Below, in pieces: positions 1-64,000 of a DNA stretch of 64,000 nt (position 1 is its first letter; every line of letters starts with the position of its first letter). Origin of the DNA: Candidatus Kapaibacterium sp. Lineage in GTDB: Bacteria; Bacteroidota; Ignavibacteria; Kapaibacteriales; UBA2268. The notes beneath the pieces were generated by a model. It did not search any database. It was given only the letters and a program-made list of their open reading frames with translations, and was not told where the DNA came from. The stretch covers positions 2,080,001 through 2,144,000 of the forward strand of contig OY762428.1 of NCBI GenBank assembly GCA_963665665.1, written 5' to 3'. The position numbers were made by a program, and so were the translations under genes.

Positions 1-1
1 A

Positions 2-673
2 CTATCCGGATATTTCGGGGCCTATAAAATTGATTTCGACAATTTACCGGATACAGAAAAAATCACACTTTTGCAAAATGCAGATATTCTAAATGAAGAA
101 AGCAGCTGCACGGTGGCAGGAATGCTAATATTTGGTATCAATCCGCAGCAATACATTCCTTTTGCAAGAATTTCCTTTGCTCATTACAAAAGTCCGGAAA
201 TCAGCTCTGACCTTCTCAATAAGAAAAATATCGGGGGCGGCCTGTCGGAGCAAATTGATAATACAGTTGCATTGATTGCCAATTCTATACCCGAGCCGTC
301 CGAAATAGTCGGCACAAAACGAAAAAGCAGCGTTGCAAAATATCCTGTGAAAGTATTCAGGGAATTGATAGTAAATGCCTGCTGCCACAGAAACTATTCC
401 ATACTTGGATCGGCAATCAGAGTGTTTTTGTTTTCGGATAGGTTGGAAGTAATAAGCCCCGGCAAATTACCCAATACGGTAAGCATAGAAAAATTAAAAG
501 CCGGGGTTTCCTACGCCGCGAACCCGGTAATAGTAAAATTCATGGAAAATCTGAACTATATAGACAAGCTCGGCAGGGGGCTGCCCATGGTTTGGCAGGA
601 AGCCGTGAAGCTAAATAAAAAAGTAATTTTTGAAGAAATTGGCCAGGAATTTAAAGTAACTCTGCAACTATGA
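2..673 (+). CDS. ATP-binding protein, C-terminal HATPase_c_4/RecG-C-like domain (5' end outside the window)
   Basis: Frame is open from base 2. FRELIVNACCHRNY, LEVISPG and IDKLGRG motifs match AlbA_2/HATPase_c_4 proteins. Confidence 0.8.
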   Translation, partial: LSGYFGAYKIDFDNLPDTEKITLLQNADILNEESSCTVAGMLIFGINPQQYIPFARISFAHYKSPEISSDLLNKKNIGGGLSEQIDNTVALIANSIPEPSEIVGTKRKSSVAKYPVKVFRELIVNACCHRNYSILGSAIRVFLFSDRLEVISPGKLPNTVSIEKLKAGVSYAANPVIVKFMENLNYIDKLGRGLPMVWQEAVKLNKKVIFEEIGQEFKVTLQL

Positions 674-889
674 TAAAATTCCCCTCTCTAAGGGTGGGCT
701 TTTTTAATTGAAAATGGAAAATTAATAATTGAAAATGCTTCATAGCTTAAAAAATTGAGAAATAGTAGTATCCTCCCCCTTAATCCCCCTCCAAAGGGGG
801 TACAATCCAAATTCCCCTCACTAAGGGTGGCAAGCGCAGCGAGACGGGGTGGACTTCTTTAAATTGAATTCGACAAATAGAATTAGATA
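674..889. repeat. Composite palindromic intergenic repeat, copy 1
   Basis: Modules aaattcccctctctaagggtgg, tcctcccccttaatccccctccaaaggggg and ttaattgaaaat recur in the later intergenic regions. Confidence 0.85.
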
Positions 890-1429
890 ATGGAAATAGT
901 CAGATTCGAAAATATTGAAGATAAGATAATAATCCTGAGAGACCGGCAGGTTATCATCGATAGCGATGTAGCTGAACTCTATGGCGTGGAAACAAGGGAT
1001 ATAAATAAAGCAGTTAAGAATAATCCTGAAAAATTTCCAGAAGGATATGTTTTTGAATTGAATGAAAATGAAAAGCGTGAGCTGGTGGAAAATTTCCACC
1101 ACCTTGATAAACTCAAATATTCCAAAGCATTACCCAAGGCCTTTACTGAAAAGGGTATGTATATGCTGGCTACTATCCTGAAAAGCGCCAGGGCAACTGC
1201 CACAACTATAGCAATAATCGAAGCATTTGCAAAAATTCGCGAGCTGGGAAAGAATATCAGGGAAATGGCTGAAATGGAAAGCGAAAACGAAAAACGCTCG
1301 CTGATGAGGCGCAGCGGTGAAATTATATCAGAAATATTTGACGACGACCTGACAATTGGCGAAACGGAAACCAGTATTGAAATTAACTTCGCCGTTCTGA
1401 AACTAAAGCATACAGTTAAAAGAAAATAA
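890..1429 (+). CDS. ORF6N-domain DNA-binding protein, copy A
   Basis: VIIDSDVAELYGVET..INKAVKNNPEKFP and AFTEKGMYML motifs. Confidence 0.9.
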   Translation: MEIVRFENIEDKIIILRDRQVIIDSDVAELYGVETRDINKAVKNNPEKFPEGYVFELNENEKRELVENFHHLDKLKYSKALPKAFTEKGMYMLATILKSARATATTIAIIEAFAKIRELGKNIREMAEMESENEKRSLMRRSGEIISEIFDDDLTIGETETSIEINFAVLKLKHTVKRK

Positions 1430-1444
1430 ATATGCTGAGAAAGA

Positions 1445-1714
1445 AAAATTCCCCTCTCTAAGGGTGGCAGCGCAGCTGACGGGGTGGACTCCTAATTGAA
1501 AATTGAAAATTAAACAATGCTACATAACTTAAAAATATTCGGAAATGGAAGTATCCTCCCCCTTAATCCCCCTCCAAAGGGGGACAATCTAAAATTCCCA
1601 TCGAGGGGTGGATCACAAAGGATCCATTCTTCAACATCATCTGCAGAGAAAGCATGGATTCTTCAGTCGCAAGCTCCTTCAGAATGACAAGAGGCTTCTT
1701 TAATTGACAATGGA
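1445..1714. repeat. Composite palindromic intergenic repeat, copy 2
   Basis: Same modules as copy 1, plus ggatccattcttcaac...atggattcttcagtcgcaagctccttcagaatgacaagagg. Confidence 0.85.
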
Positions 1715-1776
1715 AAAAATATCCTGAATTATAGAGCGTTCCTTAACTAAAACAGTTAATTACACCGGAGAAAATC

Positions 1777-1986
1777 ATGTTGGCAATAAATGGAATATAC
1801 GAAGACGGAAAGATCAATCCTTTGCAGGATATTCCTGTGAATGAGAAGTATATTGTCAGGATTACCTTCCTGAAGCCTTTGGCCAATGCAGATAAAGAAA
1901 ATGCTGAATCCTTCCTCCGGGCTGCCGAAAGCTCTCTTGATTTCTGGGATAATGAAATTGACGATGAAATCTGGAACAATGTATAA
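1777..1986 (+). CDS. Putative antitoxin (DUF104/DUF2281-like)
   Basis: AINGIYEDGKINPL N-terminus, acidic SSLDFWDNEIDDEIW tail; overlaps the toxin start. Confidence 0.7.
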   Translation: MLAINGIYEDGKINPLQDIPVNEKYIVRITFLKPLANADKENAESFLRAAESSLDFWDNEIDDEIWNNV

Positions 1987-2317
1987 ATCCGGCGATATAC
2001 TTCTTATACCTATCCCTTTTACTGATCTGAGCAGCGCAAAAAAAAGGCCCTGCATAGTAATTTCAGGAACTAATTACAACCGGGTTACCGAAGATATAAT
2101 TGTAATGGCAATAACTTCCAAACTCAGCGATAAAAAATATTCGGTCAGGATTACAAATGACGACCTTGCCTATGGTATGCTACCAACAACTTCGCAAATA
2201 AGAGTTGATAAAATTTATACAATATCCCAAAATATTGTGCAAAGAAAATTAGCTTCGGCAAATACTGAGATTAATGATAAAATATTTGAATTATTTGATG
2301 AGATAATTAGTAATTGA
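1979..2317 (+). CDS. PemK/MazF family endoribonuclease toxin
   Basis: GDILLIPIPFTDLSSAKKRPCIVIS and AITSK. The ATG at 1979 overlapping the antitoxin end is preferred over 1886. Confidence 0.9.
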   Translation: MYKSGDILLIPIPFTDLSSAKKRPCIVISGTNYNRVTEDIIVMAITSKLSDKKYSVRITNDDLAYGMLPTTSQIRVDKIYTISQNIVQRKLASANTEINDKIFELFDEIISN

Positions 2318-2319
2318 CA

Positions 2320-2859
2320 ATGGAAATAGTCAGATTCGAAAATATTGAAGATAAGATAATAATCCTGAGAGGCCGGCAGGTTATTATCGACAGCGATGTT
2401 GCCGATCTCTATGGCGTGGAAACCAAAAGGATCAACGAGGCTGTTTCCAATAATCCTGAAAAATTTCCCGAAGGATATGTTTTTGAGTTAGATGAAAAGG
2501 AAAAACGTAAACTGGTCGAAAATTTCGACCACCTCGATAAACTTAAATATTCCAAAGCATTACCCAAGGCCTTTACTGAAAAGGGCATGTATATGCTGGC
2601 TACCATTCTGAAAAGCGCCAGGGCAACTGCTACTACTATAGCAATAATCGAGGCGTTTGCTAAAATTCGCGAGCTGGGAAAGAATATCAGGGAAATGGGC
2701 GAAATGGAAAGCGAAAACGAAAAACGCTCCCTGATGAGGCGCAGTGGTGAAATTATCTCAGAAATATTTGACGACGACCTGACAATTGGCGAAACGGAAA
2801 CCAGTATAGAAATTAACTTCGCCGTACTGAAGCTAAAGCATACAGTTAAAAGAAAATAA
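2320..2859 (+). CDS. ORF6N-domain DNA-binding protein, copy B
   Basis: Near-identical paralogue of 890-1429, same length from ATG 2320. Confidence 0.9.
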   Translation: MEIVRFENIEDKIIILRGRQVIIDSDVADLYGVETKRINEAVSNNPEKFPEGYVFELDEKEKRKLVENFDHLDKLKYSKALPKAFTEKGMYMLATILKSARATATTIAIIEAFAKIRELGKNIREMGEMESENEKRSLMRRSGEIISEIFDDDLTIGETETSIEINFAVLKLKHTVKRK

Positions 2860-2874
2860 ATATGCTGAGAAAGA

Positions 2875-3157
2875 AAAATTCCCCTCTCTAAGGGTGGCAG
2901 CGCGAAGGATCCCGATAAATCGGGACGGGCTGGGGTGGACTCCTAATTGAAAATTGAAAACTAAACAATGCTTTATAGTTTAAAAATATTGAGAAATGTC
3001 ATCCTGAGCGTAGCAAAGGATCCATTCTTCAACACTATCAGCAGAAAAAGATGGATTCTTCAGTCGCAAGCTCCAGAAGCCTGCTCACTGCCTGCCCCGA
3101 TAAATCGGGGACCAGTCGGGGAATGACAAGAGGGTTCTTTAATTGAAAATTGAAAAT
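2875..3157. repeat. Composite palindromic intergenic repeat, copy 3
   Basis: Same modules, with cccgataaatcggg palindromes inserted near 2911 and 3096 and gtcatcctgagcg...gaatgac arms. Confidence 0.85.
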
Positions 3158-3163
3158 CGATAA

Positions 3164-3346
3164 ATGGCAATGGAAAGAATAGTAAATATATCAGATAATC
3201 ATGAACAAGCCAGGGAATATGAAATTCTTCAGCAGTTAAAAATGACGTCGATTGAAAGACAAATGGCCGCCCGGGAATTGAAAAAGAAATTTTACGGCGA
3301 AAAAACGCCTGATGTACGTAAAAGCCGGGCCTGGAAAGTTTCATGA
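3164..3346 (+). CDS. Small helical protein coupled to a nucleotidyltransferase (putative TA partner)
   Basis: 60 aa; ATGA overlap with the next gene. Confidence 0.6.
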   Translation: MAMERIVNISDNHEQAREYEILQQLKMTSIERQMAARELKKKFYGEKTPDVRKSRAWKVS

Positions 3347-3828
3347 TATTTTCTGATGATATATTGGAATTTTTATATCTGCTGAATAAGCATAATGTAA
3401 AATATATGATCGTAGGGGGCGAGGCTGTTATTTATTATGGCTATGCAAGGCTTACCGGCGATATTGATATTTATTATGATCTTAGTAAAGAGAACTGTAC
3501 TAAATTATTTTCATGCCTTAATGAATTCTGGGATAATGATATCCCCGGATTAAATCAGACGGAAGAATTAGAAAGGGATGGCATTATTATTCAATTTGGC
3601 TTGCCACCAAACCGGATTGATTTGATCAACAATATCGACGGAGTTAATTTTAATGAGGCATGGACCAATAAAGAATCCCTGAATATCGAGGATAAATCAC
3701 TATCTTTTGTGATTAATTATATTGGAATAGATGATCTTATTAAAAACAAGAAATATTCCGGAAGAAATAAAGATATGGATGATCTGGATTATTTGACTAG
3801 AAGAACTGGTCGAAAATTTCGACCTTAA
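3343..3828 (+). CDS. Nucleotidyltransferase (DUF6036/AbiEii-like)
   Basis: YMIVGGEAVIYYGYARLTGDIDI and LIKNK..GRNKDMDD motifs. Confidence 0.8.
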   Translation: MIFSDDILEFLYLLNKHNVKYMIVGGEAVIYYGYARLTGDIDIYYDLSKENCTKLFSCLNEFWDNDIPGLNQTEELERDGIIIQFGLPPNRIDLINNIDGVNFNEAWTNKESLNIEDKSLSFVINYIGIDDLIKNKKYSGRNKDMDDLDYLTRRTGRKFRP

Positions 3829-3973
3829 TCCCCCTCCAAAGGGGGACATTCTAAAATTCTCATCGAGGGGTGGATCACGAAGTCTCCATTCTTCAACATC
3901 ATCAGCAAAAAAAGATGGATTCTTCAGTCGCGTGCTCCTTCAGAATGACAAGAGGGTTCTTTAATTGACAATG
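3825..3973. repeat. Composite palindromic intergenic repeat, copy 4
   Basis: ttaatccccctccaaagggggac...gatggattcttcagtcgc...cagaatgacaagagggttctttaattgacaatg. Confidence 0.85.
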
Positions 3974-4033
3974 ACGAGAAATCGGATATAAATTCAAATA
4001 TTCAAGCAGCTACTTAACTGAAACGTATAAACC

Positions 4034-4333
4034 ATGAATGCCGAAGAACTATATAATAAATCAATCGATTATATAAAAGAAGAACTGAAGAAAATGCTTC
4101 CGCCAGATACATGTGTTTATCTTTATGGTTCGTCGGCAAGGGGCGATCGCGGCCATAGCTCGGATATTGATATCGCGATTGAATCCAAAAATATTAACAG
4201 CAGGCTTATCGCGGAATTATGTGATAAATTTGATGATTCTTTCGTTCCATACAAAGTAGATATTGTTGATCTGGCCAAAGCCGACGACAATTTTAAGAGC
4301 ATAATCTTTCGGGATGCAGTGAAATGGATGTGA
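4034..4333 (+). CDS. Minimal nucleotidyltransferase (MNT) antitoxin
   Basis: YLYGSSARGD..SDIDIAI motif. Confidence 0.9.
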   Translation: MNAEELYNKSIDYIKEELKKMLPPDTCVYLYGSSARGDRGHSSDIDIAIESKNINSRLIAELCDKFDDSFVPYKVDIVDLAKADDNFKSIIFRDAVKWM

Positions 4334-4728
4334 AACTAAACCAGTTAACCAAAGCTGTCAGCAGCCTGAACGATCTTGCAAAAAAGATAAACAATCTGAC
4401 AACTGAAGATGAGATAATCCTTGACGGTTTGCAGAACGGCCTGGCGCAGAAATTTGAATATACAATTGAACTGTTCTGGAAAACAGTAAAAAAATACCTG
4501 CTTAAATATGAAGGAATTGACACCAAATCTCCCAAGCAGGCTATAAAAGAATTTTATAAGAGCGGCAATATCAGCGAAGATCAATATTTGCTTCTAATAC
4601 GCGCTATCGACGACCGCAACGTTTTAAGCCATGTTTATAACGAAAATGATTTCAGCAGGATAATTGATTCTATTTCCGATTATACTGCCCTCATCTTTGA
4701 AATTACTGATCTGCTGAGTAAGAAATAA
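4324..4728 (+). CDS. HEPN/HI0074-family protein (toxin of the MNT-HEPN pair)
   Basis: QKFEYTIELFWK, SPKQAIKE and the RNVLSH RxxxxH motif. Confidence 0.85.
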   Translation: MDVKLNQLTKAVSSLNDLAKKINNLTTEDEIILDGLQNGLAQKFEYTIELFWKTVKKYLLKYEGIDTKSPKQAIKEFYKSGNISEDQYLLLIRAIDDRNVLSHVYNENDFSRIIDSISDYTALIFEITDLLSKK

Positions 4729-4736
4729 CCGCAAAG

Positions 4737-5123
4737 AAAAAATTCCCCTTGAGGGGTGGGATCTTTAATTAAAAATGGAAAATTGATAATTAAAAATGCT
4801 TCATAGCTTAAAAAAATTAGCGATAGTAGTCTCCCCCCCCTTAATCCCCCTCCAAAGGGGGAAATTCCAGAATTCACATCAAGTGGTTGACCGCGAAGTA
4901 TTTATTCTTCAACACTATCAGCAGGAAAAGATGGATTCTTCAGTCGCAAGCTCCTTCAGAATGACAAGAGGCTTCTTTAATTAAAAATTGAAATTGATAA
5001 TTAACTATGCTGTATTGCTTAAAAATATTGAGAAATGTCATCCCCCGACAAGCCGAGGGCAGGCTGAGCAAATGCGAAGGATCCATTCTTCAACACTATC
5101 AGCAGGGAAAGATGGATTCTTCA
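4737..5123. repeat. Composite palindromic intergenic repeat, copy 5 (tandem modules, no gene)
   Basis: All modules present; two ttcttcaacactatcagcag...gatggattcttca units. Confidence 0.85.
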
Positions 5124-5157
5124 CTAACCACTAATCACTAACCACCAAACTTAATTC

Positions 5158-5352
5158 ATGAACAACTCTCAACTTTCCACTATCAACTATAAACTATCTA
5201 AGGATTTCACCCTCCCCCGCTACCGCCAGTATCTGGAAGCGATAAAGGAGAAGTATGAGAACGTGGTTTTATTCAGGGAGTATATGGCTAATCCAATATC
5301 TTCATTCTGTATGATAAGGCATGATGTGGGTTTTAAACAATTTTTATTTTAG
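5158..5352 (+). pseudogene. Truncated polysaccharide-deacetylase-like fragment
   Basis: DFTLPRY...IRHDV resembles DFTLSNY...WRHDV of 28324-29085; the ORF stops shortly after RHDV. Confidence 0.6.
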
Positions 5353-5360
5353 GATAAATT

Positions 5361-7304
5361 ATGTGCGGAATATTTGGAATTTCAATAAAAGAAGAATCAA
5401 AAATTGATAAGAGTCAATTTAGTAATTTATTGAAAAACCTTTTTATTTATTCAGAATCCAGAGGCAAAGAAGCTTCAGGATTTGCATTCAGTAATAATAC
5501 AGAAATTAAGGTTTTTAAAACAAAACATCCGGCATCACATTTAATTAAATCCAAAGAATTTGAAAATAATCTTGATTGGCTACTCGAATCCAACAGTTTT
5601 AAAACTGCTATTGGCCACTCCAGGTTAGTTACAAACGGTAACGAAGAATTGAATATTAATAATCAGCCTGTTATTAAAAATGGAATGGTTGGTATTCATA
5701 ATGGCATTGTGGTAAATGTTGATGAATTATGGAAAAAATATTCTGATATTAAAAGGACTTCAGAGCTGGACAGCGAAGTAATTCTTGCTCTTTTAAAGAG
5801 AAATTTAATTAATCAGGATATTTTGGAAGCCAGAAATAAAACTTTCGATGATATATATGGTATGACTAATGTTGCAGTTTTGTTCGAAAATTATCAAAAT
5901 CTATTGATAAGTACAAACAATGGGTCACTATATTATTATTCTGATAATGATATCTTTATTTTTGCTTCGGAAGCTTTTATTCTAAAAAATGTTGTAATAG
6001 AATATTCTGAAAATCCAGAAATTTTACACGTAGAACCCGGGAAAACAATTTTATTGAATCTTTTAAACCTAAGTGATAATACTCAAAATATTTCTAACGG
6101 AATAATTAAACAAATTACTGATCTGACAAATAGTAAATCAGATATTGTGTTTAAAAAAGAAACTCAAATATTTATTGTTAAAAACAGTTTTTTTGAAGAA
6201 TTTGATAAAAATGCTGCCAGAGTATCCCTGTTAAAACGTTGTGAGAAGACAATATTACCGCAAACCTTTCCTTTTATTGAATTCGATGAAAACGGTATTT
6301 CAAATTTTGCTAATAATTATAGAGAACAAAATCTTCAGGGTAAAGAACAGTTACTGGAATTTGTTGAACCATACAGAAAATCAAACGGCAAACCGGACTG
6401 CCTGGTAGCTTTTAGCGGTGGCAGGGACAGTAGTTATGGTCTACATTATATTAAAGAAGAATTAGGCCTCAACCCAATTGCTTATTCTTATGACTGGGGT
6501 ATGATAACTGATCTTGCCCGGCGAAATCAGGCAAGATTATGCGGGAAACTCGGAGTTGAACATATTCTGATTTCGGCTGATATCAGGAAGAAAAGGGAAA
6601 ATATCAGAAAAAATGTAAGCGCCTGGCTGAAAAGGCCTCATTTAGGTACAGTACCTCTTTTTATGGCTGGCGACAAGCAATATTTCTATTGGGCAAATGA
6701 ATTGATGAAGCAAAATAATATCAAACTTGCTTTCCTTTGTGAAAACATGCTTGAAACAACTAATTTTAAATCAGGTTTTTGTGGCATAAAGCCTGTTTTT
6801 GATAAAGATCATACTTATAGCTTATCAATTAAAAATAAATTTAAAATGCTGAGTTTTTACGGAAAAGAATTTCTACTAAATCCCGGATATCTGAATTCCT
6901 CAATGCTTGATACTCTTGATGCCTTTAAATCTTATTATGTAATGGACCATCAGTTTGTGAATTTATATAATTATATTCTATGGGAAGAAAATCAGGTAGA
7001 TAAAATTTTGCTTGGCCACTATGATTGGGAAATTGCTGAAGATACTGAAACAACCTGGAGAATAGGAGACGGAACAGCCCCATTTTATAACTACATATAT
7101 TATACTGTTGCCGGATTTTCAGAAAATGATACTTTCCGTTCGAATCAGATCATGGAAAATATGATAAGCCGTAAGGAAGCCCTCAGACTTGCAGAACGAG
7201 ATAATAAACCAAGGTTTGAATCAATAAAATGGTATTGTGATACAATCGGAATTGACTTCGAATCGACAATTAACAGAATTAATCAGATAAAGAAGCTGTA
7301 TTAA
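5361..7304 (+). CDS. Class II glutamine amidotransferase fused to an N-acetyl-sugar amidotransferase-like PP-loop domain
   Basis: MCGIFG, GHSRL, HNG and DSEVI motifs; FSGGRDSS PP-loop. Confidence 0.75.
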   Translation: MCGIFGISIKEESKIDKSQFSNLLKNLFIYSESRGKEASGFAFSNNTEIKVFKTKHPASHLIKSKEFENNLDWLLESNSFKTAIGHSRLVTNGNEELNINNQPVIKNGMVGIHNGIVVNVDELWKKYSDIKRTSELDSEVILALLKRNLINQDILEARNKTFDDIYGMTNVAVLFENYQNLLISTNNGSLYYYSDNDIFIFASEAFILKNVVIEYSENPEILHVEPGKTILLNLLNLSDNTQNISNGIIKQITDLTNSKSDIVFKKETQIFIVKNSFFEEFDKNAARVSLLKRCEKTILPQTFPFIEFDENGISNFANNYREQNLQGKEQLLEFVEPYRKSNGKPDCLVAFSGGRDSSYGLHYIKEELGLNPIAYSYDWGMITDLARRNQARLCGKLGVEHILISADIRKKRENIRKNVSAWLKRPHLGTVPLFMAGDKQYFYWANELMKQNNIKLAFLCENMLETTNFKSGFCGIKPVFDKDHTYSLSIKNKFKMLSFYGKEFLLNPGYLNSSMLDTLDAFKSYYVMDHQFVNLYNYILWEENQVDKILLGHYDWEIAEDTETTWRIGDGTAPFYNYIYYTVAGFSENDTFRSNQIMENMISRKEALRLAERDNKPRFESIKWYCDTIGIDFESTINRINQIKKLY

Positions 7305-8362
7305 TGAGATTACTTTTCTTTATTGTTCATCCATCAAAATACCACTTGTTTAAGCATACCATTCGTAGATTAAAAAACGAGGGGCATCAGGTTGATTTAG
7401 TTATTGTGACAAAAGATGTATTAGAGGAATTAATTATCAACGAAGGATGGGAATATACCAATATTATTCCTGAAGGCAGAAGAAGTAAAAAATTGCCTAA
7501 AAAACTTTCTACGATATACTTTGCAGCAAAAACTCTGTTTAAACTATGGAATTATACACGAGGGAAAAAATACGATTTATTTATAACAGATGATCTGTTG
7601 GTTCTGATTGGTAAAATTCGAAAAGTAAAATCGTACTTTTTTGTTGATGATGATATTTCAATTGTTCCAGAATTAAGAATTCTTTTTAAAAATGCTGTTA
7701 AAATTGTAGCTCCTATATGCACCAATATAAATGAATTTGAAAATAAAAAGATTGGCTTTAATAGTTATAAAGAGTTGGCTTACCTTACGCCGGAAATTTT
7801 CCAGCCAGATATTGATATTATTAATCAATACTTTGATTTCAAAAGTAAATTTTTTCTGATAAGATTAGTGGATCTGACAGCTACTCATGACATAAACAAT
7901 AATGTTGGGGGTTTATCAAAATCAAATGTAGAAAAATTGATCAATTATTTATCAAAATTTGGCGAAATAGTAATTTCTTCTGAAAAACCTTTGTTACCCG
8001 AGTTTGAAAACTACAGATTGAAAATCCATCCTAAAGATATTCATCATTTTTTATATTATTCGGATTTGTTAATTACTGACAGTCAGACAATGACATCTGA
8101 GGCGGCTGTTTTAGGAACACCTTCTGTAAGAATCAATGATTTTGTTGGCAAAATTTCAGTAATGGAAGAGAAGGAAAATATATATGGTCTTTCTTATGGC
8201 TTCAAACCATCTGAGTTTTATCTGGCATTTCAGAAAATCAAAGAAATTATTGAAAATAATGAAATGGATGAATGGAATTTAAAACGAAAAAAACTTTTAG
8301 ATGAAAAAGTTGATATGAATGAATTTTTATATGAGAAGATAATCAATAAATATGAAAATTAG
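7304..8362 (+). CDS. DUF354 family GT-B protein
   Basis: HPSKYHLFK and TMTSEAAVLGTP motifs. Confidence 0.75.
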   Translation: MRLLFFIVHPSKYHLFKHTIRRLKNEGHQVDLVIVTKDVLEELIINEGWEYTNIIPEGRRSKKLPKKLSTIYFAAKTLFKLWNYTRGKKYDLFITDDLLVLIGKIRKVKSYFFVDDDISIVPELRILFKNAVKIVAPICTNINEFENKKIGFNSYKELAYLTPEIFQPDIDIINQYFDFKSKFFLIRLVDLTATHDINNNVGGLSKSNVEKLINYLSKFGEIVISSEKPLLPEFENYRLKIHPKDIHHFLYYSDLLITDSQTMTSEAAVLGTPSVRINDFVGKISVMEEKENIYGLSYGFKPSEFYLAFQKIKEIIENNEMDEWNLKRKKLLDEKVDMNEFLYEKIINKYEN

Positions 8363-9410
8363 TAGTATAATTGGTACCAGACCAAATTTTATAAAACTTG
8401 CGCCACTGATTGATGAGTTGAAATACAATGATAATATTGATCATAAGATTATTCACACCGGGCAGCATTATGATTTGAATATGTCAGATGTTTTTTTTAA
8501 TCAGTTAAATATACCTAGGCCGGACTATAATCTTAAAGTTGGATCTAGTACTCTCACATCACAAACAGCCGATATTATGAAAGGCCTGGAAGATATATTA
8601 AGTGAAGATATGCCAGACTTAATTTTTTTAATTGGCGATGTTAATTCTACACTTGCTGCGGCTGTAACTGCTGCACAGATGAATATTAAAACAGCACATA
8701 TTGAAAGTGGACTCAGAAGCTATAATAAAACTATGCCTGAAGAGATCAATAGAATAGTCACTGATCATTTGTCGGATATTCTCTATGCTCCAACTGAAAC
8801 AGCTATGAAAAATCTTGCAAATGAGGGTTTAACAGAAAAGTCAATTTTTTCTGGTGATATTATGTATGATGCAATTTTGAGAAATTTGCCAATAGCTGAA
8901 AAAAATTCAAATATTATTGAAAAGCTCGGAATTATGCCAAAAGATTATTATCTGGTAACTCTTCATAGGCCGTATAATGTAGATAACAAGGATATTCTGA
9001 ATAATATATTTTATGCTCTTAAAGAGATAAATAAACCTTTTGTTTTTCCTGTTCATCCAAGAACAATGAAAAATATAAAAAAATTCGGGTTAGATATACC
9101 CAAAAACCTAATATTAACTGAACCTATTGGCTACTTAGATATGCTAATGCTTGAGAAAAATGCTAAAAAGATAATAACTGATTCAGGTGGAATACAAAAA
9201 GAAGCTTATTTTCAGAAAATTCCGTGTATTACTCTTCGTCCTGAAACAGAATGGGTTGAGACATTAATAAGTAATTGTAATATTCTGGTAAAAAACCGAG
9301 ATAGAATTGACATCCTTGAAGCTTTGAATTATGATCAGACTAATTGTCACTATGGAGATTATTTTGGTGATGGAAAAGCAAGTGAAACGATAATAAAAAA
9401 AATATCATGA
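8352..9410 (+). CDS. wecB: UDP-N-acetylglucosamine 2-epimerase
   Basis: GTRPNFIK, HTGQHYD, MPEEINR and TDSGGIQKEA motifs. Confidence 0.92.
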   Translation: MKISSIIGTRPNFIKLAPLIDELKYNDNIDHKIIHTGQHYDLNMSDVFFNQLNIPRPDYNLKVGSSTLTSQTADIMKGLEDILSEDMPDLIFLIGDVNSTLAAAVTAAQMNIKTAHIESGLRSYNKTMPEEINRIVTDHLSDILYAPTETAMKNLANEGLTEKSIFSGDIMYDAILRNLPIAEKNSNIIEKLGIMPKDYYLVTLHRPYNVDNKDILNNIFYALKEINKPFVFPVHPRTMKNIKKFGLDIPKNLILTEPIGYLDMLMLEKNAKKIITDSGGIQKEAYFQKIPCITLRPETEWVETLISNCNILVKNRDRIDILEALNYDQTNCHYGDYFGDGKASETIIKKIS

Positions 9411-10909
9411 ATGGTTCAAAAATAAAAGAAATCCTAAAACTAATTTTAGATTATAATATTTCAAATAATTTTGAAGGGTATGATAAATTTGATGGTGCTA
9501 ATAATATCTTTTCAGAAAAGATATTTAAAAAGTCAAAATTGATTAGATTTTTATTTCAGCAAATTATTAAAGAATCTCCTGTTAATTTGAGAAACTTACT
9601 ATTAATTGAAAAGAAGCAAAATATTAAAGGTAATGGATTGTTCGTAAATGCACTTGTTAAGTATTTCAATATTACTAAAGATGAATATTATCTAAATGAA
9701 GCTAAAAGATTACTCAAAAAGCAAATAACACTAGCTTCAAAAAATTTTGATACTTTAGCATGGGGTCATAATTTTACATGGCAAGGTTTAAATTTCACAC
9801 TTCCAAAATATTATCCTAATATCACAAATACTATTATAACAGCCGAAGCAATTTTAGAGTTATATAAAACAACAAAAGAAGGGGAATTTCTTGAGTATCT
9901 TGAATCGGTAAAGGATTCAATTTTTAATGTTTTTCCCCAAGTTTTTGAAGAAGAAGATAAATTAGCAATATCATATTTTCCGTTCAAAAGTTACCCAATA
10001 TGCATAAACATCCAGGCTTTTACGTCGGCTTTTTTAATAAAGTATCACTTGATTGATAATGATAAAAAAACAAAGGAATTTTCTGATAAATTAATGAATT
10101 TTGTAATTTATTCAATGAATGAAGAATTTTCCTGGTATTACAGTTGTCCCAAGAGTGACCATCCTTTAAAAAAAGATTTACCGGATAATTATCATACGGC
10201 CTTTATACTTGATAGTTTATTAGATTATTATAAAATTACAAAAAATGAAAAAATTTTAAAAATTTATACTAAATCTTTAGAGTTTTATCAAAACAATTTA
10301 TTTACAATTGAAAATGCTCCTAAATGGACAACAGAATCCAAGTATCCATATGACATTCACGGAGCTGCTAATTCAATAATTACTTTTTCCAAGGCTTCGG
10401 AAATTGATAAAAAGTATAGAGATAATGCAAAAACTTGTCACTATAAAAATACTTTATCAATGATGAAAATTTTAAAAGATAATCTAAATAATATTTTATT
10501 AAGACAATTCAAACCTCAAAAACAGATGGCCATCCAGCCTAGTTATTATCCCAAAAGGACTGCTGAAGATGGCTTAATATTTTGGAATAGAAGTACAAAA
10601 GAAATTTATAATTTAATTAGAGCTGTGACCAAACCTTTTCCCGGGGCATTTACTTTTTTAAATGACAAAAAAATTGAAATATGGGAAGCTCAACCATTTG
10701 ATACTCGTCTCTTCGATCCTTATATATTTCCTGGTACAATTTTACATGTTTTTGACAATGGAGATTTTATCGTAAAAACTGGAACTGATTCCTTGTTGGT
10801 TACAAATTATGAAGGTATTAAGAAGGATGACTTATTAAAATATAATATCTTAACACAAAATAATTGTTTTGAATATACAAATCCCTTTAACTATCCTGCA
10901 AATCTTTAA
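9407..10909 (+). CDS. Chimeric ORF: alpha/alpha-barrel polysaccharide-locus protein fused to a formyltransferase C-terminal part
   Basis: DNYHTAF and YPYDIH in the first part; KRTAEDGLIFW..IYNLIRAVTKPFPGAF (Formyl_trans_C) after about aa 340. Confidence 0.65.
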   Translation: MNGSKIKEILKLILDYNISNNFEGYDKFDGANNIFSEKIFKKSKLIRFLFQQIIKESPVNLRNLLLIEKKQNIKGNGLFVNALVKYFNITKDEYYLNEAKRLLKKQITLASKNFDTLAWGHNFTWQGLNFTLPKYYPNITNTIITAEAILELYKTTKEGEFLEYLESVKDSIFNVFPQVFEEEDKLAISYFPFKSYPICINIQAFTSAFLIKYHLIDNDKKTKEFSDKLMNFVIYSMNEEFSWYYSCPKSDHPLKKDLPDNYHTAFILDSLLDYYKITKNEKILKIYTKSLEFYQNNLFTIENAPKWTTESKYPYDIHGAANSIITFSKASEIDKKYRDNAKTCHYKNTLSMMKILKDNLNNILLRQFKPQKQMAIQPSYYPKRTAEDGLIFWNRSTKEIYNLIRAVTKPFPGAFTFLNDKKIEIWEAQPFDTRLFDPYIFPGTILHVFDNGDFIVKTGTDSLLVTNYEGIKKDDLLKYNILTQNNCFEYTNPFNYPANL

Positions 10910-10962
10910 TTTTTATCTTTCGATTATATTAAAATTGGAATTATTTTCAAAACAATTCCAGC

Positions 10963-11160
10963 AAGATAATTTCTGATTCTGGAGGATTTTATAAGGAAGC
11001 CTAATTTCAAAAAGTAATCTGTATTACTTGTATCAATGAGGCTGAATGGATTATAACTTTAAGAAATGATTTCAATCTATTGAAAAAGAAACTTCATAAA
11101 TTTGATAGAATAAAAGATTTAAAAATTCTTATTGAATTTTTTTTGTGATGTAAAAGTTAG
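10963..11160 (+). pseudogene. Decayed wecB 3' fragment
   Basis: Translates KIISDSGGFYKEA*FQKVICITCINEAEW versus KIITDSGGIQKEAYFQKIPCITLRPETEW in wecB. Confidence 0.75.
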
Positions 11161-11183
11161 TTAAAGGGTAGTGGAAGGAATAA

Positions 11184-12521
11184 ATGGGATTTAGGAAGAA
11201 TATTTTTATTATTACTCATAATCTTTATGATAAAAGATTTAACAAACTTTATGATTATTTTTTGGATAATCAGTGGCAATCTTATGAAGTATTGATGCAG
11301 CAACAAGAGGAACAATTAAATATAATTGCCCGATATGCATTTAATAATGTTGAATATTATCATAATCTATTTATCGATTATGGTATAAATGAAAAACATT
11401 TTGGATTTATAGACCTAAAAAAATTGCCCGTTTTAACAAAAGATATAATTAATAATAATTATGATAAGTTCATTCCGAAAAACTTAGATCAAATAAGACA
11501 TATTAATGGATCTACAGGTGGTACAACTGGAACTCCAATGAGATACAGAATATCAAAAGAGCATCGATTAAGAGCCGGAGTATTATTATATTGTGGCTGG
11601 AATATAGGAGGTTATGAATTATCTGATAGTATGGTAATGATGGGAGGTGCATCTATTGCTTCAAAGTCGAAAATTAAATTTGTTAATTTTTTAAATGAAA
11701 TTTCGAGAAACATAAAAAAGATATCTTCTTTTGATATGTCGGATTTAGAAATGGAAGAATATTTGAATGTAATTAATGATTTTAAACCAAAATTTATTAG
11801 AGGTTATCCTTCATCTATTTTCTTTTTTGCAAAATGGATAAGAAATAATAATAGAAAACATTGGAATCCAAAAGCTATTTTAACTACTTCTGAGAAACTA
11901 CATCCTGAAATGAGAAAAGTAATTTCGGAAGTATTTAATTGCTGTGTTTTCGATGGATATGGATTGAATGATGGAGGTGTTCAGGCTTTTGAATGTAATA
12001 ATCATAATGGTATGCATATAACAACAGAAAATGCAATAACGGAATTAAAAGGAGATAATGGAGAGTACCTTATTGAAGGTGAAGGCCAAATAATTGCAAC
12101 ATCTCTCTTCAATTATGCATTTCCTTTCTTCAGATATGACACAGGTGACAGAGCAATAATTTCAAATAAAAGATGTGCCTGTGGAAGGCAAACTAAATTA
12201 ATTGAAGAAATGGTTGGTAGATCTGTTGATGTATTTAAAACGCCTGCGGGAAAATATATTCATGGGTGGTTTTTTCTATACATTTTTTGGAAATATGATA
12301 ATGGTATAAACAAATATCAGGTAATTCAGAAATCATTAGATTTAATTCAGATAAAATTAGTAATCGGTAATTCTTTTAAACAAGAATTAATTAATGACAT
12401 AAAAAGAGTTGTATATGAACGAGCACCAGAATGGAAATTGCAGTTTGAATTTGTAAATGATATTGAACCCACAAAAAATGGAAAATTTAAATTTATTATC
12501 AATGAATGTGAAAATGGATAA
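11184..12521 (+). CDS. Phenylacetate-CoA ligase family (CapK-like) adenylating enzyme
   Basis: STGGTTGTP, GYPS and RYDTGD motifs. Confidence 0.85.
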   Translation: MGFRKNIFIITHNLYDKRFNKLYDYFLDNQWQSYEVLMQQQEEQLNIIARYAFNNVEYYHNLFIDYGINEKHFGFIDLKKLPVLTKDIINNNYDKFIPKNLDQIRHINGSTGGTTGTPMRYRISKEHRLRAGVLLYCGWNIGGYELSDSMVMMGGASIASKSKIKFVNFLNEISRNIKKISSFDMSDLEMEEYLNVINDFKPKFIRGYPSSIFFFAKWIRNNNRKHWNPKAILTTSEKLHPEMRKVISEVFNCCVFDGYGLNDGGVQAFECNNHNGMHITTENAITELKGDNGEYLIEGEGQIIATSLFNYAFPFFRYDTGDRAIISNKRCACGRQTKLIEEMVGRSVDVFKTPAGKYIHGWFFLYIFWKYDNGINKYQVIQKSLDLIQIKLVIGNSFKQELINDIKRVVYERAPEWKLQFEFVNDIEPTKNGKFKFIINECENG

Positions 12522-13587
12522 TAGAAAAATAAATTTTACTGCTGTTGGTGATATAATGTTCGGTGAAATGCCAGAGAATATTGGTTATGGTGTTAAATCA
12601 TATTTATCAAGAAAGGGATTTAATTCTGCTTTTAATGCAGTGAAGAAATATTTTATTGAATCTGATATAGTTCATGGAAATATTGAAGCTGTCCTTTCAG
12701 AAGTACCCAATTCTAAAAATATTGAAGAAATATCATTAATTGCCGACAAAAAGTCAATTGCTTCTTTAGAAGAGATAAAACTAACAATAGCTAATGTTGC
12801 AAATAATCATAGTTTAGATCATGGAGTTAGAAAATATTCTGAAAGTGTTGATAGATTAATTGAAAGTAATATCAATGTTATTGGAAGTCAATATAAAAAT
12901 TTGATATTTCAATTTATTAAAAAAGGCGGAATTAAATTTTTATTTATTGGTTTCTCATTAGCTGAAGATAAAAATCATAAAAAGGATTATTATTATAAAC
13001 CTGAAAATATTGATGAAATACTTGAAATTATTGCTAAATATAAAAATGATGTTAACCATATAATTGTTTCAGTCCATTGGGGCAAAGAACATGTTTCTTT
13101 ACCCTCGCCTGAACAAATAAATATTGGACATAAGTTAATTGATTCAGGTGCAAGTCTGATATTAGGGCATCATCCTCATTGTTATCAGGGAATTGAGGAA
13201 TATAAAAACGGAATTATCGTTTATAGCTTAGGGAATTTTGTTTTCGATATGTCATTTCCTAAAAGTAGAGAGTCAATAGTTTTTAAATGTGAATTTGATA
13301 GATATGGAATTATCAGCAAGACTATTATTCCGATAAAAATTGATAAAAATGGAATACCCCAAAAGCCTGATAATGATATGTTGCAACAAAAATTTAAAAT
13401 AATTGATACCGAAATATCAAATATTTTCGATTTAAGAGTATTGGAGAGTACTTTTAAAAAAGAATATAAAAAATCATATAATAATTTTAAATTACATGTT
13501 AAATTGAATTTTATAAGAAATATTTTTAGAATGAATCCAAGATTTTCATATCAGCTTTTTAAGAAATATTTATATAAATTGAAATGA
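12514..13587 (+). CDS. CapA/PGA_cap family metallophosphoesterase
   Basis: AVGDIM, ANNHSLD, HWGKE, GHHPH and YSLGNFVF motifs; start at the overlapping ATG 12514. Confidence 0.85.
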   Translation: MDNRKINFTAVGDIMFGEMPENIGYGVKSYLSRKGFNSAFNAVKKYFIESDIVHGNIEAVLSEVPNSKNIEEISLIADKKSIASLEEIKLTIANVANNHSLDHGVRKYSESVDRLIESNINVIGSQYKNLIFQFIKKGGIKFLFIGFSLAEDKNHKKDYYYKPENIDEILEIIAKYKNDVNHIIVSVHWGKEHVSLPSPEQINIGHKLIDSGASLILGHHPHCYQGIEEYKNGIIVYSLGNFVFDMSFPKSRESIVFKCEFDRYGIISKTIIPIKIDKNGIPQKPDNDMLQQKFKIIDTEISNIFDLRVLESTFKKEYKKSYNNFKLHVKLNFIRNIFRMNPRFSYQLFKKYLYKLK

Positions 13588-14660
13588 ATATATTAATTTT
13601 TGCAGGTCTTTCAGAAAAAAAATTATTATCAAAATTATCACCGATTATAAATAATAATCAAATTAATAAAATTTATATTATTCGTAAGTCGGCTTTATTT
13701 AACGAAAAGATAAATTGTATATCGCCGGGTTTAAAAATATTCAGGAATTCTTATCTTTTTGAAATTTATAGGATATTTGTTGCAATTTCCCTGATTCTAT
13801 TTAAAGATATAAATATTATAATGTCTATTCAAATGATGTATCATGGTATTATTGGCTTTTTATTGTCCAAGATATTTAATAAATATTTTATTTTCAATTT
13901 AGTTGAATCCTTTGATAAACTGAAAATGTCAAAATTTAAAAGTAATATTATTAAAAATTCAAATTTTTTAATTACCAGAGGTAGTACTGTTCAAAAAGAT
14001 TTGAATGATTTTTTTAACACAGAAATATGTTCCAAATATGTTCCAAATCATTATACTTTTTTTGATGATAACTATAATTTATTTAAAGATCAGTCAATAA
14101 TTTATTGTGGTACATTTACAGAATCTAAAAGACTTGATATTTTAACAGAGGCATTATTTCAATTAAAAACAAATTATAAAGTAAAATATTTTATTGTTAA
14201 AATGTATGGTGATGGTCCGTTAAAAAATAAGATCATTGATAAAATTGACAAGTTGGGATTAAATGATAATATCAAAATATTTGGCTTTACGAATAATATT
14301 GAAAAAATTATTTCGGAATCAAGAATTGCGATTATGACCTCAGAATTTGAAGGCCAACCAATGTTTGCTATTGAAAGTTTAGGTTTAGGAATCCCATGTA
14401 TTATGCCAAATATATCGAACATACCTGAAGTTGCCATACATAATTATAATTCTTTGCTTGTAGAGCCACTTGATGTAGAAGGTTTTGCAGATGCAATTTA
14501 TCAATTGATGACTGATGATGAATTATATAAAAGATTAAAAAAAGGCGCTGAGAATTTCAGAAAAGAACATGAATATGAGTACTCGATGGAAAATATTACG
14601 AATATATGGAATGAAATATTAATAAAAATTGAAACTGATAAAAGAGTAAAACAATTATGA
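13584..14660 (+). CDS. Glycosyltransferase family 4
   Basis: SEFEGQPMFAIESLGLG EX7E motif. Confidence 0.85.
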   Translation: MNILIFAGLSEKKLLSKLSPIINNNQINKIYIIRKSALFNEKINCISPGLKIFRNSYLFEIYRIFVAISLILFKDINIIMSIQMMYHGIIGFLLSKIFNKYFIFNLVESFDKLKMSKFKSNIIKNSNFLITRGSTVQKDLNDFFNTEICSKYVPNHYTFFDDNYNLFKDQSIIYCGTFTESKRLDILTEALFQLKTNYKVKYFIVKMYGDGPLKNKIIDKIDKLGLNDNIKIFGFTNNIEKIISESRIAIMTSEFEGQPMFAIESLGLGIPCIMPNISNIPEVAIHNYNSLLVEPLDVEGFADAIYQLMTDDELYKRLKKGAENFRKEHEYEYSMENITNIWNEILIKIETDKRVKQL

Positions 14661-15598
14661 TAAGCAGCTCAACCTTTTTAGTAACCGGTGGTGCCGGTTT
14701 TATAGGTTCCAATATTGTAAAAAGATTATTGGATGAAGGTAATGAAGTCAGGGTACTGGATAATTTTGCAACCGGTAAAAGGGAGAATCTCGAACCTTTC
14801 AGGAATAATCCGAAATTCACATTATATGAAGGTGATTTCAGAAGTTTTCATATTGTTCGGGATGCTGTTAAAGGTGTGGAATTTGTTCTGCATCAGGGGG
14901 CTCTCCCGTCTGTTCCTCGTTCAATAAATGATCCGATAACATCTAACGATGTAAATATTCTCGGAACTTTGAATATTCTTGAAGCTGCAAAGGAATTTGG
15001 AGTTAAGAGAGTTATTTATGCATCCTCATCCTCAATTTATGGGAATTCCGAAACATTGCCAAAGATAGAGAATATGCCGGTCAATCCTTTATCTCCGTAT
15101 GCAGTAACAAAATATACATCCGAAAGATATTGCCAGACTTATTTCTGGCTTTACGGCCTTGAAACGGTTGCTTTAAGATATTTTAATGTATTCGGCCCCA
15201 ATCAGGATCCAACATCACAGTATAGCGCTGTAATTCCGAAATTCATTAAAGCTATTTTAAATGATAAGCAGCCTGTTATTTATGGAGACGGCCTGCAATC
15301 CCGTGATTTTACTTATGTAGAGAACAATATTAATGCAAACCTTCTTGCCTGTTTATCAGAAAAAGCTCCCGGGAATGTTTATAATGTAGGGTGTGGTGAA
15401 AGATTTACTTTGATAGACCTGGTAAAATCTCTAAATCAGATTATTGGGAAAAACATTGAGCCGATATATGAAAAAGACAGAGCCGGAGATGTAAAACATT
15501 CCCTTGCAAGTATTGAAAAGATCAAAACTGATATTGATTATAAGGTATTAGTTGATTTCAAAGATGGATTAGAAAAAACAATTGAGTTCTATAAATAG
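14657..15598 (+). CDS. NAD-dependent UDP-hexosamine 4-epimerase (WbpP-like)
   Basis: TGGAGFIG, PSVPRS, YAVTK and RYFNVFGP motifs. Confidence 0.9.
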   Translation: MISSSTFLVTGGAGFIGSNIVKRLLDEGNEVRVLDNFATGKRENLEPFRNNPKFTLYEGDFRSFHIVRDAVKGVEFVLHQGALPSVPRSINDPITSNDVNILGTLNILEAAKEFGVKRVIYASSSSIYGNSETLPKIENMPVNPLSPYAVTKYTSERYCQTYFWLYGLETVALRYFNVFGPNQDPTSQYSAVIPKFIKAILNDKQPVIYGDGLQSRDFTYVENNINANLLACLSEKAPGNVYNVGCGERFTLIDLVKSLNQIIGKNIEPIYEKDRAGDVKHSLASIEKIKTDIDYKVLVDFKDGLEKTIEFYK

Positions 15599-17044
15599 AT
15601 GCTATTTAATTCAATAGAATTTGCAATATTTTTACCAATAGTGTTTTTTCTATATTGGTTTGTTTTTAATAAAAATTTAAAAACACAAAATGCTTTTGTT
15701 CTGATTGCAAGTTATTTTTTCTATGGTTGGTGGGACTGGCGTTTTCTTTCTCTTATTGCTATTAGTTCTTTTGTTGATTATTTTGTTGGAATTTATTTAT
15801 CGAAATCAGAAAATCCGAAACAAAGAAAATTACTTTTATTAACCAGTATTTTTTTTAATCTCGGTTTTCTAGGATTTTTTAAATATTTCAATTTTTTTGC
15901 ACAGAGTTTTGCCGATGCTTTTACATTGCTTGGAAATCCAATTCAAGCAAGTAGTTTGAATATTGTTTTGCCGGTTGGTATAAGTTTTTATACTTTTCAA
16001 ACACTTAGCTATTCAATAGATGTGTATAGAAAAAAATTAGAACCAACAAAAGATTTTATCGCTTTTTCTGCATTTGTGGGCTTTTTTCCACAACTTGTTG
16101 CAGGTCCAATCGAAAGAGCTAAGAATTTACTACCGCAGTTTTATCAAAAGAGAACTTTTAAATATGAAGAGGCCTCCGATGGTATGCGGCAAATTCTTTG
16201 GGGACTTTTCAAAAAAATTGTTATAGCCGATAATTGTGCTGTATATGCTAATGATATTTTTACAAACTATCAGGATTATTCCGGCAGCACTTTGGTTATT
16301 GGTGCTTTATTTTTTGCATTTCAGATATATGGAGATTTTTCAGGATATTCTGATATTGCAATCGGTACGGCAAAACTCTTTGGATTCAATTTGATGCGTA
16401 ACTTTGCTTATCCATATTTTTCAAGAGATATTGCAGAATTCTGGAGACGCTGGCATATTTCATTATCTACATGGTTTAGAGATTATGTTTATATACCTCT
16501 TGGTGGGAGCAAAGTTGGTACTTGGATGAAAATCAGAAATACATTTATTATATTTATTGTAAGTGGTTTCTGGCATGGGGCAAACTGGACATTCATAATC
16601 TGGGGAGTATTGAATGCGATTTATTTCTTGCCTTTATTGCTTATGAAACAGAATAGAAAAAACCTTGATATTGTCGCACAAAATAAAATATTACCTAGCA
16701 TTAAAGAGTTTTTACTTATATCAACTACTTTTTCTTTAACAACTTTTGCATGGATTTTCTTTAGGGCAGAATCCGTTTCAATGGCTATTGATTATATTGA
16801 TAATATATTTTCTGTTTCAATATTTTCAACTCCTTATTATGATAATTTTTTAATGAGTTTAATTGTTATTTTTCTTTTATTACTATTTATATTGGTTGAA
16901 TGGTTAAACAGAAAACATACATACGGATTAAAAATTGATTATATCAAAAATAAAAAAATTAGATGGTCATTATATTTTTTTGTGATTCTTTCAATAGCAA
17001 TATTTAGAGGTTCCCAGCAACAATTCATTTATTTCCAGTTTTGA
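15599..17044 (+). CDS. MBOAT O-acyltransferase (AlgI-like)
   Basis: PVGISFYTFQ, FWRRWHISL and SGFWHGA motifs. Confidence 0.92.
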   Translation: MLFNSIEFAIFLPIVFFLYWFVFNKNLKTQNAFVLIASYFFYGWWDWRFLSLIAISSFVDYFVGIYLSKSENPKQRKLLLLTSIFFNLGFLGFFKYFNFFAQSFADAFTLLGNPIQASSLNIVLPVGISFYTFQTLSYSIDVYRKKLEPTKDFIAFSAFVGFFPQLVAGPIERAKNLLPQFYQKRTFKYEEASDGMRQILWGLFKKIVIADNCAVYANDIFTNYQDYSGSTLVIGALFFAFQIYGDFSGYSDIAIGTAKLFGFNLMRNFAYPYFSRDIAEFWRRWHISLSTWFRDYVYIPLGGSKVGTWMKIRNTFIIFIVSGFWHGANWTFIIWGVLNAIYFLPLLLMKQNRKNLDIVAQNKILPSIKEFLLISTTFSLTTFAWIFFRAESVSMAIDYIDNIFSVSIFSTPYYDNFLMSLIVIFLLLLFILVEWLNRKHTYGLKIDYIKNKKIRWSLYFFVILSIAIFRGSQQQFIYFQF

Positions 17045-17045
17045 A

Positions 17046-17942
17046 ATGAAAAAGTTTTTGAGTAATATATTACAATTTTCAATTTTATCAATATTTGTTA
17101 CAATATTGTTAGTTTTAATATCAGTTTTCCTCAATAAGAAAACATTTAATTATAAAATTCAAAATTCTAAAAATATTTTAATTGTTGGTGACTCTCATTC
17201 AGAATGTGCAATTAATGATCAAATATTTGAGAAAGCTTTTAATTTTGCATCAAGTGGAACATCTCAGTTCTATAATTACATAAAAATCAAGAATATGATT
17301 AATTACAATAAGCAAATTGACACGATTATACTTGGTTTTTCATATAATGATATACTTAAAAATAGGGACTCATGGTTTTACGGGGCTGAAAAAATTAAAT
17401 TTAAATTGAGAGAGTATATCTTTCTAATGAGTTTTGGAGATTATCTGGAAATTTTGAAAGCTAATCCATATGATGTTATCATTAACACTCCAAGTGCAAT
17501 AATATTTAATACAATTGGTAATTTAAGAGGTCAAAGCAATTATGGAAAATATAGATATTTAAATAAAATTATAAAAAAAAATAAAAATGAAATAAAACCA
17601 TTAAAGTTTTTAAAAGATAATATTTCAATATATAATCTCTTTTATGTAAAAAAAATATATGATTTTTGTTTAAACAATGAAATAGAATTGTTTCTACTAA
17701 ATATTCCTATTAATGAATCAAAACAGACCATTTATAAGAATTACGTTAATAAATATGAGTATATTGCAAAAGATATTTTTTCAAAGGCCACATTATTAAA
17801 TCATAGTAATTTCAAATTAGCTGATTCATGTTTTGCAGATACTGAACATTTAAATTATAAAGGTGCTGAGATTTATAGCTTGTTTTTAAAAAATGGTGGA
17901 TTGAAAATTGAACGGCTTCCTTTAAAAAAAACAGCGATTTAA
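17046..17942 (+). CDS. SGNH-like protein coupled to MBOAT; C-terminus runs into the IS
   Basis: N-terminal TM segment, GDSH and DTEHLN motifs. Confidence 0.7.
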   Translation: MKKFLSNILQFSILSIFVTILLVLISVFLNKKTFNYKIQNSKNILIVGDSHSECAINDQIFEKAFNFASSGTSQFYNYIKIKNMINYNKQIDTIILGFSYNDILKNRDSWFYGAEKIKFKLREYIFLMSFGDYLEILKANPYDVIINTPSAIIFNTIGNLRGQSNYGKYRYLNKIIKKNKNEIKPLKFLKDNISIYNLFYVKKIYDFCLNNEIELFLLNIPINESKQTIYKNYVNKYEYIAKDIFSKATLLNHSNFKLADSCFADTEHLNYKGAEIYSLFLKNGGLKIERLPLKKTAI

Positions 17943-17985
17943 GGTGAAATAATCTTAACTTGCAAAAAATCAAAAGGAGCATCAA

Positions 17986-18273
17986 ATGGCAAACAAACGA
18001 AGAAATTACAGTTCAAAATTCAAAATGCAGGTAGCCCTGGAGGCAGTCCAAGAGAGAAAAACAATAACCGAGCTGGCATCGGAGTACGGGGTTCATCCAA
18101 ACCAGATAAGCATGTGGAAAAAGCATTTAAAAGAAAGTGAAAAGGAAGTATTTGAAAACAAGCGTGGGCCAGGGAAGAATAAAAAAGAAAAAGACGAATC
18201 AGTATTATATGAAGAAATAGGCCGGCTAAAAATTGAATTAGACTGGTTAAAAAAAAAATTGGGCCGTGAGTAA
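17986..18273 (+). CDS. IS3 transposase OrfA
   Basis: FKMQVALEA..ELASEYGVHPNQISMWK HTH; WLKKK frameshift site. Confidence 0.9.
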   Translation: MANKRRNYSSKFKMQVALEAVQERKTITELASEYGVHPNQISMWKKHLKESEKEVFENKRGPGKNKKEKDESVLYEEIGRLKIELDWLKKKLGRE

Positions 18274-19111
18274 AGAAGAACGCAGGAAGATGGTAGATGC
18301 TGATAATAAAGAAATTAGCATAAGCCGGCAGTGCGAGCTTTTGGGTATTAGCAGGAGCTGTTATTATTACAAACCCAAGGGTGAAAGTGAAGCAAATATT
18401 CTATATATGAAGCTGATCAAAGAACAATTCGCGATTACTCCATTTTATGGAGCCAGAAAAATGACAGCACACTTACGTTCTTTGGGATACCATGTTAACT
18501 ATAAACGAATCAGGCGATTAATGAAATTATTGGGACTTCGGGCAATATATCCCCAACCGGACACGAGCAAACCGAACAAGGAGCACAAAATTTATCCATA
18601 CCTGTTGAGGGATATGAAAATAAGTCGTCCGGATCAGGTTTGGAGCCTGGATATAACATATATTCCGATGCGTAAAGGATTTATGTATCTTATAGCAATT
18701 ATAGATGTTTATAGCAGGTATATCGTCGACTGGGAATTATCGAATAACCTTGAGAAGGAGTTCTGCATAGATACAATAAAAAGGTCTTTGAAAACCAGGA
18801 AACCGGAAATAACAAACACGGATCAGGGCAGTCAGTTCACGAGCAATGATTTTGTGAAAACGATTCTGGATGCTGATGTTAAGGTAAGCATGGACGGCAA
18901 GGGCCGCGCCTTGGACAATGTTTACATAGAACGCTTCTGGCGGAGCTTTAAATACGAAGACCTGTATCTGAAGTCTTACGAAGACGGAAAAGAGCTCTAT
19001 GGCGGTATAAAGGCTTATGTCGATTGGTATAACAACACGAGGCCGCACGCAGGAATTGAATACCAGATTCCGGCTGAAAAATATATGAACGAACAGCGGT
19101 TCGTTAATTGA
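18266..19111 (+). CDS. IS3 transposase OrfB (DDE integrase core)
   Basis: WSLDITY, TDQGSQF and DNVYIERFWRS motifs. Confidence 0.92.
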   Translation: MSKEERRKMVDADNKEISISRQCELLGISRSCYYYKPKGESEANILYMKLIKEQFAITPFYGARKMTAHLRSLGYHVNYKRIRRLMKLLGLRAIYPQPDTSKPNKEHKIYPYLLRDMKISRPDQVWSLDITYIPMRKGFMYLIAIIDVYSRYIVDWELSNNLEKEFCIDTIKRSLKTRKPEITNTDQGSQFTSNDFVKTILDADVKVSMDGKGRALDNVYIERFWRSFKYEDLYLKSYEDGKELYGGIKAYVDWYNNTRPHAGIEYQIPAEKYMNEQRFVN

Positions 19112-19451
19112 AAACTTTGTTGGAAAAGTGAAAAAATGCAATCCGGTAAGCAATTGATAAAAAAAGAAATAGAAAGGAGAGTGAAAGTTATCCACAATTT
19201 CCAGGTTGTTAACAAAAAGAAAAAAAAGTAGCAAAAAAAAGAAAAATTAATATTATTACATATTTTTTTCTTATTTTATTAGAGAAGAAGTATAGATTAA
19301 TAAACACCATAAACTATACTTTTATTTGTCTAAGCAATAGGGAGCATTTCATTTGACAATTTGTAATATTTTCAATGTTGAAAATAATGTTTCGTTAACA
19401 ATTTACAAACAAAAGGTGATTTATTCCATTAAAGATAAAAACCTCTTAACT

Positions 19452-19479
19452 TGGTGTAAATATAACTGGGGGTACTCCA
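19452..19479. mobile_element. Solo IS3-like terminal remnant
   Basis: tggtgtaaatataactgggggtactcca resembles IS3 right ends (..CA terminus); no associated transposase. Confidence 0.4.
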
Positions 19480-19621
19480 GTTTTTCACCTGAACAAAACC
19501 AAAAAATTTAAAAATTCTTATTATCAGATAACTAATTATAAATTGAATGAAAAATTATCAACTTGAAAGTCTCAATATAAGATGAAGCAATTGGAAATAC
19601 TTTTATAATACAACAATAATT

Positions 19622-22402
19622 ATGATAAAATTAAATACAGCACTAAAAAAAATAGAACCGTACTATCCATTCTTTGTTATAGGTTTTGCAGTGATATATG
19701 GTATTATTTATGGTTTATTTTTGTATTTCCCTTCACCAGATGAATGGCAATATTTACATGAAACAATTGTTATCTCTGAATATCTAAAAAATTGGGAATG
19801 GTTTGGAAATGCACAAGTAGGTACACATGGTTCATTATTCAAAATTCCACCTGCAATAATAATGATATTTACCAAGCCAACTATTTATATACCTTATTTT
19901 TATCATGTTTTACTAATATGTTTCAATGTAATTGTTTTCTATAAGGTCGCATTGATATTATTCAATTCAAAAGGCTGGAGTTTTGTTGCTACTTTTTACT
20001 TCATTGCCTCTAGCTTGATGTTACAAGGTTCTTTCAGATATCTAAGAGAAACACCCTCAATCTTGATACTCACAGTATTATTTTATACGATTTTAACAAA
20101 AAAACACAGTTTAATTATTGGTATTGTTTTATTAATATTGCTCGAAGCAAAAGAATACATAGGAATTATGGGAATTGGCGGGGTATTACTTTATTATTCT
20201 TATAATTATTTGAAGGAAATGAAAACAATATTTTCATTAAAATCTATTGGAGTTTATTTAATAAGGTCTGCTGCTACAGTAATTCCATCATTTATTTTTC
20301 TTTTTTTGATGTATTATACAGGATTTATTCCTGAGAATAAACATATTAGTTTAATTTTTGGATTAAATTTCAATCATCTTAATCAGAATATAATCATAAA
20401 CCCAAGCTCTTCTGCTTATTCACTTGATAAAAGATTTAGAAAATATGCCAATCCAGTCAGAAGTAAGAATAATTTTAAATCCACTAAAAGATTTGTTGAT
20501 ATTGTTGATTATATTCATTTTAAAAATAACACAGATAATGATATTGATTATTCAAAATTAAAATATGATTTTTCTAAATATGAGGAAGATATAAATTCAA
20601 ATGTTGATAATGCTTTTATTTTTGATAATGATAAAGAAAATAATATTCAAATAAAGAAAGGAAAAAATAATTTAATTAGTAAAAAAAGGAATTTAATTTC
20701 AATTATTAAAGTAAATCAAAAACTTGAACTGGCATATAATTATACACCTCCTCCAAAACCAACAAGCAATAAGGAAGAATCCCAGGCATCTGCCACCCCC
20801 CCAACAAGCAATAAGGAAGAATCCCAGGCATCTGCCGCCCCCCCAACAAGCAATAAGGAAGAATCCCAGGCATCTGCCGCCCCCCCAACAAGCAATAAGG
20901 AAGAATCCCAGGCATCTGCCGCCCCCCCAACAAGCAATAAGGAAGAATCCCAGGCATCTGCCGCCCCCCCAACAAGCAATAAGGAAGAATCCCAGGCATC
21001 TGCCACCCCCCCAACAAGCAATAAGGAAGAATCCAAAGCATTACCAATCAAAGAAACATTTGTAGTAGATTACATAGATGATGAAAAGAAAACAAAAAAA
21101 ATTGAGAATAATAAAAATAATAAGGAAATTAAAAAGAATTCTAAAATAGTGAATAATGATGGGTATATTACAAAAACTATCAAATATAAAGGTATTAAAG
21201 AAAATACGAAAGACAAAGTTAAAATTAATAGAGATTATGGAACTGACAATAATATTAATAGAATGGATTATCTCGGGTTAATACAGGATATTACCTTACA
21301 AGTTTCATATATTATTGTATTAATAGTTAACAGAGTATTTACTGAATCTACATTTAATTATGCTTCAGTTCCAATTTATATAATTATTATTTCTTTAATT
21401 TCTATTATGAATATCATTATTTCAGGTAGATCTAATTGGAGTTTAATTTTAATATTTTTCTTTGTTTTTCTTGCATTTTTTTTACTTAGAACTCATCAAT
21501 CAAGATATTTACATCCAAATATTTTACCTATAGCACTTTTGTTTATTTATTTTGCAAAAAATGTAATTTATAAAAAGAAACATCTCTTGTTATTCATAAT
21601 AATTTCTATTCCTGCTTCAATTTTTCAATTAATTTATGCCGGTTTCGCTTTTACTTTCTTGCCTTCATTATTTGTTCAATTTGTTTTGATTGTATTATTT
21701 CTTGTTAAGCGACCTGAAATTAAAAAAATTGTTATAGGAGTTTTTATATTTTTTACTATATCTTTTAGTATTATTTACGTGGTTAGATCTTGGATGAATG
21801 TTGAAAATGAAATCGGTATTGACAATTATGAAGAAAAGATGAGAAAATATTCTTCATATTTCGACCTCAATAATAATGTTTACTTTTTACATTCTTTAAC
21901 TAATCCTAGATTTTATTTTGAAGGTATAAAATTTTATAATAGAGATATTAATACCGGAGCTTTATTCTATAGAGCACATTATGACTACTTAGATCCAAAA
22001 TTTCCAAAATTTTATTACATTGATTATTATAAACCAAACATTTTTGATTTTCAGTATTATGGGTTGAAATCTCAATTCTCATGGTATGGTATATTATTAC
22101 GTCCTTTTAACGATAAATGGAAAATGAATATTAATAAAGTTGCCTTTGTAGTAAGTAAAAATTTTGAATATTTAAAGTTTGAATTTAAATATTCTAATAA
22201 TAATCAATCAATATTATTAGATCAATTTGATTCGGATATTAGTAGTAAAATTAGATATTGGGAGAGGGCAACATATTATAAAGATATATTATACAAAACA
22301 AAACCGGATTGGCTTATACTTGAAGAAGTTCATGAATTATGGGATAATCAGGAGTTAAGAATTTATGGAATAGATAATAAATACAGAAAAATTGAAAATT
22401 GA
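19622..22402 (+). CDS. Polytopic membrane protein, GT-C (ArnT/PMT-like), with a large hydrophilic repeat insert
   Basis: PDE after TM1, many TM helices, RYLHP late motif, about 300 aa hydrophilic insert. Confidence 0.6.
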   Translation: MIKLNTALKKIEPYYPFFVIGFAVIYGIIYGLFLYFPSPDEWQYLHETIVISEYLKNWEWFGNAQVGTHGSLFKIPPAIIMIFTKPTIYIPYFYHVLLICFNVIVFYKVALILFNSKGWSFVATFYFIASSLMLQGSFRYLRETPSILILTVLFYTILTKKHSLIIGIVLLILLEAKEYIGIMGIGGVLLYYSYNYLKEMKTIFSLKSIGVYLIRSAATVIPSFIFLFLMYYTGFIPENKHISLIFGLNFNHLNQNIIINPSSSAYSLDKRFRKYANPVRSKNNFKSTKRFVDIVDYIHFKNNTDNDIDYSKLKYDFSKYEEDINSNVDNAFIFDNDKENNIQIKKGKNNLISKKRNLISIIKVNQKLELAYNYTPPPKPTSNKEESQASATPPTSNKEESQASAAPPTSNKEESQASAAPPTSNKEESQASAAPPTSNKEESQASAAPPTSNKEESQASATPPTSNKEESKALPIKETFVVDYIDDEKKTKKIENNKNNKEIKKNSKIVNNDGYITKTIKYKGIKENTKDKVKINRDYGTDNNINRMDYLGLIQDITLQVSYIIVLIVNRVFTESTFNYASVPIYIIIISLISIMNIIISGRSNWSLILIFFFVFLAFFLLRTHQSRYLHPNILPIALLFIYFAKNVIYKKKHLLLFIIISIPASIFQLIYAGFAFTFLPSLFVQFVLIVLFLVKRPEIKKIVIGVFIFFTISFSIIYVVRSWMNVENEIGIDNYEEKMRKYSSYFDLNNNVYFLHSLTNPRFYFEGIKFYNRDINTGALFYRAHYDYLDPKFPKFYYIDYYKPNIFDFQYYGLKSQFSWYGILLRPFNDKWKMNINKVAFVVSKNFEYLKFEFKYSNNNQSILLDQFDSDISSKIRYWERATYYKDILYKTKPDWLILEEVHELWDNQELRIYGIDNKYRKIEN
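20759..21041 (+). repeat. 42-bp coding tandem repeat (6 full + 1 partial), unit PTSNKEESQASA(A/T)P
   Basis: Units start at 20759, 20801, 20843, 20885, 20927, 20969 and 21011. Confidence 0.95.
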
Positions 22403-22444
22403 AATTGTTTAAGTATATTCAAAATATAATAATAAGGTTAAGGT

Positions 22445-23986
22445 TTGGACGCTGCTGAAAAGGTCGTATTTAACACTGCAATATTATATATTCGCTTATT
22501 AATTGTGATGATATTGGGTCTGTTAATTACAAGAATTGTTTTAGATTCATTAGGAGAAATTAATTATGGAATTTACACTTTAGTAGCGGGTGTAATTGGA
22601 GTTTTAGGTGTGTTACAGTCAGCTATGTCAAATACCTCAATGCGGTTTATTTCTCATAGTTTAGGTTCAGGCGATAAAGATTTGTTGAGATCAACATTTA
22701 GTACTACTCTTAAAATTCATTTACTTTTTGGGGTACTAATTTTCGTTTTTATTGAAATTGGAGGTTTATTTTTTTTTAAGTATTTTCTTGATATTCCAGC
22801 TGATAAGATTTTTGATGCAAAAATATTATTCCATTTTATGGCAATTACAGTATTTATTAGTGTCATAGCTGTTCCGTATGATGCCGTGATATATGCACAT
22901 GAAAATATTTTATTTCTATCAATTGTTGATTTAATTGGCATCATACTCCATCTATTACTTGCAATATCTTTAATATATTTAAGTGATTTTCTGTTGATTA
23001 TCTATGGTGGTGGTATCTTATTAATTGAAACAATTAAAAGGATAATTAAGCAAAGATACAGCTATAGAAAATATCCTGAGTGTAAATATGATCCACATAA
23101 ATCAAAGGATAAAGTTTTAATTAGAAGTATTCTTTCATTTTCGGGATGGAACTTTTTCGGTTCGATTGCTGCTATCAGCATTTCTCAGTTTAGGAGTGTT
23201 TTACTAAATATATTTTTTGGTGTACGTATTAATGCATCAGAAGGTATTGCAAAAACTGTTACAAATAATATTAATACAGTTTCAGCAAATTTAACTCAAG
23301 CAATAAATCCACAATTAGTAAAAAGTGAAGGTGGTGGTGATAGAGAAAGAATGCTGAGGATGACATCAATTTCAACTAAATTATCAGTATTTTTATATTC
23401 AATTTTTGCAATACCTGTTTTTATAGAATTACCCTATTTATTTATTTTGTGGCTAAAAGAAGTGCCTGATTTTGCAGTAATATTTGCAAGATTATCATTA
23501 ATTGCAATTTTTATTGAAAAATTTTCATTCCAATTAACAAATGCAATAAGAGCTGTGGGCGATATTCGAAATCTAACAGTAACAGAATCATTTATTATAT
23601 TTCTTAATTTACCTGTTACTTATTTTTTATTTAAAATGGATTTCCCAGAACATACTATATATACGATTGGTATATTTATAACAGCAATAATTTATTTTGA
23701 AAGGCTTTATTTTGCCAAAAATATTCTAAAAATTAAACTGATTAAATTCGTCAAAGAGACCTTATTGGTATCTGCTGTACCATTATTTCTTTCTATTATA
23801 TTAGTATATTTGGTGAATGTATCATTTGATAAAGGTTTGTTCAGGGCTTTTTTTTCATTTATTCTTTTTGCTATTTCTTATAGTTTTTTATTTATAAATT
23901 TTAGTTTAACAAGAAATGAATATAAAAAATTTAAAAGCATTTTAAAAAAAATATTTATAAGGAAAAATAATGATAAATTTAATTAA
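22445..23986 (+). CDS. Wzx-like polysaccharide flippase
   Basis: Many TM segments; NTAILYIR, YGIYTLVAGV and FSGWNFFG; TTG start. Confidence 0.85.
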   Translation: MDAAEKVVFNTAILYIRLLIVMILGLLITRIVLDSLGEINYGIYTLVAGVIGVLGVLQSAMSNTSMRFISHSLGSGDKDLLRSTFSTTLKIHLLFGVLIFVFIEIGGLFFFKYFLDIPADKIFDAKILFHFMAITVFISVIAVPYDAVIYAHENILFLSIVDLIGIILHLLLAISLIYLSDFLLIIYGGGILLIETIKRIIKQRYSYRKYPECKYDPHKSKDKVLIRSILSFSGWNFFGSIAAISISQFRSVLLNIFFGVRINASEGIAKTVTNNINTVSANLTQAINPQLVKSEGGGDRERMLRMTSISTKLSVFLYSIFAIPVFIELPYLFILWLKEVPDFAVIFARLSLIAIFIEKFSFQLTNAIRAVGDIRNLTVTESFIIFLNLPVTYFLFKMDFPEHTIYTIGIFITAIIYFERLYFAKNILKIKLIKFVKETLLVSAVPLFLSIILVYLVNVSFDKGLFRAFFSFILFAISYSFLFINFSLTRNEYKKFKSILKKIFIRKNNDKFN

Positions 23987-24656
23987 AACAAGATTAAATT
24001 TATATAGTAAGAGATATTACTCTCAATTTGGAGAAGACATTATTATTAATACCATCTTTAATTCTAAGGAACCTGGTTTTTATATTGACGTTGGGGCTTA
24101 TCATCCGATTATATTTTCAAATACATATTTACTATATAAAAAAGGCTGGTGTGGGATTAATGTTGATGCTATGCCCGGAAGTATGAAAATATTCAATAAA
24201 AAAAGAAAATTTGACATTAATATTGAAAATCCTGTATTTGATATAGATACTGATATCACATATTATTCTTTTAAAGAACAGGCATATAATACTATTGATA
24301 TAAATGTTGTAGATTATCTTAATAAAATTGGAATTAATTTTGTTAATAAATACGAATTAAAAACAATGAAACTTGAAAATATTATTAAAAATCATAAACC
24401 TGAATTGTCTGAAATTGATTTTCTTAATATTGATGCAGAAGGAGTTGATTTTAATGTTTTAAAATCACTAAACTTTGATGTATATCAACCCAAATTAATA
24501 TTAATTGAAATTTGGCATAAAGACATTGAAGAGTTGTTTTCGACTGACATATTTAAATTTTTAAAAAATTATAATTATTTTTTATATTCAAAAATATTAA
24601 ACTCTGTATTTTTTATAAGAGAAGATTTCTATAAAAGAAGGTTTAAAAATGATTAA
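23970..24656 (+). CDS. FkbM family methyltransferase
   Basis: YSQFGED, YIDVGAYHP and FLNIDAEG motifs. Confidence 0.88.
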   Translation: MINLIKTRLNLYSKRYYSQFGEDIIINTIFNSKEPGFYIDVGAYHPIIFSNTYLLYKKGWCGINVDAMPGSMKIFNKKRKFDINIENPVFDIDTDITYYSFKEQAYNTIDINVVDYLNKIGINFVNKYELKTMKLENIIKNHKPELSEIDFLNIDAEGVDFNVLKSLNFDVYQPKLILIEIWHKDIEELFSTDIFKFLKNYNYFLYSKILNSVFFIREDFYKRRFKND

Positions 24657-25620
24657 TGACTATAAAATTTCGGCTCCCATCCTTTTTATAGCTTTCAATC
24701 GTCCTGATATTACCAAAATAACTTTTGATTATATCAGAAAAGCGAAACCTTCTAAGCTTTATGTTGCTGTTGATGGAGCAAGGCAGGATAAGGAAAATGA
24801 AGATAAATTGATTGATCAAGTAAAACGTATTGTTGAAAATGTTAATTGGAAATGTGATGTCAATTACAAGTATAATGAAGCAAATCAGGGAGCTGAAATC
24901 ACAGTTTCTTCTGCTGTATCATGGGTATTAGACAAGGAAGAATTTGTTATTGTACTTGAAGATGATATAGTAGCACCGTTAGCATTTTTAAAATTTGCTC
25001 AGGAAATGCTAATAAAATATAGAAACAATGAACAGGTATGGATGGTTGCCGGCCCCAATTCTACCCCTTATCCACATCCAGATAAATACGATTATTTCTA
25101 CTCAAGATATGGACATACATGGGGTTGGGCAACCTGGAAGAGAGTTTGGGATAAATTCGATTTGAATACAGAAATTGAAAATGAGTATATAGATTTAAAT
25201 TATTTAAAAAATAAAACAAATTCTATTCAGGAAGCAGAATACTATAAAAATCTATTTTCAATTTTGAAGGAAAATGGCAAAGGTAATAACACTTGGGATT
25301 ACATTTTTGCATATTTAAGATTTATTAATAATGCAATGTCAATTGTTCCAAGAGTTAATTTGACATCAAACATTGGTGTATATGGTTTACACGCAAGAGG
25401 AGCAAGGTATAATCATTTTCGTCCAATTGATTATCATTTCAAAATACAAAAACATCCTGAAAAAATCGAATGCTATACAGATTATGACTTATATCATTTC
25501 AAAAAACATATTAAGCAAAAAAATATATTTTTAAGAAAAATAAAAAATTTGGAAAGTAGAATTGTTGGTTATAAAAGATTAAAAAAATTCGAGAGAACTT
25601 TAACAATTGACCAATTATAG
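24649..25620 (+). CDS. GT-A glycosyltransferase
   Basis: FNRP, VLEDD and WGWATWKRVW motifs. Confidence 0.8.
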   Translation: MINDYKISAPILFIAFNRPDITKITFDYIRKAKPSKLYVAVDGARQDKENEDKLIDQVKRIVENVNWKCDVNYKYNEANQGAEITVSSAVSWVLDKEEFVIVLEDDIVAPLAFLKFAQEMLIKYRNNEQVWMVAGPNSTPYPHPDKYDYFYSRYGHTWGWATWKRVWDKFDLNTEIENEYIDLNYLKNKTNSIQEAEYYKNLFSILKENGKGNNTWDYIFAYLRFINNAMSIVPRVNLTSNIGVYGLHARGARYNHFRPIDYHFKIQKHPEKIECYTDYDLYHFKKHIKQKNIFLRKIKNLESRIVGYKRLKKFERTLTIDQL

Positions 25621-25628
25621 TAAATATC

Positions 25629-26606
25629 ATGGATAAAAAAATACTTGTAACCGGGGCCGGAGGTTTTATTGGATCGCATCTGACGGAATTGTTAGTAAAA
25701 AAGGGATATGCTGTTAAGGCATTTACACACTACAATTCAAAAAATTCCTGGGGGTGGCTGGATTATAATAAAGTAACTAATAATATTGAAGTTGTTTCCG
25801 GCGATATAAGGGATTTTGATTCTGTAAGAAAGGCAGCTTCGGGATGTAGCCAGGTTTTTCATCTTGCAGCGCTTATTGGTATTCCTTATTCTTATGAATC
25901 TCCGCTGGCATATATCAAAACCAATATCGAAGGAACATATAATGTTCTCCAGGCTGCCAGGGAATTGGAATATGAAAATATTATGCTTACTTCTACAAGC
26001 GAAACTTACGGAACCGCTCAATATATTCCAATTGACGAAGACCACCCGATGGTAGGGCAGTCCCCTTATTCAGCTACAAAAATTTCGGCCGATCATATCG
26101 GTTTAAGTTTTTACCGCTCCTTTGATATGCCGGTTAAAGTTGTCAGGCCTTTCAATACTTATGGTCCCAGGCAATCAGCAAGGGCTATTATACCAACAAT
26201 AATATCGCAAATCCTGTCAGGAAAAAAGAAAATTAAACTTGGCAACCTTCATCCTACCCGCGACCTGACCTTTGTTAAGGATACAGCAAAAGGATTTTAT
26301 GAAATATCACTGAATGATGAACTTAACGGGGAAATAACCAATATCGGTATGAATAATGAGATCAGTATGAAAGATCTTGTTGACAAAATAGTAGAGTTAA
26401 TGAAAAGCGATATTGAAATAGAATCTGATTCTGACAGGATCAGGCCCGAAAAAAGCGAAGTTGAAAGACTGTATTGCGATAATAGTAAAATAAAAAAATA
26501 TACTAACTGGAAGCCTGATTATAATTTGACTTCCGGGCTTGAAGAGACTATAATCTGGATAAAAGAAAATTTAAAATTATATAAGGCAAATATATATAAT
26601 GTATAA
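25629..26606 (+). CDS. legB: NAD-dependent 4,6-dehydratase, LegB-like
   Basis: HLAALIGIPYSY, QSPYSATK and RPFNTYGPRQSARA motifs. Confidence 0.8.
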   Translation: MDKKILVTGAGGFIGSHLTELLVKKGYAVKAFTHYNSKNSWGWLDYNKVTNNIEVVSGDIRDFDSVRKAASGCSQVFHLAALIGIPYSYESPLAYIKTNIEGTYNVLQAARELEYENIMLTSTSETYGTAQYIPIDEDHPMVGQSPYSATKISADHIGLSFYRSFDMPVKVVRPFNTYGPRQSARAIIPTIISQILSGKKKIKLGNLHPTRDLTFVKDTAKGFYEISLNDELNGEITNIGMNNEISMKDLVDKIVELMKSDIEIESDSDRIRPEKSEVERLYCDNSKIKKYTNWKPDYNLTSGLEETIIWIKENLKLYKANIYNV

Positions 26607-27729
26607 TATACCTTTATTTGACCTGAATTTCAATGATGATGAAATAAATGCAGTAGTTGAAACTATTAAATCAAAATGGATTTCTACAGGTCCAAGATGT
26701 GAAGAGTTTGAAAATAAGTTTTCGGAGATGTTGGGAAGTAAATATGCTTTATCATCTACAAATTGTACTGTAAGCTTGCATCTTGCATTAAAAGTAGCCG
26801 GTATTGTGGAAAATGATGAAGTCATTTGCCCATCACTTACTTTTGTAGCAACAGTAAATGCCATTAGATACTTGAATGCAATTCCAGTTTTTGCTGACAT
26901 CAAAAGTTATAATGATTTAACAATTGATCCTATTGATATTGAAAAGAAAATCACTTCAAAAACAAAAGCAATTGTTGTAATGCATTATGGTGGATTTGCC
27001 TGTGATATGGATGCTATTATGAAAATTGCAAAAAAAAATAATTTGAAAGTGATTGAAGATGCATGCCATGGACCTTTGAGTGAATATAAAGGCAATAAAT
27101 TGGGCACAATCGGTGATATTGGATGTTTTAGTTTTTTTAGTAATAAAAATATCAGCACCGGAGAAGGTGGTATGATGATTACTAATAAAGAAGAGTATTT
27201 TAATAATGCAAAATTATTGCGTTCACACGGAATGACTACAATGTCTTACGAAAGAGCTAAAGGTCATTCCACAGGGTATGATGTAGTGAAATTAGGGTAT
27301 AACTATAGAATGGATGATATTAGAGCTTCTATTGGTATTGTTCAACTTGATAAATTGAAAGAGGATTTATTAAAAAGGAAATATGTTAGGAAATGGTACA
27401 TTTCTAATCTAAAAGAAAATAATAATATTATCATACCATTTGAACAAAATTCTGATTTTCCTTCAAATTACATTTTCTCAATAACATTAAAAAATTCTGA
27501 TTATAAAAAAAGAGACATAATAAGAGAGAAACTATCTGAGGCAGGTATTCAAACAAGTATTCATTATCCGGCAGTACATCGTTTTTCAATTTATGAAGAA
27601 TACTATTCGGATTTACCTGTTACAGATTATGTTACAGATAATCTTATAACGTTACCGATGTTTGGTAATTTGAAGAAAGAAGAAGTAGAGTATATTTGTG
27701 AGAGAATAAGGATTATGCAATATGAATAA
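26599..27729 (+). CDS. DegT/DnrJ/EryC1/StrS sugar aminotransferase
   Basis: EDACH and FSFFSNKNISTGEGG motifs. Confidence 0.92.
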   Translation: MYNIPLFDLNFNDDEINAVVETIKSKWISTGPRCEEFENKFSEMLGSKYALSSTNCTVSLHLALKVAGIVENDEVICPSLTFVATVNAIRYLNAIPVFADIKSYNDLTIDPIDIEKKITSKTKAIVVMHYGGFACDMDAIMKIAKKNNLKVIEDACHGPLSEYKGNKLGTIGDIGCFSFFSNKNISTGEGGMMITNKEEYFNNAKLLRSHGMTTMSYERAKGHSTGYDVVKLGYNYRMDDIRASIGIVQLDKLKEDLLKRKYVRKWYISNLKENNNIIIPFEQNSDFPSNYIFSITLKNSDYKKRDIIREKLSEAGIQTSIHYPAVHRFSIYEEYYSDLPVTDYVTDNLITLPMFGNLKKEEVEYICERIRIMQYE

Positions 27730-28327
27730 TATTGTTATAATTGTTGGAGCTTTTCATGAAATAATTGAATTAATTGAAGATGAAAACTTAGATATTTATG
27801 GATTAATTGATAATTATAAAGAAGGTAATTATCGGGGATATAAAATTTTAGGTAAGGATTGTGATGCATACAAAATAGAAAAAAATTATCCGCTGATAAT
27901 CACACCTGATAAACCTGATTTACGATTGAAACTATCCACTTACTATAAGAGTCTTGGTTTTGATTTTTTTTCTTTGATTTCAAGCAAATCAAAAATTTCA
28001 TTATCTGCCAAAATTGGTGCTGGCACAATAATTCAATTTGATGTAAATATTTCTTCTGATAGTTTAATAGGAGATTTTGTAAAATTAAACACAAAATGCA
28101 ATATTATGCATAACGCTACAATAGGCGATTATACCACTATTGCACCAAATGCAGTGATACTCGGGAATGTTGCCATTGGGAAATGTTGTTATATTGGTTC
28201 AAATTCTACTGTTTTGCCAAATATTTCAATTTGTGACAATGTAATAATTGGTGCAGGTGGAGTAGTTACAAAAAACATTTCCGAAGCGGGCACATATGTA
28301 GGAAATCCTGTGAGCGGAATTAAATGA
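27722..28327 (+). CDS. NeuD/PglD-type sugar acetyltransferase
   Basis: Hexapeptide repeats; IGAGGVVTK..YVGNP. Confidence 0.85.
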   Translation: MNNIVIIVGAFHEIIELIEDENLDIYGLIDNYKEGNYRGYKILGKDCDAYKIEKNYPLIITPDKPDLRLKLSTYYKSLGFDFFSLISSKSKISLSAKIGAGTIIQFDVNISSDSLIGDFVKLNTKCNIMHNATIGDYTTIAPNAVILGNVAIGKCCYIGSNSTVLPNISICDNVIIGAGGVVTKNISEAGTYVGNPVSGIK

Positions 28328-29085
28328 AAATTAATGAAATATATCGGTTTGCTGATTTTACTTTGAGTAATTATAAAAAGTTAATACAGTTAGCAAAAGA
28401 AAAATTTTCTTTAAAAAAATATACAAATTTCTCAAATAAATCAAATGAAATTATCTGGCGACATGATGTTGAATTTTCTGCCACCATTTCTTTAGAAATG
28501 GCTAAGATGGAAGCTAAACTTGGAATAGAAGCTATTTATTTTGTAAATATCCATAGCGAATTTTATAGTTTTTTTGAGAAAAGTACATTTAATGAGATTA
28601 AAAATATTTTAGATTTAGGTCATCATATTGGTCTTCATTTTGATTGTCATTTCTATGATATTCAAACATTAGAAGAACTTGAAAATAATATTAATTTCGA
28701 AAGAGAATTATTAGAAAATGTATTGGGAATTACTATAGACTCGTTTTCTTACCATAATACAACTCCTGAAATATTAAATTGGAATGATGAAAAGATTGCC
28801 GGATTGATAAATGTGTATTCTAAGTATTTTAGAGAAGAAGTTGATTATTGTACTGATTCAACCGGAATATGGAGATATGATAGATTAGAAGATAAATTGC
28901 TCGAAAAAAGGAATTGTGGATTGCAGGTATTAACTCATGATGGTATGTGGCAAGATAAACCGTTGTCTCCAAGAAAAAGGGTTTTTCAATGTATTGATGA
29001 TAGAGCTATTCAAACAAAAGAATATTATGACATGATATTAAAGAAACATAATCAAAAAAATGTAGATGATGATGTGGTATTATAA
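28324..29085 (+). CDS. Polysaccharide deacetylase-like protein (WbmS-like)
   Basis: RHDVE, GLHFD, SYH and LTH motifs. Confidence 0.7.
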   Translation: MKINEIYRFADFTLSNYKKLIQLAKEKFSLKKYTNFSNKSNEIIWRHDVEFSATISLEMAKMEAKLGIEAIYFVNIHSEFYSFFEKSTFNEIKNILDLGHHIGLHFDCHFYDIQTLEELENNINFERELLENVLGITIDSFSYHNTTPEILNWNDEKIAGLINVYSKYFREEVDYCTDSTGIWRYDRLEDKLLEKRNCGLQVLTHDGMWQDKPLSPRKRVFQCIDDRAIQTKEYYDMILKKHNQKNVDDDVVL

Positions 29086-30405
29086 ATGAAAAAAAGAATT
29101 AAAGTTGTTTGGATTTGCCATTTTTCTAATGAAGAAATCAGGAATCATTTGCCACTATCAAATTTAATAATCTTTAATAAAATTAAATCATTATTGTGTT
29201 TTTCTAAAACCAACTATAAAGATTTTGCACCTTGGATTACAAGTCAAATTAAGGAATTTGAAAAGTTAGAGAATGTTGAATTGCATATTATTGCACCTCA
29301 TAAAGGATTAAAAAAAAATATTTTTGAATTTGAATTAAGAAACATCAAATATCATTTTTTTAATCCAGATGTATTTTTATATTTTAAAAGTATTTTGGAT
29401 ATATTATTTAAGAATAGAAAAAGAAAATATCTCATTAATCGCTATCTTGTAAATAAAATTATCAAAAAAATTAAACCTGATATTGTAAATTTAATTGGTT
29501 CTGAAAATCCCTACTATTCAATTACGGCTTTGGATATAAAAAATGTTCCGATTTATCTTTCATTACAGACAGTTTATTCAAATCCAATTAGAAAATTACA
29601 CGACAAGAACTTTGATATTCAGCGATGGAATTTGGAACTAAAATTGCATAAAAAAATCCAATATTTTGGCTGTAGTGGAAGAATGTACAGAGATTTGGTA
29701 ATAAAGAATAATCCCAATGCAATTATTTTTAAGCACCATTTTCCAATACAAATACCTTCAAAAGTTAAAAAACTCACAAAGAAATATGATTTTGTTTTTT
29801 TTGCTGCACAATTAACTAATAAAAAAGGAGTTGAAGATGCAATTAGAGCAATGGGTATATTGAAATCAAAGTATGGATATGAGGCTACACTTAATATTTG
29901 TGGTCTAAAGTCTAACAAGTATCTTGAACAATTAGAAGATATAATTAATAAGAATGAGATTAAAGAAAATGTAATCTTCAATGATTATTTTCCAAATCAT
30001 TCTGATTTACATCAGCATTTAAAATATTCAAGATTTGCAATCTTACCATATAAGATGGATGTCATTTCATCTTCAATAATTGAATCAATTTTATTAAGAA
30101 TTCCAGTTGTAGCATATAAAACATCTGGTACTCCTTTTTTAAATTCTAAAAGAGAATCAATTTTACTATCTGAAATTGGAGATATTGACGGTTTGGCTGA
30201 GAATATGTATAAATATCTTGCGGAACCGGAAAATGCAAAGAAATTATCTGAAAATGCATATGAAATTGTAAAAGATGAGTTTGATAATAATAAATCTGCA
30301 AAAAGATTATTAGGCAATTATTTTTCTGTTATTGAGCATTTTCATAATAAAAAACAGATACCAAAAGAACAGTTGTTTGATTTAGAAGAATTCCCCATTT
30401 ATTAA
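29086..30405 (+). CDS. Glycosyltransferase family 4
   Basis: KGVEDAI and [15 protein letters not shown]. Confidence 0.8.
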
Positions 30406-30418
30406 AAGGAATTATGTA

Positions 30419-31321
30419 ATGATAAAACTTGAAGAAATAATTGAATTTATTAAAGATGATATAATTGAGATTTATAATTATAGAAATAATATTGGAATAA
30501 AATATTTAAAAGCACCCGATGATGTAGATGACATTACTTTAGATTGGATTGGAAACAATAATTCAAATAAACAGAAAATGGCAGAAAAATCTAATGCCAA
30601 TGTCATAATTGTAAACAAAGATTTTAAAAATTGTCAAGTATTAACAGAAAAAGTTTTTATAATAGTTGAGAACCCAAAACTAACAATTGCAAAAATTGGT
30701 AATCATTTTCTTGTAAAAAGACCATCAGCTGGCATACACGAAACCGCAATTATTCATCCGGAGGCATTAATAGGTAAAAATGTTTATATTGGACCATATG
30801 CTACCATTGGGAATTCCATTATAGGCGATAATGTACATATCTTTGAAAATATTATCATTTCAGATGAAGTAAAAATAAGTAGTAATGTTATTATTAATTC
30901 TAATGCAATTATTGGTACTGATGGTCTTGGCTGTGAAAGAGAAGATAATAATGAATTAATTACATTTCCTCACTTTGGGTCGGTAATTATTGAGGAAAAC
31001 GTTAATATTGGGGCTTCAACAATTATTGCAAGAGGAGTTTTCAAAAATACAATAATTTGCAAAGGCTCTAAAATAAATGCTGGATGCTTTATTGCACATA
31101 ATGTAAGAATTGGGGAAAATACATGGATTTCTCCTAAAGTTAATATTGCTGGTTCTGTTAATATTAATAAAAATTCAACAATTTTTAGTGGAGCTATAAT
31201 TAGAGAACATATAAAAATTGGAGAAGAAGCAACAATTGGTATGGGTGCTGTTGTTACAAAAAATGTACCTGATGGCGAAACTTGGGTTGGAAATCCTGCA
31301 CGAAAATTGGATAGTTTATGA
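30419..31321 (+). CDS. LpxD-like N-acyltransferase
   Basis: LpxD-type N-terminus, hexapeptide repeats, IGTDGLG, PHFG and IAHNV. Confidence 0.75.
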
Positions 31322-32370
31322 AAAAAGAAATTTTAGAAATATGTATTAATAATAAAGCAACTATTTCAGATGCTCTTAAGCAAATGGATTTTGTCAAACG
31401 TAAGTTATTAATTGTAGTTAATAAAGATAATTCATTTTATAGTGTGTTAAGCATAGGTGATATTCAACGAGCAATCATTAAAAACATTCCATTAAATATG
31501 AATATATCACACATTTTGAGAACTGAAATATCAGTTGCAACTATTAATGATAATATTGAAATTGTAAAGAATAAAATGAAGAAACGGCGTAATGAATTAA
31601 TGCCGATATTAGATAATAATGAAATTGAAGATGTAATATTTTGGGAAGATATTTTTGATAATCAGAATGATAAACCCATTACAAAAATTGATTCTCCTGT
31701 AGTAATAATGGCTGGAGGAAGGGGAACAAGATTAAGACCATTAACAAATGTATTACCCAAACCATTAATTCCGATAAAAGATAAAACATTTATAGAGGAA
31801 ATATTTGATAGTTTTAATAGACAAGGCTGTAATGATTTTTATATTTCTGTTAATTTCAAATCAGATCTAATTGAATATTATCTTAATAAACAAAACTTAG
31901 CATATAACTTGTTCTTTTTTAAAGAAGATAAACCTTTAGGAACTGCCGGTAGTCTATCATTATTGAAAGATAAAATAAAAGAAACCTTTTTTGTAAGTAA
32001 TTGTGATATTATAATAGAACAGGATTATTCTGAAATTTTGGATTACCATAAGAAAAGTAAAAATGAAATAACTTTAGTGGCTGCTTTAAAACATTTTCCA
32101 TTAGCTTATGGTACAATAGAATCAGGAAAAAATGGAAGATTATTAAGTATTATTGAAAAACCAGAGCTGAATTTTAAAATAAACAGTGGAATGTATATTT
32201 TAGAGCCTCATTTATTAAGTGAGATACCTGAAAATACTTTTTTTCATATTACAGATTTAATAAATAAATTATTAATTGAAAATAGAATTGTGGGTGTATT
32301 CCCTGTTTCAGAAAAATCTTGGGTTGATGTTGGAAACTGGAAAGAGTATTTAAGTATAATTAATAAATAA
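31318..32370 (+). CDS. CBS-domain sugar-1-phosphate nucleotidyltransferase (PtmE-like)
   Basis: N-terminal CBS pair; [17 protein letters not shown]. Confidence 0.88.
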
Positions 32371-32385
32371 ATTCAAATACAAACT

Positions 32386-32469
32386 ATGTTCAAAAATAAA
32401 ACACTTTTAATTACAGGAGGAACTTGTTCTTTCGGGAATGCTGTTCAGAAAAGATTTGCTAAACAATGA
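32386..32469 (+). pseudogene. N-terminal stub of a FnlA/CapD-type UDP-GlcNAc dehydratase
   Basis: Translates MFKNKTLLITGGTCSFGNAVQKRFAKQ*. Confidence 0.75.
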
Positions 32470-32544
32470 TTTTGACACTTAAATTATATAAATATAGACT
32501 GATATCAATTAAATTTTCAAGAATTAAGTAAAGGTAAAATTAAA

Positions 32545-34242
32545 ATGAAAATATTAGGAATTCATGCAGGGCACGATTCAAGTGCTGCATTAGTTGTTGA
32601 TGGTAAAGTAATCGCAGATGTGCAAGAAGAGAGGTTTAACAGAGTGAAACACTCAAGTAATGTACCAATAAAATCAATTCAACATTGCTTAAGAGAGGCA
32701 AATATTGATGATATTAATGAAATCGATTACATCAGTTTATCATGGGAGAATAACCCAAAAGGTATTGATACATTGTTCGGCCTAAAAAGGGTATATTCTT
32801 CAAAAGAAAAGGTTGCTATAAATCTTGCTAAAACGTTTTTGGGTAAATCATTTGGAATGGTAAGCGAAAAACTACCGATATACTATCCTGATTATACAAG
32901 CTATGATAGTAAGAAGATAATCAATAATAATCATCACTTAGTACATGCTGCTAGTGCTTTTTATACTAGAAAGAAAAATGATAAGTGTCTAATCTTTACC
33001 ATTGACGGAGCTGGAGATAATATCTGTACTGCTGTTTGGGAAGGTGAAGGAAATAATATTAAGTTACTTAAGAAGTATTACAATGAAGCATCAATTGGTT
33101 GGGCTTACAGTATAGTAACTGAAGGATTACATTGGATTCATGGTGATGGCGAAGGTAAAACTATGGGGTTAGCGCCTTATGGTGATCCTTCAAAATGCAA
33201 GGGTGTTCTAGATAAATATTTTCCAATATTTGAAAATGATGTATTAGTAAAAGAATCAGAAATTGGAAAGGGGTATTATTGGAAAGAAAGTGGTTCGACT
33301 CAGTTTCACTTTGATGAATCAAAAGAAGTAGAATCTCTTATTGACAAATACGGAAAGGAAAATATTGCTGCTGAGGCACAAAGAAAACTTGAAGAAGTTG
33401 TTATGAATCTTGTGTTTGGATGGTCAGAAAAAACCAGTGTTAAAAATGTTGCTTTTGCCGGTGGTGTTATGTTGAATGTAAAATTAAATCAAAGAATATG
33501 GAATAATAGAGGTAATATTATTGAAGAGCAGCATATATATCCTAATCCTGGAGACTCTGGATTAGCTGTTGGTGCAGCTTTATTAGAATATTACCGTCAC
33601 AATGAGTACAATGGCCATGAATTAAATAATCTTTATTTGGGTCCTGAGTATTCAAATGATGAAATTGAAAAATTATTGAAAATTCGAAAATTGAATTACA
33701 ACTATGTTGAAAACCCGTCAAAAAAAGCTGCTGAATTACTTGCAGAAAACAAAATAGTTGCATGGTTTCAAGGAAAAATGGAGAGTGGACCACGAGCTTT
33801 GGGAAACAGATCAATTCTAATGAGTCCATTAAAAGCAAAGAATAAAGATATAATTAATGCATGGGTAAAATTCAGAGAAGGATTTAGACCTTTTACCCCT
33901 TCTTTATTACATGAGTATAAAGATGAATATCTTGAGGATTGTAGGGATGAATTTTTTATGATTACATCTTTTGAAGTGAAAGAAGATAAAAAGTCAAAGA
34001 TCCCTGCAGTTGTACATGTTGATGGAACTGTAAGACCTCAGATGGTTCAAAAATCAACAAACCCCAAATATTGGAATTTAATTAATGAATTTGGTAACCT
34101 TACGGGAGAGTATATTGTGTTAAATACTTCTTTCAATGTTATGGGAGAACCAATAATTAACAATCCTAAAGAGGCAATAAGATGCTTTTTTGATGGTGGT
34201 ATTGATGCATTATTTTTGGGTAATTATATTTTAGAAAAATAA
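32545..34242 (+). CDS. O-carbamoyltransferase (NodU/CmcH family)
   Basis: HDSSAA, EERFNR, HHLVHA, EGKTMGLAPYG, GPRALGNRS and NTSFN motifs. Confidence 0.93.
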   Translation: MKILGIHAGHDSSAALVVDGKVIADVQEERFNRVKHSSNVPIKSIQHCLREANIDDINEIDYISLSWENNPKGIDTLFGLKRVYSSKEKVAINLAKTFLGKSFGMVSEKLPIYYPDYTSYDSKKIINNNHHLVHAASAFYTRKKNDKCLIFTIDGAGDNICTAVWEGEGNNIKLLKKYYNEASIGWAYSIVTEGLHWIHGDGEGKTMGLAPYGDPSKCKGVLDKYFPIFENDVLVKESEIGKGYYWKESGSTQFHFDESKEVESLIDKYGKENIAAEAQRKLEEVVMNLVFGWSEKTSVKNVAFAGGVMLNVKLNQRIWNNRGNIIEEQHIYPNPGDSGLAVGAALLEYYRHNEYNGHELNNLYLGPEYSNDEIEKLLKIRKLNYNYVENPSKKAAELLAENKIVAWFQGKMESGPRALGNRSILMSPLKAKNKDIINAWVKFREGFRPFTPSLLHEYKDEYLEDCRDEFFMITSFEVKEDKKSKIPAVVHVDGTVRPQMVQKSTNPKYWNLINEFGNLTGEYIVLNTSFNVMGEPIINNPKEAIRCFFDGGIDALFLGNYILEK

Positions 34243-34397
34243 TATTTTTACCTCAATTTCAATTAATAATAATTACCGGAATTTCATGTTGTAAAAAACA
34301 ACTTATAATAAATTTTCATCTCGATGAATAGGATATAAAGTACAAGTAACCTTTTCATTTATTATATTTTTAATTTGAAGTAAAACAACTAAAAATA

Positions 34398-35603
34398 ATG
34401 AATATATTAATATTTTCGAACAGTGAATATCCTGAAGGCTTAGCATCTTCTGAAATTGTTAAATTAATGGTAGCCGGAATTAATAAAAACAAAAGAATTG
34501 CAAAAATAGTTATTCCAGCAGGGTATCATAATGCAAGTACAGAAGATATAAATGGTGAGAAAGATATTCCACATGAATTTATTAGAAATACTGAATATAT
34601 AAAAACCTTCAATCTATCTTATGTAAAAACACAGTTCTCTATTTTCGCATATCTTTTTAAAAGAAAGTTTATTAATAAAGAAAATGATGTTGTTGTTTAT
34701 TATGAATTAAATCTTTTACAAGATTTTTTTCTTATCATTTGTTTGTTAACTTTTGGAATTACATTTATTCAATGGACTACTGAAAAGAATTCGGCAAACA
34801 AGGATTTTTATACTTTTAAAAGAAAATTACAATATGTTGTTGCATTTGTTTCGGAACGAATATTACCAAAATTATCAAAAGGTGTTATTGTTATTTCATC
34901 AAATTTACACAAATATTATTGTAATTATACGAAAAAAGATAAAATATTATTATCCTCAATTCTTGTTGATTCAGAACCCTCGATTTTAAATTCAATAGTT
35001 CAAAATAATAAGCTAAATAGAATTCTTTCTTTAGAAAAAAAAATAATTGTATATAGTGGTACTTTTGGAGAAAAAGATGGGTTTCAGTTTATTTCTGATG
35101 CTGTTAGCAAATATATAGTGGATAATCCTGATACAATATTTGTTGCTTCCGGAATACCATACAAAGGAACATCAATAAATGAAATAATTAAAAATTCAAA
35201 CCTAAATAATATTCAACATAATTTTTATTATTTAGGATTATTGTCAAGAAATGATTTAAAAGTATTAATTAATAGTGCTAATTTATTGTTGGTTTGCAGA
35301 ACAAATTCCGAATTTGCAAATTTTGGATTTCCTTGGAAATTGGGTGAATATTTAATGACGAAAAATCCTGTTATTGCAACAAGAGTAGGTGATATTGAAA
35401 AATATTTTACTGATAAAGAGAATTTACTAATTGCTCAACCTGAAAATAGTTCTTCAATTTATGAAAAAATTAATTTTGTTTTTGAAAATAATTCTTTAGC
35501 TAAAAGAATTGCTGAAAATGGTTATTCAAAAGCAATAGAATTCTTTGATAATAGAAAAAGAGGAAACGAATTAATAGAATTTGTTGACAGAATTTCAAAA
35601 TAA
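34398..35603 (+). CDS. Glycosyltransferase family 4
   Basis: YSGTFGEKDG and GFPWKLGEY motifs. Confidence 0.85.
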   Translation: MNILIFSNSEYPEGLASSEIVKLMVAGINKNKRIAKIVIPAGYHNASTEDINGEKDIPHEFIRNTEYIKTFNLSYVKTQFSIFAYLFKRKFINKENDVVVYYELNLLQDFFLIICLLTFGITFIQWTTEKNSANKDFYTFKRKLQYVVAFVSERILPKLSKGVIVISSNLHKYYCNYTKKDKILLSSILVDSEPSILNSIVQNNKLNRILSLEKKIIVYSGTFGEKDGFQFISDAVSKYIVDNPDTIFVASGIPYKGTSINEIIKNSNLNNIQHNFYYLGLLSRNDLKVLINSANLLLVCRTNSEFANFGFPWKLGEYLMTKNPVIATRVGDIEKYFTDKENLLIAQPENSSSIYEKINFVFENNSLAKRIAENGYSKAIEFFDNRKRGNELIEFVDRISK

Positions 35604-35635
35604 AATAATAAGATAACATATGTAAGACAATATTT

Positions 35636-37501
35636 ATGTGCGGAATAACAGGTAAATTTGATTATAATAACAAGGTATCTGAATCATTAATATCTAAAAT
35701 GACTGATACTTTAGTGCATCGGGGTCCTGATGATAAAGGAGTTTGGTGTAACGATAATTTTGGGTTTGGTATGAGGCGTCTTTCTATCATTGACATAGAA
35801 GGTGGTCATCAGCCAATTTTCACAAATGATAAAAAAATTGGTATTGTATTTAATGGTGAAATTTATAATTATAAGGAAATTAGAAAAGAACTTATTCAAA
35901 AAGGAGTGGAATTTAAAACCAATAGCGACACAGAAACCATTTTAAAAGGGTATGAAGTTTGCGGTGATGAAATATTTGAGAAATTAAACGGTATGTTTGC
36001 CATCGCAATTTGGAATAAGAATAATAAAGAGTTAACTTTAGTCAGAGACAGAATTGGAATTAAACCTCTATATTATTATAAAGATGATAGTAGATTGCTT
36101 TTTGGGTCTGAAATTAAAGCAATATTAGCTGATAAGACAGTGCCAAGAGAAGTTAATCAAATAGGATTAAGTTTTTATTTTGATTTGATGTATATTCCGA
36201 ATCCTCATTCTGCATTTCAGAATATTTACAAATTAGAACCTGGTCATATCCTCAAAGTTTCTCAAAAAAATATTGAGAAAAAAAAATACTGGGATTTTGA
36301 ACCATCTAAAATACAAGTTGTTAATTCAAAACAAGATTTAAAAGAAGAATTTTTGCATCTCTTTGAAGATTCTGTTAAAAAAAGAATGTTAAGTGAAGTA
36401 CCTTTGGGGGCTTTTTTAAGTGGTGGAATTGATTCAAGTTCAATCGTTGCCATGATGTCAAAAAACAGTTCGGAAAGAATTAAAACATATTCTATAGGAT
36501 TTGAAGATAAACAATTTGATGAATCTAATTATGCAAAACAAATTTCAGAGAAATTTAATACAAATCATACTAATATGTATGTTGATTCTTCAATGCTTAA
36601 TTGGATAGAAAATTATGTATATCATTTTGATGAACCTTTTGCAGATTATGCAGCATTTCCAACTTACATAGTATCAAAACTGGCCCGAAAGGATCTGACT
36701 GTTGTATTAACAGGAGATGGAGGGGATGAAATATTTGCGGGTTATTACAGGTACAATAGTGAAAAAATTGCTGATAATATCAAGATATTACCTTCATTTA
36801 TAAGAGACGGAATTTTAAGTCCTACTCTTAAAATGCTCTTATCTGTATTAAGTACAGATAGTAGACATTTTAACAAAATTGATTCAATAATCAAAAGATT
36901 ATCAGAAGTTGATAAAGAAAAGATAAGGAGATATACTGAACGATTTAAAAAATATTCTGATGATGATTTTAGAAAATATCTTAAATTTAAAAAAAGAAAT
37001 ATTGGTATGGTTGAATATTATATTGAATTATCAAGCAATATTAAATCCAGACTATATTTTGACCAAAATACATCTCTTAATGAGGATATGCTTACTAAGG
37101 TGGATAGGGTTACAATGGCAAATTCACTTGAAGCTAGAGTTCCATATCTGGACCATAGAATTGTTGAATTTTCATACAAAATTCCTGATAAATTATTGTT
37201 CAAAGGATATAATTTAAAAACTTTTCTCAAACTAGCTTATAAAGATATTCTGCCTGATAATATTTTAAATAGACCCAAGGGAGGCTTTGGTTTTCCAATA
37301 GATAAATGGATAAGATATGATTTAAAAGAATTGGTTTCAGATACACTTTTAAGTAAAGACTCTTTGATAAATCCATTTTTAAATTCACAAAATATTGAAA
37401 AATTAGTTAAGTCACATTATAAAAAAGAAACTAATTCAGGTGCTAAAATCTTTATGCTTATGGTATTTAATATGTGGTATAAAAGATGGATTTCTCAATA
37501 A
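35636..37501 (+). CDS. asnB: Asparagine synthase (glutamine-hydrolysing), polysaccharide amidotransferase type
   Basis: MCGI, HRGPD, NGEIYN, LSGGIDSS and GDGGDE motifs. Confidence 0.9.
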   Translation: MCGITGKFDYNNKVSESLISKMTDTLVHRGPDDKGVWCNDNFGFGMRRLSIIDIEGGHQPIFTNDKKIGIVFNGEIYNYKEIRKELIQKGVEFKTNSDTETILKGYEVCGDEIFEKLNGMFAIAIWNKNNKELTLVRDRIGIKPLYYYKDDSRLLFGSEIKAILADKTVPREVNQIGLSFYFDLMYIPNPHSAFQNIYKLEPGHILKVSQKNIEKKKYWDFEPSKIQVVNSKQDLKEEFLHLFEDSVKKRMLSEVPLGAFLSGGIDSSSIVAMMSKNSSERIKTYSIGFEDKQFDESNYAKQISEKFNTNHTNMYVDSSMLNWIENYVYHFDEPFADYAAFPTYIVSKLARKDLTVVLTGDGGDEIFAGYYRYNSEKIADNIKILPSFIRDGILSPTLKMLLSVLSTDSRHFNKIDSIIKRLSEVDKEKIRRYTERFKKYSDDDFRKYLKFKKRNIGMVEYYIELSSNIKSRLYFDQNTSLNEDMLTKVDRVTMANSLEARVPYLDHRIVEFSYKIPDKLLFKGYNLKTFLKLAYKDILPDNILNRPKGGFGFPIDKWIRYDLKELVSDTLLSKDSLINPFLNSQNIEKLVKSHYKKETNSGAKIFMLMVFNMWYKRWISQ

Positions 37502-37529
37502 TGATTTTTTTTAATATCCCCCCCAAAAA

Positions 37530-37745
37530 ATGCCAAATAAAAGAATACATATAATTGATATCAGGCAGATAATCAGGCTTGGCGGCGATAATTGTAGTAA
37601 ACGCAAAATATCAATGCTGACCGGTGTGGCAAGGAAAACGGTAAGTAAGTACCTCGCGCTGGCGGAATCTGCCGGGATTGAATATTCTGATATTGTGGAT
37701 ATTAGTGACAGCGATTTGATGGAGATATTGACTCACCAAAAATAA
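37530..37745 (+). CDS. Solo HTH resembling the IS21 IstA N-terminus
   Basis: IRQIIRL..SKRKISMLTGVARKTVSKYL; flanked by 15-bp direct repeats. Confidence 0.65.
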   Translation: MPNKRIHIIDIRQIIRLGGDNCSKRKISMLTGVARKTVSKYLALAESAGIEYSDIVDISDSDLMEILTHQK

Positions 37746-37783
37746 TCCCCCCCAAAAAAAAATCACTTCCATAAAAAAAAGGC

Positions 37784-37812
37784 TTGACATTTATAAATAT
37801 TATTATTATATT
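37784..37812 (+). promoter_or_regulatory. Sigma70-type promoter
   Basis: TTGACA-N17-TATATT preceded by A-tracts (UP-element-like). Confidence 0.7.
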
Positions 37813-37871
37813 CCGGCGGTTAAATGATTGATTAATATTGATATAATTGATGCTGAGCCCGGAGGATTGAA

Positions 37872-37883
37872 CGCTCTTTGACA
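37872..37883 (+). promoter_or_regulatory. boxA-like antitermination motif
   Basis: CGCTCTTTGACA versus rrn boxA TGCTCTTTAACA (10/12), about 60 nt after the -10. Confidence 0.45.
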
Positions 37884-38198
37884 ATGTGATATACTTGTTT
37901 TTGAGCGTTTTTCGCGTTTACCGGCCTTTGATATGATCTACAACCCCTAACTAAGAATTTTCCCGATGCTTACTTTGGTTTTTTATTTATGATAAGCATT
38001 TTGCACTTTTATAGAGGTTATTTTGGAGAAATGAAACTTTGTATTTATTTGAATTACACTGATCACGGCTTTTTTACTGAAGATTTTTTACTTCTTTCCT
38101 ACTCATCCCGGTAACTCATTGATATTAATAATTTTAATATCGTTGATTCTTCTTCCCGAAACGATTTTTCACGCCCAAAATCCCTTGTTCTGAGCCAT

Positions 38199-38450
38199 CC
38201 GAGCGTTCCCTCGTGTTTGCCGAGTGTTTCCTCGTGCTTGCCGAGTGTTTCCTCGTGCTTGCCGAGCGTTCCCTCGTGTTTGCCGAGTGTTTCCTCGTGT
38301 TTGCCGAGTGTTTCCTCGTGTTTGCCGAGCGTTCCCTCGTGCTTTCCGAGCGTTCCCTCGTGCTTTCCGAGCGTTCCCTCGTGCTTGTCGAGCGTTCCCT
38401 CGTGCTTGTCGAGTGTTCCCTCGTGTTTGCCGAGCGTTCCCCAGAGCCTT
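38199..38450. repeat. 21-bp tandem repeat, 11 copies + 1 degenerate
   Basis: Consensus ccgag(c/t)gtt(c/t)cctcgtg(c/t)ttg; each unit contains CGAG-N6-CTCG. Confidence 0.95.
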
Positions 38451-38627
38451 CCGAGAGACTTTTTCAGTCAAAATTATTATCAGAAAACACGGAATTTTAC
38501 TTTTTTGATTAAAAGTTTCGTTGGTTTTATCAGATAAAACACTTTGATCATTTGATGTATTAATCAGGCAGGACCGATAATCGGTTTTGCCTTGTAATTG
38601 TTTTATTCATAACTATTGGAGGTTACA

Positions 38628-39905
38628 ATGCCGATAATTGTTGATAATTCGTTCACGAATGATTCCCACGGGATGAGGGCCGAAAGGCTTAATGCCATAC
38701 AGGGGAATCTTTCGATAATACAGCCCGAGCTTAACGCACCGCCGGAAATTACCGGATGGGCTTCGGGATGCTATGACTTGTTTATGCAGAAGTGGGCCAC
38801 GGCCGGAACAGAGAGCGGCGAGAAGGAAGGAGCCACTTATGACGTTAATGTTAAGGAGGAGAAGATGGAGGAGGAGTACCAGCACTGCCGCAATGTTGGT
38901 ATTGCTGCTTATGTTGATGATCAGATGCACCTGAAGGATTTTCACTTCGACGAGACATACCCGCGTGGTAGGAATGACTGTGTTGCCAGGGTGAAGCTTG
39001 TTCTGGATGCACACCTGCGGCACGAGGCCGAGGGGATTACGCACCTGATACCGGCAGAGCTGATAGTGAGGCTGACTACTGCTGTAACGGAACTGGAAGA
39101 GGCCCTGCGGAATCAGGACAAGGAAAGGTCGGAGGCGGAACATGCGGTTCTTGAGCTTTCGGAGGCCATGGAATATGATACTAAGAAGCTGAATACGCTG
39201 AAGTCCTGGTGGTTTGCCATTATGGGCAAGGAGGATCCGAGGATTGGCTATATCGGGATGGTGAACCCAAAGGGCGGCCAGGGGCGGCGCCTGCCGGCAG
39301 TACCGCAGAACTTTACTTACAATATCGGGAGCGGCGTGTTTTCCTGGGATGCGGTGGAAACTGCTACGAGCTATCAGCTTGCCTACCGTCACGCGGGAAC
39401 GAGCGAGAACTGGGAGCAGGGCTATCAGGGCGGCGATACAAGCAGCAGTTTCTTCCCCGGCGCCGGCAGCTGGGAGTTCAAGGTGCGCGCCCGCAACGAG
39501 CATGGCTACGGTGATTTCTCGAATGTGATAACGACCGAACTTGAGGACATTTTGCTGCCTCCGGCATGGGTATACGCACACTACAGCGGCGCCCCGGCAG
39601 TCAGGGGAGAGGGGGCCCCGGGGAACGGGGAGGCTCCGAGGGTTGAGCAGAACAATGTGGAGGTGACATGGGCGGAATCAACACGGGCGGAGCTTTACGA
39701 GATATGGCGCTCTATTGTTGATATTAATGATCCTCCGGGTGAATTTACAAAGATAGTGGAAACGAGCAGCCGCCGCTACCTTGATTTTGATATCCAAAGC
39801 CTTACCCGCCATTATTATTATATTATTGCCACCGCCGGGGAGCTGCGCAGCGAGCAGAGCGTGCAGGCAATGGCGGAGATATTGCAGGCGACGCCGGTGG
39901 CGTAA
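38628..39905 (+). CDS. Hypothetical protein: helical N-terminal half plus two fibronectin type III-like domains
   Basis: GGAGG RBS before ATG 38628; SWDAV..ATSYQL, FKVRARNEHGYGDFS, VTW..YEIWRS and YYYIIA; no signal peptide. Confidence 0.75.
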   Translation: MPIIVDNSFTNDSHGMRAERLNAIQGNLSIIQPELNAPPEITGWASGCYDLFMQKWATAGTESGEKEGATYDVNVKEEKMEEEYQHCRNVGIAAYVDDQMHLKDFHFDETYPRGRNDCVARVKLVLDAHLRHEAEGITHLIPAELIVRLTTAVTELEEALRNQDKERSEAEHAVLELSEAMEYDTKKLNTLKSWWFAIMGKEDPRIGYIGMVNPKGGQGRRLPAVPQNFTYNIGSGVFSWDAVETATSYQLAYRHAGTSENWEQGYQGGDTSSSFFPGAGSWEFKVRARNEHGYGDFSNVITTELEDILLPPAWVYAHYSGAPAVRGEGAPGNGEAPRVEQNNVEVTWAESTRAELYEIWRSIVDINDPPGEFTKIVETSSRRYLDFDIQSLTRHYYYIIATAGELRSEQSVQAMAEILQATPVA

Positions 39906-41145
39906 GGAAGAATAACTGGGATAAGTAGGAAAAGAAGAAGGATGGGTAGGATGATAAGGAGAAGAATCTGCACTGGGATGGGTTGGATGATGAAGAGGGA
40001 TGGGTAGGATAATGTTTCTTCATCTTAATCCTATTAATCCAAAACATCCTATAAATCCAAGTTCTGACTTGTAGGATGATGAAGAGAAGAATCAGCACTG
40101 GGATGGGTAGGATGGAGAAGACAGATGAATAGGATAATGAAGACAGAGGGGCTAAATAACATTTCTTAATCCTATAATCCTATAATCCTAAACATCCTAT
40201 AAATCCGAGTTCTGACTTGAGGGATGATGAAGAAGATAAAGAATCTGCACTGGGAGGGGTAGGATGAAAAAGACAGATGAAGAGGATAATATTTCTTTAT
40301 CTTAATCCTATAATCCTGTACATCCTATAAATCCAAGTTCTGACTTGAGGAGTGATGATGAAGAGAAGAATCAGAATTGGGATGGGTTGGATGAGAAGAC
40401 AGATGAAGAGGATAAAGAAGACAGAGGGGCTAAATAACATTTCTTAATCCTAAATCCTAAACATCCTATAAATCCAAGTTCTGACTTGAAGGATGTAGAG
40501 GATGAAAAAGATAGATGAGTAGGATAATGTTTCTTCATCTTAATCCTATTAATCCAAAACATCCTATAAATCCAAGTTATGACTTGTGGGATGATGAAGA
40601 GAAGAATCAGCACTGGGATGGGTAGGATGGAGAAGACAGATGAATAGGATAATGAAGACAGAGGGGCTAAATAACATTTCTTAATCCTATAATCCTAAAC
40701 ATCCTATAAATCCAAGTTCTGACTTGAAGGATGATGAAGACAGATGAAGAGGATAATGTTTCTTTATCTTAATCCTATAATCCTAAACATCCTATAAATC
40801 CTAGTTCTGACTTGAGGAGTGATGATGAAGAGAAGAATCAGAATTGGGATGGGTAGGATGGAGAAGACAGATGAATAGGATAATGAAGACAGAGGGGCTA
40901 AATAACATTTCTTAATCCTATAATCCTAAACATCCTATAAATCCAAGTTCTGACTTGAAGGATGATGAAGACAGATGAAGAGGATAATGTTTCTTTATCT
41001 TAATCCTATAATCCTGTACATCCTATAAATCCGAGTTCTGACTTGAGGAGTGATGATGAAGAAGAGGCTAATGTTTCTTCATCTTAATCCTATATATCCT
41101 AAACATCCTATAAATCCGAGTTCTGACTTGAAGGATGGAGAGGTT
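39906..41145. repeat. GxxExxY-associated repeat array 1 (10 cores)
   Basis: Core tcttaatcctataatcctaaacatcctataaatccaagttctgacttg; gttctgacttg at about 40061, 40209, 40337, 40478, 40576 (gttatgacttg), 40716, 40804, 40947, 41035 and 41120. Confidence 0.95.
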
Positions 41146-41203
41146 AGAAATGGAAAAAATGTGTAAATTGCACAAGGAATTGTTTTTTAATATTTTAGTG
41201 CTG

Positions 41204-42349
41204 ATGAAATTACGATTGCTATACCTTACCTACTCTGTGCCGCGCCCGTCTACGCCTCTGTCCAGTGCTTTCAATATGAACAGGATCAGGGAGTTAAAAA
41301 GAAGGAACAATATTGGGCTGTATGCCCTGAGTTTTGAGCATTTTGTTAAATTTCATAAATATAGATCGAATTATAATTTTAGCGACCTGGGATTTGACTT
41401 TGACCAGGATGTAAAATGCCTGCTTAAGGTTGAAAACCCATATAGCTATATGGATATGCTAAGGCCTGTTAACACGTTCAAAATTTATAAATTTTATAAA
41501 GAAAATAATATTAACCTGATTCATGCACATGTTCTGCGGGATGGATATTACGCACATCTTGTAAAACGGAAGCATCCCGGTGTTAAGTATGTCCTTACTG
41601 TTCACGGAAGCTATATTGCATATTTGCCATTCAGGTCTGAAAGGATCTAAAGAATAACTTTGGAAGTATTGGAAAGTGCTGATAAGGTTTTTTTTGTTTC
41701 TAATTTTCTTTTAACTACTGCAAGAAAACTTGGTTATAAAAGTGATAACTATATCGTTATAAACAATGGCTATCCGCCTGATATTTTTAAATTTGATAAT
41801 AAAAAAGAAAGCAAATATCCGATTATAGGTTTTTGCGGCAATTTGAATAATGTAAAGAATGTTGTTTCTCTTGCAGGCATTTTTGAAATAATAAAAATAA
41901 AATTTCCCGAAGCAAAGATGCAGATAATCGGGCAGGGGACAAAATTCCGGCACATTTCCGAAGATTTTAAAAACAGGGGCTTAAGTGAATTTGTAAGTTT
42001 TACAGGAGGAATCAGGCAAAAGGAGATTGCCGGATATTTTTCCTCTATGTCAGTTTTGCTGTTGCCAAGTTTCCGCGAAGGATTCCCGACTGTAGTTGCT
42101 GAAGCCATTGGCTCCGGACTTCAGGTAGTCGGGTCAGATATTGGAGGTGTGCGTGAAGCGGTTGGTGATTGTGGAAAGCTGGTAGATCACGGGGATGATT
42201 TCGAGAGAAGATTCGCGAAAGCAGCAATAGAATTAATTCAAAGGCCTGTTAACAAACAGATTATCAGGAAAAGAGCAGATGAGTTGACATGGAAAAATAT
42301 TATTGATAAGGAAGTTGAAGTATATCACGAAATTTTGGGCCATGGATAA
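41204..42349 (+). pseudogene. Glycosyltransferase family 4 with an in-frame premature TAA (41648-41650)
   Basis: The two ORF-track pieces share a frame (RSERI*RITLEV); EGFPTVVAE motif. Confidence 0.8.
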
Positions 42350-42461
42350 CATCAAGCCATGAAACCTTTGAAATTATTTACTTAATAAATTATTACAGCA
42401 ATGACTGAAAAGAATATAAATATTGATATTGAGTATGGTTTAGATTCGAGATATTAATCAA

Positions 42462-42985
42462 AGAAGAATCAGCACTGGGAGGGGTAGGATGAGAAGATAG
42501 ATGAAGAAGATAAAGAATCAGCACCAGGATGAGTAGGATGAAAAAGAAGGATAAGAATCTGAACTGGGATGGGTAGGATGGGAAAGGATGAGTGGGATGA
42601 TGAGTATGAGAATATTTTTTCATCTTAATCCTATAATCCTGAAAATCCTATAAATCCTAGTTCTGACTTGAGGGATGATGAAGAAGATAAAGAATCTGCA
42701 CTGGGAGGGGTAGGATGAGTGGGATGATGAGTATGAGAATATTTTTTCATCTTAATCCTATAAATCCAAAACATCCTATAAATCCGAGTTCTGACTTGAG
42801 GGATGATGAAGAAGATAAAGAATCTGCACTGGGATGGGTTGGATGAAAAAGACAGATGAAGAAGATAAAGAATCAGCACTGGGATGGGTTGGATGAAAAA
42901 GACAGATGAAGAGGATAATATTTCTTTATCTTAATCCTATAATCTTAAACATCCTATAAATCATAGTTAAGACAAGAGAAAGGAT
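42462..42985. repeat. GxxExxY-associated repeat array 2 (3 cores, last one degenerate)
   Basis: Core ends near 42660, 42788 and 42966. Confidence 0.93.
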
Positions 42986-42991
42986 ATTACA

Positions 42992-43372
42992 ATGGAAAAT
43001 GAGGAATTAACTCATAAGATAATTGGCTGTGCTATGAAGGTGCATTCAATTCTTGGAAGTGGATTTCAGGAGGTGATTTATCAGCGTGCATTAGGAATTG
43101 AATTTAATAACGCAAATATTTCCTATCAAAGAGAATTTGAAATGGAAATATATTACGAAGGGGTTCATATTGGTAATAGAAGGGTGGACTTTTTCGTTGA
43201 AGATACTGTTATGGTGGAGATTAAGGCAGTCTCCAAGCTTGAAGATGTCCACCTTGCTCAGGCAATAAATTACTGTGAGGTATATGGCCTTCCTTATGGA
43301 TTACTTTTAAATTTCGGATCCTCCAAACTCGAATTTAACAGAGTGTACAATTTGAATAAGAGAAGAAGATAA
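42992..43372 (+). CDS. GxxExxY protein (PD-(D/E)XK nuclease fold)
   Basis: LGSGFQEVIYQRAL, RVDFFVEDTVMVEIKA, QAINY and GLLLNFG motifs. Confidence 0.92.
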   Translation: MENEELTHKIIGCAMKVHSILGSGFQEVIYQRALGIEFNNANISYQREFEMEIYYEGVHIGNRRVDFFVEDTVMVEIKAVSKLEDVHLAQAINYCEVYGLPYGLLLNFGSSKLEFNRVYNLNKRRR

Positions 43373-44128
43373 ACTAGGATGAGTAGGATGAAAAAGATAG
43401 ATGAAGAGGATAATATTTCTTTATCTTAATCCTATAATCCTGTACATCCTATAAATCCAAGTTCTGACTTGAAGGATGGGGTAGGATGAAAAAGATAGAT
43501 GAAGAGGATAATACTTCTTTATCTTAATCCAATAATCCTGTACATCCTATAAATCCAAGTTCTGACTTGAAGGATGGGGTAGGATGAAAAAGATAGATGA
43601 AGAGGATAATACTTCTTTATCTTAATCCTATAATCCTGTACATCCTATAAATCCAAGTTCTGACTTGAAGGATGGGGAGGATGGAGAAGATAGATGAAGA
43701 GGATAAAGAAGACAGAGGGGTAGGATGAAAAAGACAGATGAAGAGGATAAAGAAGACAGAGGGGTAGGATGAAAAAGAGAAATGAAGAGGATAATATTTC
43801 TTCATCTTAATCCTATTAATCCTGTACATCCTATAAATCCGAGTTCTGACTTGAAGGATGTAGAGGATGAAAAAGATAGATGAGTAGGATAATATTTCTT
43901 TATCTTAATCCAATAATCCTAAAAATCCAATAAATCCGAGTTCTGACTTGTGGGATGATGTAGAGGATGAAAAAGACAGATGAGTAGGATAATACTTCTT
44001 CATCTTAATCCTATTAATCCTGTACATCCTATAAATCATAGTTCTGACTTGAAGGATGGAGAGGATAAAGAAGACAGATGAAGAGGATAATGTTTCTTCA
44101 TCTTAATCCTATTAATCCTGAAAATCCA
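43361..44128. repeat. GxxExxY-associated repeat array 3 (6 cores + 1 partial)
   Basis: gttctgacttg at about 43461, 43559, 43657, 43843, 43940 and 44041; partial core at 44101-44128. Confidence 0.95.
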
Positions 44129-44174
44129 TTTGTTACTTTTTTGTATGAGTTAACAAATGTTTTTTTATTTCTAA

Positions 44175-45035
44175 TCAGCCCTTCTGTGTCAGAAGCACCC
44201 CGCTAATTGCAATTATACCCCCAACAAAAAAAACAGGCGTAAGTACGTGGCCAAGGAAGATCATTGACAATACAGTTGTAAAAATTGGCTGTAGATTATT
44301 GAAAACAGCAACTTTACTTGCATCCAGCCTTGATAGGGCATAGTACCAGAGCCCATAGCCAAAAGCTGATGTCATCACGGCAAGGAATACAATTTTCAGC
44401 CAGTCTGTGGCAATATATTCAGCAGGTGCAAAATCCGGGGATATCAGTAAATATTCCGGCATATATGTAACAAATCCGATGATCATTGTTATTCCGGTCA
44501 TGTATAAACCGCCATATTTTTCTACCATTTTCTTTCCTATGGTAGTATAAAAAGCAAAGGATACACTTGCGGCCAGGGCCAGCAGATTCCCGGCAAAATG
44601 CCCGGAATTAAGGTCAATACCCTTCTCAAATAATATCATAGATGTTCCTGCTATAGCTGTAAATATCCCGGCTGTTTTTCTCCATGTAACTTTTTCTTTT
44701 AGAAAGGCCATAGATATTATCAATACAAAAGCCGGCATAATAGCATAAGCAAGCGCTACATTCGGGGCACCGGTCATCTTGATACTTGTCAGGAAAAGGA
44801 ACTGATTGATAGGAACATTCAATATCCCCAGTACAAGGCATGTCAGGTAATCTTTTTTTTCAATTTTTTTCTTACGCAGGTTACCAAATTTTATCCAAAC
44901 AATAAATATTAAAGCAGCAAATAAGGAACGAAAAAGTAAAATGGTTTTTGGGTCGATCCTGTCGGTCAGGTCTTTAGCTATAACGTGCGAGCTGGAAGCC
45001 GTAAACTGCTGAATAACTATCAGTATCTCAACCAT
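44175..45035 (-). CDS. DMT/EamA family transporter
   Basis: About 10 TM segments, duplicated EamA pattern (FLKEKV, NLQPIF). Confidence 0.88.
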   Translation of the reverse strand: MVEILIVIQQFTASSSHVIAKDLTDRIDPKTILLFRSLFAALIFIVWIKFGNLRKKKIEKKDYLTCLVLGILNVPINQFLFLTSIKMTGAPNVALAYAIMPAFVLIISMAFLKEKVTWRKTAGIFTAIAGTSMILFEKGIDLNSGHFAGNLLALAASVSFAFYTTIGKKMVEKYGGLYMTGITMIIGFVTYMPEYLLISPDFAPAEYIATDWLKIVFLAVMTSAFGYGLWYYALSRLDASKVAVFNNLQPIFTTVLSMIFLGHVLTPVFFVGGIIAISGVLLTQKG

Positions 45036-46173
45036 AATTATTAATTATCCTGATAATTTTTTCAGCCTGGTTTTCATAAGAATATTCCTTCGAAGCAATT
45101 TCAGCTTTTTTTTGAAATTCTTTGCTGTTTTTCATCATTGCAAGTTCCATTATCGCACATGCCATATCAAAAGCAGGGGCATTATGATCTATGATAATAC
45201 CCGTTCCTGTCGTTTCAATAAATTTTCTCATTGCAGGAAGGTCTGATACCAGCGCGGGTATCCCGGCCATTGGATATTCAAACAATTTGTTTGGTAATGC
45301 CATTTTGTAGGAAAACGAAACCGGCTCGATAAAACACAGCCCTATATCGGCGGAACAGGTCCAGTTATGAAGGTTATCATAAGGCACGGAACCAGCAAAG
45401 ATTACTTTTTTACTAACATTTAATTTTCCTGCGTAATTTCGTACTTCGTTTTCAAAACTGCCTTCTCCTGCAAGCACAAGCACAAAATTCTCCAACAAGG
45501 CCAGTGCTTCCAAAGCAGGGATAATACCACGGCCCGGAAGTATCATCCCCTGATATAAAATAATTTTGACATTATCGGGGATTTTAAATTTTTTCCTGAT
45601 GACATTAGTATTTGATTTCTCCCGAAAAGGAGGAAGGTTCAATATTGTGTGGAATTGTTTATTAGTTTTGAAATGTTTTTTCAGGTATTGGCCGTCCATA
45701 TCACCGGATACTACGAAGGAATCTACTTCACGAACAAGTTTCTTTTCTACTTTTGTAATAATACTTTGCTTCAGCGGACTATTATGCAGAGGCCCGAGCG
45801 CGGAATATATTTCACGCGAATCGTAAAATATTTTACCTCCTGTTTTCTTTTTAAATTTTCTTGCAGGACAAAGAGAATACATATCCCCGGCCCAATACAC
45901 GGAAGCATTAATTTTGGGAAGATATTTTGCAGCTTCCCTGTTGAAATATTTCCATTGTTTCAAAGCGCGACAATTGCCCGGTTCATCTATGTAAAAGAAA
46001 TCAATTCCATACCTGGAGAATTCAGCTTTATCTGATTTACTTCCAAAAGAAATACATGCAATTTCCTTTTTTGCGCCGGCCAGTGATCTCATTATATTCA
46101 GAGACCTGGCATCGTTAAGCAGCCTGCCCATAAAAAAAAGGCATATATCATAATTTTCCGGCAAACTGCTCAT
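45028..46173 (-). CDS. Glycosyltransferase family 4
   Basis: YDSRE, LYQG..PGRG and ALPNKLFEY motifs. Confidence 0.88.
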   Translation of the reverse strand: MSSLPENYDICLFFMGRLLNDARSLNIMRSLAGAKKEIACISFGSKSDKAEFSRYGIDFFYIDEPGNCRALKQWKYFNREAAKYLPKINASVYWAGDMYSLCPARKFKKKTGGKIFYDSREIYSALGPLHNSPLKQSIITKVEKKLVREVDSFVVSGDMDGQYLKKHFKTNKQFHTILNLPPFREKSNTNVIRKKFKIPDNVKIILYQGMILPGRGIIPALEALALLENFVLVLAGEGSFENEVRNYAGKLNVSKKVIFAGSVPYDNLHNWTCSADIGLCFIEPVSFSYKMALPNKLFEYPMAGIPALVSDLPAMRKFIETTGTGIIIDHNAPAFDMACAIMELAMMKNSKEFQKKAEIASKEYSYENQAEKIIRIINNYG

Positions 46174-46341
46174 ATATATCTTATTCGATTTATTAATCTA
46201 CAAAACCAATAAAAAGTTCAGTTAATTAGTAACAGCAATTTAACCAATTTTCCAAAAAGTCCCGGTATTTGTTTTGTTAAGATCATTCTGACAAAACTAT
46301 GCAGCAGACAACAACATAAATAATTTATAATGCCAAAAAAA

Positions 46342-46992
46342 TTAATCCTCGGATTTTTGAGGAATGATAACCAGCCTCATGGTTGAATATATTCCTTTCG
46401 GCAGTTCCTCAACGAGTTCTTTTTCCTCGAAAGAGCTTAACTCTATCTGATCTTTCACTTCCCGGCGTTCGAATTCACGGATCATATCCATACCTTCTTC
46501 AGGATTTTCAGCTACAAGGCTGTACATAGTTTTGAATGGCATAAGCTTGGGCCCGCCGGTTGTAGGGGCAAAATATTTACCGATAACTTCAATAACATAG
46601 TAGGCAGATTTATCAGAAAACTCACGGCTTATATCCCTTATCAGCCAAAGAGCACCTTTGTTCAGCCTGTTGAAATTCGCGGATTTGTATGCATATTGCC
46701 TGATCAAAGGATCTTCATTGTTCAGCTCCCTGAGTGCAGTTGCCATTAGCAGGTAAATATCTGAAATATCCCTGTCGCCTTCGCCTGTGGGTTCTTTCGG
46801 CAGTTTATCAATTGCTTCCGCTCCCAGCTTTGCCATTTCCTTGAAGTTTTTCATCTGGTAAAGTTCTGCAATATTTTTCAGATAGGATTTTTTCTGTTTA
46901 ATAACATCATCAGGATAGTTAGTTGTCAGCGGCCCGTCAAACATCGGATCATAACTTTCCATTGTATCTTTCATCACGTTTCCGTATTTCAA
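46342..46992 (-). CDS. Hypothetical protein (helical N-terminal part)
   Basis: 216 aa ORF collinear with its neighbours; no recognised motif. Confidence 0.65.
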   Translation of the reverse strand: MKYGNVMKDTMESYDPMFDGPLTTNYPDDVIKQKKSYLKNIAELYQMKNFKEMAKLGAEAIDKLPKEPTGEGDRDISDIYLLMATALRELNNEDPLIRQYAYKSANFNRLNKGALWLIRDISREFSDKSAYYVIEVIGKYFAPTTGGPKLMPFKTMYSLVAENPEEGMDMIREFERREVKDQIELSSFEEKELVEELPKGIYSTMRLVIIPQKSED

Positions 46993-47019
46993 TTACAAAA
47001 TTCTTTCTCAAAATTAATA

Positions 47020-47054
47020 AAAAACCGGTTAAAATCATTTTCCAACCGGTTTTT
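47020..47054 (-). terminator. Probable intrinsic terminator
   Basis: aaaaaccggtt...aaccggttttt inverted repeat just after the 47075 stop. Confidence 0.6.
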
Positions 47055-47074
47055 GATGTAATTTGTGTTGTTTT

Positions 47075-47800
47075 TTATTGTCCCATTGGTGCCGGTTTGG
47101 CATCTGCCGGCGGATCGAAATCGGCAGCAGACATTTTCTCGTTAAATTTCAGGCTGACAGTTTTAAAGTTAATTATTGCACCCTGCATTGTAATGTCAAT
47201 ATTAGTGGCAACAGTTGCGCCGTTGAAATTTTTATAATCTTTGAACTTTATAATAAAAACACCCTGGCTTGTTTCGGATTTTGCCTGAATCACAAACTTG
47301 CTGTCCTTTGCAACCCAAAGAGTAGTTTTAGAGCCGTCTTTTTCGGTAGCAGTCATTTTAAAGGCATCAATATTATCTATTGTTTCTCTTCCGGACATTT
47401 TCACTTCCGTACTGTCCCTGTCCAAATCGGAAAAAGGTGATTGATATAAAATTTCAAATTGTTTGAATTGCCCGGCAACATTCTCGTGAGGTAGCGTCAT
47501 TTTCTGACCCATCTGATCTACCCATCCTGTTTTGCCGTTAGTAGCCAAAGTTACTTTAACCCCGTTAGTTGTTTCTTCAACTTTGAATTTGTCAGGCATT
47601 AAAGCAAGAAAATTAACTTTCTTGACCATGCCCATCATTGTTACTTCGGCATTAAGAGTCACTGATTTCACATTATCCAGTATTTCAGCGCCGCAGGCTT
47701 CTTTATTCTCTTTGATAATTTTATCAACTTTATCAGCACTTGCCGATGTAACCATGAAAGCAAGCATTGCCAATGTTAGTAAAACTGTCCTTTTAATCAT
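47075..47800 (-). CDS. Secreted LolA-like/lipoprotein-sorting family protein
   Basis: Signal peptide (ASA), PDKFKVE, FKDYKNFNG and DFDPP. Confidence 0.65.
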   Translation of the reverse strand: MIKRTVLLTLAMLAFMVTSASADKVDKIIKENKEACGAEILDNVKSVTLNAEVTMMGMVKKVNFLALMPDKFKVEETTNGVKVTLATNGKTGWVDQMGQKMTLPHENVAGQFKQFEILYQSPFSDLDRDSTEVKMSGRETIDNIDAFKMTATEKDGSKTTLWVAKDSKFVIQAKSETSQGVFIIKFKDYKNFNGATVATNIDITMQGAIINFKTVSLKFNEKMSAADFDPPADAKPAPMGQ

Positions 47801-47837
47801 TTTCTTTCTCCGTTATAAATAAATATCATTTTTTATC

Positions 47838-47862
47838 GACGTAAAATTATTATACAAGTTGC
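47838..47862 (-). promoter_or_regulatory. Possible ECF-type promoter
   Basis: Minus strand GCAAC-N16-CGTC, about 40 nt upstream of ATG 47800. Confidence 0.35.
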
Positions 47863-47875
47863 ATGAATTACAAAA

Positions 47876-48718
47876 CTATATAAACTTTTTCAACTTATCA
47901 ATAAACTCATCGGCTTCAAGGCCTTTTATATAAAATTCTTTAAGGCTATCTTTATCAGGCAGGCCTTCCGGGAGTACTGATTTAAGCCAGTTAAGTTCAT
48001 TTTTCGAGAATGCAATGCCATCAAGGATATAATTTTCGAATGCTTCGTAAGTTAGTGGTACAGCAAGTTTCAGTATATCAGCAATAATATCGGCATAAAC
48101 CCTGATTTCGTACTGAGCGTGGCCGTCCATCCTGAGTTTCAGGAAATGAAGAAGGTTGTGAAGGTCAATTTTCCAGTACCATTCAGTATAGGTTGATAAT
48201 GGGAGGTTTATTCTGGAAAGTTCACGTGTTAAATCCAGCTCAAGGTAATCATTGTATTCCTTAAACAGGTTTTCCTGTGTATCAGACATCATTTTCTGTA
48301 CTTTTCCTGCTTCTCCATCACCAATGAGGTCTTCGGACCTTCCCTGGCGGTTCATAGTACTCTGGTGGCGCAACTGCGATAGTTCCGGGATGTAGAATTC
48401 GTCCTTCATTTCAGAATAACGCCCGCTGTATTCGTTTACATTTGCTGTCCTGTGGCGTATCCACTGGCGTGCAACGAATATTGGTAATTTCACATGGAAT
48501 TTCAGTTCAACCATTTCGAACGGGCTTGTATGCCTGTGTCTCATCAGGTAGCGGATAAGCTCGCGATCCATGCTGCGTGTTTTTGTACCCTTTCCGTATG
48601 AAACCCTTGCAGCCTGAACAATTGCATCGTCGCTGCCCATAACGTCAATCAATCTTACGAAGCCTTTGTCAAGGCATTTAATCTCTTTTCCGAGAATATC
48701 TTTTAGTTCTTCGTTCAT
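47876..48718 (-). CDS. thyX: FAD-dependent thymidylate synthase
   Basis: AARVSY, HTSPFE and RQWIRHRTANVNEYSGRY motifs. Confidence 0.95.
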   Translation of the reverse strand: MNEELKDILGKEIKCLDKGFVRLIDVMGSDDAIVQAARVSYGKGTKTRSMDRELIRYLMRHRHTSPFEMVELKFHVKLPIFVARQWIRHRTANVNEYSGRYSEMKDEFYIPELSQLRHQSTMNRQGRSEDLIGDGEAGKVQKMMSDTQENLFKEYNDYLELDLTRELSRINLPLSTYTEWYWKIDLHNLLHFLKLRMDGHAQYEIRVYADIIADILKLAVPLTYEAFENYILDGIAFSKNELNWLKSVLPEGLPDKDSLKEFYIKGLEADEFIDKLKKFI

Positions 48719-48785
48719 TGCATCTATCTATTTTTGTTAATAAATTCTTCTTAAAGTATAGAACCGTCTCATTTGCTTGCTATAC

Positions 48786-48888
48786 AGTCACTCCTCGACA
48801 GGCCCCGATAGGATTAGGCAAGGTGAACGCAACAATGAATCTATGATCCGCTTGAATACCGGATTCTTCATTTCGTTCAGAATGACAA
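48786..48888. repeat. Isolated degenerate copy of the gtca...gaatgac REP-like element
   Basis: ggattcttcatttcgttcagaatgacaa matches ggattcttcagtcgc..ttcagaatgacaa in the 1.6-5 kb repeats. Confidence 0.55.
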
Positions 48889-48956
48889 AAAGTATGTATT
48901 TCAAATAGTGAGTCATCATTTTCAATTTTTTAAATATTTATAATAATCAAAAGTTA

Positions 48957-50198
48957 TTAAAAGAATACATCAAGAAATTTGTTGATCCTTGTATCATCAA
49001 CCCTTATAAGACAAAGCTGCTGCGAGCCGGCCAACGTCATTACCGAGCCTCTCTGATAGACAGGCTGAAGGTTGAAAACCGGAAAGTCCGAAAGTGATAT
49101 TATTTTTATAAGCCTACCATCCCGGCTGATAAAATAAGCTCCGAATTCGTCATTATTTCTGCCAATAAAACTAAGCTTATTCTCATCTATAGCAGGAGCC
49201 GAAGGTACTGCAACATCAAAATAGATGTCCCATTTCTTTTTCCCGTCCTTGTCGAAACAGAACATGCCGCTGTAAGCTTCACCCAGTCCGGAATTATAGC
49301 CAAGAACGAAAAAGTCGCCTTCATTTGATACGGTAATGTATCTGGCAAGTAAATTTAATTCCTTGTTGAATAATTCTTTTCCCTTTTTGTCAAGAACAAA
49401 AACTTTGGAGAAGCGGTTTGGGCCGACATCAAGCATACCTGAGAAATAAATTCTGTCTTCGCTGACAACTGGGTGTTTTATCAGCCTAATTCCGGGATAA
49501 AATTTCTTCCACAGTTCTTTTCCTGATTTATCAATACAAACCAGTGAGTCTGTCTGCCCGTTTTCGTTAAGTGTTGAAATTATATAAATATTTCCTTTAT
49601 TATCAGCAGAAAACTTTTTCCCGTAGTATGCATCGGTTCTTCTTTTCCAGAGCAGTTTACCGTTAAAGTCAAACTTAAGTAACTGGCCTTCTTCAGTAGC
49701 CGATAAAATACCGTCACTAACTGCCAGTAAGTCAGAAAAGATCAGATTCTTTTCATCGATATCAGGAATTTGCGTTTTCCATCTTTTTTTACCAAGAATA
49801 TCGTATGAGCATATATTACCCTTATTTGTTACCAGGTAAATATTCATTTTGTCATCGGCACACATTGCCGCAGCGGCAGTTTCACCGCTGTCAAGCTTTT
49901 GTTCCCATTTATAACGCCCGTATTCAGTAAGCACGATTGAACCTGCCGCAGTTGACATTGCAATAAATTCTTCCCCAATTGGCAGGGGAGGGAATTTTGC
50001 GCCGCTTTTATCATCAGCCTCGGGATAATCTGCAAATGCCAAAAAATACGGAACAGGCCCTGTTTCTTCGTAAGATCCGGTTCTACCGGGGTCTGAAGCT
50101 GTATTGTAAGGACCTTCAAAATCAGGTGATCCGCAGGCTGCGAGCAAGAATATCGATAATAATACCAGGTAATTGAATAGTTTGTATTTATTAATCAT
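48957..50198 (-). CDS. Lipoprotein with PQQ-like beta-propeller repeats
   Basis: LAAC lipobox; repeated D..GK..W blades. Confidence 0.8.
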   Translation of the reverse strand: MINKYKLFNYLVLLSIFLLAACGSPDFEGPYNTASDPGRTGSYEETGPVPYFLAFADYPEADDKSGAKFPPLPIGEEFIAMSTAAGSIVLTEYGRYKWEQKLDSGETAAAAMCADDKMNIYLVTNKGNICSYDILGKKRWKTQIPDIDEKNLIFSDLLAVSDGILSATEEGQLLKFDFNGKLLWKRRTDAYYGKKFSADNKGNIYIISTLNENGQTDSLVCIDKSGKELWKKFYPGIRLIKHPVVSEDRIYFSGMLDVGPNRFSKVFVLDKKGKELFNKELNLLARYITVSNEGDFFVLGYNSGLGEAYSGMFCFDKDGKKKWDIYFDVAVPSAPAIDENKLSFIGRNNDEFGAYFISRDGRLIKIISLSDFPVFNLQPVYQRGSVMTLAGSQQLCLIRVDDTRINKFLDVFF

Positions 50199-50408
50199 TT
50201 TATGATAATCTGTAATGGTAAAAAAACTAAATATAATTAAAAATGGACAGAACTCATTAATAAACTTTCACACTATTAAATATTATACAAATTGAATAAA
50301 TGATATTATTTTGAATGATAAGCATTTGTAATTTATTCAATTTATTGTTATATGTGCATTGGATTAATGAATATTGAAAAAAATGAAAATCACCAATCAG
50401 AGCTTGTG

Positions 50409-50663
50409 ATGAAACAGATACTTACCCTGATTCAATTTATTGTGATTATCGCACTAATGGCTATTCCCACAACTTGCTTGCCAGCCGACCAAAAGTTCCG
50501 GGCAGTTGAAATGACCTATACAGTAAGAGATTCGGAAGCAGGAAATCTTGAATTCAATAAAATGTTAACTTCTGAAGAAGCAGGCCAATACAGGATAATT
50601 GCCAATATTGGTTTTTTCAACGGAGAGCTTTGCAGATTTATAATTACTACAAAACGAAGTTAG
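50409..50663 (+). CDS. Small hypothetical exported protein, possibly a fragment
   Basis: MKQILTLIQFIVIIALMA signal-like start. Confidence 0.35.
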   Translation: MKQILTLIQFIVIIALMAIPTTCLPADQKFRAVEMTYTVRDSEAGNLEFNKMLTSEEAGQYRIIANIGFFNGELCRFIITTKRS

Positions 50664-50965
50664 ATGAGTCAGAAGAAAAAGAATGGGGTATGCAGTTGAT
50701 ATTTAATATTTTAATACTTATTACTTTTGTATTTTCAATGACTCTATTCTTTATCGCAAATGCACTTTATACATAATTTCGTTATCAGTTTTGGATATTT
50801 GTTCGGAGAGAAACTGGATGAAAAGTATAATAGACGATGATACAACTTAAATTATCTTAGATTCTCTATAAACCACCTGCCATAACAATAAACACAATAA
50901 TTATTTGTATTTTACGGAAATAATCCGTACATTAACTACTGAATATAGATATCAAGGATATAGCA

Positions 50966-51241
50966 ATGAAACAGAATACAGCAAGATTTGATGCAAGGTT
51001 GTCGGCAGAGCAGAAAAGTATGTTCGAAAAAGCCGCTGTTCTTGGCGGATACAGGAATCTGACAGATTTTGTAATAGCTGCCGTAAGGGATAAAGCAAAT
51101 GAAATAATTGAAAAGAATGAAAGCATAATTGCCTCGGAAAGAGACAAGGAAATATTCTTCAGCGCTTTAATGAATCCGCCGAAACCGAACAATGAACTTT
51201 TTGCAGCAAAAGAAGAGTATGATAATCTGGTAGCTGAATAA
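50966..51241 (+). CDS. DUF1778 RHH antitoxin
   Basis: ARFDARLS..LTDFV..ALMNPPKPN. Confidence 0.9.
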   Translation: MKQNTARFDARLSAEQKSMFEKAAVLGGYRNLTDFVIAAVRDKANEIIEKNESIIASERDKEIFFSALMNPPKPNNELFAAKEEYDNLVAE

Positions 51242-51750
51242 TGTACTTTACTCGTCCATTAGACCCAAAATATAACCGTGTTGAATTTTCTAGCGGTAAT
51301 GAACTATTGGATAATTATTTTAGGAGGCAGGCTCGGCAGGATGTAAAACGAAAGCTTGCTGCATGTTTTGTTATAATCGATGAAAAAAGTGGGAAAATAT
51401 CCGGATTCTATACTCTTTCAAGTGCAGGTATTGCACAGAGGTTTGTTCCGGATTCGTTTAGAAAAAAGCTTCCCAAATCGTATAACACTCTACCGGCAAT
51501 ACTTATTGGCCGGTTCGCAGTTGATATAGAATTTCAGGGTAGTGGTATTGGAAAACTATTATTGATTGACGCTCTGAAAAGATGCCACAATACATCTGAT
51601 TATATTGGAGCCTTTGCTGTCATTGTTGATCCGATAGATATGGAAGCCGAAAAATTCTATGAAAAACACGGATTTATTAAACTCCCGGATAGCGGAAAGA
51701 TGTTTCTGCCAATGAAAACTATTGAGAATTTGTTTGTAGTAAGAAATTAG
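51241..51750 (+). CDS. GNAT acetyltransferase toxin (TacT/AtaT-like)
   Basis: LIGRFAVD..QGSGIG and FYEKHGF; coupled to DUF1778. Confidence 0.9.
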   Translation: MYFTRPLDPKYNRVEFSSGNELLDNYFRRQARQDVKRKLAACFVIIDEKSGKISGFYTLSSAGIAQRFVPDSFRKKLPKSYNTLPAILIGRFAVDIEFQGSGIGKLLLIDALKRCHNTSDYIGAFAVIVDPIDMEAEKFYEKHGFIKLPDSGKMFLPMKTIENLFVVRN

Positions 51751-51795
51751 TCACGCAATTGGGAATAATTATTGACAAGCAAAGGTGTTGCGTAA

Positions 51796-52158
51796 ATGAA
51801 AAACCTTCTGATCGGAATAATAATTGGTGTTGCACTTGCAGTAGTATTCTTGGTTGCAAAAAGCCTGTTTATAGCGCAGAAGGAAATACCGAGAAACCAT
51901 GTTGCCGTTGAAATAAAGATTGAAACAAAAAAAGAGATTGAATCAATTGGAATCTCATCCCCACGTTCAAAACAGATTTTTAGAATTGGCGAATCAAAAG
52001 AAAGCCTTGCTGTTTTCCCGAATCCCGGCGAGGGAACTTTTTCTTTAACCTGCATCTTTAGCAATGGGGATACAATAAGAAGTACGGAGGTGTATATTGA
52101 AGGAGGATATTCAATAGCAGCAGTGATTAAAGATGATAAGATAGATATAGAATATTGA
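51796..52158 (+). CDS. Hypothetical membrane-anchored protein
   Basis: N-terminal TM segment; PGEGTF..YIEGGY. Confidence 0.65.
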   Translation: MKNLLIGIIIGVALAVVFLVAKSLFIAQKEIPRNHVAVEIKIETKKEIESIGISSPRSKQIFRIGESKESLAVFPNPGEGTFSLTCIFSNGDTIRSTEVYIEGGYSIAAVIKDDKIDIEY

Positions 52159-52235
52159 TAATTGACTTAATTTAATTTATTGAGAAATTATAATTCATTG
52201 CTACCGGCTCTCAGTTTTCAAGTGAAGATTAAAAC

Positions 52236-52262
52236 AAAAAAGCCCCGCCTTGATGGCAGGGC
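52236..52262 (-). terminator. Intrinsic terminator
   Basis: Minus strand gccctgcc-atcaa-ggcggggc-tttttt. Confidence 0.7.
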
Positions 52263-52309
52263 CGAAAATCAGGATCTCGAAAGATCGCTAATCAAGCAGG
52301 ATGGAATTT

Positions 52310-52969
52310 TTAGAAGGAACCAAACTGGAAGGTGATACCACCGGATACCCCGCTCAGCTCCATATCTTTTGCTTTATCGATAGATTTAAACTCTGAATTG
52401 CTGCGAATCTCATCAACGAATCTGTATCCGGCTTCAACCTGTATTCTGAAGAATTTTGCCACATTAAGTTCTACAGCTATACTTGGTTCAAGAACGAAGT
52501 AGGCAGCCCAGATTTCATCATGATCGTAATCATCCATATTCATTCTGTCAATATCCTGAACAGATGCGCCTCCGAAACCAATCAACGTATTGGCGCTGAA
52601 ATGAAGTACTTCCCAGGGATCGTGAATATATTCAAGATAAAGCCCGCCATATCCGAACATGAAGTCAGCATCAATTGTTTCGTTCTGGCCGTTCTGGTAG
52701 GTGAATTCGGGCCATGTAACGAGGCCGTATCCGGCGCCGCCGATTGAGAACTGCTTGTTTATCGTCCATGCGCCTTTACCGCCCACGAACATTGCGAACT
52801 CGTTATCAACCTGAGAGAATTTAATACTTGGCCCGCCATACCCGGAGGATGAGAATTTTTTACCGCCGAAAATTGTATTAATATCCTGATCTTCTTCCTG
52901 TGCCATTGCTGTCGTTGCTGTCATTGCCATTAGGGCGAACATTGCCATTGTCAAAATGATTTTCTTCAT
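52310..52969 (-). CDS. Outer-membrane beta-barrel protein
   Basis: Signal peptide (AMA), alternating strands, C-terminal FQFGSF. Confidence 0.8.
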   Translation of the reverse strand: MKKIILTMAMFALMAMTATTAMAQEEDQDINTIFGGKKFSSSGYGGPSIKFSQVDNEFAMFVGGKGAWTINKQFSIGGAGYGLVTWPEFTYQNGQNETIDADFMFGYGGLYLEYIHDPWEVLHFSANTLIGFGGASVQDIDRMNMDDYDHDEIWAAYFVLEPSIAVELNVAKFFRIQVEAGYRFVDEIRSNSEFKSIDKAKDMELSGVSGGITFQFGSF

Positions 52970-53016
52970 TTCTTTTTCCTTCCAATTTAGATTATAACTT
53001 GTAAATAAAATTTTCT

Positions 53017-54273
53017 TTAGAATATACCGGCTTTTACATAAAATCCTATAGACATATTACTTAGGTCTAATGCTCTTAGCGAGGCATCTTCCCTGAATAG
53101 TGTACTGCTTTTAAAACTGTAAACATATCTGTATGAAGCTTCAAAACCGAATTTTACATAAGGCATCAGGTTAATTTCTGCTCCTGCACCCGGTTCAACC
53201 ACTGTAAATACTGTCCAGGGCTGATTGGGTAATACTGTTATCCCGTTACTGACTGATGCGCCGCCGAATCCAAGGGTTGTACTGAAAGTATAGTGTAGCA
53301 GGTCGTCGCTGTTGCTGAAGTATTCCAGCAGGAGGCCGCCGTATCCCATATACATTTTAGTACTCTGGTCAATAATATCGCTTCCCCATACATCCATTTG
53401 GGTGCCGTTAGTCAATCCGTAGCCGGTAATACCGATGGAATATTTTTTATTCATAACCCATCCGATTTTTCCGCCGGCAAGTATTACGTTTTTCCCGTTA
53501 ATACTTGATGATTTCACCATCGGGGCGCCATACCAGCCACTGTGTTCCAGTATTGTTGAAAGAGTTTTTATTTCGTTACTGTCAAACTCTTCATCATCGT
53601 ATATCGGATCGTAGTCGCCAGCCGGGAAAAAATCTGATGGTATTGCCATGACCGGTTTCTCAACTCCAATCCGGCTGTCGGGTTTATAATTTCCTGTTAA
53701 AATATCAGGATAGTTTTCAAAGTACTCAATAATTTCTTGTGTTTTTTCCGGCGCTGTTGCCGCCATTGCCTGACTATTTAAATTCCGGGGCAGCCCATTA
53801 GTTTTAGTATCTTCTTTTTCCTGATTATTTGCCCTTTTCTCTGCCAAAGTACTGTTGTCATTTTCCGAGCTTATAATTACAGGTACTGCCCCGGGGATGG
53901 TTTGGTTAGTCAGGTAATTTTTATTTGTATCTGCCATTGATGAATCAATAACGCTAATGCTTTTTTCAACTATTTGTTCAACTGCTTTGCTCAGGGTGGC
54001 TTCTTTTTCCGAATCGGGAGTAAAATGCCAGGCCAATATTGCCAGGCTGACTGTTACCGGAACAATTACTGCCGTCAGCGCTTTTCCGCCAAGTAAGTAT
54101 TTCAATCCGGATTTGCCTATCCATCCGGCAGCAAGTGTCAGAGCGATATGCTTGGCAACAAGCTTTTCCGCGTCCTTCCTGGTAAAATCAACTTTTTCGT
54201 TGCTGGCGGCCTTAAAATAATTATCCAGAAGATTTTTATCACCGCCATGTTTATTTTTATTTTCGCTTTTCAT
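53017..54273 (-). CDS. Putative anti-sigma: TM segment, long linker and C-terminal beta-barrel
   Basis: Overlaps the ECF sigma stop; TM near aa 60-82; C-terminal 180 aa resemble 52310-52969 (GGKIGW, YGGL, EPG, terminal F). Confidence 0.65.
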   Translation of the reverse strand: MKSENKNKHGGDKNLLDNYFKAASNEKVDFTRKDAEKLVAKHIALTLAAGWIGKSGLKYLLGGKALTAVIVPVTVSLAILAWHFTPDSEKEATLSKAVEQIVEKSISVIDSSMADTNKNYLTNQTIPGAVPVIISSENDNSTLAEKRANNQEKEDTKTNGLPRNLNSQAMAATAPEKTQEIIEYFENYPDILTGNYKPDSRIGVEKPVMAIPSDFFPAGDYDPIYDDEEFDSNEIKTLSTILEHSGWYGAPMVKSSSINGKNVILAGGKIGWVMNKKYSIGITGYGLTNGTQMDVWGSDIIDQSTKMYMGYGGLLLEYFSNSDDLLHYTFSTTLGFGGASVSNGITVLPNQPWTVFTVVEPGAGAEINLMPYVKFGFEASYRYVYSFKSSTLFREDASLRALDLSNMSIGFYVKAGIF

Positions 54274-54896
54274 GTATCACTCCCGGCATAAGTGAGCTTT
54301 TTTAAATTCTCATTCCGGGCAGCTCCGTTATTTTTCTTCGACTTGCTACTATTATTCCCGGATATTGCTTCTTGTTCGTCACCATCGCCTGCTCTCAGGA
54401 TTTTTTCTAACGCTTTTCTGCCTCTCTGAACTCTTGATTTAACCCCCGGAAGCGATCCTCCCTGTATTTCCCGGATATCTTCCATCGAAAGGCCGTTTAT
54501 TTCATATAGGATAACGGCTTCTTTCTGCTTCTCGGGAATTTTGTCCAGCGCCTGATAAAGCACCTGAACATCATATCCCGAATCGGGGCTGCTCTCGGCA
54601 GAAGTTAAGTTTTCAAAAACCCTGTCGGATTCTTCGTCGCTTGAAAAGACGGAGAAAATTCTTTTTCTCCAGTTTGTTCTCTTATAAATCCTGCTTGCTA
54701 TCGTGAACATCCAGCTTTTGAAAGCTACGGGATTCTTAAGAGTATGGAAGCTGTCGAAAGCTTTAAGAGTGGCTTCCTGAACCAAATCCATGGCTTCGTC
54801 ATTATTTCGGGCCATAGCTTTGGCAAACCTTACCAGGCCTTCACGGCATGGCTCGTATAACGCCATAAACTCTTCCTGCTTTTTATTCAGGTCCAT
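54270..54896 (-). CDS. ECF RNA polymerase sigma factor
   Basis: AMDLVQEA, FKSWMFTIA and VKSRVQRGR motifs. Confidence 0.92.
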   Translation of the reverse strand: MDLNKKQEEFMALYEPCREGLVRFAKAMARNNDEAMDLVQEATLKAFDSFHTLKNPVAFKSWMFTIASRIYKRTNWRKRIFSVFSSDEESDRVFENLTSAESSPDSGYDVQVLYQALDKIPEKQKEAVILYEINGLSMEDIREIQGGSLPGVKSRVQRGRKALEKILRAGDGDEQEAISGNNSSKSKKNNGAARNENLKKLTYAGSDT

Positions 54897-55479
54897 TTCA
54901 ATTCATCCTTTTCAAACTCATCCCATCCTGATTTTCTTTTTCGAGGGGCTTTTCATTGCCCTTCTGTGTAGTATGATACTTGAAATGCAAAACGGATGCA
55001 AAGTTTTTTCAATTAATTTAAAAAATATCAAAAAAGTTTTCAAACAGCCTTGATTACGAAAATAATCAAACTAAGTTTCGAAACATAATTCAATGTTTTA
55101 TAAGCAATTATTTTTATTAAAATATGATTGGGATTGTTCGGATTGTCTCTTTTTTTCAGATAATAATTCCTAAAGGTATAACAAATCTGTTTCTGAACCT
55201 CAAATATTTTGATCAATTTGATATAAAATTGTGAAACCCATACAATTGAAGGCAAAGCTTTAGGAAAAATATTACTCGACTGGCCCCAGAATTCGCTGTT
55301 AAAGTTTGATTTTGAATTCACAACAGTGATTTTAATTAAATTTATCTTGCTTTATGTTGGATTTTTAAGCTTAAATTTTGAAAATACATAACAATAATAT
55401 ATTTTTAGGATAATATAATTATGTAATTTACGTATATCTCGTTCTATAAATATTCTTACTTTTTTGATTGGTGATGATA

Positions 55480-56280
55480 ATGGAAAAATCTCCCTACAAT
55501 GCAACCGTTACAGGAAAAATTTTAATTACTCCGGACCTTATGGTTCTCAGGGTAAGGACTGACGACCCGAGAGATCTGTTCAGGGCCGGACAATATACTA
55601 CTATCGGCCTTCAGGGCAAGGAACCGCGTTCCTCTAATTCGGTGATGCCGCTTGAACCTTCGCCTGAAAACAATCTGATCAAAAGGCCTTATTCGATTGC
55701 CTCGGCAAGCAATGAAACAAGAGACTTCGAGTTTTATATCAGCCAGGTGAAGTCCGGGCAGCTTACACCACGCCTGTTTAACCTTACGTTGGGGCGCAGA
55801 ATGTGGGTGGATGATGAAATACTCGGCATTTTCACACTAGATAAAACTCCGAAGGACTGCAATATAGTAATGATAGCCACCGGCACGGGGCTTGCACCAT
55901 ATATCAGTTTCCTGCGTTCCCATATCAACGATCACCCGGAAATCAATCTTGCCGTTATCCACGGAGCCGGTTTCCCCTGGGATCTTGGTTATTACAGCGA
56001 ACTTCAGTTTATCAGCAATACTTTCAAAAATTTCTTTTATTATCCTACATTGCTGAGGGCAGACAATTCATGGACCGGCCTGCGAGGTTATATCGAGGAA
56101 CATCTTGAATCAGGATTACTGCAAAAGGATGCCGGAATTCCGATAGATCCCGAGAAAACACATTTCTACCTGTGCGGAAATCCGAAAATGGTGGAATCAG
56201 TTTCGTCATTCCTTTACAAGAAAAAATATACAAAGCATTGCAGCACGGCAGACGGCGCCCTGCATATTGAAGAGTACTAA
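55480..56280 (+). CDS. fpr: Ferredoxin--NADP reductase
   Basis: RPYSIAS, GQLTPRL, ATGTGLAPY and CGNPKM motifs. Confidence 0.88.
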   Translation: MEKSPYNATVTGKILITPDLMVLRVRTDDPRDLFRAGQYTTIGLQGKEPRSSNSVMPLEPSPENNLIKRPYSIASASNETRDFEFYISQVKSGQLTPRLFNLTLGRRMWVDDEILGIFTLDKTPKDCNIVMIATGTGLAPYISFLRSHINDHPEINLAVIHGAGFPWDLGYYSELQFISNTFKNFFYYPTLLRADNSWTGLRGYIEEHLESGLLQKDAGIPIDPEKTHFYLCGNPKMVESVSSFLYKKKYTKHCSTADGALHIEEY

Positions 56281-56300
56281 TTGGAAATTACAGGTTAACA

Positions 56301-56915
56301 ATGGCAAAAAGATTTTTACTGATATTATTATCGATCATTATCATACTTCCTTCCTGCCTTGTGGTGAAGGAAAAGGAATATTCAGACGTAGAGCAGACTA
56401 TATCGCTAAGCCCCAAGCCGGAAATCCCCATGTCCGAAAAACTGGTGCGTTCCAAAAAAGGGGATATGATATCTTTTATACCCGAAGAATGGTTTTTCGT
56501 GAACGTAAACGAAGATGCTTCATCGGATATTATTATTATGGCTGTAAACCCGGATTATACCCTCGGGGTTGTTTTTTCAGAAATCCGAAAGAACGACCTT
56601 GTTGACGGTATCGTCCGAAAGGAAGGCCTGCTGGGACTTGCCAGGCTGAGTATGGACCGCAGGGCCAGGAAAACCGGAGGTGCATCCAAGCTGCTGGGCA
56701 AATACACTCCTGTGGAAATGGGGTCTAATGATTTCGTGAAATACGAATTTTCTTCTGCCGGAAACATGAGGTCGATAGCGGTAGTATTCAAATCATCGCT
56801 TGATATGTATTACGAAATGACCATGATGCCAATGAGCTTTTCCGGCAAGAAGCTGCCTCCTTATGACGAAATAAACAAAATATTACGATCCGTGATGGCC
56901 ACGGTAAAATTTTAA
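56301..56915 (+). CDS. Hypothetical lipoprotein
   Basis: LPSC lipobox-like signal. Confidence 0.65.
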   Translation: MAKRFLLILLSIIIILPSCLVVKEKEYSDVEQTISLSPKPEIPMSEKLVRSKKGDMISFIPEEWFFVNVNEDASSDIIIMAVNPDYTLGVVFSEIRKNDLVDGIVRKEGLLGLARLSMDRRARKTGGASKLLGKYTPVEMGSNDFVKYEFSSAGNMRSIAVVFKSSLDMYYEMTMMPMSFSGKKLPPYDEINKILRSVMATVKF

Positions 56916-56922
56916 TATTAAT

Positions 56923-56948
56923 GCCGGTTATTTAGCCGGCTTTTTTTT
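56923..56948 (+). terminator. Intrinsic terminator
   Basis: gccggtta-tt-tagccggc followed by T8. Confidence 0.8.
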
Positions 56949-56961
56949 CGAGGTATGTAAT

Positions 56962-57408
56962 ATGAAAATATCCCCCGATACACAAAATGTGATTGATTTC
57001 CTGGACGAGATAAGCGATGGTAGCCTGAAGCAAAAGGACGACCTGGCGTTCCTGCTTGAAGCATGGGCGGCTACAGGACAGCCCGATGCGACAAACTTTA
57101 TGATTGAAAGCGGAGCTTCGCTTCACAGGGTTTCCGAAACTATAAAGAAGGCACAGGATAATCCCGAGGCGCTTGCAAAGCTAGACGAGGAAGAGTTCAA
57201 ATTCCAGACAGCAGTCAGAATTAATATTATGTCGGTAACTTATGATAGTGAAAAAAATGAATATTTCGAATTAAAATACCGCCAATTGACCGAAGAGTGT
57301 TATCAGAACATGAGGGATCTGGCCCACGACCTGCACCTGCTGCGGAAACTCCAGAAAACCAGCCGGGAAATGAATCAGGCCGGCAAAGACGGGGAAGCCG
57401 CGAAATGA
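56962..57408 (+). CDS. Hypothetical helical protein
   Basis: GAGG RBS; ATGA overlap with the next gene. Confidence 0.65.
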   Translation: MKISPDTQNVIDFLDEISDGSLKQKDDLAFLLEAWAATGQPDATNFMIESGASLHRVSETIKKAQDNPEALAKLDEEEFKFQTAVRINIMSVTYDSEKNEYFELKYRQLTEECYQNMRDLAHDLHLLRKLQKTSREMNQAGKDGEAAK

Positions 57409-57920
57409 CGCCTGTAGGCCACGTATCGCTGGCGTATCTCGGAGGCGCTTTTTTTAAAAAGTTGCCCGTACCGGCATTGATAATCGGCGCATTGCTGCCT
57501 GATATTGACTTCATGTTTGTTTTCTTTCCCTGGTTCGATTCCATTCACCGTTCGGTTACTCACAGCCTGCTGTTCATACTTACAGGTTCGGGTGTAATCA
57601 CTTTGCTGCCCCGGGTAAAGAATAAAAAATACTTCTTTTGGGGATTATTTCTTGGCAGCGCCCTGCACCTGCTTGCCGATTCGATGATGGACGGCAATCC
57701 CGGCAACGGCATGGGAATACAGCTTTTCTGGCCATTCTTTGATTACTACTTCATGCCGTTTAACCTGATTGGCGGATTTGGTCACGGCCCCGGCTGGAAG
57801 CAGCCCCTGGAGCAACTGAAATATTCCCTTCCCGCCCTGCTTATAGAAACCCCTCTGGCAATAGCCGCCTTGGTAGTGTTTTGGAAGAGGAGGAAAGGCA
57901 AAATGATAGAAGAACGGTAA
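57405..57920 (+). CDS. Membrane metal-dependent hydrolase (YdjM family)
   Basis: MTPVGH, LLPDID, HRSVTHS and HLLAD motifs. Confidence 0.85.
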   Translation: MTPVGHVSLAYLGGAFFKKLPVPALIIGALLPDIDFMFVFFPWFDSIHRSVTHSLLFILTGSGVITLLPRVKNKKYFFWGLFLGSALHLLADSMMDGNPGNGMGIQLFWPFFDYYFMPFNLIGGFGHGPGWKQPLEQLKYSLPALLIETPLAIAALVVFWKRRKGKMIEER

Positions 57921-57940
57921 GCTTGATTATATAAGGAGAT

Positions 57941-58143
57941 ATGAGAATGAAAAAAGTAAACAGTAAAATTGTTGATTGGGATGACCATATAGATAATAAG
58001 TACGGCAGGAAAGGCTCGCGAACCCGCGAAAAGTTTGAACAGGAACTTGAAGCTTTCAAAATCGGCGTGCTTATTCAGGAAGCCAGAAAACAGAAAAAAT
58101 GACTCAGGAAGAACTGGCAAAAAAAGTGGGTACAACTAAATGA
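57941..58143 (+). pseudogene. Frameshifted, truncated XRE-HTH (HigA-like) antitoxin
   Basis: KYGRKG..REKFE..FKIGVLIQEARK, frameshift in the A-run near 58095, then MTQEELAKKVGTTK*. Confidence 0.75.
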
Positions 58144-58276
58144 TATTTCCCAATAATGTAAATAGGAACTTAGAAAGTTTAACTACAAGGGGAAATATCA
58201 TTATAAGTAGAATTTAGTCATGCGAAGAAATAAGAATTATCTCAAACAAACTCATTTGTCAATAATATTACAAAAA

Positions 58277-58783
58277 TCAATACCCAATTAATAAAATTCC
58301 TTTCAGCGGTAGTTGTAAGCGATTACTAATATATAATGTTTCTAAAAATGTATAAATCTTTAAGAAGTCATTACTTCCACGATAATTATTCCTGACGGCA
58401 ATTATCAGATATTCAACCTCAAACATCATACATGCTTGGAAAATATCTTTTAAAAACTGGTTATTAGCAACAGCTCTACCAGCTTCAACTTCTATAACAA
58501 TTTTATTATCTTGACTAAGGGCATCAGCATTGAAACTTTTGTCAATTTGATTTTCACAACCAAATAATACGGGTACATGTATCTTTTGATTCTTAGATTT
58601 ACCTGTTTCGACTTTAAATTCAATTGTCTCAAGTCCTGGTCTTAAAATTTCTAAGACATCATTACTGTTTAAATGTTTGTCTTCGGATGATATTTTATTT
58701 TCAACACCTTTGAATATATCAATAACTGTATTGATATGCTTTGTAATTCCATGAGAACGAGGGAAAAACTGGAATTTAATCAT
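58277..58783 (-). CDS. Restriction-endonuclease-like PD-(D/E)XK protein
   Basis: FNADA...IVIEVEAG...FLKD pattern, reminiscent of BglII/BstYI-like enzymes. Confidence 0.55.
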   Translation of the reverse strand: MIKFQFFPRSHGITKHINTVIDIFKGVENKISSEDKHLNSNDVLEILRPGLETIEFKVETGKSKNQKIHVPVLFGCENQIDKSFNADALSQDNKIVIEVEAGRAVANNQFLKDIFQACMMFEVEYLIIAVRNNYRGSNDFLKIYTFLETLYISNRLQLPLKGILLIGY

Positions 58784-59013
58784 AACTGCTCATTAATATA
58801 TTTACTCAAAACATTATCTGGCAAAGTCAGTTCATTTTCTTCAACAAAAAAGAATATTTTCTCATCGACAAATCTTGCTTCTTCAGAGGAATAAGTAGAA
58901 TTATTCATGATTGCATCATTTAAAGAAACAGTACTTATAGTAACATTGCCAAATTCTTTGATGAAAATATCTCTACAAGGATATTCTTGATTATTAAAAA
59001 TTATAGGACGCAT
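58780..59013 (-). CDS. Small hypothetical protein
   Basis: 77 aa; 4-nt overlap with the next gene. Confidence 0.55.
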   Translation of the reverse strand: MRPIIFNNQEYPCRDIFIKEFGNVTISTVSLNDAIMNNSTYSSEEARFVDEKIFFFVEENELTLPDNVLSKYINEQL

Positions 59014-59383
59014 GTTTGAACCATACTTAAATGAATAGAATAAAATAAAAATAATTAAAATTCAGAAAAAATATAATAATACAAAAATACTTTGATTTTT
59101 GAAATAACCGCATAAATCATAATATTATTTTATTGAGACACATCAAAAATCATAATATTTCTGGATCGTAATATAAAATTATGTTTTTCCATCTCTACTT
59201 GTTGTAACTGAAATGAAAAATCTATCAGAATTTTTACAGAAAATTGATCTCGCATATTAAAATAAGAATGATATTATAAATTTACTAAATCAAACTGCCG
59301 AAAAATCCTTGCAGAACATTTTCCGTTTAAAAGTGTTATTTTTTGGAAAGGGAGCAATATTGGGCCATCAAACAGGATGAAGT

Positions 59384-60322
59384 ATGAGGTATTTATTAAT
59401 TTTAATAGCCATTTGCCTTGTTTCATGCAGCAATTCTACTGATAATTCTGAAAAATTGCAGGAATGGGAATTTCTGGATTATTCTTTAACCGAAAATTTA
59501 ACGGATGTCGAATTTCTTAACGATGATTTCGGAATTATTTCCGGTTGTTTGGGGACACTCCTAAAAACAACCAATGGAGGTGATACATGGGAAAAACTTG
59601 ATGTTGGTATAAATCATTCTTTTCTAAAGGTTTTTGCCCTGAATGAAAATGAATTTTTCACATCAAGAATCGGACTATACAAAACAAACGACAACGGAGG
59701 TTCGTTCGATGATTTGGGCGGATTATCCGAGGAACCGGGGTCAATATTCTCAATTCATTTCTTTAATTCGGATAACGGATTAATATGCAAGGGCGGCAGA
59801 ATTCTTAAAACAACCAACGCCGGAGAGAATTGGCAGGAAGTATATAATTCCGGTTTTGCCTGCGATATGCAGTTTGTTTCCGAATCTGTGGGATTTGTTT
59901 CAGGAGGAATAACCTACGACGGTAAGTCTGTGGGCGAAATTTATAAAACAACCGACGGCGGAAATAATTGGAACAAAATTGAAATAGACATAGCTGATAT
60001 ATCAGCAATGTATTTTTTGAATGAGAATACAGGTTATATAGCAATGTATGATAATAGTATTTTGAAAACAACTGATGGCGGCGAAAATTGGGATTTAGTT
60101 TCAAATATTCCAATCTTGTTTTATGATATTATCTTTTTAAATGAAAAGACGGGATACGGAGTCGGGGCTAATTATATCTACAGCACAACAAATGGCGGGG
60201 AAACCTGGGCGCAGGAGCTGGAAGATAATGATATTATATTTACATCAATAACAAAAACTCCAAACAACACAGTTTATACCGTTACTGATAACGGCCATAT
60301 TCTGCGAAAACTGAGCGATTAG
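59384..60322 (+). CDS. YCF48/BNR-repeat beta-propeller lipoprotein
   Basis: LVSC lipobox; repeated KTT(N/D)GGxxW Asp-boxes. Confidence 0.88.
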   Translation: MRYLLILIAICLVSCSNSTDNSEKLQEWEFLDYSLTENLTDVEFLNDDFGIISGCLGTLLKTTNGGDTWEKLDVGINHSFLKVFALNENEFFTSRIGLYKTNDNGGSFDDLGGLSEEPGSIFSIHFFNSDNGLICKGGRILKTTNAGENWQEVYNSGFACDMQFVSESVGFVSGGITYDGKSVGEIYKTTDGGNNWNKIEIDIADISAMYFLNENTGYIAMYDNSILKTTDGGENWDLVSNIPILFYDIIFLNEKTGYGVGANYIYSTTNGGETWAQELEDNDIIFTSITKTPNNTVYTVTDNGHILRKLSD

Positions 60323-60658
60323 TGAAGAGATGGGCCACACCTTATCAAAAAATATTTTTGGGGAATGAAATTTCAGGAATTCGAGGTGATCCGGGGTGGC
60401 ACATCTGAATATTGCAAACCTCCTCCGGCCTGATTGCCACCCTCACGCTGAGGGATATGTTGGAATCGTGAGAACCTGTCATGCTCTGAAACTGTTCCTC
60501 GAGATTTCCTTATCCCGGCTTGAAGTGAGAAAAGAATTTACAAATCCTTCTCCTCGTTGCGAAGCCCCGCTTCGCAAAGCTATTAGGGTAAAGCTACATT
60601 AAGTTATCTAAAAAGTTCTCCTTAACAATCAACAGCCGGGGCGGACCAAAAACTCTCC

Positions 60659-60689
60659 CTCGTCCAATGAAAATCAATCATTGGACGAG
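60659..60689. terminator. 12-bp perfect hairpin between convergent genes
   Basis: ctcgtccaatga / tcattggacgag. Confidence 0.55.
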
Positions 60690-60700
60690 AAAAATCATAG

Positions 60701-61333
60701 TTACTCTATAAGCCTGTTTTTTATGGCGTAGCGGGTAAGCTCCACGTTATTTTTCATGCCCATTTTTTCGAGTATCCTGTTGCGGTATGTGCTGATAGTA
60801 TTTATACTAAGGAATAGTTCTTCTGCTATCTCGGAAATGGTCTTGCCGGAGGAAAGCATATACATCACCTGGAATTCCCTGTCCGAAAGGGACTCGTGCA
60901 GTGGCGTGCCGTCGCCCATTTCAATGGTGGAGGCAAGTATTTCCGCCAGTTCGGGGGATATATATTTTCTGCCGGTGGATACTTTCCTGATAGCGTCAAT
61001 CAGCACCTTGGGTTTGCATTCCTTGTTTATATACCCGGAAGCGCCGGCTTTTATCACCCTAACGGCATACTGCTCCTCGGGGAACATGGTGAAAACAAGC
61101 ACTGCCGTTTTGGGGCTTATCTGTTTCAGTTCCTTAAGCGTATCCAGTCCGTCCTTGCCGGGCATGGAGATATCCAGCAGGACAACATCATATTTATTTT
61201 TTTGAATTTTTTCAAGAAGTTCGTTTCCGTTTTCAGCTTCGTCTATGGCCCTGATATCTGTAGTATCGTCAAATATTTGTTTCAGGCCTTTCCTAACAAC
61301 CTCGTGGTCGTCAACTATTATCAGATTAATCAT
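60701..61333 (-). CDS. NarL/UvrY family response regulator
   Basis: DDH, LLDISMP and LuxR HTH (LSDREFQV). Confidence 0.93.
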   Translation of the reverse strand: MINLIIVDDHEVVRKGLKQIFDDTTDIRAIDEAENGNELLEKIQKNKYDVVLLDISMPGKDGLDTLKELKQISPKTAVLVFTMFPEEQYAVRVIKAGASGYINKECKPKVLIDAIRKVSTGRKYISPELAEILASTIEMGDGTPLHESLSDREFQVMYMLSSGKTISEIAEELFLSINTISTYRNRILEKMGMKNNVELTRYAIKNRLIE

Positions 61334-63767
61334 ATTTTATATCCTCCTTGTTAAAAGGTATTTTCAGCAGTATTTCAGTACCGTTTCCGGGACTGCTGAT
61401 AATGTTCACTTCAGCACCCATAAATTTAGCTCTTTCCCGGATACCAAGCAAGCCGAATGATTTGTTCTCGCCGATTGAATTTCCGTCAAATCCGACGCCG
61501 TTGTCCTTAATATCAAGAACGAGCACGCCATTAATGAATTTTAAATATAAATCTACCCTTGTAGCCTGGGAATGCCGTGAAACGTTAGTCAGTGTTTCCT
61601 GGAAAATCCTGAATACTGCCGTGGCAAAATCATCGTCCATTCTGGCTTCTTTCACTTCAAAATCCATAATACACCTGATGCCGGTGCGCCGCTGGAATTC
61701 AAAGCCGTGTTGTTCAAGGGCTGCAACCACTCCAAAGTGATCGAGAACTGAGGGGCGCAACTTGCCGGAAATGGATCGTACTTTTTTCACGGTAGTGTCT
61801 ATCAGCTCTTCCATGTTTTCAAAGCGTTCATGAAGTTTTGTCCTTTCGGGATCTATCTTTTCAGAAAGCCACCCGGCATCAAGCTTGATTGCAGTAAGCA
61901 GGTAGCCTAACTCATCATGAATTTCAAAAGCAATTTTCTTTCTTTCTTCCTCCCTCGCTATTTCAAGGTGAAATGCCCTGTTACGGAGTAGTTCGCGGGA
62001 TTTTTTCAGTTCAATTTCCACTTCCTTGCGGATGGTGATATCTCTTATAATTGCTATCAGCCCGACAAGCGAACCTTCTGAATCGGACATTATTTCCAGG
62101 GCCCATTCAATAGGAACGTTCCTGCGGGATTTTGTTTTTGTAACAAATTCTTTCGGAATGAGCGATTTATCCTCTTTCATCAGGTACATGAACCTGGAAA
62201 AATCTTCAAAACCGTCAGTTCCGGGCAGTGCATCAATGATATTTGAACCAAGAAGGTCCGGGCGTTTATATTCAAGTATCTTTGCAAAGGCGTCGTTCAG
62301 CTCGATTATCGTTCCGTCGGAATCAGTCAGTACAATGCCGTCAGGAGCCGTACCAACCAGGGTGCGGAATTTTTCCTCGCTCTTCCTGAGCGCTTCCTCC
62401 GAGAACATTTTTTGAGTAATATCTTCATAGATAACAACTACCTCGCCGGATGGAAGCTTATAAATATTAGTCTGCCGCCAACTGATAATACTGTTTTTTT
62501 CCTTTATAGTAATGGGCATTATCAGCGGTTTGTCATTACTCCATGTATTTCTTACATGATTAATAAGCTGTCCGATAAAACTGCCCTTTTCGAAATCATC
62601 GGTTGATTTGCCAATAATCTCATCTTTTTCAATCTTTTCGATTTTTTCCACCGAATCATTTATATTACTGATAAAGAAAGATTCAGCCATATTAGTTGTA
62701 GCAAAAACCATCACACCGCTACTCATGTGCGCAAACAGTCCCTTGAATCTTGCCTCGCTTTCCCTGAGAGCTTTTTCAGCCGTCACCGCCTCGGTTATAT
62801 CCCTGTCTATCAGGGAAACGCCGACTTTTTTCCCGGTAGCATCCACGAATGGGCAGATAGTTTGGGAAACATATATCAGCCTGCCATCTTTGCAAATCCT
62901 GGTGGTATCCAGCCTTTCAACAATTTCCTTACGGCTTACCCATTCCAGTTTTTCCAGCAGTTCGTTTCTCATATCAACCGGAACCAGGGTGGTAATGGAT
63001 TTTCCGATAATTTCCTGCGCTCTGTAGCCATAAGTCTGTTCGGCACCGGAATTCCAGCTTAAGATTGTACCGTCCCAGTGCACACCGAAAATAGCGTCAA
63101 TTGTAGATTCAACAATTGAAGTAAGAAGGTTCCATGTATGCTCTACCCTCATTCTGTTGGTAATATCACGCGCAATGGCAATGGCGCCGTAAATTTCGTT
63201 GCCTTTTTTCTTAAGAGGAACACCTATACCTTCCCAATAGCTGAAGTCGGTAGCTTCATCCTTGAACGGCTGGTAGGAAATTCCTTTCTTAATTTGCCTT
63301 AGTTCCATAGCCCAGTTGCAATAGGAATCAAGGAAGGTTCCTTCGTCGTAGCTGAAAGCCTGGCTTGCCCTGAATCCAATAGCATTCGGGCTTTTTTCCA
63401 GGGCTGCCTTGTTTGCCCAGCGAATCCTCATAGTACTATCCACCTGAACAATTATATCAGGAACGCCGTCCAGTACTGCCTGAAGTTCTGAACGCCCGCT
63501 GATAACCATCTTTTCTGCTTTTTCTCTTTTATTTTTTTGCTCTTCATATTCATTCCAACGTCTTGCTGAAAAAATCAAAAGGGTGATTGTCAGGAATATC
63601 ATTACCGGAAGAGCCTGAACCGGGTTAATAAAATTGAAAAGAAAGGAATAATCGATAAAAGTTGTGCTCCAATAAACAATGATGGAGAAAAAAATTGTTA
63701 TGCCTATATCCTTGAAGGTCTTGTTGTCCTTACGGCTAACCCAAATTTTATTAAACCAGTCTTTCAT
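61326..63767 (-). CDS. Membrane multi-PAS sensor histidine kinase (HisKA_3)
   Basis: 2 TM segments, PAS repeats, ERKKIAFEIHDELG, QETLTNV, DNGVGF and GLLGIRERA; start chosen at MKDWF. Confidence 0.9.
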   Translation of the reverse strand: MKDWFNKIWVSRKDNKTFKDIGITIFFSIIVYWSTTFIDYSFLFNFINPVQALPVMIFLTITLLIFSARRWNEYEEQKNKREKAEKMVISGRSELQAVLDGVPDIIVQVDSTMRIRWANKAALEKSPNAIGFRASQAFSYDEGTFLDSYCNWAMELRQIKKGISYQPFKDEATDFSYWEGIGVPLKKKGNEIYGAIAIARDITNRMRVEHTWNLLTSIVESTIDAIFGVHWDGTILSWNSGAEQTYGYRAQEIIGKSITTLVPVDMRNELLEKLEWVSRKEIVERLDTTRICKDGRLIYVSQTICPFVDATGKKVGVSLIDRDITEAVTAEKALRESEARFKGLFAHMSSGVMVFATTNMAESFFISNINDSVEKIEKIEKDEIIGKSTDDFEKGSFIGQLINHVRNTWSNDKPLIMPITIKEKNSIISWRQTNIYKLPSGEVVVIYEDITQKMFSEEALRKSEEKFRTLVGTAPDGIVLTDSDGTIIELNDAFAKILEYKRPDLLGSNIIDALPGTDGFEDFSRFMYLMKEDKSLIPKEFVTKTKSRRNVPIEWALEIMSDSEGSLVGLIAIIRDITIRKEVEIELKKSRELLRNRAFHLEIAREEERKKIAFEIHDELGYLLTAIKLDAGWLSEKIDPERTKLHERFENMEELIDTTVKKVRSISGKLRPSVLDHFGVVAALEQHGFEFQRRTGIRCIMDFEVKEARMDDDFATAVFRIFQETLTNVSRHSQATRVDLYLKFINGVLVLDIKDNGVGFDGNSIGENKSFGLLGIRERAKFMGAEVNIISSPGNGTEILLKIPFNKEDIKYD

Positions 63768-64000
63768 CGATAAACCCGGATATTTATACATACACCATAA
63801 TAGCAAATCGGAATGAAATTCGCAAATTCTCAGTAATTACAATATAATAAATATGTAGATATTTTCCGGAATATAGCTTAAGAATCCTAAATCATTTTCA
63901 ATAATGAGCGTTTTTTAGTAACTTTGTTACCTGGCAGTATTGTATGCGGTTTATCTGCTTTTATCTATTGCCTTTAAGTAAAAAACGTAAATTTTTAATA

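What the first reader, a model, noticed from the sequence alone, without database searches (positions are those of the whole stretch)
39906..44128. GxxExxY nuclease-fold gene embedded in three arrays of a self-complementary, 9-nt-periodic repeat
Seen: 19 full and 1 partial co-oriented ~48-bp cores (tcttaatcctataatcctaaacatcctataaatccaagttctgacttg) alternate with variable-length purine-rich segments. These segments are imperfect reverse complements of the core (tcagcactgggatgggtaggatg versus tcagaacttggatttataggatg, 18/23), so units can fold into hairpins or cruciforms. The arrays abut the GxxExxY gene on both sides: the last core ends about 16 nt before the ATG and the stop codon lies in a gaagaagataaa module. 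Known: GxxExxY is a PD-(D/E)XK-fold family of unknown function; RAYT/REP and Cas/CRISPR are precedents for nuclease-repeat pairs. Inference: an undescribed nuclease plus cognate repeat system (repeat propagation, gene capture or structured RNA partners).
Basis: partly seen in the sequence, partly recalled or inferred. Interest (0 to 1): 0.87.

Follow-up and report, generated by a model that had tools for sequence, protein, structure and literature searches.

The report
Nuclease gene amid hairpin repeat arrays
A small nuclease gene sits among twenty tandem copies of the palindromic DNA element that brackets its relatives in many bacterial phyla, which points to an undescribed selfish gene-plus-repeat cassette whose mode of spread is still unknown.

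Summary
Nineteen full and one partial co-oriented ~48-nt cores lie at 39906-44128, occur nowhere else in the 5.46-Mb genome, and carry ATCC boxes 9 nt apart. They surround a GT4 glycosyltransferase pseudogene and the genome's one clear GxxExxY (PF13366) gene.

Comparison gives the meaning. The core is the canonical 3' arm of a palindromic element (GTCTGAAYTAGGATT, then GGAT(T) boxes every 9 nt, a loop, and the mirror arm). This element brackets close relatives of the gene in Bacteroidota, Cyanobacteria, Chloroflexi and others. 59 of 78 loci exceed the 95th percentile of 135 control ORFs. The cassettes sit in operon spacers, co-oriented with their neighbours, often in type I R-M operons. One site is filled in some species of a genus and empty in others.

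The "cognate nuclease" reading is only partly supported:
- Gene-less hairpin arrays abound in two relatives that have no matching gene.
- Unrelated four-helix-bundle (23S-IVS-type) genes show the same architecture.
- The arms show no RNA wobble bias.
- The window's own hairpins are decayed.

Best reading: a tandemly amplified remnant of a selfish cassette built on a mini-Cas4-like nuclease. That the nuclease acts on the repeat is inferred. I found nothing on this in print.

The parts
39906..41134 (+). Array 1. Ten hairpin-derived units of 85-166 nt. Each is a purine-rich, degenerate 5' arm, a loop (GGATAATGTTTC or GGGGCTAAATAAC) and a conserved ~48-nt core, which is the 3' arm. The core's 26-nt ends start at 40046, 40194, 40322, 40463, 40561, 40701, 40789, 40932, 41020 and 41105. 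There is a 231-nt higher-order period.
41135..42349 (+). GT4 glycosyltransferase gene, broken in this genome by an in-frame TAA at 41648-41650. It reads as two same-frame ORFs, 41135-41650 and 41660-42349. It is flanked by arrays 1 and 2.
   Evidence: Glyco_trans_4-like N-terminal part, Glycos_transf_1 C-terminal part; contigs of runs X4/X5 read AAA in place of TAA..
42458..42976 (+). Array 2. Purine-rich modules followed by two canonical cores (26-mers at 42645 and 42773) and a diverged core at 42929-42976 ending ...ATCATAGTTAAGACAAG. This is the terminal motif GTTCAGAC in diverged form, 15-18 nt before the ATG.
42980..42984 (+). AAGGA, a Shine-Dalgarno-like motif 7 nt upstream of the ATG.
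   Evidence: direct reading; not tested
42992..43372 (+). GxxExxY gene, 126 aa. It is a minimal Cas4/RecB-like PD-(D/E)XK nuclease with motif G24-F-Q-E27-V-I-Y30 and catalytic D66, E76 and K78. The TAA stop lies inside the start of the next unit's 5' arm.
43361..44128 (+). Array 3. Seven units with six full cores (26-mers at 43446, 43544, 43642, 43828, 43925, 44026) and one truncated core (44100-44128). Units 43472-43569 and 43570-43667 differ at one base, which indicates recent duplication.

Best explanation
The 4.2-kb stretch is a tandemly amplified, partly decayed array of the palindromic element that normally brackets GxxExxY nuclease genes of this clade.

In its canonical form the element reads: GTCTGAAYTAGGATT, three or four GGAT(T) boxes 9 nt apart, a loop, then the mirror-image arm ending AATCCTARTTCAGAC. 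Gene plus element form a compact cassette. It lodges in the spacers of operons in the same orientation as its neighbours and has moved between phyla. Copies of the hairpin without the gene behave like MITE/REP-type repeats that scatter and amplify in tandem.

In this genome the gene lies between complete hairpin units rather than inside one. The hairpin has been duplicated about 20 times across three consecutive intergenic spacers.

Inferred, not shown: the mini-Cas4-like nuclease recognises the terminal motif and phased boxes and cuts there or in an empty hairpin. Break repair would then copy the cassette (homing into empty hairpins, or excision and insertion) and, as a by-product, duplicate units locally.
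For: Shown in the window:
- The repeat is confined to this locus in the genome.
- The reverse complement of the core, GTCaGAAcTtGGATTTaTAGGATgtttAGGATTaTAGGATT, matches the arm consensus built from other phyla.

Shown across genomes:
- 80 loci encoding proteins 59-74% identical come from Bacteroidota, Cyanobacteria, Chloroflexi, Leptospiraceae, Nitrospirae and others.
- The inverted-repeat score between upstream and downstream flanks has a median of 20, against 10 for control ORFs in the same loci. 59 of 78 loci exceed the controls' 95th percentile, against 7 of 135 controls.
- 40 of 78 loci have at least one arm within 3 substitutions of GTCTGAATTAGGATT. In 24 both arms enclose the gene, and in 5 the gene lies between hairpins, as here.
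- In the arm consensus the boxes are conserved (1.2-2.0 bits) and the 4-nt spacers are not (0.1-0.6 bits). This is the pattern expected of protein recognition sites.

Signs of a mobile or selfish element:
- In one genus the spacer between an HlyD-like gene and a permease gene is filled in 4 genomes, each with a different arm sequence, and empty in 3.
- Where both neighbours run the same way, the cassette is co-oriented with them in 44 cases and opposed in 5.
- In G029 the 3' arms of gene-less hairpins differ by 1 of 41 nt (read by eye) from the arm of the gene-bearing copy.
- Motif-rich genomes more often hold the gene family (11 of 15 against 18 of 65; Spearman 0.41, not corrected for kinship).

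The protein looks like an active nuclease:
- D66, E76 and K78 are conserved in at least 90% of 28 sequences.
- The model has pLDDT 94.5 and its best structural match is Cas4 SSO0001 (E 2e-4). A weak Cas4b profile hit has E 6e-5.
- Against a second strain the gene shows 3 synonymous changes and one Y102F change.
- The two relatives that lack E and K (L037, L038) have the lowest flank scores. They are near-identical, so this counts as one event.

Recent tandem growth: neighbouring units differ at one base, and contigs of another strain join the units differently.
Against: - No result shows that the protein binds or cuts the repeat.
- G097 has 112 terminal motifs in at least 10 clusters of tandem hairpins between unrelated genes. 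None is beside its 4 GxxExxY genes, which carry other arm types or none.
- G086 has 19 motifs and tandem arrays but no PF13366 match, at 100% completeness.
- PF05635 four-helix-bundle genes have the same kind of inverted short-period arms in 18 of 25 loci scored. The architecture therefore does not need this nuclease.
- No target-site duplication or sharp boundary could be read at the filled and empty sites.
- Gene-less hairpins and the window's arrays hold no remnant of the coding sequence beyond its last 12 nt.
- The window's hairpins fold hardly better than shuffles. If a hairpin is the substrate, most copies here are poor ones.
- The family is rare on plasmids (8 of 72,556 records) and was not found in phage records, so no vehicle for transfer is evident.
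Confidence: 0.45

Rival explanations
1. An IVS-like RNA device. The two arms pair in the operon transcript to form a long stem that loops the inserted ORF out. RNase III may cut the stem, or it may bring the upstream stop next to the downstream start. The insertion is then harmless to the host operon. The ORF is a selfish passenger, and the arrays here are a by-product of that stem element.
For: - Strong co-orientation with neighbours: 44 co-oriented against 5 opposed.
- Tight placement between stop and start: 25 of 60 upstream gaps are <=69 nt and 23 of 58 downstream gaps are <=62 nt.
- The same architecture surrounds PF05635 genes (18 of 25 loci). Members of that family in 23S rRNA intervening sequences are bordered by terminal inverted repeats and excised by RNase III (PMC4990558, passages read).
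- Arm sequences differ between related genomes at one site while the two arms stay complementary.
Against: - Mismatches in 40 gene-enclosing arm pairs show no preference for wobble: G.U 37 against A.C 47, with 1282 Watson-Crick pairs. In the window the counts are 21 against 14.
- In clade A the boxes are conserved in sequence, not only in pairing.
- In the window and 5 other loci the gene lies between hairpins, not inside a stem.
- No Rfam family matches.
- No RNA run holds the stretch, so expression is untested.
Confidence: 0.25
2. The hairpin is an independent REP/MITE-like repeat family of these bacteria. It is spread by some other enzyme or only by slippage and recombination. Small selfish ORFs such as GxxExxY and four-helix-bundle genes merely accumulate inside or beside it. 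The window's arrays are a neutral satellite.
For: - Arrays without the gene in G086 and G097.
- Two unrelated ORF families share the architecture.
- The window's 5' arms are decayed and fold weakly.
- Array structure differs between strains.
- Short-period intergenic repeats of unknown origin are on record in Beggiatoaceae, Cyanobacteria and Bacteroidetes (PMC4679880, passages read).
Against: - The arms travel with the gene across phyla at 59-74% protein identity.
- Arm type follows protein clade. This was read by eye on 27 loci against the tree, where clade A has support 98/97 and clade C 100/100.
- Start and stop codons are built into the arms.
- In this genome the exact repeat exists only around the gene.
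Confidence: 0.22
3. An integron-like or CRISPR-like array: co-oriented imperfect palindromes acting as recombination sites (attC-like) or as repeat-spacer units.
For: - The palindromes are co-oriented and flank promoterless genes.
- In G097 small, unrelated, co-oriented genes are separated by hairpin clusters.
- The protein has a Cas4-like fold.
Against: - No integron integrase above the TIGR02249 cut-off in G000 (best 90.5 bits against 265) or in G097, G029, G089, G018 and G086.
- The segments between cores are themselves repeated modules, not unique spacers.
- In most genomes a single cassette has two half-arms that enclose the gene, which is unlike attC.
- The termini do not fit the recalled attC core consensus (by eye; not tested with a model).
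Confidence: 0.03
4. A regulatory protein-binding platform for the surrounding polysaccharide genes. The phased ATCC boxes would be bound by a host factor, and changes in copy number would tune or switch expression.
For: - 9-nt phased boxes.
- Location in a glycosyltransferase/EamA cluster.
- In the same genome, 9-nt arrays of variable copy number sit at the 5' ends of three paralogous genes.
Against: - Promoter-like sites are fewer than in shuffles: 6 against a mean of 16.4.
- The element occurs in unrelated contexts in other phyla, often in type I R-M operons.
- The adjacent GT gene is a pseudogene here.
Confidence: 0.05

Closest known systems
REP elements with RAYT (REP-associated tyrosine transposase) genes (from my own knowledge, not from a call)
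   Same: A single-copy nuclease-type gene is flanked by inverted copies of a short palindromic repeat. The repeat also occurs without the gene in intergenic spacers, singly and in clusters.
   Different: - The enzyme here is a 126-aa PD-(D/E)XK (Cas4/RecB-like) protein, not an HUH Y1 transposase.
- The arms are 40-50 nt and built of 9-nt phased boxes.
- In this genome the repeat is not dispersed but amplified at one locus.
- No activity on the repeat is shown.
23S rRNA intervening sequences carrying an S23p/four-helix-bundle ORF (PMC4990558, passages read)
   Same: A small ORF is bordered by terminal inverted repeats that can form a long stem. The element is regarded as selfish, is sporadically distributed and horizontally acquired, and its mobility mechanism is unknown. 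PF05635 genes outside rRNA in this order show the same arms as GxxExxY genes.
   Different: The cassette is not in rRNA. The ORF belongs to a different family (a nuclease). RNase III processing is not shown. The window's gene lies between hairpins, and the hairpin is amplified about 20-fold.
MITEs with their parent insertion sequences
   Same: Terminal inverted repeats with conserved ends. Gene-bearing and gene-less copies in one genome share near-identical arms (G029). Insertion is intergenic and presence or absence varies between related genomes.
   Different: There is no recognisable transposase, no target-site duplication was seen, and gene-less copies hold no trace of the gene.
Free-standing or repeat-targeting homing endonuclease genes, including PD-(D/E)XK homing enzymes (recalled; I-Bth0305I appears as a weak fold match, E 0.17)
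   Same: A small nuclease gene sits in a conserved spacer or target, flanked by sequence that could serve as homology for repair. Filled and empty alleles exist.
   Different: The presumed target would be a repeated palindrome rather than a unique gene site. Cleavage has not been tested.
Short-period intergenic direct repeats: TAACTGA heptamers (PMC4679880, passages read) and cyanobacterial STRR heptamers (recalled)
   Same: Short motifs repeated in tandem in spacers next to start codons. They are shared patchily by Cyanobacteria, Bacteroidetes and others, with no known mechanism. Arms of some PF05635 cassettes are tandem TTGGTCA-type motifs.
   Different: Those reports describe direct repeats and do not link them to GxxExxY or four-helix-bundle genes. 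Here the motifs form two inverted arms around a gene.

Membership tests
GxxExxY protein (PF13366 PDDEXK_3 / TIGR04256) | Profile match above the curated cut-offs | tested here: met
   PF13366 129.2 bits (cut-off 22) and TIGR04256 134 bits (cut-off 35), covering nearly the full profile.
GxxExxY protein (PF13366 PDDEXK_3 / TIGR04256) | GxxExxY motif and the PD-(D/E)XK catalytic D...E.K | tested here: met
   G24-x-x-E27-x-x-Y30. D66 is invariant, and E76 and K78 are present in at least 90% of 28 aligned sequences.
GxxExxY protein (PF13366 PDDEXK_3 / TIGR04256) | Restriction-endonuclease-like alpha/beta fold | tested here: met
   AF2 model with pLDDT 94.5. Best PDB matches are Cas4 SSO0001 (E 2e-4, TM 0.57), lambda-exonuclease-like enzymes and the AdnAB nuclease domain.
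REP/RAYT system | HUH Y1 (IS200/IS605-like) transposase | tested here: not met
   The only gene is PD-(D/E)XK. The window beyond 38-46 kb was not scanned for Y1 genes.
REP/RAYT system | Gene flanked by inverted copies of a repeat that is also dispersed through the genome | tested here: inconclusive
   Flanking by inverted arms is met in relatives. Dispersal is met in G029 and G097 but not in this genome, which has one locus plus 3 diverged hairpins.
CRISPR array | Identical repeats separated by unique spacers of similar length | tested here: not met
   The segments between cores are 37-180 nt and are themselves made of repeated modules.
Integron cassette array / attC cluster | Integron integrase | tested here: not met
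   TIGR02249 best score is 90.5 bits against a cut-off of 265 in G000. None is over the cut-off in 5 hairpin-rich relatives.
Integron cassette array / attC cluster | attC structure with R''/L''-L'/R' and a GTTRRRY core | not tested
   No attC model was at hand. By eye the ends GTCTGAAC and GTTCAGAC do not fit the recalled consensus.
23S rRNA intervening sequence | Insertion in helix 25 or 45 of 23S rRNA and excision by RNase III | tested here: not met
   The locus lies between protein-coding genes. RNase III processing is not testable with these tools.
MITE / insertion sequence | Terminal inverted repeats plus a target-site duplication | tested here: inconclusive
   TIRs are present in relatives. 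No duplication could be read at 4 filled and 3 empty sites of one genus.
Rfam RNA families | Match to a curated covariance model | tested here: not met
   Across 39000-45000 on both strands at E<=1 there are only chance-level hits, far below gathering scores.

The most novel reading that the evidence does not exclude
GxxExxY proteins are the engine of an undescribed class of bacterial mobile cassettes. A minimal Cas4-like nuclease reads phased 9-nt boxes in a palindromic repeat and cuts there. It thereby copies itself into empty hairpins, seeds MITE/REP-like hairpin families, and drives their tandem growth. Four-helix-bundle 'IVS' genes would ride an analogous system. If so, this would also explain the origin of short-period intergenic repeats (STRR and heptamer type) shared patchily by Cyanobacteria, Bacteroidota and their neighbours.
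Probability: 0.27. Interest if true: 0.88.

Novelty: new variant of a known kind. Interest (0 to 1): 0.72.

Why it matters
GxxExxY (PF13366) and four-helix-bundle 'IVS' proteins are among the commonest small proteins of unknown function in Bacteroidota, Cyanobacteria and related phyla. They clutter operons, type I restriction-modification operons in particular.

A conserved anatomy for these genes turns 'function unknown' into a testable hypothesis with defined substrates. That anatomy is a terminal motif, phased boxes, a mirror arm, co-orientation with neighbours, and filled and empty alleles.

If the nuclease acts on its arms, it would be a second, mechanistically different counterpart of REP/RAYT. 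It would also be a possible source of the unexplained short-period intergenic repeats. A 126-aa enzyme that reads a phased DNA motif could be of practical use.

If the nuclease does not act on its arms, the result still matters for annotation. These hairpin arrays break short-read assemblies, mimic repeat-spacer arrays, and mark cassette insertions inside operons.

Tried and rejected
- Structured RNA: Rfam at E<=1 gave only chance-level hits. There is no G.U excess in the arms.
- CsrA-sponge idea (many GGAUG motifs): dropped without a test once the element proved to be a DNA-level palindrome shared across phyla.
- Coding potential of the arrays: every + frame is closed within a unit, and the minus-strand ORFs of 70-91 aa are low-complexity read-through of repeats. 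Rejected.
- Integron reading: no IntI found.
- Promoters and terminators: 6 promoter-like sites against 16.4 in shuffles, and 2 terminator-like sites, both inside the GT gene.
- Sequence search of solved structures: no hit at E<=0.1.
- Homodimer prediction: no verdict, so it is not used as evidence.
- Sequencing runs: no RNA holder is listed, so nothing can be said on expression. The low-depth joints in X4 lie in repeats and may be alternative placements of units. I use them only as a hint that array structure differs between strains.
- Target-site duplications at filled and empty sites: none seen.
- Remnants of the gene in gene-less hairpins: none.
- The automated whole-flank palindrome score separates less well. 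Medians are 40 (27 loci) and 37 (75 loci) against 20 (112 controls). Only 12 of 27, 26 of 75 and 6 of 112 exceed the controls' 95th percentile.
- The three solo hairpins in this genome lie among ORFs with no Pfam match. This was not resolved.
- Literature searches for GxxExxY, PDDEXK_3, PF13366, 'intervening sequence protein', STRR and related terms found nothing that links this family to flanking repeats. Subscription-only papers and supplements were not visible. The curators' text for TIGR04256 was not seen and might mention it.

Full report
**1. The observation**

The stretch 39906-44128 holds three arrays on the + strand: about 39906-41134, 42458-42976 and 43361-44128.
- A search with the 26-nt end of the core finds 18 copies at <=3 mismatches, all co-oriented, against none in 100 shuffles.
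- Reading the sequence adds a diverged copy just before the gene (42929-42976) and a truncated one at the end (44100-44128).
- In the whole 5,458,198-nt genome (GC 38.6%) the same 18 hits at <=4 substitutions form one cluster and nothing else matches.
- ATCC occurs 77 times in the arrays. 43 of the 74 successive gaps are exactly 9 nt and 12 are 8 nt. GGAT shows 18 of 71 gaps at 9 nt. Shuffles give practically none.
- Tandem Repeats Finder sees higher-order periods of 88-231 nt at 78-98% identity.
- The arrays are purine-rich on the + strand, with GC skew 0.24-0.40.

**2. The genes**

The ORF 42992-43372 (126 aa) is a GxxExxY protein.
- It scores 129 bits on PF13366 and 134 bits on TIGR04256. 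It is the only strong family member in the genome.
- It has G24xxE27xxY30 and the D66/E76/K78 triad.
- The AlphaFold model is confident (pLDDT 94.5). Its best structural neighbours are Cas4 SSO0001, lambda-exonuclease-like enzymes and the AdnAB nuclease domain. Splicing endonuclease, Hjc and a PD-(D/E)XK homing enzyme match only weakly. A weak Cas4b profile match agrees.
- The diverged core ends 15-18 nt before the ATG, with AAGGA between them. The TAA stop lies in gaagaagataaa, which is the start of the next unit's 5' arm.

Between arrays 1 and 2 lies a GT4 glycosyltransferase gene with an in-frame TAA at 41648-41650. Contigs of a second strain from another study (runs X4/X5) read AAA there, so the stop is strain-specific. 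Against the same contigs the GxxExxY gene differs by three synonymous changes and Y102F.

**3. How good are the hairpins here?**

Each unit is a 5' purine-rich arm, a loop and the core. The arms pair poorly.
- 461 of 620 aligned positions are Watson-Crick pairs. There are 58 G.A and 40 A.A mismatches, and G.U (21) is no commoner than A.C (14).
- Six units folded as ssDNA give z = -1.7, -1.1, -2.7, +0.5, -0.7 and -2.7.
- Hairpins of the same family in relatives give z = -6.5, -4.4, -6.0 and -3.4. A diverged copy elsewhere in this genome gives -2.1.

The window therefore holds decayed hairpins whose 3' arm has stayed canonical.

**4. What the repeat is**

A DNA search in 40 relatives found short matches to the core in 7 of them, on many contigs and on both strands. 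Reading those places showed palindromic elements that begin GTCTGAACT[AG]GGATT and end in the mirror image. One pair of matches in G029 brackets a GxxExxY gene.

I then examined all 27 full GxxExxY loci returned from 81 genomes of the order, 30 of which hold the family.
- By eye most loci are flanked by inverted arms built of a short motif repeated every 8-10 nt.
- The motif differs with the protein clade. It is GGATT/TGATT in the window's clade, GAT-based in a second clade and GCAGAG/CAAAG in the rest.
- Several loci have tandem hairpin arrays like the window's (L015, L017, L023, L030, L031).

A scan of 185,579 species' genomes with a 7-sequence alignment of the window's clade returned 591 confirmed relatives among the first 600 pattern matches. 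The best 80 (59-74% identity) come from Bacteroidota, Cyanobacteria, Chloroflexi, Leptospiraceae, Nitrospirae, Balneolaceae and others.
- Their flanks show GTCTGAATTAGGATT...GGATT directly before the ATG and AATCC...AATCCTAATTCAGAC over or just after the stop.
- Upstream against reverse-complemented downstream flanks score a median of 20, against 10 for 135 control ORFs of the same loci. 59 of 78 exceed the controls' 95th percentile (7 of 135 controls), and 10 of 78 exceed the control maximum.
- 40 of 78 have an arm within 3 substitutions of the 15-mer. In 24 both arms enclose the gene, and in 5 the gene sits between complete hairpins, as in the window. There are 28 hits in 315 kb of control sequence.
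- The arm consensus has conserved boxes 9 nt apart with unconserved spacers. The reverse complement of the window's core fits it closely.

**5. Signs of a selfish, mobile cassette**

- Where both neighbours point the same way, the cassette is co-oriented with them in 44 cases and opposed in 5, out of 68 loci with two neighbours. The gaps to neighbours are often under 70 nt.
- Of 20 hand-picked neighbour proteins, 8 are type I R-M subunits and 5 are Bro-N, KilA-N, DUF1016/YhcG or T5orf172 proteins.
- In one genus, the spacer between an HlyD-like gene and an FtsX-like permease gene is filled in four genomes, each with a different arm sequence. It is empty (28 to about 85 nt) in three others. The displayed 200-residue C-terminal parts of the flanking HlyD-like protein in two of the filled genomes are nearly identical by eye. 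I could read no target-site duplication.
- G029 has 34 terminal motifs and gene-less hairpins of 85-390 nt whose 3' arm differs by about one base from that of its gene-bearing copy.
- Across 80 genomes the motif count correlates with the PF13366 count (Spearman 0.41). 11 of 15 motif-rich genomes hold the family, against 18 of 65 of the others. These figures are not corrected for kinship.

**6. Results against a 'cognate nuclease'**

- G086 (100% complete) has 19 motifs and tandem arrays but no PF13366 match.
- G097 has 112 motifs in at least 10 clusters, many of them tandem hairpins between unrelated co-oriented genes. These include a channel, a BNR/T9SS protein, an epimerase, a GNAT, DUF6933 and an exonuclease. 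None of the clusters is beside its four GxxExxY genes, which carry other arms or none.
- PF05635 four-helix-bundle genes are found in 35 of 81 genomes. They are flanked by inverted tandem arrays of 7-15-nt motifs in 18 of 25 loci scored. The copy in this genome, at C1:4405696-4406004, is one of them.
- The arms show no wobble bias, which speaks against a sense-RNA stem under selection. It says nothing about which protein, if any, reads the DNA.
- No integron integrase is present.
- The family is rare on plasmids and was not found in phage records.
- Gene-less hairpins hold no remnant of the gene.

**7. Reading**

What is shown:
- The window's repeat is the arm of a palindromic element that travels with this clade of GxxExxY genes across phyla.
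- The cassette behaves as an insertion in operon spacers.
- Hairpins also exist and amplify without the gene.
- This locus is a recent tandem amplification with decayed 5' arms.

What is inferred: that the nuclease recognises the terminal motif and boxes, and that its cuts drive copying (homing into empty hairpins, or excision and insertion) and local duplication. I put this at somewhat under one half. The main rivals are an IVS-like RNA stem that insulates the operon, and a hairpin family independent of the nuclease.

**8. Comparison and novelty**

- The nearest known systems are REP/RAYT (recalled) and the ORF-bearing 23S rRNA intervening sequences. The latter are described as selfish elements with terminal inverted repeats and unknown mobility (PMC4990558, passages read).
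- Intergenic heptamer repeats shared by Beggiatoaceae, Cyanobacteria and Bacteroidetes (PMC4679880, passages read) may be a related phenomenon.
- For GxxExxY itself the library holds only a table row giving 'function unknown' (PMC3424549, one passage) and an incidental mention (PMC8934634, one passage).
- Eight searches found no account of the flanking repeats. Supplements, subscription journals and the curators' family text were not visible.
- I therefore rate this as a new variant of a known kind, namely a nuclease gene paired with a palindromic repeat.

Noticed in passing
window 41135-42349: The GT4 glycosyltransferase gene carries an in-frame TAA at 41648-41650. Contigs of another strain (runs X4/X5) read ATT AAA there, so the gene is open in that strain. 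Contigs of the likely source sample agree with the window.
   Followed up: yes
G000:C1:938080-938175, 941955-942050, 3375128-3375225 (outside the window): Three copies of a ~95-nt diverged hairpin of the same family (GTCTGAACTATGATT...CATCCCAGTGCAGAA) lie next to paralogous ORFs with no Pfam match. An ORF reads through one of them.
   Followed up: partly
G000:C1:96566-96660, 640881-641040, 653124-653320 (outside the window): Tandem 9-nt arrays (AATAGGATG-like) give 10, 17 and 21 three-box GGAT pattern matches, ending in a core-like AATCCAAGTTTAGAATC on the gene strand. They lie at the 5' ends of three paralogous genes. In the longest ORF they would encode (H/N)P(I/V) tripeptide repeats ahead of a signal-peptide-like segment. 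This looks like an arm of the same repeat family taken into, or placed just before, a coding region.
   Followed up: partly
G000:C1:4405696-4406004 (outside the window): A four-helix-bundle (PF05635, 23S-IVS-type) gene is flanked by 9-nt periodic TTGATAGTT/TTGAAAGTT arms and followed by a full hairpin. The same holds for 18 of 25 such genes scored in the order, with arm motifs of 7-15 nt that differ from locus to locus.
   Followed up: partly
L171 (G097:C1:1225000-1234500): Ten small co-oriented ORFs (those with a Pfam match are unrelated: epimerase, GNAT, DUF6933, exonuclease) are separated by mosaics of tandem GGATT hairpins and a second perfect palindrome (CAGTCCGACCAGTTG...CAACTGGTCGGACTG). 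No integron integrase is found in the genome.
   Followed up: partly
L011, L016, L022, L120 against L119, L121, L122: The spacer between an HlyD-like gene and an FtsX-like permease gene is filled by GxxExxY cassettes with four different arm sequences in four species of one genus. It is empty in three others.
   Followed up: yes
window 38616-39905: A 429-aa ORF with no Pfam match has 45-58% GC, against 38.6% for the genome. It lies directly upstream of array 1. A second strain has several small indels at 39621-39648.
   Followed up: no
window 38199-38441 and 20759-21041: Two unrelated tandem repeats: a 21-nt unit x 11.6 (91% matches) and a 42-nt unit x 6.7 (98% matches).
   Followed up: no
L039-L118: Cassettes of the window's clade often sit inside type I restriction-modification operons, beside hsdS or hsdM genes. 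They are found together with Bro-N, KilA-N, DUF1016/YhcG and T5orf172 genes.
   Followed up: partly
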